A stretch of DNA of 64,000 nucleotides from Octopus sinensis (taxonomy: Eukaryota). Positions 1 to 64,000 of this stretch are shown here, piece by piece. A program made the translations under genes and the position numbers. The stretch is from positions 54,374,001 to 54,438,000 of the forward strand of contig NC_043009.1 in the NCBI RefSeq assembly GCF_006345805.1. Reading direction: 5' to 3'. Every line of letters begins with the position of its first letter. Positions within the stretch are counted from its first letter, which is position 1. The notes beneath the pieces were generated by a model that worked only from the letters and a program-made list of their open reading frames with translations, did not search any database and had not been told where the DNA came from.

Positions 1-393
1 AGCTTCTAGGATATGGACTGCGACGTAAATCTGGAGTGTGACGATACATGAGCATTTACTATTTCCTGAGGTGCACCTTGAATGACCGGAGAGAAATATT
101 TCTCCATTTCTGTAGAAATTGACACTAAGATTTTCCACAACCTTTCCAACGGTGCAACGGAACTGATTCCAAAAGAGAGGGGTGAAAGAGAGAGCGAGAG
201 AGAGAGAAAGAAAGAAAGAAAGAACTTGACTAGTATTTATTTATCCCGGAAAGACGAAATGGAAGAATTGGAAGTCGTCATGGTTTGAACTCATAATGTG
301 GAGAAACGGAAAAATAATGCACTTCATCCAAAGCTTTAAGGGCTCTTCATATTCGCCGCTTATGCACATGTTACCACACAAACTCTCTCTCTA

Positions 394-425
<32 letters not shown>

Positions 426-557
426 ATACACACACACACACATACACACACACACTGTCTCTCGCTCTCTCTCTCTCTATATATATATATACAAATTTCT
501 CTCATCACTCTTCCTCCCTCTTTCTCTCTCTTCTACTCACATGCAGAAGCACGCAGT

Positions 558-607
<50 letters not shown>

Positions 608-611
<4 letters not shown>

Positions 612-916
612 AAGCCCATGGCCTAGTGGTTAGAGCAGCGGACTCGCCGTCGAGGGATCGCGGTTTCGAATCTCATACCGGGCGATGTGTGTGTTTATGG
701 GTGAAAACACCTAAGCTCAATGCGGCTCCAGCAGAAGGTAATGGCGAACTTCTGCTGACTCTTTCACCACAAATTTCTCTCACTCTTTCCTCCTGCATCT
801 TGTAGCTCACCTGCGACGGACCGGCGTACCGTGCAGGTGGGGAACCTAAACGCCAAGGTAACCGGGAAACCGGCCCTTATGAGCCAGACATGGCTCGAGA
901 AGGACAAACAAAACAA
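608..916 (+). mobile_element. tRNA-derived SINE, family B
   Basis: Pol III A box TGGCCTAGTGG (~619) and B-box-like GGTTTCGAATC (~662). Homologous to 11901-12165 and 59020-59198; starts in a (TG)n run. Confidence 0.85.
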
Positions 917-1474
917 TATGTATATATATATATATTCATACTCACGTGCTCTATATATTCACATGTGTACGTTGTATATATTTGTAGATCTGTTTTTATA
1001 TAAAATTGTGAATGTGTGTGTGTGTGTGTATTCTGTCACTGAAGCCAAAGTAGGGGTTATTTCATTTCAATTCCCAAAAGCTCGAAATATTTATATAATT
1101 CATTGATAAAAGATTCTGATATGAAATAAAAACTATTGTTTCAATACGATTTGCCCCATATATTGTTTCCTAATAAGAGATGAGATTGCATTTGGTCTTT
1201 CCAGCATTTATTAGAAATCTATAAAATATAAAATTCCTGCTCTGTTTGTGCTTCAAACGAGGGTGAAAATTTCAAGTATTTGAGGTTGAATTACAGGCGA
1301 AATCAAAGATGACTCATTGCTTTATTAGAAATCATAAAAAAAAAGACCAAAAAAATCTTCAACATTTATAAAGAAGAAATATGAGGATAAAAGTTTATAT
1401 AATTCAAAAGTGATTTATTTTTGGTATTTATGTTTGAACATAAACACACACTCGCACACCTATACATATATGTA

Positions 1475-1900
1475 TGCTGCAGGTGAAAACTTGGCATGTT
1501 TCAACATAAGTTACAATGCTAATCGACTTTCTAATAAAATCAACTCACCTCCTGTACCTCCGTATAACTTTATCAAATGTAATAAATGCCCACCTGATGG
1601 CTATTGCCAGGTGAAGTCATGAATATACTGCGCTAAAGTATAACTTAGAAAGAATTGTCAGCCCAAATCTTACATTGGTTTGACTAAACATAATTTTAAG
1701 AGACATATTTATCAGCGCATGCATTAAACTGGAAAGAAAACGTTCAACTGTTTTACTGGCAAATATTCAGATTTTGAGAGTGAACCGTCCGCACATACAC
1801 TCAGTTACTTGCTTGCTGCCACCATGCACTATATCAGTCAAAACTAGAAAGATGCTTATTTTTCTCCGAGTATCCTGAACTTTTCAGTGTAAGATGTGAA
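1475..1900 (+). pseudogene. Penelope-like element GIY-YIG endonuclease relic
   Basis: Reads CNKCPPDGYCQVKS*IYCAKV*LRKNCQPKSYIGLTKHNFKRHIY, i.e. Cys linker + IY...YIG-LT..FK motif of PLE endonucleases, with in-frame stops. Confidence 0.75.
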
Positions 1901-2550
1901 CTTTGTCATCTTGTAAACAAGATATTAAATAAGTTAAATTTATTTATAACCCTTCTTTCATTGACAATGACAAAATTTATTAGATATTATATTTTGTTTG
2001 TCCTTACAGCAATTTTCTTATCTAGTTTTGCCCTCTAGCACTTGAAAACTTTATCGCAAATTATCTCCCTTACTCGAATATACATTCTTATAGTTTGCTT
2101 TAAGTCTGTATTTTTAAAACAATAATTTAATTATATACAAGTTTTCCCCATATATAGAATATTTTTACTTATACACACATTTTTCGGCATAAATATTTTC
2201 CCATTTACTCTGTGGCACTCCACATCTCCCACGGTAAACTTCGATTCCAGCCTAGTATTTCATTTCTTAACTAATATGGTCCAATAAAGTTGTATGACCA
2301 GGTGGTGGGTTGGGTTTATGATCACAGAATTGTAGATTCGATTTCTGTACTGGTATCCTTTAGCAAAGCATTTCTATTAACGCTGCTCCATCTTTCGCAC
2401 GTCAAAATTATAGCAACATATTGCTAGTGTACCTATGTCGGCATCTAATGCTCTCAGGACCACAGTAATTAATGCAATTAGCGAAACATGGTAAATGCTA
2501 CAATTGGCTGAGTGTGACAGCTATGGTTTTGTGGTTACACATATACATAT

Positions 2551-2692
2551 TCTTTTACTTGTATCAGTTATTTGACTGTGCTCATGCTGGAGCACTGCCT
2601 TTCGTTAAGCAAATCGAGCCCAGGACTTATTCTTTGTAAGCTTAATACTTATTCTATCGGTCACTTTTGCCGAACCACTAGATTACGGGGAC

Positions 2693-2694
<2 letters not shown>
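2551..2694 (-). mobile_element. SINE family A, 3' fragment
   Basis: Matches the 3' half of full copies (ttacttgt.tcagt.atttgactgtg..catgctggagcac...cttattctatcggtc). Confidence 0.85.

Positions 2695-2770
<76 letters not shown>
2693..2770. repeat. (TAG)n microsatellite
   Basis: Direct reading. Confidence 0.98.
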
Positions 2771-2774
2771 TGCA

Positions 2775-3130
2775 ATGCATGAGAGTAGTGGTACAATAAT
2801 ATACCTGAAAAAATTCGTGGTGAAGCCGCTAAACCGAAATTTCTTTGGGTCTTTGAGATCCAAACAAACAGAACTATTGAACATGATATACCAGATACTC
2901 TTATACATGACATAAAGACGAGAACGTCTTATAATAGATACAGCATTTCTATCAGATAAGGACATGAAAAACATTTTGAAATACGCTGATTTAAATATAG
3001 GAACAGTATTTTGGGTTATCCATCAGCAAAAGTGGAATATGTACCAGTTATTATAGTATTAGTTTCAATTACTCTTAAACTTTCAGGGTTTCCGGGGTGC
3101 TTCGACAACACACCGCCTGGAATAAGAATT
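2775..3130 (+). pseudogene. R4/Dong-clade non-LTR retrotransposon, restriction-like endonuclease relic
   Basis: WYNNIPEK...LWVFEIQTNRTIEHDIPD...LIID...LKYADL...VPVII, the PD..D...K..KY-type motif also seen at 17.0-17.3 kb and 53.4-53.8 kb; frameshifted. Confidence 0.7.
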
Positions 3131-3200
3131 GAACCTACAATGTCATGTTTATGAGTTGGACATATTTGATAAAATACCGCACGTGACATCTCAGTAGAGA

Positions 3201-3526
3201 TGGAGCACTCCGTCGGTTACGACGACGAGGCTCCCAGCTGATACGATCAACGGAACAGCTTGCTCGTGAAATTAACGTGCAAGTGACTGAGCAATCCACA
3301 GACACCTGTACCCCTAACATAGTTCTCAGGGAGATTCAGCGTAACACAAAGTGTGACAATGCTGGCCCTTTGAAATACAGGTACAAATCATTTTTGCCAG
3401 CTGAGTGGACTGGAGCAACGTGAAATAAACTGTCATGCTTAAGGACACAACGTGTCGCCGGGAATTGAATTCACGACCTTACAATCGTGAGCCGAATGCC
3501 CTAACCACTAAGCCACGCGCCTTCAC
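3201..3526 (-). mobile_element. tRNA-derived SINE, family C (full length, with TSD)
   Basis: Minus strand starts GTGAAGGCGCGTGGCTTAGTGGTTAGGG with a downstream B-box-like segment. TCTCAGTA direct repeat at 3189-3196 and 3527-3534. Homologs at 37465 and 63632. Confidence 0.88.
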
Positions 3527-4422
3527 TCTCAGTATAAGTGAAGCAGATAGAATAGTATGTTAGTTTTTGCGGTGTTTCTATAAAAGTAGAAAATCTGGGA
3601 ATAAAATTGCCGTTAAATGGAATGGTTTATCAAGGAAATTACTTCTTAGAAAGTCAAATCTGATGAATACTGGAGGGTAGGAAGATTCCCCAACGCGAAA
3701 GGATCAAACTTTGTTGATGCAATTAGGAAGCGAGTGATATTGCAGGTTCTCTGATGCATGCCAGCAACCATTGATCTCTTAATGATTGGCTGGCAATCAT
3801 TGAAATAGTGGAAAAACGAGTGACAACTGGAGATAATGTGCGTCTTTCTCCACGTCTTGTAATGAATATTTTTCGCCTCCCTGGCCTAGTTGCACTGGTT
3901 TCGGCTGCTAGTGGTGGTAGTTTTATCGTTCTTGTAACACTGGTTCTTGTTGTTTAGGTTCGGGTCATTTCTGAGAATTTAGGGATATGCACAACAGTGA
4001 TTCAAGCATGTTCCCCACAACGTATTTTATATCAGCGACTGCATTCATTGCCCAAGACGAATTTTAACTATAATGGTATATTGATATTTGAAATAAATTT
4101 CAATGCTAGCAAATTAAGCAAATTAATCGAGTGTTTTAGAAATATAAAAAGCGCTGGTAATAAAAATATTACTTAGAAAATAATAATTGATAATTTTCAT
4201 CAAATTCCAGCGTTTAACCTGGCTCGCTTTAAATAGAATTTCTCAATAAAATAAAATAACTTGAATTTTCAGAACACGTTTTTCATATGCCATGTGCAAT
4301 TTTAATTATTATATATGTATTGCTTCATTGATATATGATGATATAGATTCACATTCATCTATATATACATACAAACATACTCATATATACATATACGCAC
4401 ACATATATATATATCTATATAC

Positions 4423-4460
<38 letters not shown>

Positions 4461-4835
4461 GCCTATGTATATATATATATGTATATATAAATATGTGTAT
4501 ACATATATATATATATAAATGTGTACTTGTGTGCGTATTATGTAAATATGTATACGTATACATATGTATATATATATGTATATAAGTTTGTATATATATA
4601 TTATATATGACATGTATATACGCATATATATATACATATATAGATATAGATACATATGCACTCACATACTCACACGTCTCGCGCATATATGTATTTATAT
4701 AATTCAGCAGAGAGAGTATAGCATACAGCACAATAAACAAAGGGACATCTTTTCATCAGTTCTAAATCTGGAAGCCGTAGCTATTTTCAAATCATGGGAC
4801 ACCACGGTTGCAAGAAATATTTCTCCTTTAAATTA

Positions 4836-4893
4836 CCGGGTCTGATGAGAGTAGCGTCATTGTCAAAATGTATCGAAACCGCCGTGAACCTGG
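4836..4893 (+). ncRNA. degenerate type I hammerhead ribozyme motif
   Basis: CCGGGT-CTGATGA-helix II-GAAAC-CGCC-GTG-A-ACCTGG; helix I CCGGGT/ACCTGG pairs. Cleavage triplet is GUG, so probably inactive. Confidence 0.6.
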
Positions 4894-5116
4894 CAAAAAG
4901 CTGAAGATATAACCGCTTCTATTTTACTGGGGTTTTTTTCTCTTTGCTCCTTTTGTCTTTTTCTTTTTCTTCTTAGTTTCTTGGTTCTCTTAGGTCAAAG
5001 TTGACGAACAGACAAACATTAACGATATGGACCTATGAAACTAGACTACAAGTGTTGATGTGTTATATATGAAATAAACATTTTATGGGATTTCTTATAC
5101 CTTAAAGGATTTTTTA

Positions 5117-5288
5117 GGCGTAGGTGTGGGTGTGTGGTAAGTAGCTTGCTTACGAACTACATGGTTCCGGGTACAGTCCCACTGCGTGGCGTCTTGGGCA
5201 AGTGTCTTCTACTATAGCCTCGGGTCAACCAAAGACTTGTGAGTAGATTTGGTAGACGGAAACTGAAAGAAGCCCTTCGTATGTATAT

Positions 5289-5330
<42 letters not shown>

Positions 5331-5332
5331 TG

Positions 5333-5382
<50 letters not shown>

Positions 5383-5562
5383 ACCCCCCCCCCCAACATC
5401 GCTTGACAACCGATGCTGATGTATTTACGTCCCCGCTTCGGAAAAGAGATCGACACAATAAGTACTAGGCTTCCAAATAATAAGTCCTGGGGTCGATGTG
5501 CTTGACTAAAGACGGTGCTCCAGCATGGCCACAGTCAAATGAGTAAAACACGTAAACGAGTA
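5117..5562 (+). mobile_element. tRNA-derived SINE, family A (full length, internal TA/TG microsatellite)
   Basis: tRNA-like head, CORE-like cttgggcaagtgtcttctactatagcc segment, internal (TA)n(TG)n, tail ggtgctccagcatggccacagtcaaatga. Confidence 0.92.
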
Positions 5563-6078
5563 TATCATTTTACCACATAAAGTTTCAGATTCGCCTGCAT
5601 TGTAAAAACGAAACATTTCAATAGCTGAATGGATTGAGTTATATGTGTGAGTGTGGATGGATGAATGTATGTATGTATGCATGTATGCATTTATGGATGT
5701 ATGTACGTATATATGTATATTGCTTGCATGCCACAAAGGAGCGCACGAAGCGTAGAGTTGATTTTTAAGAAAGCAAGCTAAATTAGAAATATGGAAACTT
5801 TACATTCATCACACACGATCCTATAAAGATGCATTTGAGTGTATTTGTGCGTGAGTGTGCGTGGATATATCTGTGTATGTGTGCGTGAGTGTGAACGTAT
5901 GTGCATGTGTGTGTGTTTAAGGGTGTATATCCATCAGCCACACTTCGTATGAACACAACAATTCGTTATATTTCCTTCCCAGTTTACGTGTTTATATATT
6001 TATAATACTTAATTAAATTTTTTAAACTTCCAGTTTCCCATTCTTTTTACATATATACATATATACATACATATATGT

Positions 6079-6126
<48 letters not shown>

Positions 6127-6131
6127 GTATG

Positions 6132-6167
<36 letters not shown>

Positions 6168-6253
6168 TATACATGTATATATTATATATATATGGATAGA
6201 CATATATATATATATATATATATACATATATGTATGTATATAAGTATATATAC

Positions 6254-6304
<51 letters not shown>

Positions 6305-6793
6305 ATATATATAAATGCATGCATATGTCCATACATATATATGTATGAACATATATGCATACATACACGCACGCATACACATCCATACACATAGATATTA
6401 TATATTCCATCAACATTAATCTTTTCCCCTTTCTTGACTCGTTTATTTTTATCATTTCCAGATTGTACTTCGCCCCTTCACTCAATGCACCGTATTTTCA
6501 TCTTTTCACCTTTTCCATGTACAAGTATATTCTCATCATGCATTTTCTCTGTTATCCATAAATTTTGTAGATAAACAATCTAATGTAATAGCTTTTGTAT
6601 GTCTATTAAAAATGTCAAGAACGGAATCTGACATTTACATGTCGTCTTCAACGTGCATAGATTATATATATATATACATACATGTATATATGTATATACG
6701 TGTGTGTGTGTCTGTGTGTGTGTGTGTGTGCATATATATATATATACATAAAGTATATATGTATGCATGTATATATGTTTGTGTATGTGTATG

Positions 6794-6844
<51 letters not shown>

Positions 6845-6977
6845 ATATATTATATATATATATACATATATACATATATATGTGTATATATATATATACA
6901 TGTATATTTATATATAAGTGTCTGTGTGTGAGCATATATACATACATATATATACATATATACATATATATAAATAA

Positions 6978-7037
<60 letters not shown>

Positions 7038-7439
7038 AAATATGCGAAGCATAATTAAACACATATTTTGTTTATTTATCTATGTAGAGTGAATTGCTTG
7101 AAGGTTTTCTTGATTTTCGTGTTATTATATTAAAATTATGTCATATTCTTCTGTAGTTTAAACTCGACCTTTAAGCAACAAAAGAAGCTAAAATACATGC
7201 ACGAGCACGGCTGTTGAAAGATATTTCTAAGGATGCTCTGCATGTTAAATATGTACACGATAAAATGTTATATATGTAACTGGCTGTCAGATAAATTCGT
7301 TCGTGTCTTTTTCTCTTCAGAAATTTCATTGTCATATATCTGAATCAATGCAAGTTATCTTGAAATTTCAAAAACGATAAACATGCGCTGGAAACTGAGA
7401 TTACAACATTCCCCTGAGCAGGACATCGGTCTGTTGCAG

Positions 7440-7642
7440 GGTTTCAGGCCAGCAATTTTGAACGAAGAAGCATATCGATTATATCGCCCTCAGTACTTGA
7501 CTGGTACTTTACCTGAACGACCCGGATTGATAAGAAGCAAAGGTGATCCCGGCTGGATTTGAACCCAGAAAGTAAAGATCCAGAATAGATGCTACTTAGC
7601 ATTATGTTCGATGATACAACAACTCAGCGACCTTGCTGCCTT
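7440..7642 (-). mobile_element. degenerate SINE family D (second copy ~8960-9161)
   Basis: Diverged match to 26069-26304 (cagtacttgactggtactt...gacccgga...gcaaagg...ggatttgaacccagaa...gctgcctt). Confidence 0.65.
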
Positions 7643-7971
7643 ATTATATCGACACATTACAGAGAATTAAAACTAATGAATTTCTTAACATACATAGTAA
7701 CCATCCTTGAAATTGTAATTAAGAACTTAATGCTTAATCTATCACTCAGACTCTCATAAGATTCCGTTAATCAACTAACTTTAATAATGCGTCTTTATCT
7801 AATAATTATACTTTCACTAGAAGGTAAAATCACTTACGTTACATTAATTGAAAAAAGAGACGTATAGAGGAACATAATTTGTTTTTCATCTCATTTTCAT
7901 ATCACAACAGCTACTTAAATCTTTATACTCCACAATAGCTTTGCCTAGGCGCATGCATATCTGTATCTAGA

Positions 7972-8130
7972 CTCAGGAGTGACAGTGTGGTTAAGAAGCT
8001 TACGTCCCAATCAAGGGGGTCTTGGGTTTAGTCCATCTGAAGGCATACTGAATATTTTCTACAATAATTCCGAGCTAACCGCCCCTTGGTGAGTGGATTT
8101 TGTAGAGGGAAACTGAAAGTAGTTCATCGT
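7972..8130 (+). mobile_element. degenerate SINE family A 5' part (second copy ~9491-9650)
   Basis: caggagtgacagtgtggttaagaagctt...gtgagtggattttgtagagggaaactgaaag. Confidence 0.65.
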
Positions 8131-8183
8131 AATTATATATACATGTATAACAAATATGTGAAGCATAATTAAACACATATTTT

Positions 8184-8233
<50 letters not shown>

Positions 8234-8261
8234 ATATATATATATATATTTATATATATTA

Positions 8262-8332
<71 letters not shown>

Positions 8333-8488
8333 TATATATAATATATATTTATATATATACATATATATACATATATACATATATACATATATATGTGTAT
8401 ATATATATATACATGTATATTTATATATAAGTGTCTGTGTGTGAGCATATATACATACATATATATATACATATATACATATATATAA

Positions 8489-8556
<68 letters not shown>

Positions 8557-9704
8557 AAATATGCGAAGCATAATTAAACACATATTTTGTTTATTTATCT
8601 ATGTAGAGTGAATTGCTTGAAGGTTTTCTTGATTTTCGTGTTATTATATTAAAATTATGTCATATTCTTCTGTAGTTTAAACTCGACCTTTAAGCAACAA
8701 AAGAAGCTAAAATACATGCACGAGCACGGCTGTTGAAAGATATTTCTAAGGATGCTCTGCATGTTAAATATGTACACGATAAAATGTTATATATGTAACT
8801 GGCTGTCAGATAAATTCGTTCGTGTCTTTTTCTCTTCAGGAAATTTCATTGTCATATATCTGAATCAATGCAAGTTATCTTGAAATTTCAAAAACGATAA
8901 ACATGCGCTGGAAACTGAGATTACAACATTCCCCTGAGCAGGACATCGGTATGTTGCAGGGTTTCAGGCCAGCAATTTTGAACGAAGAAGCATATCGATT
9001 ATATCGCCCTCAGTACTTGACTGGTACTTTACCTGAACGACCCGGATTGATAAGAAGCAAAGGTGATCCCGGCTGGATTTGAACCCAGAACGTAAGATCC
9101 AGAATAGATGCTACTTAGCATTATGTTCGATGATACAACAACTCAGCGACCTTGCTGCCTTATTATATCGACACATTACAGAGAATTAAAACTAATGAAT
9201 TTCTTAACATACATAGTAACCATCCTTGAAATTGTAATTAAGAACTTAATGCTTAATCTATCACTCAGACTCTCATAAGATTCCGTTAATCAACTAACTT
9301 TAATAATGCATCTTTATCTAATAATTATACTTTCACTAGAAGGTAAAATCACTTACGTTACATTAATTGAAAAAAGAGACGTATAGAGGAACATAATTTG
9401 TTTTTCATCTCATTTTCATATCACAACAGCTACTTAAATCTTTATACTCCACAATAGCTTTGCCTAGGCGCATGCATATCTGTATCTAGACTCAGGAGTG
9501 ACAGTGTGGTTAAGAAGCTTACGTCCCAATCAAGGGGGTCTTGGGTTTAGTCCATCTGAAGGCATACTGAATATTTTCTACAATAATTCCGAGCTAACCG
9601 CCCCTTGGTGAGTGGATTTTGTAGAGGGAAACTGAAAGTAGTTCATCGTAATTATATATATACATGTATAACAAATATGTGAAGCATAATTAAACACATA
9701 TTTT

Positions 9705-9853
<149 letters not shown>

Positions 9854-10084
9854 ATTATATATATAATATATATATTTATAATGATAAATGCGAAAATGAA
9901 TATCTGTGTATCAGTGTGTCAACTTTTTCAACTATACTCGTCGGCCCTTATCTTTCACTATTCAATGACACTTCTTCCATTCCTCATGCTTTACCTCTTT
10001 CTCACTATTCAATAACATTTCTACTATTCCTCATGCTCTACCCCTCTCTCACTATTCAATGACTCTTCTGCTATTCTTCATTCT

Positions 10085-10910
10085 TGGTTTTTTTTCTTAA
10101 TCCTAGCATTTTGAAAAATATTTCTCTAAATATTATAATTGTATCAAGTAATTTAACCATAACACGTGCTTCATAACGTTCCGAAATTAAATACGTATTG
10201 AACTCACTCTCTCATACAATATTACCTCTCATAATTTAGTATTTTTGTCAGATATTAATAAAATTTGTCAGACCTATTTTCATACCGTTGGCCGTCGAAG
10301 CTATGGAAACTTAGCGCACTTCAACTGCTTGAAAATAGATTCGATTAATTTTATTATTACCTTAAAAAATACTAATTCTACTCTTTAAAAATTTCTTTCT
10401 TCATCCTAACATTTTGAAAAAAATCTGTCTCTAAATATAATAACTGTATCAAGTAATTTAAACATAACACTACTCTCTAAAAAGTTTTTTTCTTAATCCT
10501 AACATTTAAACAAAATATGTTTCTCTAAATATTATAACTTTCCGAAATAAACATTTTGAAAAAATATTTCTCTCAATATTATAGCTGTATCACGTAATTT
10601 AACAATGATAAGTGCTTCATAACTTTCGGGACTGAAATACGTATTGAAATCACTCTCTCATACAATATTACCTCTTGGAAACTTAGTATTTTTTTTCAGA
10701 TATTAATAAAATTTGTCGGACCTATTTTCGTATCGTCGGCCGTCGGAGCTATGGAACCTAAGCGCACTCCGACTGCATGAAAAATCATTCGACTAATTTT
10801 ATTATTACCTTAAAAAATATTAACTCTACTCTCTAAAACAGTTTAGCGCATTCCGACTGCATGAAAATAGATTCGACTAATTTTATTATTACCTTAAAAA
10901 ATACTAAAAT
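10085..10910. repeat. complex diverged tandem repeat (satellite-like)
   Basis: ~240-bp block 10149-10385 recurs at 10596-10835, with a partial third copy at 10843-10908 and shorter aatcctaacattttgaaaaa...ctctaaatattata subunits. Confidence 0.85.
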
Positions 10911-11473
10911 ATACTAAATTTCAAACGTCTTTATAGTCAAATATGTTTAGAGCAAATCCAAATCATAAAATTAGCACTTTAAAATAGTCGTTTAGCGACA
11001 GTGGTGTAATTTTCCTTCAAACTACGAACAAGTGTTTAGATACGTACCAGGTACTATGAAAGGTAAGGTCCTAAGTACATCACATTGTCTTTAAATTAAG
11101 TGGCGGCAGAAGAATTATCACTGAACTTTTAAAAGGAATTTTTTTTGTTATTTACGGCCAGCTATATGTTGGTTGTTCAAGGGTAGGGAATAGAAACAAG
11201 CTATTTGTACTGACCCCGAATGGGAAGACAAAAAATGTTGTTTTAGATGCAGCTTTGAAATAAGTTCTAATTCAACAAATTATATCATTGTGTTGATGAA
11301 AATTGTTCATTGCATGAAAAACATTGTTCAAGTTAAATAAAATTTACTATGTACTCAATGCATGAAGTGTTATTATTGGGCCCAAGACCCAATGAAGAGC
11401 CCTCCACAAGAGCTAGCTTAAAAGCCGCTGTATCCGGTGGCTTGTAAGCTAGCGTATATATACATATATATAT

Positions 11474-11860
11474 ATTTTTTTTTTACTTGTTTCAGTCATT
11501 TGACTGCGGCCATGCTGGAGCACCGCCTTTAGTCGAGCAAATCGACCCCGGGACTTATTCTTTGTAAGCCCAGTACTTATTCTATCGGTCTCTTTTTGCC
11601 CAACCGGTAAGTGACGGAGACGTAAATACACCAGCATCGGTTGTCAAGCAATGGTAGGGGGACAAACACAGACACTCAAACATACACACATATATATATA
11701 TACATATATACGACAGGCTTCTTTCAGTTTCCGTCTACCAAATCCACTCAGAAGGCATTGGTGAGCCCGAGGCTATAGTAGAAGACACTTGCCGAAGATG
11801 TCACGCAGCGGGACTGAACCCGGAACCATGAGTTTGGTTAGCAAGCTACTTACCACACAG
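11474..11860 (-). mobile_element. SINE family A
   Basis: Reverse complement of the 13845-14293 type; near full length. Confidence 0.92.
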
Positions 11861-11862
11861 CT

Positions 11863-11900
<38 letters not shown>

Positions 11901-11902
<2 letters not shown>

Positions 11903-12164
11903 CGGACTCGCGGTCGTAGGATCGCGGTTTCGATTCCTAGACCGGGCGTTGTGAGTGTTTATTGAGCGAAAACACCTAAAAGCTCCACGAGGCTCCGGCA
12001 GGGGGTGGTGATCCCTGCTGTACTCTTTCACCACTCTTTCTTCTGTTTGCCTGCTCGCTTAGCCAGCGGGGTGGCGTCATTCGAAGGCTAAAACAATGCG
12101 AATGCATTGTGACCAGCGATGTGTAACAATATCTGATGGTCTGGTCGGTCACGTGCCACGTGTC

Positions 12165-12165
<1 letters not shown>
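11901..12165 (+). mobile_element. SINE family B, 5'-truncated
   Basis: gcggactcgcggtcgtaggatcgcggtttcgattcc... homologous to the copy at 608; begins in (TG)n. Confidence 0.85.
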
Positions 12166-12198
<33 letters not shown>

Positions 12199-12232
12199 AT
12201 GTATATATATATATATATTTTATGTATATACT

Positions 12233-12650
12233 CTCTCTTTACTCTTTTACTTGTTTCAGTCATTTGACTGTGGCCATGCTGGAGCACCGCCTTTAGTCGA
12301 GCAAATCGACCCCAGGACTTATTCTGTGTAAGCCTAGTACTTATTCTATCGGTCTCTTTAGCCGAACTGCTAAGTTACAGGGACGTAAACACACCAGCAT
12401 CGGTTGTCAAGCGATGTTGGGGGGACAAACACAGACACACAAACACACACAGACACATACATACATATATATATATACATATATACGACAGGCTTCTTTC
12501 AGTTTCCGTCTACCAAATCCACTCACAAGTTTTTGGTCAGCCCGAGGCTATAGCAGAAGACACTTGCCCAAGGTGCCACGCAGTGGGACTGAACCCGGAA
12601 CCATGTGGTTCGTAAGCAAGCTACTTACCACACAGCCACTCTACGCCTAT
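12233..12650 (-). mobile_element. SINE family A (full length)
   Basis: Complete head, body and tail, ending in GAGTAAA-type repeats on the minus strand. Confidence 0.93.
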
Positions 12651-12661
12651 GTATGAGTGTG

Positions 12662-12779
<118 letters not shown>

Positions 12780-12809
12780 ATATAATATACATATGTGGGG
12801 GGGATGCAT

Positions 12810-13028
12810 AGGTGTGTCAATTTGTTTGCCCTTAACTACCGCTCGGTACCCGGTGTTGTTTTTTTGCGTCTCAGTAACCAAGCAAGTCGGCAAAAATGAC
12901 CGATAGAAAAAGTACCAAGTACCAATACTTCAAAAGGTGAAGTATTGTAAACGACTTTTTCGACTAATTCCTTGAAGGAACGTTCCCATAGAATAACCGA
13001 AATTCAATGACTAAAACACATAAAAGAA
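12810..13028 (+). mobile_element. old SINE family A 3' half
   Basis: cggcaaaaatgaccgatagaaaaagtacc...caatgactaaaacacataaaaga. Confidence 0.6.
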
Positions 13029-13403
13029 GCCTGGTGTGTGCCCCGATTTTAGCTTACGCGTATCATTGTGGCAATAAAACATTTTGGCTTATCTTTAGTA
13101 CACTCAGCACTGTCTTAAATCCCACCGCATTGGGCAGAATGCTTTTGCGGCCTGAAACATTTAGAATTTTTTAGTTCCATATTATCAACAGAGAAAATTG
13201 ATTTCCAGCCATTTATGATATGGGCAGTATTCTAGATGAACTCTACACACTCACATACAAACACACCGTCAGCAACAATATCTCTCAAACATATGCACAT
13301 ACACGAGCGCGCGCATACTCGCGCACACGCTCACATATACAAACACATATCGATAGAAAAAGGGCTTTTCATTTTATTATGCCTTCTGTCATTGGCACAA
13401 AAC

Positions 13404-13417
13404 GTAGATAGATAGAT

Positions 13418-13488
<71 letters not shown>

Positions 13489-13511
13489 TACAGATAGACA
13501 GATAGACAGAC

Positions 13512-13602
<91 letters not shown>

Positions 13603-13605
13603 AAA

Positions 13606-13640
<35 letters not shown>
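13404..13640. repeat. (GATA)n/(GACA)n microsatellite
   Basis: Direct reading; similar arrays at 19279-19353, 30940-31070, 32817-32960 and 55441-55510. Confidence 0.98.
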
Positions 13641-13844
13641 CATGCGTGCATACATAATTACATACGTACATGGACAATCGGATAGACAGATGTTTATTCT
13701 ATTTCTTCTCTTCCAATAAGTTTTTCTTTCTACCCAAAACAATAGTTTCAGCCATTCATTAAAAGGACACATCCATGGACGATGTCAAGAAATATTCACT
13801 GACGGACAATTACACACATAGATTGATAGAACAAAATAGATACA

Positions 13845-14015
13845 TGCAGGAGTGGCTGTGTGGTAAGTAGCTTGCTTACCAACCACATGGTTCCGGGTTC
13901 ATTCCCACAGCGTGGCACCTTAGGCAAGTGTCTTCTACTATAGCCTCGGGCCGACCAAAGCCTTGTGCTTGTGATTGGATTTGGTAGACGGAAACTGAAA
14001 GAAGCCCGTCGTATA

Positions 14016-14066
<51 letters not shown>

Positions 14067-14293
14067 GTGTGTGTGTGTTTATGTGTTTGTGTTTGTCCTC
14101 CCAACATCGCTTGACAACCAATGGTGGTGATTTAACGTCCCCGTAACTTAGCGGTTCGGCAAAAGAGACCGATAGAATAAGTACTAGGCTTGCAAAGTCC
14201 TGGGGTCGATTTGCTCGACTAAAGGCAGTGCTCCAGCATGGCCACAGTCAAATGACTGAAACAAGTAAAAGAGTAAAAGAGGGTATAAGAGTA
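13845..14293 (+). mobile_element. SINE family A (full length)
   Basis: gcaggagtggctgtgtggtaag...ggttccgggttcattccc...tail cagtcaaatgactgaaacaagtaaaagagtaaaagag. Confidence 0.93.
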
Positions 14294-14380
14294 ACGTATC
14301 ATTTTACACTACATTTGACCAATAAGAGATAATGTATTTGTATGTGTGTGTGCGTTTGCATGTGTTGGGCTGTGAATACA

Positions 14381-14421
<41 letters not shown>

Positions 14422-14829
14422 CACAGATGTACAGACACAAATTATCCAGCGGTGGAGACTGCTACATGGTAACTGGATTTGCTAGAAATATCAATCTCTC
14501 TCAGAATCCACAGAAATCTTATATTCACATTCTGCTGTTTTAGGCATTTATGAATATATGAATATGAGTCAACGAGGGACTCCTCTTAGTTCTATATCAA
14601 CTTGCTGGAAATATTAAACAAATTATTTAATTACATGATATATGTGTATATGACTTTGTATGTCAACGTGCGAACCTTTACATGTTTTAGATATTGCACC
14701 CACATCACTTTCACAGCACACCGTCTCCTGTGATATGTATGAACCAGGAAGACATATCACTACTCGCTGTAGCAGAAAATCTTCCGCCCACTGAAACCTA
14801 AATCTCCCAAAAGCTTTAAATTGCACAAA

Positions 14830-15710
14830 ATCCACCATCAAAAATACGCTGTCCATGTTTTAGATGTCGCAATCATATTTGGAAATTTTGCTGAATATAA
14901 AACTTTCATTTCCAAGATACTTCTAAATAATTTCATTAGCATTTCAATTTAAAATTTTTAAAGGCCTCTATTTCCTGTCAGACCCGCCTTCGGCATTAAC
15001 ATCAAGGCAATTCAAGAATGATTATCGAAAATTATTAAACTAAAATTGATGAAGAAACTGATCTGATGAAAAACCTGTTTTTATAATTCTTTTTTTTTTG
15101 TCTTTTTTTCCGTCAGTATCTCAGAATTTGGAATCACTCGTCATCAAAACATACAATGCTTGCTAAAAATATTCTTTAACCTTAGTTTGTGGATTAAGTA
15201 TGTGACCAAGATTTATTTGCTGTAATATCCTGCTTTAGTGAAAATTCGAAGATTTTATTTGATTAGACAATTAGTTTGTATTGTATTCCAAAATCACCTC
15301 ATTACTGCATAGTTGAAATTTGTTGCAATAGATGGGTACATCTCCTTGCATTTGGTAGGAATTGATCCTTTGAAAACTTATATTGGCTTAATTTTGAATA
15401 AGTTTAGATTTAGATATATTCCCCTCACACAGTCTTTTAGAAGCAGTAATAAAGTAAGACAAACCTCACTAGACGCCCATATGTCGAGATTGAAAAATAA
15501 TTCAGCCTCTTTTTTATTTAAAATGGAATAGGTCAGCTAAGGCCAAGTCGTGTGTTAGGAATTCAAAACTGTAAGTTTTGTAAGACTGAAGTCTATGAAA
15601 TTACCGGTAATAAAATTCTTCAGTTGCCATACAGAGTTTACCGCATCACGCATATAAATGAAATTTCAGATATTCCAGTATATTTCAGCACTGTGTTCAA
15701 AGCAACCACT
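14830..15710 (+). pseudogene. Penelope-like element RT-linker + GIY-YIG relic
   Basis: HFQDTSK*FH*HFNLKFLKASISC (cf. HFP..HKIFN...K.SYSC), then KTYIGL...F.FRY...QSFR...TSL..H...KW...CKFCKTE; interrupted at ~15060-15310. Confidence 0.65.
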
Positions 15711-16539
15711 GGTATTTTAACATGATTTACAGGTGAAATGAATATATACATTTCGCTCCAAACAGAAACTGAAGGAGTTGTAGGTTGTTTTCCTGATGAT
15801 AACTAAAGGCATAACATTGTTTGCAACACTTTTCTATCTTCAGAGGTTAACTCAGAGTCATGGGCATATCACCACTTAACTCCCAAGTGTCTCTTGAATA
15901 AGCTCCCTTTCAGCTTGTCCCAACTACCATTACTCGCTTCCCAGTGCTTCTCTCCAATTATTTTGATTGCAACCAATCTCCAGCAAGAAATAATGATCTG
16001 ATGTTGCAAGGAAGCCGCTGAACCCAACAGCAATAGAAAACTGCATGCAATCCTTTGACATGATCCTCATTAAGCAAATTTTCGTATTTGGCTTTCTACA
16101 GTCGGTGAGAAGACGTCAAGTCTATCTTCCCAGGTCTCTGAGAATTCTGCTACATATTTGGCTTATTACCAACAAACTGTTAATATACAGGAATTTATTA
16201 AAATAAGGCTAGTTTTCATGTAAAATTTCGTTTCACTATCTATAAACAAGTAAATAATACTGATCAAACGAACTGAATTTTGTTCATTAAACAACTTAAC
16301 TACGATAACAAACTCCTTTTAATCGTCTAAGTTAAATGCAAAAAATATTATTAATTTTCACATTTTAATAAGAGTCTAACAAGGACCACGATGGTGGTGA
16401 TAAAAATGTTTAATGCAAACTTTATATTATTTGTTACTTTTACAATTATAACAACAACAAAAATACTAATTATTATTCTTTTACACTTTTTATTCTTTTA
16501 TTTGTTTCAGACATTTGACTGCGGCCATGATGGAGCACC

Positions 16540-16615
<76 letters not shown>

Positions 16616-16617
<2 letters not shown>

Positions 16618-16831
16618 GGCAGTGAGCTGGCACAATCGTTAGCGCGCGAGGCAAAAAATGCTTTGTGGCATTTCGTCTGACTTTACATTTGGAGTTCAAA
16701 TTTCGCCGAGGTCGAATTTGCCTTTCATCCTTTTGAGGTTGATAAATTAAATACCAGTGGAACGCTGAAGACGAGGAAATTGACTAGTTCCCTCCCCACA
16801 AATTTCGGCCCTTGTGGCCAATGAAGAAAGG

Positions 16832-16833
<2 letters not shown>
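16616..16833 (+). mobile_element. tRNA-derived SINE, family D (Meta-domain-like core)
   Basis: aaggcagtgagctggc...gagttcaaatt...ttgcctttcatccttttgaggttgataaattaaataccag; flanked on both sides by (ATT)n. Confidence 0.85.
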
Positions 16834-16882
<49 letters not shown>

Positions 16883-16883
<1 letters not shown>

Positions 16884-18300
16884 CTTCGTAACACAGTGTA
16901 GGTAAAAATGCACCGGAATCTTTTGTCATATGTCAAGTCACAACAAGGATCTCAGACCGATAATACTTTCCATAAGATGTGCGCTGTGCCCAATAAGGCT
17001 GCTTCCTGCATTGGATTTCCAGTTGCCTTAAGAAGTCTTGAAGTTTCAATGGGATTATGTCCATCGCTCCGATTATCACTAGTATCACTTTTACATTACC
17101 CTCTCAAATTCCACACAGTCTTGCCATTTCCACTTTCAATTTGGAGTACTTGGTGATTTTTTTCAACCTCTTTACTCACAACATTCACGTCATTTGGTAT
17201 GGCTACATCAATGATTTGACAGCCTCTCCTACACAATATGACAATATCCGGCTGATGGTGTTCTATTACACGATTGGTTTGAAAATCATAGACCTAGAGT
17301 ATCGTTACTTTTCCATCATCCAGCATAATTTTACTTGGTACATGCTCAAACCAGTTCTTTGTTACTTAATATTGGTATTTACGTCATAAGTGCCAATGAA
17401 GATACACAGACATTTTATCGTGGCGGTGCTTGTATTATTTTTGTGCAAGGCTCTCACAGCCACTTACCAAGGGGTCGCATTTTCCACACTCATTCCACAG
17501 AGTCTGCATTTCTGGGTGTCAGAAGTTTTATAAATGTTATACTTCACTGAATTGGTAGCGAGAGCCTGGTCTTGTGCAGCAATGATCAGGCTTTCGGTGG
17601 TATGCTTCAAATCACTTCGCTCAAGCCATGCCCACGATGCTATATTATACTTAACGTCCTGTGTATTCTTTTCAAACTGTCCATGCATTCTCGTTTCAAG
17701 ACTGTCTTCTTTTCTCTTCTCCTCAGCTCTTTGGTTAAACTCTTCCTTGCCCATCATTTCTTCAGCATTTACACCCATATCTTTCGTGGCACATTGCCGC
17801 AGGTCTTCATCACTATTTATCAAATAGAATGGTCTATACTAATTAGTCCTCTGCCGCCACTCTTTCTTTTCATATACAGTCTATTTCCGTTTGCTTTAGG
17901 GTGTTATGCCCCATGTAGCATCATCAACTTTCTCGTCCTTCTATCCAGTGATGGTATTACCTCCTTAGTCCATTTGGGCAAATGCCCAGATATTCATTGC
18001 CGTAATCAAAATTTTGGCATTCAGGTTGGATTTCAACACCATCTTCACCTTTTTTTGGTACGCCTCGCTGACCTTGACTTTCATTTCTCTGTGTAGAATG
18101 TCATCCAGCTCCCAAATCCCTAAATATCTATACCCTCTCCCGATGGCAACTGCAATCCGTCTTTTCATATTAAGTACTGAGCATTTGGTTATTCCAAATT
18201 CCATACCGAAGTCTGTCCCTACCACACTTCTCGACTGTTTTGGTTAAAGAATCTAAAACAATTTCCCAAAACAGTTTCAGCTCATCCATAAACAGAAGAT
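16883..18300 (-). mobile_element. 5'-truncated R4/Dong-clade LINE (RT C-terminus, CCHC finger, RLE), pseudogenised
   Basis: Minus strand: LLFMDELKLF, FGMEFGITKC, YRYLGI, MHGQF, WLERSDLKHTTESLIIAAQDQAL, CRLC, ending LLGTAHILWKVLSV*. Short 3' UTR then (AAT)n; TAA-like repeats at the 5' junction as well. Confidence 0.92.
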
Positions 18301-18483
18301 TATTATTAGTATTAGTAGTAGTAGTAATATTTTATAGGATCGAGGTAACTCCTCCAGTAGGTATACAGAATAAAAAAAAAGAAGAGTGCCACTATTATCA
18401 AGTAAACGATATTTCGGCATCTACCCTGCCTTCCACGGGTTCAAAAAATAAACGTATCTCTCTACATCATTTTTGGTAATATA

Positions 18484-18562
<79 letters not shown>

Positions 18563-18745
18563 GATACAGATAATTATTGTTGCTTTTATCATTGTCATTG
18601 TTGCTATTATTGTTATTAGTAGACTTGATAAAGCAATTACGTTAAAACCTGAATATAATGCAGTCGACTATTTTTCTCCCTACAATTCATTTATTTATCC
18701 TGTTTACATAATTAATTAAAAGTATATATACGTATACATACATAC

Positions 18746-18801
<56 letters not shown>

Positions 18802-19278
18802 GTATACATGTGTATATATATGTATATATATATATATACACATCTATATAAATATAAATATTTATATTCATATATACAGGCATACATATGTATATAGTAC
18901 ATATACATATGCAGTGAGACACATATATGTGGATGGCGGAGAGAGATATTTCTTTGTTGATATGTTATACTTCTAATGCAGATTCTTTCTGGCCGTTCTA
19001 GCTTTATTAGAACATTGCATTGTTTGATAAGTATCAAATGTAATTTAAGCTGATGAATATCGTCGCTGTTTCCCCTTATTATATTGATAGCATCATTATT
19101 CACAACTGAATATCCATTAATGTTCGCTGAAACGAAATGGCCATTCTGTTGAGTAAATAGTTTAATATAAAAATTTTAAATGATTTTAAACCCAAGTTTT
19201 GCTGCCGATTAAAAAGATATGTCTATGTGTGTGTGCATTTATATTCATATACATACTCACACAGACAGACACATAAAC

Positions 19279-19354
<76 letters not shown>

Positions 19355-20027
19355 TCATGTGATCTATGTATATGTGCGCGGAATATTGAAGCAATATATA
19401 GGTCAAACAAAAATGTCTCTCCCACGGAGAACAACACTGCATAAGGAACAAATCCGTTTCCCAACGAATAGAGAATATCAATAAGCGGACACACAGAAAG
19501 TTATACGGGGAATCTCCATCCAAACTTTACAGTTTTCCTTACTCGGAGCGTTGCCAGGTTAAAAAAATAAAGAATACAGACGTTTTCGGTAGAATTTACG
19601 AAGTATTCATAGACTTCGTCACCATATATCCACTATCTTCTGATAAAACTTTTAATCAGATATCAAACATGTGAGGTAATATCCTGATGAGGACGAATTT
19701 GACGAACATGACATATCCAACAATGTTGGTTGGATGCGTCATGTATTTAGAAAATAGCGTTCGAATTTATAGAGAAAGTAGAAGGGGTCATATTAACGAG
19801 CATGTGATAAGTGACGAGATCTAACAGCTATATCATTCATCTCAATTAGTATATAACCGATACTGGCTATGACGTGCATGCAAGAATAACAGACATTCTG
19901 TGACCATAGTTGTCCGTGAGATCAATAAATCCAGGCAAATATCTTTTCTGTTAAATGAGATGAAAGAAAACACACTGCAGGGCAGCAGAAAGTCATAAAA
20001 CTGTCACCATCGTTCTAACGCAGACAC

Positions 20028-20254
20028 ACACGCACATACAGTCATACAAACACACACATACATATATGCATATACATACACACTTATATAAATAAATATC
20101 AATACATATACATAAACATACATATGTATGTATAAATATATATATGTGTATATATATATATATGCATATATATACATATATATATGTATCTCTGTATAAG
20201 TATGTACATAAATACATACATGCATATACATACATACATATATATATATATATA

Positions 20255-20289
<35 letters not shown>

Positions 20290-20291
20290 CC

Positions 20292-20325
<34 letters not shown>

Positions 20326-20547
20326 ATATATATATATATGTATGTATGTATATGCATGTATGTATTTATGTACATACTTATACAGAGATACATATATATA
20401 TGTATATATATGCATATATATATATACACATATATATATTTATACATACATATGTATGTATATGTATATGTATTGATATGTATTTATATAAGTGTGTATG
20501 TATATGCATATATGTATGTGTGTGTTTGTATGACTGTATGTGCGTGT
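20028..20547. repeat. ~220-bp inverted duplication around a (TA)n centre
   Basis: acacgcacatacagtcatacaaac... (20028 on) is the reverse complement of ...gtttgtatgactgtatgtgcgtgt (to 20547), with few mismatches. Confidence 0.9.
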
Positions 20548-21079
20548 ATATATATATATATATATAGATAGATATAGATATACATATATAAAGAGATATT
20601 GTAATATTTACTGGATGACGCGAGTCTTTCCCCAAAGTGACAAATGACATTTTACAAAGGTTTGTATTAGTTATGAGTAAGCAATTTGGATTAAATCAGA
20701 TGACGTCATCATTGCCTGATTTCCGTGATCTTTTGGATTTGCGATAGTTAAAATTGCATGTTTAACGGTACTCTTTAGAATATATCAGTGCCACTAAGGT
20801 TACTGGTAATGTTATGAATTATGTTATTGCAGTCTGTTATCAGCACTCGCATTTGTAACATTAAGGCTGGCAAATTTGTCACAATATTCATTCTTATAAA
20901 TATAATATGTTTATGCATATGTGTGTGTGTGTGTATGTAGATAATATATGTATATATATATACTCACACACGTGTACACATACACACACACAGTAACACA
21001 TATATATATATTTATGTATACCATAATGGATTAAAGGTTCTCAGACCTTTAGACAGTCCGTTACAGGATTCCTCAATTT

Positions 21080-21210
21080 TACCAGCAGAGTGGACTGGAG
21101 CAACATGAATTGAAGAGTTTTGCTCAACAAAACAGCGCATCGCCCTGTCTAGGAATGGCAAGAAAAATGTTACGATCATAAATGCAACGTTCCAACCAAT
21201 AACTCGCCCC
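21080..21210 (-). mobile_element. degenerate SINE family C 5' part
   Basis: ccagcagagtggactggagcaacatgaa...ttttgctcaacaaaaca; similar fragment at 60205-60305. Confidence 0.6.
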
Positions 21211-21303
21211 AACGAACATAAATCCACTCACATAAATGTATGTATGCACTCATATATATGCATATATATGCATGAATATTTCAGCATCTACATATATTAA
21301 ATA

Positions 21304-21505
21304 CGAGGGCTGCTGAAATCTTCCTGGCTTTAAAGGTATCACAAAAGGCCTGGCTAGAAGTCCAACCTACAGACCTTAGGAATCTGAAGGACCGCTGCAA
21401 TGACAGCGTGAATCTGAGAGAAAAATATGTTGAATAAAATCATAATTAACTGATCCTCCTGTGTTTACGTTTACCCAAAGTCAGGAACTTTTCAGCACCC
21501 CGTCG
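21304..21505 (+). mobile_element. mariner-derived MITE
   Basis: TA-flanked imperfect TIRs cgagggctgctgaaatcttcctggcttt / aaagtcaggaacttttcagcaccccgtcg. Interior retains a transposase C-terminus (VNLREKYVE*). Confidence 0.8.
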
Positions 21506-22798
21506 TATTACATACATGTACACATAATCTGATTAGACGTTCTTCAAATGTATACCACGTATAACGTATAAACAGATACTTTGCCATGTATGTCAGTAAT
21601 TGTGCGCGTGAGCTGATGTGTTTGAGAGAATGTGCCATTTGTGTATCTGTTTTCCTTATATTCATTACGAGCAAAACGCCCTCCGTCCAATGAACGGTGC
21701 TGAGTTGTCAAACATTTAAAACAAATTTTCTTAAAACAACTTGTCCGACCGTCCCATAGGCCTCATTTGAGAAACACTGATTTAACCATAATTTGAGACA
21801 CCAGTAAAAGAAGAAATAAAGATAGACTTGTTTTCTATTCCAAAGAAAAACGATTTTATTCACACAAATATGCAACCGAGTTTAAAGTACCTGTAATGAT
21901 AAGGCTGTTAACTGGGAGAACACAAACATGGTTTAAACATTTCTTTTCATTGAAAAATAATTAAGCATGCCTTTATTTCAATAAAATTTTTGGTTTTGTT
22001 AAACGAAGTTGAGGCAAAAAATAACCAAATAGTATTTCTTTCCTTCATGCCAAGTTTGAAGAAAATATCTCTTTTGCAACTTACGTTTTTGGTCTCTTAA
22101 ATATACTGCATTTTGTGACATTATTTCAAGCCAGCCGGCTTTTTTTGCACAAACTGCACGTGCATTTTTCTCGCGTACGTGTAGTATCGATCGCAACAGC
22201 TGATGTACTTGCGCGTACGAATGCATGTTCCCACGGCTTTATCGATCGCACTCTCACCTGGAATCGATTTTTATAACTTTTTTAAGACTTATACACGCCT
22301 TGATACCGTCGGTATCTACAATCGGGTGGAGGATGCCCGGGATCCTAGAAGACACGCATACAGACAGACAGAAAGATTTTATATAATAGGCTATGTAACG
22401 AAAACTTAAGACTGATTATATGAAAATTTCTCATTTTTAATATGTTTCAGTTAATGAATAAATTTAAAATATGAACACATACATTAAAGATGTACTGGCA
22501 TCTTCAAATCATATGTGTTTACCCGGCATCAATAAAATTTGTTTCAATACACCATCAAAGGAAATCCGTAATGTAAACACCCAGACCATTTTGTCAATTA
22601 GGAAAGTTTGCACTTCCGTTAAATACCAGTCAATAACGTTCACCGTTCCAGCTGAGGAATTACATCGTTCAAGAAGATAATTATCTTTGTTAGCTCAAGT
22701 CCTTTTCGGACACTAGCATAGAAATCATATACATTCATTATGCATACGCACAACATATACGTATATGCATACATAGCGATTATATATATATATAATAT

Positions 22799-22843
<45 letters not shown>

Positions 22844-22846
<3 letters not shown>

Positions 22847-23326
22847 AGTAGTTGAATGAATTATCTTATTAAGGATAATTCGAAAGATAACCGATACTTG
22901 GGTAGCAAATTCACATCAGAAAGAACACGGTTGAAGTTACGTCCCTAGGGCATAGACTACGTGCTTTCGTGCAGAAATTTGCATGTTTATTTTAAAAATA
23001 TAAGTTTATGAAAGAATGGAGTTGAACGACTTGTTAACACATTTCCTTTATTTTTATTTTCGACATATGTAGATTCTTCTACATTCAGCCACTCTAACGT
23101 CACTTCTTATAAACAGACACTCATTATCGCCATGGGCTCCTTGAGAGCAGTCAGCTAAAAGCTTTTGTGCATTTTGATGTCGACATAAGTTCCTTGCCTT
23201 TCCTGATGAGAAATATGCATAATGTACTCCTTATTCCTTCGGAATTAGGAATATGCAGCCTTCGAAACATATGTCAAAAATAAAGGAAATTTGTTAACAA
23301 GTCGTTCAACTCCATTCTTTCATAAA

Positions 23327-23333
<7 letters not shown>
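22844..23333. mobile_element. non-coding PLE-type terminal-repeat fragment with inverted repeat, in (TA)n
   Basis: Arms 22998-23070 and 23267-23333; hammerhead motif inside; (TA)n on both sides. Confidence 0.7.
23199..23280 (+). ncRNA. type I hammerhead ribozyme motif
   Basis: TTTC-CTGATGA(23203-09)-long helix II (gaa..tgcat..tcct..ttcc/ggaa..agga..atgca..ttc)-GAAAC-ATAT-GTC(23273-75). The inverted arm preserves GTC-GAAA, which pairs helix I. Confidence 0.78.
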
Positions 23334-23418
<85 letters not shown>

Positions 23419-25029
23419 TGTGTATGTATGTATATATATATATATATGTATGTATATATGTATGTATGTATACATACATATTCAGAATTTATATACAAAT
23501 ATATATATAACTATATACATAGATAAATAGATAGATAAATGCACAAATATCCATACATACACCTACATATTTATAAACATTTTCAAGTGAATACATATGC
23601 ATACAGATTTATAGATGTGTGTGCACGCGTGCGCGCGCGTTGTTTGATTTTATATCAAAAGTTATGCAAAAAGCAATTTAAAATTAAAGTGAATTACACT
23701 GTTCCATAGAGTACAAGTTTACACATTTAGAAGAATTGTGTTTAGCCGTGACTTCGAAGTTTATGTATGTTTGTATATATATATATATTATATATATATA
23801 TATATAATATATATATATATATATTGTATAAAGGATCGTGGGTCAAAACAACGCGAAGTAAATGCAAAGTAAATCACAAGAACACAAATATATAAATTAA
23901 TGTAGACTTATCTTGTATTCAATATTTCGGGTATATAACCCCATTTTCAAGAAATGGACGAATGTTGTCGATGTGCATGTGTGTGAGAGGGTGTGGAGTG
24001 GACATGCACGGAATGGTGTTGCTATAGGAACCCGCTAGCTTTCCTACGGACTGTGTGTTGTACTACTGCAGTAGTAATATAGATATACATATATTTAAAT
24101 ATATACTGATACCTATACATACATACATACTTGCATACATGCATATATATATATATTGAAATATTATATATATATATACATGGATAGATAAATAGATGAA
24201 GAGCTATAGATATAAATATTCACATGTAAAAGTATATGTATACACAAACATCTATGTGTATATGAATGTATAAATGTATGAAGGTATGTATATAGGAATG
24301 TATGTAGCTGGGTAGGTTTTGGCAGGTAGTTATACCAGATAATTTAGATCGTAAATAGTTTTCATAGGAAAACGTTGTTTCTAGATCTAAGGTTTTCTAA
24401 ATTACAAATCAAGAAATCTATATGGAAAACATTATTTAGTGTGTAGAAAAATAGTTCTTTTAAAACATTTGATGTCACTTCTATCAGAATATTAACACGA
24501 TACAAAAACACTTATAAAGTTGAATAAACCCCTTTTAACATCAAACAACTTAGGAAATAATATAATGCAACAGCGTTGCTAGCGTTGAATATGGCGATGT
24601 TTATTTGACGATTGTTACGTACAGAACAATTCCATGTAGTTAACAACGCCCGTTCAACTCACTATAATCGAGAAATCCATACATATATACAGTATAATCT
24701 GCTCAAATAATAGAATACATGTGTTTGTGTGTGCATGGGTGTTTGTATGTATGTATGTATGTATGTGTGTATGTATGTATGTATGTATGTATGTATGTAT
24801 GTATGTATGTATGTATGTATGTATGTGTGGGGACAACGTAATCAATTGGCTGAGAGGCTCACAAGGCAATCATCATGTCTTGGGTTCCATCCATTCTACA
24901 GCATGTCATTTTGGCCAAGTCACTTTTATCCATGGCTTCTGGTAGTCCCAAGCCTTGTGATATATATTTATATGTGTGTACGTGAATGTTTATATCGTCC
25001 TAACTTCATATTCTTTAATTTATTTGGGG

Positions 25030-25402
25030 TTTTTTCTTGCTTCAGTCATTTTGACTGTGGCCATGTTGGAGCACTGCCTTTTTTTAGTCGAAGAAATTGA
25101 CCTCTGAACTTGTGAGCCTGGTACTTATTCTATCGGCCTTCTTTTCTGAACCGCTTGGTTACAGGACGTAAACACACCAACATATGTTGTCAAGCGATTG
25201 TGGTGGTGACAAACACAGACGCAAACACACAATTATATGCATATATAAAAAACGACGGGCTTCTTTCAGGTTCTGTCTACCAAATCCACTCACAAGGCTT
25301 TGGTCGGAGCGAAGAAGACACTTGCCCAAGGTGCCACGCAGTGGGAATGAATCCAGAACCATGTGGTTCGTAAGCAAGCCTCTTACCACACACCCACGCC
25401 TG
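25030..25402 (-). mobile_element. SINE family A
   Basis: Diverged full-length reverse copy. Confidence 0.88.
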
Positions 25403-25490
25403 TTAAAGTTTTTCAATGAATTTCATTTTTTGAAACGCTTTAACTGAAGAATGTTAACGAAATGGACGATTTTCCTGTTATATATATATA

Positions 25491-25844
25491 CTAGCAGTAT
25501 CGCCCGGCGTTGCTCGGGTTTGTAAGGGAAATAACTATATAAGCATTTTTAGAGAGTTATAGCCAAAACATAGCAAAAAAAATGCATTAAAAATGGAAAA
25601 AAATTATGGTAAATTTTTTTTTAAATCGTTGACTCATAGTAGACATTTTTAGAGAGTTACTTCCCTTATATAATATCGAAAATCGTAGACTCATCGTAGA
25701 CGCGCGCTAATACCCAGAAGGGCTCGATATGAATCACGACTATAAGATACCCGGTTTTGGTTAAACTGCACCGCAAAATGTGGGGGTAGTTAGGAATCTA
25801 AATCGTAGGAGACAGACACACAACTTGACTTTTATATATAAAGA
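25491..25844 (-). mobile_element. non-autonomous Helitron
   Basis: Minus strand A|TC start (25844) and CTAG|T end (25491), subterminal GC hairpin cccg-gcgttgct-cggg (25503-25518), no TSD. Confidence 0.82.
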
Positions 25845-26068
25845 TTACGCAAACCAGAAACGTACGTAAGAAATTATCTCGAAGTATGACTATTTGGTTT
25901 GACTTCATAATTACAACTACACACATACACACATAAACACACAAATAACACACATATACACACGTACACAACCATACACACACATACGCTCACACACATA
26001 CCGTGATCAAATGAGGTTGATATGACAAGGGAAAAATCAGTCATAAAAAATGTAGAGATAATATATAT

Positions 26069-26304
26069 ATTTATTTCTTTATTGCCCACAAGGGGCTAAA
26101 CATAGAGGAGGCAAACAAGCACAGACAAATGGATTAAGTCAATTACATCGACCCCAGTCCGTAACTGTATCTTATTTAATCGAACCCGAAAGGATGAAAG
26201 GCAAAGTCGACCTCGGCGGAATTTGAACTCAGAACGTAGCGGAAGACGAAATATCGCTAAGCATTTCGCCCGGCGTGCAAACGATTCTGCCAGCTCGCCG
26301 CCTT
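26069..26304 (-). mobile_element. SINE family D (full length, 14-bp TSD)
   Basis: Reverse complement of aaggcggcgagctggcagaatcgtt...; ATGTAGAGATAATA at 26050-26063 and 26305-26318. Confidence 0.92.
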
Positions 26305-26982
26305 ATGTAGAGATAATACATATATATTTTTTTTTAATGCTTACATACTTAGAAGACTCAACACAAATTAAACTACATCTAGTGATCTAGTGCTGACAAA
26401 TTTTATGTGTTCGTTGAAAGAGAATCTTGGGACACAAATTCCGAGGGTGAAACTTTTTAAAAATGTAAAACTTGTGTAGAACTGAATAAGGCCAACGCCC
26501 GGGATTATACCTACATAACCCATAGAAACGAAGTTTAAGACGAAAGATATCGACTTTGTCACAGATGATCGTTGAGGGTTAAGCGTATCTGGAAACGCTA
26601 CTGTTTCATGCGGCTGAATGCTGCAGATATTGTTCACTGCTAAGTAACAAGCAGGTTTATTGAGAACTGATCTTTGTATCGATAGAGATCCACTATACAG
26701 CAACAGTCGACACGTGCACCTTCAGTAGTACAGGTAGGAGAGATATATATCAAATATATATTACTAATCTTCTATTATAGTAGTTTATAAGTTGCCACAT
26801 TATAGCTGTTAATTCTAGGAGAAGTACCAGATCTAGATCATATAGATATTAACAACCAGCTCAATAGAGTTTCATATAACATATATCTTAGCAGTACGTT
26901 CTAACTTATGTCAATAATACATCAAAGAGTAGATAAATAAGATATAAATAGCAAGTTATCCACTAATAAGATTAGATATTAT

Positions 26983-27040
<58 letters not shown>

Positions 27041-27044
27041 TATA

Positions 27045-27640
27045 ATGCATATTCTTCAGCTGCAAGCCACCATATCATAACGAACTAAAGTAATTGAATA
27101 ATAGAAGAAATGCGAAAACGCTGAGAAGACAGCATATAGATAACGCAGAAAGTAAACAACGAAAAAAGAAGAGAAAAAGGAAAACAGAAAACGAAAACAC
27201 AAAAACTAAAATTTAAAAAATAAAAAGTAGATAGGTAAAAGAGCTATCCTCCTTAGCCCTTAAATGATGAGGCTGGAAAGATATCAAGTCTGTCATGAAT
27301 AGGCGCGATTTTCAAATTCTTCAAAATATATTTATACGTTTGCATGCAACTACTGAAAATGTCAGACCTGGAGTTTAATAGAGAGTTAGGGATCTTAGAT
27401 CTGAACAGTATCTGCGCTCTTTAAGCTGAACAAAGTCTACATTTATTCGATCCATTCACATAAGGTATGGATTCCTTAATTACTTTCCATTTAATCACAT
27501 GCGGTGCTTCGTTATCTTTCGAAGTCCATAAGTAGCTAGCCAACTTAGTAGCTTTACTTTTGTCCCTATGTCGGAAGGAGGCTAAGAGATTGGTATAGCG
27601 ATTTTTTTTAAATCCCCCTTCACATAATCCAATATAGGTC
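27045..27640 (-). mobile_element. 3' end of a Penelope-like element (GIY-YIG C-terminal half + T-rich 3' UTR, ending in (TA)n)
   Basis: Minus strand TYIGLCEGGFKK/RYTNLLASFRHRDKSKATKLASYLW..K......IKWKVIKESIPYVNGSNKCRLC...LLNSRSDIFSSC. Confidence 0.85.
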
Positions 27641-28572
27641 AGCTCGAAAATGGCTTAAACGATTTCGCAGTAGAGACGTAAGCCTTGAAGATCTTGAGTG
27701 TAGTGGACACTCATGTGTCATCGATGACGGTCAGTTAAAGAGCGTCATAGAGAAAGATTCACGTAAAACTACTCGAGAACTGGCAAAAGAACATCGGGTT
27801 GGAACCATTTGTATGTGATCGGAAAATCAAAAGAGCTTGACAAATGGATACCACACGATTTGAATGAAAATCAGAAAATGCGAAGATATGGAATTTGCTC
27901 GTCGCTTCTTCTCTCTTAACCAGATTGATCCGTTTCTTAACTATATTGTAACTTGCGATGAAAGGTGGATTCTGTACAATAATAATAAAAAAACGTTCTT
28001 TGCAGTCGTTGAATCAAGATGAAGTACCGAAAGCCTTCCCTAAACCGAGCTCTTCAAATAGAAGATTATGGTGATTCTGCTGGTATGATGCTGGACATTA
28101 AAACCCGGAAAAGCCATTACTGCAGAAAGATATTACCATGAAATTACCAAAATGAACGAAAAACTGCTACTTCCTCCCAGACTGGTCAACAGATGAGGGC
28201 CAATCATTCTTCATGAAAATACTCGACAACACGTTTCATTCATGACGCTCCAGAAGTTGAGGCAGCGAAATTCTTCCCCACCCAGCTTATTCTCCAGGTC
28301 TTTCTCCAACCGACTATTACTATTCCAAGCACCTTGATGGTTTCCTGTGAGAAAAGTTCAAAAATTAAACTGATGCTGAAAGTGCGTTGAAAGAGTTCAT
28401 CAGTTTCCTGAACTCCAAATTTTTATGTTACCGGAATAAACAAACTTGTAACTCATTGGCAAATATGTGTTAATTGCAATGGTACTTACAATGATGAATA
28501 AAATTTCCGCATTGTTAAAATGTATAGTGATGAATTTCATGTTTCAAACGTTACTTACTTTTTACTCAGCAT
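27640..28572 (+). pseudogene. degenerate mariner transposase, 5'-truncated
   Basis: WLKRFRSRDVSLED, WIPHDLNENQK (WVPHEL motif), IVTCDERWILYNN, LHENTRQH, HPAYSPGLSPTDYY (YSPDL motif); many frameshifts. Confidence 0.9.
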
Positions 28573-29256
28573 ATATACGACGGGCTTCCATACAGGATAC
28601 CACACAATGGTAAGACTGAACTAGAAAGCAAGTCCTTGCAATCCATCGTCTTTACTACACAGTAGTTAAGATGTCAGCATATATTTACTTTGATGTTCGA
28701 TCCATGATATATATTTGTTTATTTTTCCTAACGTTCCCAGAACTTCTCAGTGTTATCTTCTGGAAAAAGTGGATGTTAGCGGCTTTTCGTTTTGTTGTTG
28801 TATTTATGCAGAAGACTACACGAACCGTGTTGATTAACAGGATTTCATTAACAGATCATATTGCATATAAATTTCTGCAAGACATTTAAAAGATTACACA
28901 TCCAAAGTTTATTAATAATATACAAACTCAAAACAATCAGTATGATGCAAAACTTTAGTGGAAGACTTAAGATAATTTTGAATTAATTGCTAAATATTTA
29001 AAAATCTCGCACTATAAACACGTCAGTAAATGTCTCATTCCAGAGGTGGAAAGACACAAGAGGCGCCAGAGAAAATTATTTCATTCAAGTGAGTCATAAA
29101 GTAAATGAATAGATTTAGAAATTTTATTGTCGAAATAAACATAAATAGATAATAAGGACATACGAAAATACCTTATTCATGAACTTCAAAACACAGTTCA
29201 GATTTTGTCTCTGTATGCATGTATATACTTACACACACACACATATATGTATATGC

Positions 29257-29295
<39 letters not shown>

Positions 29296-29299
29296 TATA

Positions 29300-29512
29300 T
29301 ATATATATATATATTTGTATATATATATATATATATATACGTATATATATATATTATATATATATATTTGTATATATATATATATATATTTGTATATGTT
29401 GTATATATGTATATATACATATATATGTTTCTTTCTATGTATGCATTATACATTTATATATACGAATATATGTATATATATATATATAGAGAGAGAGATT
29501 GATTTATATATA

Positions 29513-29554
<42 letters not shown>

Positions 29555-29872
29555 GTATATATATACATAAGTGAGTGTGTGTGTCTATATATTCATGTGT
29601 GTTCGTCTGTATTTGTCACACCCACCATCACTTAACCGATGGCGGGTGTTAAGTTATGGAGACACCAGCATCGGTTGTCAATTGATATTGGGGGATAATC
29701 ATACACACACTCACACACACGCACATATGTATATGTCTACGACAGGCTTCTTTCAGTTTCCATCTACGAAATCCATTCACAATATTTTGGTCGACCCGAA
29801 GCAATAGTAGAACCATTTGTTTGATAAGCAAGATACCACACAGCTACTCCTGTATATACATATATATATATA

Positions 29873-29951
<79 letters not shown>

Positions 29952-31153
29952 AATAAAGTCTCCAGCTCATCAGTGACATCGAACTCAACACAGATTTCGT
30001 CACTAGGGCTCATCACAGATTTCGCATAAGACACATGCCTGTTCGAAGAATTTCACATTTTTCCGCAATATTCTAGCCACAATTAGCTTATTTTCTATAT
30101 CTAGCACTATGTCTTTCTCCATTTCTAAGTTATGGGCAAGAATAAATCATCCCTACAAAACACAATCTGATCTTTGCAAACAGACGCACAGACAACAGCA
30201 ATCAAATACCGACAGCGATGTGCACAACAAACGTCAGAGATCTGACTCTCACCTGTAGTTTTGATAGGAGATGCCAGTTAGTGTTTTGACACCTACCAGG
30301 CCCATTCGTATTAGCCCGAGTTGCCGGGTAAGTTTTCGTTCCTCTAAGTATATTGTAGAACGAAAACCCTAATCTCTACAGAAATTTATTGTTTCAAGAA
30401 AACATTGAATTTGAATGACTTTTAATTTTTATGATTATGCATAACTCAGGTTGTAACTTCTGAACACTTGTCAGGCGCGGGTGAACGATATCGAGAGAAC
30501 CTCTGTTACGAAAGATATTTTTTGACAGAGGGCACCTCTAAGATGACGGACAGATGCTGAACGAAAATAAATGAACTGCGACCGGGCTCAATAAAAGGAG
30601 CCCGGGTTGTTAGCTACAATCATATACTTGAAGTCAATGTCTGGCGATTAGGTACATCTCGGTTCGCTTCGGGTAGGCGATGTCAAAAAACCACAAAAAT
30701 GACGAAATATCCGTATTTTATCCATCACACTTGAATAGGATTGGAGGAATATTGACTTTCTGCCAATGGCTTTCAGGTGTTTTAAGAGCAATTCCATGAG
30801 TGAGTCGTCCTCGAGTTGCTATACCATACCGAACCGGAAAATAAACAAATCACATACACGAACACATACATACAAATATACACGTGTGTGTGTGTGTATT
30901 TAAGCATGTACATATACTAGATAGCTAGCTAGCTAGCTAGATAGATTGATAGATAGATAGATAGATAGATATATAGATATATAGATAGATAGATAGATAG
31001 ATAGATATATAGATAGATAGATAGGTAGGTAGGTAGGTAGGTAGGTAGGTAGGTAGGTAGGTAGATACATACATACATAATATACATATATACATACATA
31101 TATTGATAGACAGGTAAATAAGAATATTAATATGTGATGGCATATATGTATAT

Positions 31154-31200
<47 letters not shown>

Positions 31201-31392
31201 ATATATATATATATATACGTATATATATATATATAATATATATATATATTATATAATATATATATATATTTGTATATGTTGTATATATGTATATATACAT
31301 ATATATGTTTCTTTCTATGTATGCATATATACATTTATATATACGAATATATGTATATATATATATATATAGAGAGAGAGATTGATTTATAT

Positions 31393-31457
<65 letters not shown>

Positions 31458-31767
31458 GTATATATATACATAAGTGAGTGTGTGTGTCTATATATTCATG
31501 TGTGTTCGTCTGTATTTGTCACACCCACCATCACTTAACCGATGGCGGGTGTTAAGTTATGGAGACACCAGCATCGGTTGTCAATTGATATTGGGGGATA
31601 ATCATACACACACTCACACACACGCACATATGTATATGTCTACGACAGGCTTCTTTCAGTTTCCATCTACGAATCCATTCACAATATTTTGGTCGACCCG
31701 AAGCAATAGTAGAACCATTTGTTTGATAAGCAAGATACCACACAGCTACTCCTGTATATACATATAT

Positions 31768-31814
<47 letters not shown>

Positions 31815-32822
31815 TATATATACAAATAAAGTCTCCAGCTCATCAGTGACATCGAACTCAACACAGATTTCGTCACTAGGGCTCATCACAGATTTCGCAT
31901 AAGACACATGCCTGTTCGAAGAATTTCACATTTTTCCGCAATATTTCTAGCCACAATTAGCTTATTTTCTATATCTAGCACTATGTCTTTCTCCATTTCT
32001 AAGTTATGGGCAAGAATAAATCATCCCTACAAAACACAATCTGATCTTTGCAAACAGACGCACAGAACAACAGCAATCAAATACCGACAGCGATGTGCAC
32101 AACAAACGTCAGAGATCTGACTCTCACCTGTAGTTTTGATAGGAGATGCCAGTTAGTGTTTTGACACCTACCAGGCCCATTCGTATTAGCCCGAGTTGCC
32201 GGGTAAGTTTTCGTTCCTCTAAGTATATTGTAGAACGAAAACCCTAATCTCTACAGAAATTTATTGTTTCAAGAAAACATTGAATTTGAATGACTTTTAA
32301 TTTTTATGATTATGCATAACTCAGGTTGTAACTTCTGAACACTTGTCAGGCGCGGGTGAACGATATCGAGAGAACCTCTGTTACGAAAGATATTTTTTGA
32401 CAGAGGGCACCTCTAAGATGACGGACAGATGCTGAACGAAAATAAATGAACTGCGACCGGGCTCAATAAAAGGAGCCCGGGTTGTTAGCTACAATCATAT
32501 ACTTGAAGTCAATGTCTGGCGATTAGGTACATCTCGGTTCGCTTCGGGTAGGCGATGTCAAAAAACCACAAAAATGACGAAATATCCGTATTTTATCCAT
32601 CACACTTGAATAGGATTGGAGGAATATTGACTTTCTGCCAATGGCTTTCAGGTGTTTTAAGAGCAATTCCATGAGTGAGTCGTCCTCGAGTTGCTATACC
32701 ATACCGAACCGGAAAATAAACAAATCACATACACGAACACATACATACAAATATACACGTGTGTGTGTGTGTATTTAAGCATGTACATATACTAGATAGC
32801 TAGCTAGCTAGCTAGATAGATT

Positions 32823-32862
<40 letters not shown>

Positions 32863-32871
32863 TATAGATAT

Positions 32872-32906
<35 letters not shown>

Positions 32907-33055
32907 TATAGATAGATAGATAGGTAGGTAGGTAGGTAGGTAGGTAGGTAGGTAGGTAGATACATACATACATAATATACATATATACATACATATATTG
33001 ATAGACAGGTAAATAAGAATATTAATATGTGATGGCATATATGTATATATATATA
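29300..33055. repeat. near-identical ~1.9-kb tandem duplication
   Basis: 29573-31142 recurs at 31476-33037; differences are mainly 1-bp indels and microsatellite length. Confidence 0.95.
29605..29853 (-). mobile_element. degenerate SINE family A (second copy ~31515-31755)
   Basis: caccagcatcggttgtcaa...acgacaggcttctttcagtttccatctac...taccacacagctactcctg. Confidence 0.75.
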
Positions 33056-33182
33056 TATAATAAATTAAAAAAGGAAAATACGCACACTTACATGGTTATA
33101 ATATAACTTTTAATGTATCGACCGGTTTCGTAATCACTATTCATGATATAATGTTTTATATATATATATATATGTATGCATG

Positions 33183-33250
<68 letters not shown>

Positions 33251-34188
33251 TATATTATATGTATGCATGTATTATAGATATATATATACATTATATGTGT
33301 GCACGCGTGTATGTGTGAATGTGGATGTGTTGTGTGAATGACAGACCGAGAGAGGGGGGATAGAGAAGGTGAGAGAGAGGTAGCCGCAATAAAGTTTTCT
33401 ATGTTGCTGCTCCAACCTAATAGAAGTAGCAGCCAGATTTCTTTCATAATACATTCTACTCTCTTGCACAAATATGCGGAAGCGAAATAGCTGGAATAGC
33501 TTTGACCCTATAAACAGGGTCATAATGGTGAGAGGGGGGGGGGTTAAACAGCTTCACTGAAAAAAAAGTTTAGCTCGTGCCAATGTAATTGTGAGAATTT
33601 TATTCATGTGTTTCATTTAGAATTCCGACTATAGGATGTGTCAAAGACAAAATATTCCGATTTTTCACGGAGTTTATTAAAACACTGCAGCTAGGTTGGT
33701 GACAGAGCTATTGTTTACCCTACGTTTGAATTTCATTAAGAGAAGGCGGAGATAGAAAGGAAGACGAGGGAGGAGAAGTGGGGTAGGAGAGGAGGAGAAA
33801 AGTGAGAAGCCTGATGGCTTCTACAAATTCAGAGTCTCGAATCTGGACATTGACGCCGTTAAATATTTTTGGATAAACTCGTTGGCGCGGTTCTTCATGA
33901 ATAAATTTCATATACACGCTTAACGTTCATGTACATACATACATGCACATACACATATACACGCACAAATGTGCACTCACGCACACACTCATAAAAATAT
34001 TTACACACACGCACACACACACACATATATATACATGCATCTCTCTCTCAGCATATATATATATATATATATATAATATATATAATATATATATATATAA
34101 TATATGTATAATATATAAATATATAAATATATATATATTATATATATATACATATATGTATTTATATATATATATATATGCGCATATA

Positions 34189-35060
34189 CGCGGTTTGATC
34201 AATCACTATCCGGACAGTGGCCATAGTAACGAAGCCAAAGCACGCAGAGTGAAGCCGTCAAGCACAGATTGACCTTGCACTCTGCTGTGCAGGCGCACAA
34301 ATTTTTATCATTATAGAACACTTCCGCTGTCTATAGCAATCCTTGGAAAGATGGTGAGTAGCGTATGATCGTCGACATTGAAAATTGAGCAGAGAATCTG
34401 CATCAAATTTTGCTAAAAGCTGGGCGATACCTACTCAGAGGTCAACGCAATGTTTTCAAAAAGCCTTCATCGTTCTCGATATAATCAAGGAGATGTCGTA
34501 CAACTGAAACCCGAATGTCTCTTTGATCAGCTGAAAGCATTTTCGGCACAAACTTGGCATACACGCATCTCATACCAAAATCTTCAGTGATAATGGATTG
34601 AAATGAACCGTAACTAATCTGCCCATCCTCTGATAACTCACGGTTAATGATTCGAAGAATTCCCGTCACAGATGCACACACATATACGATATTTTTTCTC
34701 TGTTCTGCTGGTTGCGGATCTCCCAGAATGTTCCTCAGCTTCAGCCAATTTGGAAACTCTGAACCACTCATACACTTGAGTGTGGTTCATACATTCCTCT
34801 CCACACACTTTCTACAACTTTGCCTGGGCCTCTGAGCAGGTATCGCCATGACAACTTTCTCTGTCATGGTCAATGTGACGATCACACGCTACACACCTTT
34901 CTTCTAGGCATTTCTGTAAACAGTAGAAGTGAGCTGGACCGTTAAAACTTACTGTGCATGGACAGCAGTGTTCATGGTCTATCTTTGCCAAGCGGCTTAA
35001 TCTGCGTGGTTTAGCTTTGTTACTATGGCAACATGCTGGATACTTATTGATCGAACCTAG
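34189..35060. mobile_element. mariner-derived fold-back element made of two inverted 5' halves
   Basis: TA-flanked; 34189-34450 is homologous to the reverse complement of 34810-35060. Plus strand EQRICIKFC*KLGD; minus strand HTH ...FGMRCVYAKFVPKMLSADQR. Confidence 0.82.
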
Positions 35061-35180
35061 TATAAAGTGATATACAGATATAAATATGGCACGTGTATAT
35101 ACACGCATATATATTTATTTCATGTTACACACACACACACACACAAATATATATGTATATATTTTATTATTTTTTTTTTA

Positions 35181-35560
35181 TTTACTAGTTTCAGCTCACG
35201 AGCTGTGGCCATGCTGGGGCACCGCCATTTGGTGTTGCTACATGATTTTACTTCACAAATGCTTTTTAGCAATTGCCATTTGGTGCATGAGAGAGTTCGA
35301 TGCAGCTGCCCTCATCTGCACCTCCTGCCGTGAAGTTGGTTCGTCTGGGACACCTGACAAGAAAAGATCCAGTTTTATTTTAAAGACATCTGCATCCACC
35401 CCATGCAGGTCTCTCAGGTTCTTCGGGAGGATATTGAAGAGCTGTGGGCCTCTGGAGCCCAGGCTATCACAGTATCTTGTCCTACATCTTGATGGCAAAT
35501 TTGGAGACCTTGGCACTATGCAGTGGAGCCCAGTTCTGGCATTTGAGTAACTCTCGATGC
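35181..35560 (-). mobile_element. CR1/L2-group LINE 3' fragment
   Basis: SLGSRGPQLFNILPKNLRDL...FKIKLDLFLSGVPDEP...AAASNSL, stop at 35253, then a 3' UTR with stem-loop cagctc-gt-gagctg. Confidence 0.88.
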
Positions 35561-35637
35561 CATATGTGTGTGTACGTACATATATATTATTTTCATATTG
35601 AACACCCTTTCAAATGACTAAGGAAAATAGTCTAATA

Positions 35638-35717
35638 ATGGGGCATATAAGCCCACGACAGAAAAAAGTTGGCCTTCCGGAAAGCCAACTTTTTCTTCGT
35701 TGGCTTATATGCCCCAT
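35638..35717. repeat. 80-nt near-perfect palindrome/hairpin
   Basis: atggggcatataagcc...gttggccttcc|ggaaagccaac...ggcttatatgccccat. Confidence 0.9.
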
Positions 35718-35907
35718 GTGTGCATGTTATATAACATGCATACATACATACATACATATATATATGTGTAAGCAATTTAAGTATTGATATGTTCCAAGTA
35801 GTATGCCGATGAAGCAAGTTCACTTCCTATGGCTACCAGACGTCATTCATGGTATTTACACAATCGTTGTTGGATCTACCTCAGAAATTCCTCACTGTAC
35901 GTTGTGT

Positions 35908-36488
35908 ATATAACAAATGGTAGACGGAAAATGGAATATACGAGAAACGTTATTGCTCACAACGATCGTTTCGACCCATCCTGCTTCGATCTCTCGCTAG
36001 TGGGAAAACAGGTATAACTGGTTGTGGTCCATCACTCGATGCAGAGATGTCTCGTCAAGTGATGTTTTAAGGGGTATCTCGTTAAATAAACCCGGTTTCT
36101 CTCCGTTTTAATACGGCGTATTGTTTGCGACCGTAGGTTTAAGAAGAATAAGAACAATAAAGAAAAACTTTATATGTGTCAGTACACATTTAGATTTACT
36201 TGTGTACAGACACTTGTTGTTCTACCTAGACACGAACTCTCTCATATGCGCACTTAAGTAGATGTCATTAACCTCCTTGATAAGCATCCAGTCATTCTTG
36301 TTTCAAGCTGTGAGTCCAAGTAGAGCCGGTTCAGCCTGACTGGGTCAGCCGCTTTCGTTGGTCTTATATCTTTTAGTGGTGCACCACAACCAGCTGTAAC
36401 AGGATCCCGCCCGCGAGGGATCGATGCCGAATGGGTCGAAACGATCGTTGTGAACAATAAAGTTTGCATTTTCCGTCACCATCATTTG

Positions 36489-36493
<5 letters not shown>
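35908..36493. mobile_element. PLE-type inverted-repeat element abutting (TA)n
   Basis: Diverged arms 35908-36027 and 36384-36493, both containing GAAACGATCGTT. Confidence 0.72.
35957..36062 (-). ncRNA. type I hammerhead ribozyme motif (C3U)
   Basis: Minus strand TCAC-TTGACGA-GAC...GTC-GAAAC-GATC-GTT-GTGA: helix I TCAC/GTGA, helix II GAC/GTC, palindromic helix III loop. Confidence 0.75.
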
Positions 36494-36562
<69 letters not shown>

Positions 36563-37464
36563 CGTCTACTATCTGTCTGTCTAGCAATCTATCTATCACA
36601 CACAAGCACGCACACACACGCACATACACACAAATACACCCACACAAGTATATATATAGGCGTGTGTGTGTGTGTATGTATGTATGCATGTATGTATGTA
36701 TGTATGTATGTATGTATGTATGTATGTATGTATGTATGTATGTATGTATGTATGCATGTATGTATGTATGTATCTGTATGAACTACAGCTCATTCAGCAA
36801 CCGTAGTTCATTGACCTATCAAGTAAATTTGAACTTCTGTTTAAAACGAATTCTATAATTTCAATTCCATTCTCACTAATGAATATACGCCTCAATAAAT
36901 ACTGTCTTGTTATGCTTAAACTACCTTATATACAAATGTGTGTGAGTATATATGTGCACTGATACGTTTGCATCTAATTGTGTGTGTGTATATGTTTGTG
37001 TGTGACTGCGTAACTGTGTATCCGTACACGTTTCTGTATGAATACTCGTGTGTGTTCACATATTTCCATGACACGCCACACCCCTTAACCGTTTCGAAAC
37101 CTCGTTTGACAACTTGGAATGACAAATAACGTATTTATATATTCGGAAGCACGTACTATGGCCTGAGAGACTCTATTAGGATTTGTAGCATCTGAAGAAA
37201 CTTTGATTCTTAATATCCTTACGCTTGATATATAAGGTCTAAAGTTTTGTGATGTCAAATACAGGTTCACTGCCCTTAGAGTGTTAAAATTTTAGATCTG
37301 GTTATGTGCAACTATAACTATTTAATAGAAATTTGATGTTTCTGGTAAATATTTTAATATTTTATAGCAGATCCACTTAACCTTCTAGAAAAATCAGTAA
37401 AATATATTTTGCCTTACACAAGAAGTGCAAAGTAGACTATGTAGTTTGGGATGTGACTGGGCAA

Positions 37465-37748
37465 TCTATCGGTTACGACGATGAATGATCCACTCGATAC
37501 AATCAACGAAATAACCGTGCAAGTGGCTGAACACTCCAAAGGTACACTTACTCTTAACGAAGGTCGCAGGAGAATAAGCGCGATACAGAATATGACAAGG
37601 CTCGCCCTTTGAAATATATGTAAAACGCAATTTTGCCAGATGAGTTGACTGGAGCAACGTCATGTAAATTTTTCGGTCAAGAACACAGCGCGCATTAGAA
37701 ATCGAAGTAACCACCTTAAGTTTGTGAACAAAATGCACTGAACTTCAC
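37465..37748 (-). mobile_element. SINE family C, diverged
   Basis: Homologous to 3201-3526. Confidence 0.8.
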
Positions 37749-37849
37749 AAGACGTGTAATGTTTTTAATCATAAGATTACTCAATTAGATCCAACTTGGT
37801 GCTAAACAATAATACTTTCAAATTTTGACACAAGACAAGCAATATTCGG

Positions 37850-38210
37850 TTATGACGAAAAACGATAACTTCGACCCAGGTACTATTCAGCTACTTATTT
37901 TATCAACACAGAATTAATGTCATTCTCGGGGAAACTGAATCCAGAACGGAAAGAGTCTGAAGAAATGCCGCTCTGTATTCTGTCTAACGCAGTAACAATT
38001 CTTTAAACGTTTTGGTAAAGAACCAGCCATTTGATGGGAGGGGTGAGTCGATTTTATCGACCCCAGTGCTCAACCGGTACGTAATTTATCAACATCGAAA
38101 GAATAAAAGACAATTTTTATCACGGTGCAATTTGAGCTCAGTACACAAAGGTCCGGAAGAAATTCCTCTGAGCATTTTCTGCGACGCGCTAACGACTCTT
38201 CTCCTCGCTA
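37850..38210 (-). mobile_element. two degenerate SINE family D copies
   Basis: tcgacccag...tacttattttatcaac...cagaacg (37850-38000) and gagtcgattttatcgaccccagtg... (38030-38210). Confidence 0.6.
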
Positions 38211-38514
38211 CCATTGAGGCTGAGCACTTTTACCGGCCTGGGTGGCCATATTAGTATCCCACCAGATTGTTACAAACTTTGTTTTCATTTTTGTTGTTCT
38301 TGCTCTTCTTGTGTTTGTTTTTCTCGTATGTGTATGTGTCTTTCCTAATACACTCGTGATTATGTGTTAAGAAGTTCGTTTTGCAATAACGTGTTTTCAG
38401 TTTCAGCATTGCTGCGTGGTACATTGGGAAAACATCTTCAGCCATAGCCCCGAGCCGAGGCTCGCCAGTACCTTGCAAGTGAATTTCGTAGAAAGAAACA
38501 GTGTATCTCAATAG

Positions 38515-38592
<78 letters not shown>

Positions 38593-38807
38593 GTATACAT
38601 ATATATACACACACACATATATATATATCAATGTGTCGGGGACACCGCCAGATTGAATGGTACTGCCCAGGTATCGAAACTATAATGATATCCATGGGAC
38701 AGCTGATGATGGGGGTATGTTGGATTATTGGTATGGCTGTGGAATAATATTATAACACATCCTTTTCACACACACACACACACACACTCATACATACATA
38801 TATTATA

Positions 38808-38872
<65 letters not shown>

Positions 38873-38919
38873 CCATGCATGTATGTATGTATGCATATAT
38901 ATATATATATATATATATA

Positions 38920-39076
38920 CTTTATTTTAAGCAGCAGAAAATTCAACAAAATCTGTTACTCTGAGTTTCTCGTTGCCGTTCATCAGACAGTTCATCTAAC
39001 AAAAACTGTCTGATGAACGGCAACGAGAAACTCAGAGTAACAGATTTTGTTGAATTTTCTGCTGCTTAAAATAAAG
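38920..39076. repeat. perfect 73-bp inverted repeat, 11-nt spacer
   Basis: 38920-38992 is the exact reverse complement of 39004-39076. Confidence 0.97.
39006..39043 (+). ncRNA. minimal type I hammerhead ribozyme motif (mirror copy on minus strand 38953-38990)
   Basis: CTGT-CTGATGA-aCG(GCAA)CGa-GAAAC-TCAGA-GTA-ACAG: intact core, helix I CTGT/ACAG, GNRA-capped helix II, GUA triplet at 39037-39039. Confidence 0.82.
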
Positions 39077-39149
39077 CATATTACTCTATCACTGGTATTT
39101 GAGTACTCTTTTTTCCACCTTGTTTCACATTTATGTGTTTACTCCGGTC

Positions 39150-39197
<48 letters not shown>

Positions 39198-40710
39198 ACC
39201 TCAGTGTGTATGTCTTTCTTTTTATGTTTGCGTTTGTCTATCCCGCACCCTACCATCCGATAATCGGTTTTAGATCGTTTACCCCCCCCCCCCCCAGCTA
39301 GCAGTTCGGCCAAAGAAGTCGGTAGAATAAGTAACAAAATTAGAAATAAACATAAGTACTACGGTTAATCTGTTCGACTAAAACCCTTTAAGGCGATTCT
39401 CCTGCGTGGCGGCGACAATTTTATGACTGTAAATGATTCAATTATGTAACATTACATTCCTTATCTCCAAAACGACAAGACAGAAGGACTACAGCTGGGA
39501 TTAAACAATAATGAAAACGCTAACATTATTTGAACGTTTTAGGCAGCAACCGGCCAGTTTGAACTCAGAATGAAAAAAGATGATATCTTCTTTTTAAGAC
39601 ACACTGTTCGACTTCCTTCCTGTATTTTCTTTAACTAAATTGACCCGTGTATGATACAAATATATTTAAACGTTAACTTTTATTTCCTCAATAAATACAC
39701 AAATAATGACGCGTTTGACCAATGAAAAGTTGTCGGTCTTCAAACCCAGATTATTATAATGCAATGATTTTAAACGATTTTTCCATTAACGTTATGAGTG
39801 GAAAATTTCATAACACTCGACATTTATGTGACGAAGAGAGATATACTGCATTGCATTCAAGTTATCATGAGACAACTACACTGGTAATACCGAAAATGAA
39901 TTAATACCAACAACAACAATTACAATAATGGCTTCTTACATTAATATGCGGCCTCTTAACCCCTATACTTAAAAGCAAGTTATATGTAAGAGGGATTTAT
40001 ATTAGAATAAATCAAATTCATTATATTGCTGCTACTTATTTTATTGATTTTTACATTGTAGGATGTTGTGCTCAGTCATAAAATTATGCAACATATATAT
40101 CATTCAATATGCTAACCGAGCTACGAGAGAGAACTGAGGGTGTTAGGATTGGCTTAACTTTAAATTCATGACAATAATAAAATACCTGAAATCTTTCATC
40201 CAGGGCCATATTTAAACTGCAACCCGGTTTACCCATTTAAATTTCGTACAGCAAATACAGAATAGATATTTTTCATATACCAGGCTATGAAAACAGCGTT
40301 TAATGTATCACTTGTATGAAGCCTATGAAATATCCGTAATAGCAACTGAAACAAGTACACGAGAAACTCTTATGCTTTAAGAGATTGGAATAGACGAATA
40401 TAGGTTTTCGTAGGTTTTCACAAGCACAGTTCTGAAATATCTTCTTCAAACAAGTATTAAAATCAAATCACACCAGTCCAGTACAGATACTTGTATGCGG
40501 CCGCCATCGTTGAGAGAAATAATAATTATATCCGAAGAAATCCGCACTATCGCTTAACAAAATTGAAAATCACACAGGGGAGCCCATTGTTACATAAACT
40601 ACGTTTTTAAATATAACAAAAAATAAGTAGTCACAATTCAGACGCTGTTAATCATAGGTTTGCTTGATCAAATTTATCCTGGAGCTGAACATTTAAATCT
40701 TGACTCAGCC

Positions 40711-41165
40711 AACGTGAGACCCTAGAATACGGTAGATGGGTAATTAGAAATAGCAAGTAAATCTGTCTGAGATTAAATCTTATCACAGTAACATGACACG
40801 AGAAAGGACGCATCCCGCTTTTAACGTGAGACCCTAATATATCCGTACATAAGTATGTTAGAAATAGCAACTAAATCTGTCTAAGAGTTAATCTTCTCAT
40901 TGTAACATGACATGAGAATGGACACATGACGCACATAACGGTAGACCCTACTACACCGTAGACGGAAATGCTAGAAATAGCAACTAAATCTGTTTGAGAT
41001 TAAATCTTATCGCAATAACATGACGTGAGAGAGGACGCATGGCACTTATAGCGTGAGACCCTATTATACTGTAGATGTGTATGTTAGAAATAGCAACTAA
41101 ATCTGTTTAAGATTAAATCTTAACACAGTAACTTGAGATGAGAAAAGATGCATGCCGCTTATAAT
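40711..41165. repeat. ~113-bp minisatellite, ~4 diverged copies
   Basis: agaaatagcaa anchors at 40746, 40860, 40973 and 41086. Confidence 0.92.
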
Positions 41166-41471
41166 GCTAATGGAAAAATTATTTAAACATCACAATGCAA
41201 AAATTCCGTTTCACTTTCACAAACTCCATTATAAAATGGAGTCTTTCAATGTATATAACATCGTCATTATACACACATGGTGTTTTGTTAGAATATTCTA
41301 TCGATTTCCAAGACAAACCAATAAATACAAATCTGATTTTAATCTGAGTTTGAAAAGTGTTTTGACATAAATTTCTATATTTCTGAGTCCCTGGGTAACT
41401 TTTGTCCTATTCTCATGCAATATATATACATAAATAAACGAATATACAAATATATATGTGTGTGTGTGTGT

Positions 41472-41509
<38 letters not shown>

Positions 41510-41995
41510 AGATATATACATATATTTATAATTACAGACACTCACTCATAGATAGATAGATAGACAGACAGACAGATAGATACATAGATAGATAGATAGA
41601 TACACAAACACAGACTTTTTTATAGTATGTATACACATGTATATATACATTATAATGTTTAAAATAAACATCTCGCAAATACAACATTTCTTTATAACAT
41701 AATAAAAAGTCGTTATAAAAAGGGTAACGTCATTTTATGCAAATCATATTAAATTCGGTTGATGGAGCCTATTTCACGATACCATATTCTTACAAAAAGA
41801 AACACAGAAACAATCATTTTCAATATCTTCATCTTATTTTGCTACATTCCCATGTTAATTCTATTGAATGATTGTTTGGTTTTATTCTGATTCATGCAGT
41901 AATTTTCTATTCAAGCTCCAGCTCTTTACTCGACGCTGATGACGATATCACATCAGTTATTTATATAGGTACACACACCCACACACATATGAATG

Positions 41996-42027
<32 letters not shown>

Positions 42028-42241
42028 GATATATACATATATATACATTAAATATATATACATATATATTTCGTTTTTGGATTTGGTTTAAGCATATTCT
42101 GCTGTGTCTAGGGAGAGTCATTTTCTTTTTTTGCCTTACCTCATAATTTAACACACTCACCAGTAAAATTTCCACCTATACCTTATTTTTATTTTCCTAA
42201 AATTTTAGTTGCATCTTTCAATAGTCTTAACTATATATATA

Positions 42242-43502
42242 CGAGGGGCGTTCAATAAGTAATGCCCCTGACCCACTTGCGGTTGTTTGATTTAGCTGAA
42301 ATGTCCACTTATTTATACCTCTATAGATTACGTGGCGAATTACAGCTCTGAACTAATTGTGGTTTCTGATTTACAGGTGTTTGAACTGAGTCAAGTGTGA
42401 AATGGAGCCTGTTGAGTGTCGAGCAGTGATCTGGGTTTTTTATTTGAAAGGACGCACACCACGGGAGACTTTTGATGAAATGAAAGTAACTTATCGTGAT
42501 GATGCCCCATCATATGACCTTGTAAAACGCTGGCATTGTGAATTCAAACATAGTCGGAACTCTGTGGAAACAGCTCCCAGATCTGGTCGCCCCCTTCTGC
42601 CGTTGATGAGACGTCTGTCCGTCAAGTTGAGGCTGCCATTTTGGAAGGTCAACGCATAACTATTCGCCAAGTAGCCCATAAGGTCAAGATTAGTACCGGG
42701 TCTGTGGAAACTATCATTCATGACCATTTGCATATGCAAAAGGTGTCTGCCAGATGGATTTCCAGGTTGCTTACACCTTTCCAGAAGCAAGAACGCGTTG
42801 AGTGCTCGAGGATGAATTTGGAGATGTGCCAAGAAGATGAGTCAACATTTTTCAAAAGACTGATCACACAGGATAAAACCTGGGTCCATCACTATGATCC
42901 ATAGACCAAAGCCCAGTCAATGCAGTGAAAGCACCGTGACTCACCTCCTCCAAAGAAGGCAAGGGTGCAGCCCTCCGCTGACAAGGTTATGCTCACAGTC
43001 TTCTGGGACCAGGACGGAGTAGTGATGACAGATTTCCTGGCAAAGGGTACCACAATTACAGGAGCCTATTATGCTTCACTTTTGAGGAAATTAAGAGAAG
43101 CTATCAAAATCAAGAGGCGGGGCAAGATCAGCAAAGACATCCTCCTCCTGCAGGACAACGCTCCGGTCCACAACTCGCGTGTCGCCAGATCAGAAGCACA
43201 GGCGTGCAGCTATGAACTCCTCCCCTTGCACCCTCTGATTTCACCTCTTCCCAGCCATGAAGTTGATTTTGAAAGGAAAGCGTTCCCAGATGATGCAGCC
43301 TTGATTTCTGAAGTCACGTCGTGGTTGGAGGACCAAGCTGGGGTCTTCTACAAAAACGGTCTCCAGAGCTGTATCAAACGATGGGAGAAATGCATAACTC
43401 TGGGTAGTTCCTATGTAAGAAAAGACTAATAACTGGGCCAAGTGTCGTTGCTCTACTGCTATGCGAAGTGGGTCAGGGGCATTACTTATTGAACGCCCCT
43501 CG
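42242..43502 (+). mobile_element. full-length mariner transposon (irritans/Hsmar2-like ends)
   Basis: Perfect 37-bp TIRs cgaggggcgttcaataagtaatgcccctgacccactt (42242-42278 and 43466-43502), TA on both flanks, 1261 bp. Confidence 0.97.
42402..43429 (+). pseudogene. mariner DDD transposase pseudogene
   Basis: HTH...RSGRP, KVSARWISRLL, ITQDKTW, LQDNAP, KRWEKC. Frameshift near 42600, stops at ~42902 and ~42926, deletion removing YSPD. Confidence 0.95.
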
Positions 43503-43526
43503 TATATATATATATATATATTATAT

Positions 43527-43561
<35 letters not shown>

Positions 43562-44794
43562 TATAAGATATAGTGGACTTTTCATGATATTACTGTAAGG
43601 ATTTTCTGATTTGCACCCGTCTATGACTATGAACTTCAACGACAGGGTTATCTTGGTTTTTATGAGAAATTTATATATTTACGTAATCTCTTTTATATAA
43701 ATAAGCTAAATATCACTTGATACCTTGCAAATGCCTGTTCACTGCATATACACACACATGTAAATTAGCATATACTTTATATATATATATATATATATAT
43801 ACATATATATCACATTATTATATATCTATACATATATAATGTATATTATATCATATATGTATAGATGTATCTTTATACATATATATATCTGAATGTATAC
43901 ATGCATATATGAATACATACATATATATGTACATGTATAGTTACGTATATGTATACCTATGTGTACATATATATATATATACATAAGTATATGTATATAT
44001 ATACATATATCAATATGTATATATGTATATATATATATATATAAATGTGTATATGTATATATATACATACATACATACATACCATACATACATATATACA
44101 TACATACATGCATACATACATACAGACATACGTACGTACATACATATATATTTACTTGTGTGCATTGCTTATGTTTTCATCTAAGTACATATATGTATGA
44201 AAGCATGTGTGGATATATCGGGTATGCACATATCTTAAATATTATTGAATAAATGATATTGAATAATAAATACGCAATGTGAATATGCGTGAAATACTAG
44301 ATCCTTCCATAGTATGGCGTTTCATACTTTTCCTTTGGTTTTTCTCTGGGTTTATATTTTTTTAAAATTTTCTTTCTATATTTCATTTACATTACTTCAT
44401 CCTTCATTCCCTGAAGCAACCTCCCATTATTAACAATCTAGCCACACTGCCTCGGCTCCCATCCAACTCCATCCCTTACTATTAACAGTTTCTTTCTCAC
44501 CGTGTTTAATATATATTTTTTCACGCGACTCTCTAAATCTATATCACATATTCCATATTCATTTTTCTACTATACATATATATATATATGTATGTATGTA
44601 TGCATGTATGTATATACATATTATGTATATATATATTATATATATTATATGTATGTATGTATGTATATACATATATGTATACATATATATATATATGTAT
44701 ACATATATATATGTATACATATTATATATGTATACACATACATATATATATATGTATACATATATATATGTATACATATTATATATATATATAT

Positions 44795-45378
44795 ACTCTT
44801 TACTCTTTTACTTGTTTCAGCCATCCGGCTGAGGCCATGCTGGGGCACCGCCCTTGTTGCTACCCTCTCTAAGTCCAGTTTGCCGTGGCTGGCCACTGAT
44901 CTAAGAGAGAGTTTGTAGCTGCTGCCCTTAGGTTACCTTCGTACCTTGCAGTGGGTTCATCTGGGATCCCGGAAAGCAGCTTGTCTAGATGTTTTTTGAA
45001 TGTCCACATCCGCATCATGTAGATCTCTTAGTTTTCTTGGCAGTTTGTTGAAAAGCTGAGGGCCCCTGAACCCCAGGCTATTACAGTATCTGCTCCTTAC
45101 CCTGGATGTGGAGGACGGGACCTTTGGCACACACAGTGACGTCCTGTACGGGGATTGGAACAGCTCTCAATTCCAAAATTTTGGTGCTAGTCCCTCCAGG
45201 ATTTTCCATATGTATATCACTGCATATCTCTCTCGTCTTCGTTCCAAGGAGTACAAATGGAGTTCCCTAAGCCTCTCCCAATAGTTCTTTTCTTTCATGG
45301 TGGAAATCCTCTTGGTGAAATGTCTTTGGATTGTCTCAAGCTCTGTGGTTAGTTTGACACTATGCGGTGACCACATAT
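44795..45378 (-). mobile_element. CR1/L2-group LINE 3' fragment with complete tail
   Basis: WSPHSVKLTTELETIQRHFTKRI...NYWERLRELHLYSLERRRER. Tail ggcggtgccccagcatggcctcagccggatggctgaaacaagtaaaagagtaaagag. Confidence 0.9.
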
Positions 45379-46057
45379 GCATCTATATATATATACATCT
45401 ATATATATACACTATATATATATGCATCTATATATATATACATATGCATTTATATATATATATATATATATAATATATATTATATATATTATATATATAC
45501 ATAATTGTATATATATGTATATATATATATAATATATATTAATATATATTTATACACACACATATATACTATTGAAACTGAACATGGAATGGGATGCAGG
45601 TTTAGAGAGGTGGTGTGAAAAGATATATATTATATTATTATATATAATATGTTATATATATATATATACATATATGATCGTTGCCTTTTCCTCATTTATC
45701 TTCTTTCTCCCTCTTTTGCCTCTTCTCCTTTACAGAGTATATTTCTTCCGTTCCTTTCTCACACATTTTGTTCGATATTTATCATTTATAAATCTATTTT
45801 TTACGTACATTTTCGTCAATATATTTCCATATGTATATTTTTTGTGTGTTTGGTATATTTCATGTGCTTTAAAACAATATTTTCATGGTCGCTTGTTAGT
45901 GTGCATAGTCAGATATAGCGAGTGTTTACATGTCTATTGTTTGCGTTTTAAATTCTGTGTATGCGTGCGCCTGTCTGCGTATATATTTGTACGTCTGTAA
46001 TTGCATGCATTTGCATATCTAATGTCACTGCATATATATATGAAATAAACGACTATG

Positions 46058-46133
46058 TGCGTGTCTCAATTTAATATTCTGTAAGGCTTGTATAAATACA
46101 GACATATTCATATATACACATATATATACTCAG

Positions 46134-46179
<46 letters not shown>

Positions 46180-46470
46180 ATGTATATAACACATACATTA
46201 TATATTCATGTATATATATTATATATATAATATATATATATATATTCATGTATATATGTATATATATATATTCTGTATATATGTATATATTATATATATA
46301 TATATGCGCGTGTCTCAATTAATATTCTGTAATGCTTGTATAATACATACATATAGACATATATATACTCATATATATATGTGTGTGTGTGCGTATGTAT
46401 ATAACACATACATTATATATTCATGTATATATATATACATATATATATATGTATATAAATATATATATAT
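46058..46470. repeat. diverged ~250-bp tandem duplication of low-complexity DNA
   Basis: gcgtgtctcaatt(t)aatattctgtaa.gcttgtataa at 46058 and 46308; gtatgtatataacac.atacattatatattcatg repeated. Confidence 0.8.
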
Positions 46471-46716
46471 ATATATGTATATGTATATAAATTTTTAAAT
46501 TGTTTTACAAAACTTGCCATAAACACATTAATACGCGTGCATACATCCATGTATGTGTCTATGTGTGTGTGTGTGCTTGTGTTTGTACCTGTTCCTGCTT
46601 ACGTGTTTATGTCAATATGTGCATGTATATGCCATAATTTTTACTTTTATACTTTTATGTTTTATACGAATTAAATATTCTAGCATGTTTGTCTGTTCAT
46701 TATTATGTGACCTGTT

Positions 46717-46925
46717 GAAGGCGGCGAGCTGGCAGATGGACGAAATACTTAGCTGTTTCGCCCGTCGCTCCTCTCTGAGTTCAAATTCCGCCGTGGTTGA
46801 CTTTGCCACTCATCTTTTCGAGTTGATAAATTAAGTATCTGTTCAACACTGGGGTCGGTCTAATCGACTCATCCCCTCCCCCCGAAAATTGCTGGCCTTG
46901 TGGAACAAATTTGGAACCATTATTA
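46717..46925 (+). mobile_element. SINE family D
   Basis: gaaggcggcgagctggcaga...ctgagttcaaattccgccg...cactggggtcgg. Confidence 0.85.
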
Positions 46926-47654
46926 TGAAACCTGTAGATAGATACGCAAGTCATTTTATAATGAACATCTTATAATTCAAAAATGATGTCCTCTCAATTA
47001 AGGTGCTAAGTAGTAAATTTTGTTAATTCTGGCATGGTGAGTATAGTGAGTAGAGGAAATTAAAATCTTGGAATGTTTAATTTAAAATGATAATAGAAAC
47101 AAATTTTTAGTTATTGCATGCAGTCGTCTATAACATTAATGCATATTTGTGAACGAATATATAATATGAACCAACACAACATCGTATATAAAAAAAACAT
47201 ACAGGGATGAAAACCTGTTTTCCGTTTGAAAAATTAATCAAGTCTGAAAAAATTGTTTTTTCACCAAATTTTAATAAATATTATATTATACTGTCCATAC
47301 CTTTATGGAAAAAAATACATATAAATTTAGTCATTTATAGGTTGTTTTTTTTTTGCTTTTAAAATTAATCAGCATTTATTTAGTGGTAGTATAATTACAA
47401 CATAAACAAAACACAAAATATAGAACCAAGACCGTAAGTTATTTAAAAAATTCAAGCTTTTATATCTCTAAGGGTTTTTATGCTAAATTATAAATTACAA
47501 AAACTTTATATGTGTATATTCATATACACATGCATAAATACATACGTACATACATGCCTACATGCACACACGCACGCACACACCCATACACATGTTGGAA
47601 TATATATAACATACATATATATAATAATTATATATATGTATGTAGTATTTATTC

Positions 47655-47686
<32 letters not shown>

Positions 47687-47726
47687 CCTATCATACACAC
47701 ACACACACCACACACACACACACACA

Positions 47727-47790
<64 letters not shown>

Positions 47791-47792
<2 letters not shown>

Positions 47793-47941
47793 CGCAGGCG
47801 TGGCTGAGTGACATGAAGCTTCCTTCCAACTACATAGTTCCGGGTTCAGTCCCACTTCGTGGCATCTTCTACTGTAGCCTCGGCTCGACCACAGCCTTGT
47901 GAGTGGATTTGATATCGGAAACTGAAAGAAGCCTGTTGTAT
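47791..47941 (+). mobile_element. SINE family A 5' half
   Basis: ggcgcaggcgtggctgagtg...ccgggttcagtccc...ggaaactgaaagaagcc. Confidence 0.85.
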
Positions 47942-48439
47942 ATATACATATATATATATATAAACGTGCGGTGATCTTTCTGGCTGGGGAAGAAATAACC
48001 AAAATTTCTTCTCACATACATTTTTGAATCAAATTGACATGTTCATATTATACAGTTATTTTTTTTAATCACATTTTATATTAAGGATGTTCTGTAATTC
48101 GAAAACGTCTAAAATATTAGTTGAATAAACACAGAAAACTACGTGCGTGTTATCTTTTCACCGTTTTTCTGATGGAAGCAGAATGTCAAATTGCTTTCCT
48201 TTTCCTATGTAAGTGTTACATAGCAACATAAGATTATACATATCAGAGGTATTGCGAATTGACAGAAACTTAATCTAAGCGTATAAGTATATATTATCAT
48301 CTAAAACTGTTCATTATCAACTCTTACAAGAAAAAAATTGTCTTTGAGGCATTTTTATCGGAAAGATGTTATAATATTACACCGAAAAGGATGTAACAGC
48401 TCATGTTTTGATTGTGGATTGATTTCTAGTTTGCTTTGT

Positions 48440-49960
48440 GGAACTTTAGGTTGGATATGGTTTGAGTCCTTCTTATAGGGTGGATGTCAGAAGTTTACCT
48501 ATAGAATTAACTATACATTGTTAATTCTATAATGTTAGGATCCAAAAGAGTTGTTGGTGTTACCTTCACATTATGGATAATTTTCACATTGTTTGTGAAG
48601 CAGAGATCCAAAATATTGCTTCCCCTGGAGTATCAAATGTTCTATGAACAGCATGCTAAAAAGTTCCATCAATTATTTTGCTTGGTTTTGTTCATGCAGT
48701 GACATTCAGGACAGGATGTGGCCTTCAGGCCTTTTAACATTTGGGAGGTTGAAATCACCCAAGAGGAGTATATTCATGTGTTGGTCCAGATTTGTCAAAA
48801 CCTCTTCTATGCGTCTGAGTCTATCCTCAAATTTACCCTCATTCTTTGAGGTATCTGGTGAACGGTATGTTGTGCATACAACATCAATTTGTTTTATGTG
48901 TACTATTAAAGTATCACAGACTGAGTTTGAATGTGACAACAGTACTAGGGGTGTGACATCACGGATGGACATGGCAACTCCTCCATGTCTTCTATCTCTT
49001 GGTCTGTTCGATGTACGGCATATTCTGGTATGTGTATTTCTGCATCTGTTATACTAGATGTTAGATGCGTTTCTGTAAGTGCCATGCATATTGCTTCATT
49101 GCATGCAGCAAGGTCTTTAAGGTAGAGAAATTGGTCTCTGCTACTTTTCTGGGCCATGCTTTAAAAAGCTTGTTGTTCAAATAGCTGCAGTTCACACAGC
49201 CTTTGCATATTGCCTTTTGTGGGGAACAGAGGGTATGTGTGAACTCCTTTCCTTGTGGGACCTGTTGGTTCTTGTTGGTGAATTATGGGCTCATAGGTCC
49301 GAGGTTTTGGTAAGCCCTTTCTGCGACCTGTTTGTTTTGTCGCCCTACTTGTTAATCTGGCGGTGTTTGGGATAGGGAAATTTGCAGTTTGCTCCGTTTT
49401 CTCGTTGCCCGCAGGTGCCATACATGTAAAATTTACAAATAATCTGTTTCTTTGTATAGGTTCGTGCTTGGGTTTTGGGCTTGTTAGTTTTCACGTTTTT
49501 CCTGGCTGCTTTGTCTGTTTGCCTGTCTCTGTATTTTAGTGTGGTACTGTTTTGACTGCATTCACTACAGCCATTGCATCTTTCAGTACCGTTTGTAATA
49601 CTGGTGGCATTTGCCTTCTTTGTGTCATCCGCTTGGCCTTCCTGGGTTTGATCAGAGCAAACAGGCTCTTGATTGTCATCTTTGCCGCTTGTTTCCCTCA
49701 TAATGCCCTCTAGGAGGTCAAGATATGGCTTTATAAGATCATAGGAGCGTATAAACTCCTGTTTCTTCCGCGGAATTTGGACCATAGACCTGTAGAAATT
49801 ATATCTGTACAGGGTCATTTGCTGGTGATCCGTCGGCGAAGTTCCATGCTTGTACAAAAAGGAGAATTTCCTCTTATTGCCAGTTTCGACGCATCATTTT
49901 TTTCTTAATAGCCTCAATCTAGCACTGTACAAAGCTTCGTCTGCTGGTATTCATAATGCA
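48440..49960 (-). pseudogene. CR1/L2-group LINE 5' portion: ORF1 with CCCH-like finger and ORF2 AP-endonuclease relic
   Basis: ORF1 CKFYMYGTCGQRENGANCKFPYPK. ORF2 ALTETHL, YRSP, LLGDFNLP, NILDLCFTN. Frameshifted. Confidence 0.85.
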
Positions 49961-50426
49961 CGATTATTTGCCAAGAAGGGTGTTAACTTAGTATAGAAAA
50001 ATAATTGAAAGGAAAAGGATAAAGCGAAATAGAATAAAATACGATAAATAGAATATGTTAAGTAGATAAAATATAATACGGGGAGTAAATAATAAAATAC
50101 GAAATAGAAATATCCTGAGTTGTTCTATTTGTTTTACAAAAAGTTTTTGATTAGAGGTTTAACCTATTAGATAAATTAATACGATGAGATAAGATGAATA
50201 AAAAAATAAAACATATTAAGCAGATAAAATATTATACGGAGAATACGAAATAGAGATTTTTAAGGGAGAGAAAAAGGAAGAATTTACATGTAATTAGAGA
50301 CGTTTAAAATTTACCTTAATTGTTGGTGCGAGAAAAGAGATACGTAAATGATTTACTGATTGCGGATCTTAAGATCGGCAATATTTCAAATAATTGTACT
50401 TACTTAACTTACGTTCATTCACAGGG

Positions 50427-50488
<62 letters not shown>

Positions 50489-51057
50489 CATTTTAGAAAC
50501 ATTTCACAATCGAAAATCATCCCCCCAAAAAATCTTTTTTGCTGAAAACAAAACGTGTTGATATAGTCGAAAAACTTGGTACCCATCGAAGAGGGCGTTC
50601 AGTCAAAGTATCTCTCTTTCTGGTAGTAAACAACAGTTATTTCAATTGTCACCAAATTTGATCAGTTAACCTTTCAGTTTTACATTCACCCAGCGAATAA
50701 TTTCATTTCTTAGGTTTAATAAATCAGAAATTTTACCGCGTATTTCCGACGATATCATGAAGGATACATTCCGCAGTATAAAAAATAAATAAATTCGGTT
50801 ATATACGTCAGCCAAAATACTCTACTTCAGACACTGGTTGGAAATGCTAACGTTTCTATATTTCAGCAGATATATCAATTTTTGGGAAAAACGCATTTGT
50901 CAGTGGTTTTTAGATCTCTTCAGGGGAACGATATAAATGACATCTATGCAGCTGGTGCCATGTTTGTATGTATATATATATATATAATTTAATAAATAAA
51001 ATATATGCATACATACATACATATATGTACGTACCTACATCTACATGTATATATACA

Positions 51058-51113
<56 letters not shown>

Positions 51114-51130
51114 TGTGTGTGTGTGTGTGT

Positions 51131-51438
51131 GAGTACAGGACACCACAAATAAACGTAGAACACAACGAGAAACGAAAACATAAAAACAACTAGGAAACGG
51201 ACTTTTTTAACAACGAAAAACAAGAGTACAAGACAAACAATACAAGGAATATTCTCCTTCGTCAGCTGTCCCTGGATCGACTCAATGCGTATTTCGAAGG
51301 TAAGGACAGAACACGACCCGTCGATACAGTCCTTCCTGCAAAAGAATTAAATAAAATTCCTTTGCAGAGGGGTAAAAACAAGGAAAGAAAAAACTTAAAA
51401 ACAACTAGGAAACGGACTTTTTTTAACAACGAAAAAAC
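51131..51438 (-). mobile_element. PLE-like non-coding terminal fragment with ~42-bp direct repeat
   Basis: taaaaacaactaggaaacggactttttt(t)aacaacgaaaaa at 51181 and 51396; microsatellite-flanked; T-rich minus strand resembles 27045-27240. Confidence 0.5.
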
Positions 51439-51618
51439 ATATATATATATGCATGCACAAATGAATAATTACATACGGGCACATTACACCTGTTTCTTGC
51501 GCAACTTCTTAATAGAAGAATGAGAACATTACTCTATTGCAAAAACCGTAATCATCACATGAAAAGTAATTTCCTGTAAATCCGTACTAGGTGTAGTTTA
51601 TTATACATATATATATAT

Positions 51619-51650
<32 letters not shown>

Positions 51651-51888
51651 CAAAAATGAAAAGAAAATGGAGATTTACAATTGACACATTTGAATGTATT
51701 AACAAATTATTATATTATTATCAAAATAATACATATATAAATATTATGATCCTACATTTGGTTTACTTCAGACTCAATAATGAATTTATAAAAATTGATG
51801 TTTATTGGTAACAATGTCATCGAAAATGCTTGACAAACGTTACACACACACATATATATATAAATATGCATATGTGTATATATATATA

Positions 51889-51940
<52 letters not shown>

Positions 51941-51989
51941 TATATATATATATATAAATATGCATATGTATATATATATATAAATATGC

Positions 51990-52027
<38 letters not shown>

Positions 52028-52429
52028 GTAAGCATGTGTGTTGTTATATTTTTCCAGTCAATATGTGCGACGGAGTGCATAGGACATTATGCATCCTCGT
52101 ATGCATGTGTCAATCAATGCCGGAGAGAAACGAGACAAAGTTGAAATTATATAATAGACAAGCCAATAGGAAAATAGATCTGTCATGATTTCCACGCCAT
52201 GAATGCACTAATTTACAACGTAATTACGAATTATAATTATATTTAGTGAATTGCCTTCACACACACGCACACACACTAATTCATACAGACGTACACACAT
52301 AAACAGACACACGCACACACATTAATTAATACAGATGTACACACATAAACAGACACACGTACACACACGCATAAATACACACACACTCACACATATATAT
52401 ATATAGGTATGTATGTATACATACATATA

Positions 52430-52479
<50 letters not shown>

Positions 52480-52927
52480 ACATACACATAGGTACGTACA
52501 TACATACATATGAATTTATAAATGTATATATATGCATGTATGTATAAATATGTGAATATATATGCATATATATATGTATATACTCACGCTCACATACATA
52601 TATACATATATATAAACACATACATATATATATGTGTGTGTGCCTGTATGTGAGCATATATGTGTATGTGTGAGCCTGTGTCTGGCGCATGTATATGCGT
52701 GTTTGTATGAGTCTTTTAAACCAAATCCACGCTCAACTGGAGAAAGTAATATAAAAGATAAAAAAACCTGTTATAACCTCTGACATATAATCACATTAAA
52801 TCAATTTCCGCTCTGCAGTTTTTGTCTCAATTTACGAAGAAAACAATTAAGCCGTATCCAGACAGTATTCTGAAATATTCCATGATTATTCTTATAGATA
52901 TAGAAAAACGAGTATAAAAAATAACGA

Positions 52928-52971
<44 letters not shown>

Positions 52972-53004
52972 TGATGATGATGATGATGATAATAATAATA
53001 ATAA

Positions 53005-53101
<97 letters not shown>
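52928..53101. repeat. (AAT)n microsatellite
   Basis: Direct reading; (ATT)n also at 16540-16616, 16833-16882, 18483-18560 and 54316-54453. Confidence 0.98.
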
Positions 53102-53103
<2 letters not shown>

Positions 53104-53399
53104 CTGCAGCAACAATGGTAATAATAATAATCTTTTCATTATTCGCCACAAAGGCCTATGCATTCATACAACAATGGGCTGTAAGACCATTGAGGAAGAA
53201 CATACATTGTTACACAAATACGATGTGTGGGTGGGAGAAATGCTTTATAAAATATTGACATTAAGTATTTAGATGAAATACACAAATGGTGAATACTTAA
53301 ATGCATAAATATAAACTTTAGAAAGAAAAAAAACAAAGATGGATATGTGGTTAAGCAATTAGCTTTGCAACTTCTTGCTTTAGGGTACAGTCCCGTGCC

Positions 53400-54420
<1,021 letters not shown>

Positions 54421-54762
54421 CATTATTATCATCATTATTATTATTATTATTATTTGTAGTAGTAGTAGTAGTAATAGTAGTATTTTAAACAGCTTGAATT
54501 GGCCACATGCAATTTGAGTTTCGTAAGATTCTGAACCCGACGAGCTAGTTTTCAATAAAATGCCTACAAAAATTTAAGTTTTATGGGCCGAATCAAAGTA
54601 TGTTAAATAATGAAATATATAACTCTTATTAAATATGGTGAATGTCTCGTTCTTTCGCTTCTCCACTCAACGTGCCATTACACACACATATACATATGTG
54701 TGTGTGTGTGTGTAAGTGTGTGTGTGTCTGTCTGTATGTATGTATGTATGTATGTATGTATG

Positions 54763-54988
54763 AAAATGCGTACCAGCCTACCCTCTCCACCAAACATGTG
54801 TTATCCAAGGCAAAAGCCGATAGAACTTGGCACCAGTGACGTCTCAGCTCACTTTCGCAGCTGAGTGAACTGGAACATGATATAAGGTGTCTTGCTGAAG
54901 AACACAAAATACAACGCGGTCCGGGACCCGAACTCACCACCACATGATTGTAAGCCTGACGCTCTAACCACTGAGCTATGTGCCTTCA
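54763..54988 (-). mobile_element. SINE with family C head and a different 3' part
   Basis: Minus strand tgaaggcacatagctcagtggttagagcg... head and C-type core, followed by an unrelated tail. Confidence 0.7.
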
Positions 54989-55080
54989 TGTAAGTATGTA
55001 AGTATATATATATGTATATATATGTGTGTGTGTGTTTGTGTGTATGTATGTATATATAAGTATGTATATATATGCATATA

Positions 55081-55136
<56 letters not shown>

Positions 55137-55440
55137 ATGTATATGTGATTATGGGATTATATTGTACTGTATACGTAGTATAATTCGTAAATAGACATCT
55201 ATAAAAATACATGGAAGAACTATAAATGTAAAGATGCAAATATGACTTGGCTTATATAATATTACCGTATTTTTTTACATAAAAAATTCGTTCTTAGAGG
55301 CAATAAATTCATTCTGCCTTTATCTATTTTTTCATCAAAGAGGCATTCGCAAAGAAATGTTATAAGAAACGGGTAAATAAATCTTGAACTAATATTATTG
55401 AACGTGGCGTTCGTTTTGTTCTTTCCAGTTTGAAGTAGAA

Positions 55441-55498
<58 letters not shown>

Positions 55499-55919
55499 GG
55501 ATAGATAGATACATGCATACATACATACATAAGTTACATGTGTATATACATATATACAAAAGAATAAAAGAATGCATATATAAATACATACATGTATGCA
55601 TATATATGTGTGTATGTGTGTATATATATGTGTGTGTATGTATATATATTCACATATATACATACATCTACACAGACATATATATTATATATAAATACAT
55701 ATATATATACATATATATATATATGTATATATATATATATGTATATGTATATATGTATATATATATATGTAGTATGCCTCTATGTATATATGTATATATG
55801 TACATCTTTGTATGTATATGGATTTGTCAATACACATTCATAGAAGTACATCTATGTATGCGTATCGATGTGCGTCACTGTATCCATTTGTATATATAAA
55901 TATGCGTGTATTTATGTGC

Positions 55920-55994
<75 letters not shown>

Positions 55995-56571
55995 TGCGAG
56001 CGCAAGTGTGTGTTGTAGAATGCATCTAACGCAGTAATTCATGCTAGTACAATGCCGCCACTGGTGAAGCAAATAACAGCATAATGTGTGAATATTTCCT
56101 TACAGTATAGACTCAGTTTCACAAAGATTGGTATATACTTCCTCAATGTCACAGAGGAGAATTGTATATATTGCCGTTCGTGAACTATTCACCAGTGAAT
56201 TTCCGAACAGTCGTAGACATTCAGAGATTTATTATGAAGAATTTAATCTGTGTAGATCTTAACCAGTGATTTCCTTCCTCGTGGTTATGTCCAGGGAGCA
56301 AAAGCTAGCAGAGGAAACACCATTATAATGCAAACGCGATATAAATTGCAGCCTTCGGATATGTCTCCTGAGAATGACTTTACTTACTTCACAGGATGAA
56401 CTACTATGGATTGTAATAACAACTTAAAATAAAGTCCTTACTTTCCCTTACTATGCCAATTACATTACATGATTTTTTTTTACTTTTTCCTATTTAACTC
56501 TATCTTATCTTATATACCCTACTCTATTATTCTAACTGAATTTCCCACATGTTAGTTTCCTAACATTTATG

Positions 56572-56657
56572 TTCTCTGAAGATCCCTGTATATCACTAAC
56601 GTGATGAAGATGACATGGAAGTTTCTGAGGCCTCATGGTAGAAACGGCCGTAAGTGA
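56572..56657 (+). ncRNA. type I hammerhead-like motif, copy 1
   Basis: CTGAAGA (56576-82)...GAAAC-GGCC-GTA (56641-52); helices I and II imperfect. Confidence 0.55.
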
Positions 56658-56694
56658 TTTGTATCTGTACACTCACTATTTATTATTCAATTCA

Positions 56695-56805
<111 letters not shown>

Positions 56806-57382
56806 TGCGAGCGCAAGTGTGTGTTGTAGAATGCATCTAACGCAGTAATTCATGCTAGTACAATGCCGCCACTGGTGAAGCAAATAACAACATAATGTGT
56901 GAATATTTCCTTACAGTATAGACTCAGTTTCACAAAGATGGTATATACTTCCTCAATGTCACAGAGGAGAATTGTATATATTGCCGTTCGTGAACTATTC
57001 ACCAGTGAATTTCCGAACAGTCGTAGACATTCAGAGATCTATTATGAAGAATTTAATCTGTGTAGATCTTAACCAGTGATTTCCTTCCTCGTGGTTATGT
57101 CCAGGGAGCAAAAGCTAGCAGAGGAAACACCATTATAATGCAAACGCGATATAAATTGCAGCCTACGGATATGTCTCCTGAGAATGACTTTACTTACTTC
57201 ACAGGATGAACTACTATGGATTGTAATAACAACTTAAAATAAAGTCCTTACTTTCCCTTACTATGCCAATTACATTACATGATTTTTTTTTTACTTTTTC
57301 CTATTTAACTCTATCTTATCTTATATACCCTACTCTATTATTCTAACTGAATTTCCCACATGTTAGTTTCCTAACATTTGTA

Positions 57383-57468
57383 TTCTCTGAAGATCCCTGT
57401 ATATCACTGATGTGATGAAGATGACATGGAAGTTTCTGAGGCCTCATGGTAGAAACGGCCGTAAGTGA
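57383..57468 (+). ncRNA. type I hammerhead-like motif, copy 2
   Basis: CTGAAGA (57387-93)...GAAAC-GGCC-GTA (57452-63). Confidence 0.55.
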
Positions 57469-57505
57469 TTTGTATCTGTACACTCAACTATTATTATTAA
57501 TCCAG

Positions 57506-57642
<137 letters not shown>

Positions 57643-58531
57643 ACGTATTTATTGGCTGATTTCACTCGGTTACTTGTAACCCTTAAATACATATTTCTTA
57701 TCATTTAATAATTCGATATAATAGAATGTTTACTGGCTGATGTTTGGCGATTTTTTATTCTTTCCATTTTCTTATTTGCCTCATATGTGTGTGTGTGTGT
57801 GTGTGTGTGTATTGGTATATACATACATATATATATATACTTCGTAGTACATAATGGTTACAAAACTAAATGTAGCGTCCTTACAAACAATTAATATATA
57901 CGTACCAGTTGCCAGGAATTTGTTTAATGTGTAAATTTGTCGATCTGATATTGTTACACCGCTACGGTTGCGTGAGCAGTATATTTGTGGATAGTTAGTG
58001 TGTTGGATTTGGTACTGCAGAAGCAATAACTACTGGAATATGCATATACACCTATTACCAATTTTTCAATCGCAAAACGTCGTAGACTTCAGTGCTGATT
58101 CTAAATTCTATAAAACAATTTATAGAGATACACTAAAAATGTATGTGCGCATGTGCAAGCGTGTGTGTGTGTACGTGTGTTTAGCTACATGCAATACATT
58201 ACTGAATACGCATAATTATATATTAATGTACCTTATGTACTACAGAAAATATCTGCAAAGTTTTGGCAAGAATCTCTAGATATTTTCTCAAGTATTATGT
58301 AAGAGTGAAACAAAAACAAAGCAGTTAACGCACCATTAGTATATATCTAAGCACCAATTTATATTTTAACCAATGCAAATATCTTTCTTTTTTACGTACA
58401 CACACGAATTTGTAAGCACACACTTGCAAACGCAGATATACATACATACATACATACATACGTACATATATACATTACATACATACATACATGCATACAT
58501 GCATACATACATACATACATACATACATACA

Positions 58532-58565
<34 letters not shown>

Positions 58566-58831
58566 CATAATACATACATACGTATACCGAAGTTTTTCAT
58601 TTAAGTATGTATGTGCATGTCTAGATATGCAACTATATGTATAAAAATACAAAAGCAAAACAAAATCTGCACGTATACATACATACATGCAAAAAAATAG
58701 CTTGGATCTAGGTTAGAAACCGACTCTTTCTCTATTGGCAGGAAATCTTGAAATAAAACTAAATAATGACATCATACATACATACATACATACATACATA
58801 CATACATACATACATACATACATACATACAT

Positions 58832-59198
58832 GACCGACTGGCACTCCGTCGGTTACGATGACGAGGGTTCCAGTTGATTCGATCAACGGAACAGCCTGCT
58901 CGTGAAATTAACGTGCAAGTGGCTGATCACTCCACAGACACGTGTACCCTTAACGTAGTTCTCGGGGAGATTCAGCGTGACACAGAGTATGACAAAGCTG
59001 GCCCCTTTGAAATAGAGGTACCACAGAAACAGGAAGAAAGAGTGACAGAAAGGTGTGCTGAAAGAGTACAGCAGGGTTCACCACCGCCTTCTGCCGGAGC
59101 CTCGTGGAGCTTTAGTTGTTTTCGCTCAATAAACACTCACAACGCCCGGTCTGGGAATCGAAACCGTGATCCTAACCACTGGGCCATTGCGCCTCCAC
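58832..59198 (-). mobile_element. chimeric SINE: family B head + family C 3' region, in (TACA)n
   Basis: 59020-59198 matches 608/11901; 58838-59020 matches 3205-3385. Confidence 0.85.
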
Positions 59199-60315
59199 AT
59201 ACATACATACATACATACATACATACATACATACATTGCAGCTCTTATGCGCTAACTATAAATTCTCATTCGTACTTATTAATATAAGCGCAGTTATGTA
59301 CCACGAAATTTACTCAAAAACCTAGAAATAATAGGGGTTTTTTTTTTTGTAGAAAGAACAAAAGAAGCTGACACGTATTCCCTGAATCTAATCTGTTAGT
59401 GACACAGTGAAGATCTGTGAGACAATCTAAAGTTTCTCCATCTGAGATTCTTTTGGTGCATAGATGCACGCGTTTCGATGTGTGTATCGACGGGTCAATC
59501 AACACACCAACTCACCCGCATATTTACAAACACCGGCAACTCTCTTTCACGAAGTCGTCTTGTCACGTTGACTCTCTTAAAAAGACCTAATATAAAAATC
59601 AAAGAAAAAACACCTAGATAATGGTGCGGTCAACGTCGGACGTGCAGGTAGGTGTAAAATTTCATTTTGAACGCTTTTTTTTTTACATTTATGCCAACTC
59701 CCCCAGCCTAAATCAGTTTATATCTCCATCGATGAATAAGGGAAACGACTTTTTCTTATGAACATACCGTTATACAGACCGGGCTTTTCAGACGTGGAAT
59801 TTCGCTGACGTTATCATGTCTGCAATTAATAACTACCGCACCGACAAAAGCAGCACGACATTACCAATAAGCTATTTAAGAAGACATAATTACGCTTCTC
59901 GTTTTATTTGAACTCTACATCTAAACCAAGATTCCTGTAAGTGGAACAATAAAAATATGCAGTACATTTTTCAAATTTAAAATGTGACATTGTTTTTGCT
60001 ATATACATTCCAACGATGGAGTTATTTATCTTTGTAAGGAGCAAAGTCCTTCCTCAGAGGCAAAATTTAAATAATTGAAAGCAGATTAGAACATACACAC
60101 ACACAGACACGTACATACACACACACATACACACACACACACACACACACAAGCACGCCCGCTCGCACACACACACACACACATACACACGTACACTCAA
60201 TTTTTAGACTGGAGTAACGTAAAATAAAGTGTTTTGCTCAAGAACACATCATATCGCCCTGTCCAGGAATCGAGACTACCATCTAACAATCATGAGTGCA
60301 ACACCATATGTATGC

Positions 60316-60409
<94 letters not shown>

Positions 60410-60846
60410 TACATAGAGGTTTACGTGTGTGATAGACTCTGTCGATTCGAAGATTTAGAATCAGCTAAAATGATATGCGATATTCACTGATATTCTGTTC
60501 TCTAATTCCACATAGCGATGGACTCAAATTTCTCTTTCGGGTTTGATAAGCAAAATGCGATTTAGATATGAGGTGATTCCACTTCTCTCGCTTACTTAAA
60601 CATGAATCCTCTCTCTCCCTCGATTTCACTCTCTTTCTCCTTCCTTATCTCCCTCTCTCTCTCTCTCTCTATCTCTCTCCCATTCTTTCCCTCTGTCATG
60701 AAAAGTATACATTGTGTAGAGATAGAAATGACCTTTTTCAGATTCAAAATACTCAACGCTCTAATTCTAATTCACCGCCTAAATCTACATGTGTGTGTGT
60801 GTGGTGTACATATAGATATAGTTCTACAGATATGTATATATATATT

Positions 60847-60886
<40 letters not shown>

Positions 60887-61018
60887 CATATATAGACATA
60901 GATATATACACTTATAAATAGATGTATATACGCATACATATATAGACATAGATATATATACTTATAAATAGATATATATATACACATATATATATATGTA
61001 TATATATATATTTGTATG

Positions 61019-61056
<38 letters not shown>

Positions 61057-61406
61057 TATATATAGATATATTATACATATATGCTGATTACGTATGTTTG
61101 TCTATGTATATGTATATATGTGAATATATACCTACGTATCTCTGTATGTATAATAATTTGTTGCGAAATTCAGTATTGTTGAGGACAAAATTTCTAGACA
61201 TTAATAATTGATCATTAACTTTTCCGAGGTCATTTTGAGCAAAACTCTATTGCTGAATGTCACAAAGTATTCGTAATAAATATCCTTACTCGGCGTTAAA
61301 TGGCTTGATTCCATTATGCTGGTAATTGCCAATCTTGTTCACGAACTAGCATTTTCAAATACATATGTATTGGTGTATATGTATATGTATATACGTATCT
61401 ATATAT

Positions 61407-61500
<94 letters not shown>

Positions 61501-63631
61501 CACACACACAAAGATACATATGCATAGTTATCCCTATATATATGTATATATATATATATATATATAGAGATAGATATATATATATATATATAAGCATACA
61601 GTCATAATATAAACATACATACATCCACATATATATGTGTACGTATTCATAAAATATATTGATGCAATTAAGTTTTTAACAATATAGACTTTTACATGTA
61701 CTTAGCTACTCGTAATAATCTAAAGATGAGTGCATAGGTGTATTTATATAGAATTTTATACACGCCCACCCATTTATGTCTGTATTTATGTTCGGATGTA
61801 TGTATGAACATACGTCAATATGTGTGTGTATACCAACATATATGATTGTGTATTCATAGAATTTATAGATTTCATTAACTCTTTAACAATATAGAATTTT
61901 ATAAACACTTAGGCACTCAATGATAGGAAGTTGTATAAGTGGATGTATCAATATAGTTGATTTCTTCTTTAAAAAAGGTGTGTGTGTCTCGAAGTATTGT
62001 GTCTATGGACATTGTAGTAAGCTGTGAGTATATAAAATGAATAAAGGTGTGCATGCACATTGTAAAGTATTGTATGTGTATGAGCAAAATGAATTTTCTT
62101 ATGTGTCTGTGTGTGCTTCTATTCATGGAGGTAGCTACGACAACTCGATTTCCTGATTAAATTCATAGAGTCGTGTTGCTTTGAGATGGAATATTATCTG
62201 ATTTTTTTGCATCAAACCAAAGATAACGGACGGCTTCTGTGTAAGGCAATGCCGAAAGTGGAGAGGGAGAGAGAGGTAGGTTCGGCTAAGCTGAAATTGC
62301 GAACGACTGGAGACCGGATCTCGTTCATTCGTATGGTTCAAGATGTTCAGGAAAGCAATCCTGCTTGTATCCATCTAGTGTGGCTTACATAGCATTTTTC
62401 TCATTTAATGCATCAAGTGAGGGCCTTGAAGGTGAATGTTGAACACCTCGAGATAAGGACAAGTGATAAGGGAGTTTTCATTGGATGAGCACTGCAGCTT
62501 CTAGCGTTTCTACGAAATACAAATGCTAAGCATGCCATATAGATAACGATTTAAATCTAGAGCTGCTTCTTCTACATAATTTGAATTTTATTCAGATGAG
62601 CCAGTTAGTTGTTTCTTCCCTGTGTCTATATAATTCCAATTGGCCAGGATGGATTCCTGTTGGAAGTAGCGCGAGTGCTTGGCATTGACAAGTCGCACAT
62701 GTTCAAATGCATATCCTGACATTCTTGCAGTCGCTTTGGAGGCGATTTCGTTTCGTCTGGCTTTGAAGTATATTGTTTTTAACGTAATATATCTATAAAG
62801 GTATCCGTTCCCAGACGAACGTTGTAACTTCTGTCGTTTCTATGGTATAAATACATTAAATATGACATATGCAGTATATGGGGGTGCACGCATGCGCATA
62901 TATGTGTGTGTGTGTGTGTATTTATGTATTAATGAATGGAAAGAAAACAGGAGTCACGTAATCACATTCATTAACTTACAGCTGTTTCTGCTATAGGAAG
63001 CTGTGCTGTCAGAGCAGGGTGTTTGTACAAATCTTTTTCATGGCTCCGAGGAAGCTATAGCATATTGCACAAGCAATCACCTCTGAATGCATTGCTCTTC
63101 ATAACAGGGGTAGTTATGAGCTAAAACAAATAATTATTTGATTCCTGCTCTCTTGTTATTCATTAATTAATATTACAGTCTGTACAGACCTAATGCGTTG
63201 CTCTAAACTATAGGTATATTGTGCTCTAACTACTGGTTAGTGGCGTCGCTGAGCCTTACCGAAATCATGCATGTGTGTGTTTATATCAACCCCTACAAAA
63301 TTCCTATTTGGCTGAATCACCCTCTTCGAGAAATACACAATCACATCTTCTCCTTGTCTTATCCCTTTGTTACCAGTCTTTCCTAGTTTATCAATTTCAT
63401 TTAGTTTCTCAAACTCGATCATTCTTTATTCTCAACATTTGGATGTGGGCATTAATAAAAATTATATTTACTGATTGTAGGACACCTGATAGTAAGGTTA
63501 ATACCAATAAATCAATTGTTTGTATTTTCTTAGAATCTTCTCTGTTGAGTTTTTACATATTTGCAAATTAAACGGACTGCTCGCGAAGATGATTTCGATT
63601 GAAACCATCTGCAAGTCATGCCGATATAACT

Positions 63632-63925
63632 GACACTCCGACGGCTACGACGACGCGGGTTCCAGTTGAACTGATCGTCAAAACAGCCTGCTCGAGAAAT
63701 TAGCGCACAAGTGGCTGAGCACTTCACGAACACGCGTACCGATATTCACAGGAGATTGAGCGTCACAAACAACATGACATGGGTGACCTTTTAAAATGCA
63801 GGTACAACTCATTATTGCCAGGTGAATGATTTGACTGGGGCTACGGGAAATTAAGTGTTTTCTTCAAGGAAACAACACGTCACCAGGTGCCGAACCCACA
63901 ATCTCACAATTGCGGGTCGAAAATC
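63632..63925 (-). mobile_element. SINE family C, diverged
   Basis: cactccgacggctacgacgacgcgggttccagttga...aaacagcctgctcgagaaattag. Confidence 0.82.
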
Positions 63926-64000
63926 TTATGAATCCATACGTATATACATATATATTTGCGTGTGACAGCTTACACACGTATATACACACACATGTATAAA

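Follow-up and report, generated by a model that had tools for sequence, protein, structure and literature searches.

Why should a 230-bp insertion carry a hammerhead motif on both strands within a perfect palindrome: because the arrangement does something, or because of the way in which a mobile element came to be inserted there? The unit lies at positions 38920–39149 of the window (the whole 64-kb stretch of Octopus sinensis DNA that was analysed), and we consider it highly probable that it is one copy of an abundant repeat, the likely 5′-truncated 3′ end of an EN+ Penelope-like element (PLE), whose palindrome likely arose by fold-back of cDNA at a (TA)n target. That it is a PLE stub of some kind, known here from the element's 3′ end, can be held with slightly greater confidence still; membership of the Hydra clade, assigned from that 3′ end by comparison with Hydra rows, is favoured less strongly. 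Taken singly, the locus is of little consequence, being a defunct stub from an element class already known; what it offers lies in the family from which it comes.

A palindrome with a hammerhead core in each arm

The two arms (Table 1) were found to be exact reverse complements over 73 bp, with identity ending there, and are separated by an 11-nt spacer, just as the original prediction had described them. The 230-bp unit that it had delimited between (TA)n runs was likewise recovered, with 73 bp of the unit (39077–39149) lying outside the palindrome. A target duplication is unreadable at this insertion owing to the (TA)n on either side, a limit also noted in the available text of PMC8557442. 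The locus contained no tandem monomers, and there was no RNA-editing scar between the arms, which are identical. None of the public-run contigs listed spans the whole 230 bp, which leaves the assembly of the window as the support for this particular locus.

Table 1. Features of the unit and its flanks (positions in the window; inferred roles are putative).
Feature	Position	Strand	Remarks
(TA)n target, left flank	38895–38919		ends a longer microsatellite field that begins at about 38769
Left arm: apparent inverted, 5′-truncated, tail-less copy of the element end	38920–38992	−
Mirror hammerhead motif	38953–38990	−	4 stacked stem I pairs; predicted site between 38957 and 38956
5-nt stretch complementary to 39004–39008	38988–38992	+	likely a natural micro-palindrome; putative fold-back priming point
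Spacer	38993–39003	+	element sequence of the direct copy; extends stem I; hairpin loop
Right arm: apparent direct copy of the element end	39004–39076	+
Minimal type I hammerhead motif	39006–39043	+	cleavage predicted after A39039
One-sided 3′ tail	39077–39149	+	72 nt to the long terminus of the family at 39148, then one C
(TA)n target, right flank	39150–39189

The 38-nt motif of the right arm holds CUGAUGA (39010–39016), GAAA (39027–39030) and GUA (39037–39039), so that the core elements CUGANGA, GAAA and UH stand in type I order, and its mirror runs from 38990 to 38953. Helix III comprises 3 bp, proximal stem I 4 bp, and helix II only 2 bp closed by a GCAA loop, with an A-A opposition at its base (10.1/11.1). 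Scanning both strands of the 64 kb for CUGA-GA followed by GAAA gave four matches, two of which are the cores of the palindrome. The original prediction had put a hammerhead with an intact core and GUA site on both strands; the core and the GUA do recur on both, but stem I differs, as the spacer extends pairing to 12 pairs over 13 positions on the plus strand, whereas on the minus strand just the four proximal pairs stack (energies of the hammerhead fold −7.5 and −0.4 kcal/mol, respectively). The extension of stem I on the plus strand only indicates that the original lies in the right half, from which the left arm was copied in inverted and shortened form.

Helix III (39030–39038) is self-complementary, with a predicted self-duplex of −9.4 kcal/mol, as would suit dimerisation and as is typical of hammerheads that act in pairs. 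The G10.1–C11.1 pair is absent, its place being taken by A-A here and by A-G or A-U in other copies of the family. Rfam returned no match in the window at gathering score, and when the threshold was relaxed to E≤10 near the unit its 60 matches included no hammerhead family. A microRNA precursor was considered and rejected: again nothing reached gathering score, and the best sub-threshold match, MIR395 (55.3 of 56 bits), is a generic match to a long hairpin. Helix II (39017–39026), where its base is A-U, agrees with an apical loop of 10 nt given for Penelope-2_NV, and may be either the tip of a once-longer helix or a chance resemblance.

An RNA reading through the unit would form an exact 73-bp duplex, in keeping with the perfect double-stranded RNA originally proposed, and its predicted fold has an energy of −131 kcal/mol. 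The competition between folds that was proposed alongside it appears one-sided: with the left arm included, the hairpin is calculated to be more stable than the best hammerhead-containing fold by 62–76 kcal/mol, at all four transcript lengths (4/4), and to nucleate as 39004–39012 emerges, before the core has been transcribed. Even without the left arm the calculated gap against the hammerhead fold is 5–7 kcal/mol. A gap of 62–76 kcal/mol would leave no room for a switch, the hammerhead being blocked instead, and since a head-to-head pair gives one sense core per transcript, the dimer that such motifs require could not form in cis. The prediction is thus of a read-through RNA whose single sense core is locked in a 73-bp duplex, with no in-cis dimer and no cleavage. 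The original prediction was to be abandoned should neither the isolated arm nor the family consensus cleave after 39039; that is too strict, because lone minimal PLE hammerheads are reported to be inactive in the available text of PMC4209133 and PMC11167929.

The ATG within the hammerhead core (39013) opens a frame of 45 codons, 39013–39147 (+). Each of its two stops is replaced by a sense codon in part of the family contigs (P about 0.04), as against none of the four stops in the other two frames. An ATG so placed recalls the Poseidon open reading frames that begin in the hammerhead (PMC11167929, PMC3846280, available text), but neither a protein search nor Pfam gave a match to the frame. Elsewhere, the window holds a fragment of a mariner-type transposase at 42929–43429 (+; Pfam Transposase_1, E 8e-21). 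An open frame at 17464–17838 (−) has no Pfam match and ends in a CxxC motif, presumably much as non-LTR retrotransposon proteins do at their C-terminus.

An abundant family with two 3′ termini

The further copies that the original prediction had proposed to look for were absent from the window, where blastn found no second copy of the unit, but plentiful outside it: 12,150, 4,456, 3,522 and 1,518 contigs aligned to the unit in the four public runs examined (4/4, of 24 listed). The stretch was present in 21/24 listed run rows, spanning 7 coded organisms and 10 studies; no RNA run was among the holders listed, which carries no information on expression. Depth ratios of 39,000–134,000 would put the copies in the tens of thousands, as a rough order only, since depth is not copy number. 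Family depth drops steeply toward the 5′ side while some contigs run on upstream of 38995, indicating that most copies are 5′-truncated ends of a longer element; the family is thus dispersed, high in copy number and 5′-truncated. Of the telomerase-like RT and GIY-YIG endonuclease that the coding parent of an EN+ PLE would specify, no gene could be tied to it, the one protein search returning nothing. An exact 32-letter pattern had no match in metagenome contigs and none in viral contigs. The family went under no published name in the literature searched or in the available parts of the PMC8557442 supplement and PMC13282606, Repbase and Dfam lying outside the search; two 15-mers from the arm and one from the tail likewise had no occurrence in the PMC8557442 supplement.

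Variation within the family bears on the age of the palindrome. A at 39026 accounted for up to 41, 55, 76 and 43% of depth in the four runs, the remainder being G and T, and the mirror place, 38970, had no variant row. The original prediction took the A-A mismatch shared by the arms as a sign of recent copying: one arm was indeed most likely copied from the other, but with A at 39026 reaching 41–76% of depth the mismatch is no private marker; it is the state of the family, and does not date the copy. It is instead the 73/73 identity of the arms, and that only, which makes a young palindrome plausible, implying a divergence below 4% at 95%. The arms are also concordant at 4/4 variable sites (0.02–0.12 if unlinked), and concordance and identity together make one template and a young age plausible. 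Homogenisation of the arms after insertion found no significant support, although neither of the two near-private changes (38999 and 39089) falls within an arm (P 0.13). At the base of helix II, A-U made up only 9–20% of depth, and U4 (39011) was read as C in 12–63%, from which it appears that the core is not tightly conserved in the family.

In all four runs (4/4) family contigs enter (TA)n at two places, 39076–39081 and 39148. Loose (TA)n ends at 39148 were found in 64–121 contigs per run and those at 39081 in 4/4 runs, while 39077 was read as T in 11–16% of depth. The two termini, short and long, lie 37 nt and 109 nt past the predicted cleavage site. The outer end of the left arm is the mirror of the short terminus and the right half reaches the long one, leaving a tail on one end only, of 72 nt as against the 30–40 bp reported. 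Among published Hydra consensuses in the available material, the distance from cleavage site to end, taken from lengths, was ≤50 nt in 10/24 (30–48 nt) and 91–160 nt in another 10/24 (97–153 nt), with three in between and one beyond (the count omits the Penelope-18 5′ row and, for Penelope-13_HM, the row for strand 1); these two classes bracket the 37 and 109 nt of the unit. The 72-nt tail, taken with the two end classes, suggests that the 30–40-bp tail rule fails for the Hydra clade, and that a long tail may be a Hydra trait across the clade.

Two other features of the contigs were observed. Consensus loose ends before 39069–39070 and before 39109 mark a diverged subfamily in which distal stem I and the tail are changed, giving at least two lineages. 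In one run (X1), two joints, one from 39050 to 38997 and the other from 39054 to 39000, step some 54 nt back over the hammerhead at single-locus depth, resembling a local head-to-tail duplication; copies carrying such a duplication could form the dimer in cis.

Formation of the palindrome

Following the PLE literature, insertion would begin with the element's GIY-YIG endonuclease cutting (TA)n. Reverse transcription would start at the far terminus (39148), cover about 160 nt and halt once the hammerhead had just been passed, whereupon the cDNA end would snap back over the 11-nt loop, prime on its 5-nt self-complementary stretch and copy itself. Resolution of the return copy at the near terminus (39076) would leave the tail on one side alone, and it would be only the position of the truncation, upstream of the core, that gave two cores.

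Junctions elsewhere in the family could be set against this scheme, using the 15 best-supported of 61 joints found. Inverted-to-direct joints made up 14 of these 15, every breakpoint being different; none of these 14 other junctions kept two complete cores, and none shares the junction of the unit. Such varied breakpoints, together with the 0/14 count of two-core joints, indicate that the palindrome is remade at each insertion, the two cores seen here being an accident of where truncation fell. The two 5′ ends lay within 11 nt of each other in 12/14 junctions (permutation P 0.0015, the 11-nt cut-off having been chosen post hoc), with a median offset of 5 nt (P 0.027; rank correlation alone was not significant, P 0.09); the other two had large offsets, 24 and 46. 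At the locus, 38988–38992 pairs with 39004–39008, and the loose-end consensus before 38995 has the same 5-mer in 2/3 of the runs that list one (with low agreement, 0.56–0.63, over 9–19 contigs). The coupling of the 5′ ends and the 5-mer micro-palindrome favour fold-back of cDNA, which we regard as the better-supported junction step, though with restrained confidence.

An alternative route to the same junction, possible but clearly the less probable of the two, would have both cut DNA ends prime RT on two RNA copies, one for each 3′ terminus, with the truncated cDNAs then joined head to head at 5-nt microhomology. It would explain why the left arm ends exactly at the short terminus of the family, it accords with PAc, for which two RT start sites and a dimer model are described (PMC11167929, available text), and the offsets of 24 and 46 in 2/14 junctions fit it. 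It does not lead one to expect 5′ ends coupled in 12/14 junctions, nor arms that agree at all four variable sites, although linkage or a single source locus would give the same agreement.

Half of the inversion junctions (7/14) have a longer copy that starts within 39037–39046, at the predicted site (P 0.008 under a uniform null, with the interval chosen post hoc). Only 5/14 start at or after 39040, the cluster lies beside the detection limit, shorter copies are in any case expected to be commoner, and the sample is again 15 of 61 joints, so that to read it as a footprint of in vivo cleavage by the family's hammerhead, with its 2-bp helix II, is doubtful. If the reading were true, the family would be a fossil record of in vivo cleavage by a minimal PLE hammerhead and would separate fold-back from two-ended priming. 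The many short inversions of so abundant a family could test both how inverted PLE copies form, an open point in PMC8557442 and PMC11167929 as far as their available text goes, and whether the PLE hammerhead cuts in vivo (same sources).

Readings of the unit as a whole that dispense with a truncated PLE fare less well. Exact 73-bp arms, two intact cores and the very stable predicted read-through fold are what might be expected of a regulated ribozyme, or of a source of double-stranded RNA or siRNA, kept or spread for that reason; but the palindrome occurs once in the window, its two cores and its junction recur in 0/14 other inversion joints, the calculated gap between folds allows no switch, and the family core is loose (U4 as C in 12–63%, A-U helix II base at 9–20%), making a functional palindrome very improbable. 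It would be scarcely more credible, indeed if anything less so, to dismiss the unit as a fold-back artefact of assembly or library, for all that its arms are 100% identical and that no listed contig spans it: the mirrored sequence ends where the family itself has a terminus and adjoins (TA)n there, without taking in tail and flank, and inversion junctions of the family are present in public runs, at least 14 in one run and several of these also in a second or third.

A non-autonomous RNA, retrozyme- or SINE-like, that relies on the enzymes of PLEs and lacks any coding parent of its own sequence is a more serious contender, yet still an unlikely one. No open reading frame is linked to the family, non-LTR retrozymes are reported as derivatives of PLE pLTRs (bioRxiv 10.64898/2026.07.22.740005, available text), and the two joints that return about 54 nt over the hammerhead are like a local tandem. 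The locus itself, however, lacks tandem monomers, and the steep fall in depth toward 5′, with sequence continuing upstream of 38995, fits a longer element truncated at its 5′ end. Such an RNA would share the same mechanism of insertion. The non-LTR retrozyme class proper was rejected, as head-to-tail tandem monomers, each with a hammerhead, were not found at the locus. MITEs and foldback DNA transposons are bounded by inverted repeats that form both termini; that class was also rejected, since the palindrome leaves 73 bp of the unit uncovered and inversion breakpoints vary between copies.

Comparison with Penelope-like elements

The stub of a PLE, the preferred reading, can be placed beside published elements (sources other than preprints are cited by PMC number, and for the text and tables available). 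An inverted, 5′-truncated copy beside the 5′ end, a one-sided tail of 30–40 bp and (TA)n targeting are standard for PLEs (PMC8557442), and the unit shows both a hammerhead in a terminal repeat and an inverted 5′-truncated copy adjacent to its 5′ end, as EN+ PLEs do. The head-to-head inverted copy, junction palindrome, tail at one end and two 3′ termini are shared with Penelope and Poseidon (PMC3846280, PMC11167929), from which the unit departs in its tail (72 nt against 30–40 bp) and in having no readable target duplication. Palindromes at inverted junctions were read in PMC3846280 as self-priming on an antisense template, and PMC11167929 ties the tail to two sites of RT initiation, between which it would lie; the latter also describes the hammerhead as protein-assisted and dispensable in vitro, with no RNA reads ending at its site.

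Minimal metazoan PLE hammerheads (PMC4209133) share with the unit a type I core, a proximal helix I of few pairs and a palindromic helix III suited to a dimer. They are described as occurring in pairs on opposite strands, the single motif not cleaving, but members of those pairs lie about 100–700 bp apart whereas core starts in the unit are only 24 nt apart, and the unit is without their conserved G10.1–C11.1 pair and long helix II. Non-LTR retrozymes (bioRxiv 10.64898/2026.07.22.740005, available text) resemble the unit in being non-coding and PLE-derived with a type I hammerhead, but are head-to-tail tandem monomers, in contrast to the head-to-head, 5′-truncated locus described here.

Among PLE clades the unit most resembles Hydra, which it matches in its (TA)n target and clade-like hammerhead, the hammerhead comparison having been made with Hydra rows. 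Neptune and Naiad favour microsatellites too, so that a (TA)n target is not exclusive to the Hydra clade (PMC8557442); that clade's RT and EN motifs are given there as RWK, DKT and a CxCX5C linker, with no CCHH. Hydra-clade PLEs share with the unit the (TA)n target, a type I hammerhead near the 3′ end, a self-complementary helix III and two classes of end distance. They differ in that helix II of the unit is shorter (2 bp) and has A-A where the table gives U-U, U-C or a pair (15/26 published rows have a mismatch at 10.1/11.1, A-A in none; PMC8557442 File S2), and in that the whole insertion here is only 230 bp with no open reading frame of an element seen. Hydra-1_Obim, the sole Hydra family that File S2 lists from an octopus, differs from the unit in its hammerhead, whereas that of Hydra-2_aMil in the same file is identical to 39006–39043 at 27/28 positions outside helix II. 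Penelope-13_HM (PMC8557442) has, as the unit does, an attached 5′-truncated inverted copy and a (TA)n target, and a hammerhead is listed for each of its strands. The inverted arrangement with two hammerheads is a published by-product of PLE insertion; new in detail are the 72-nt tail and the very short helix II.
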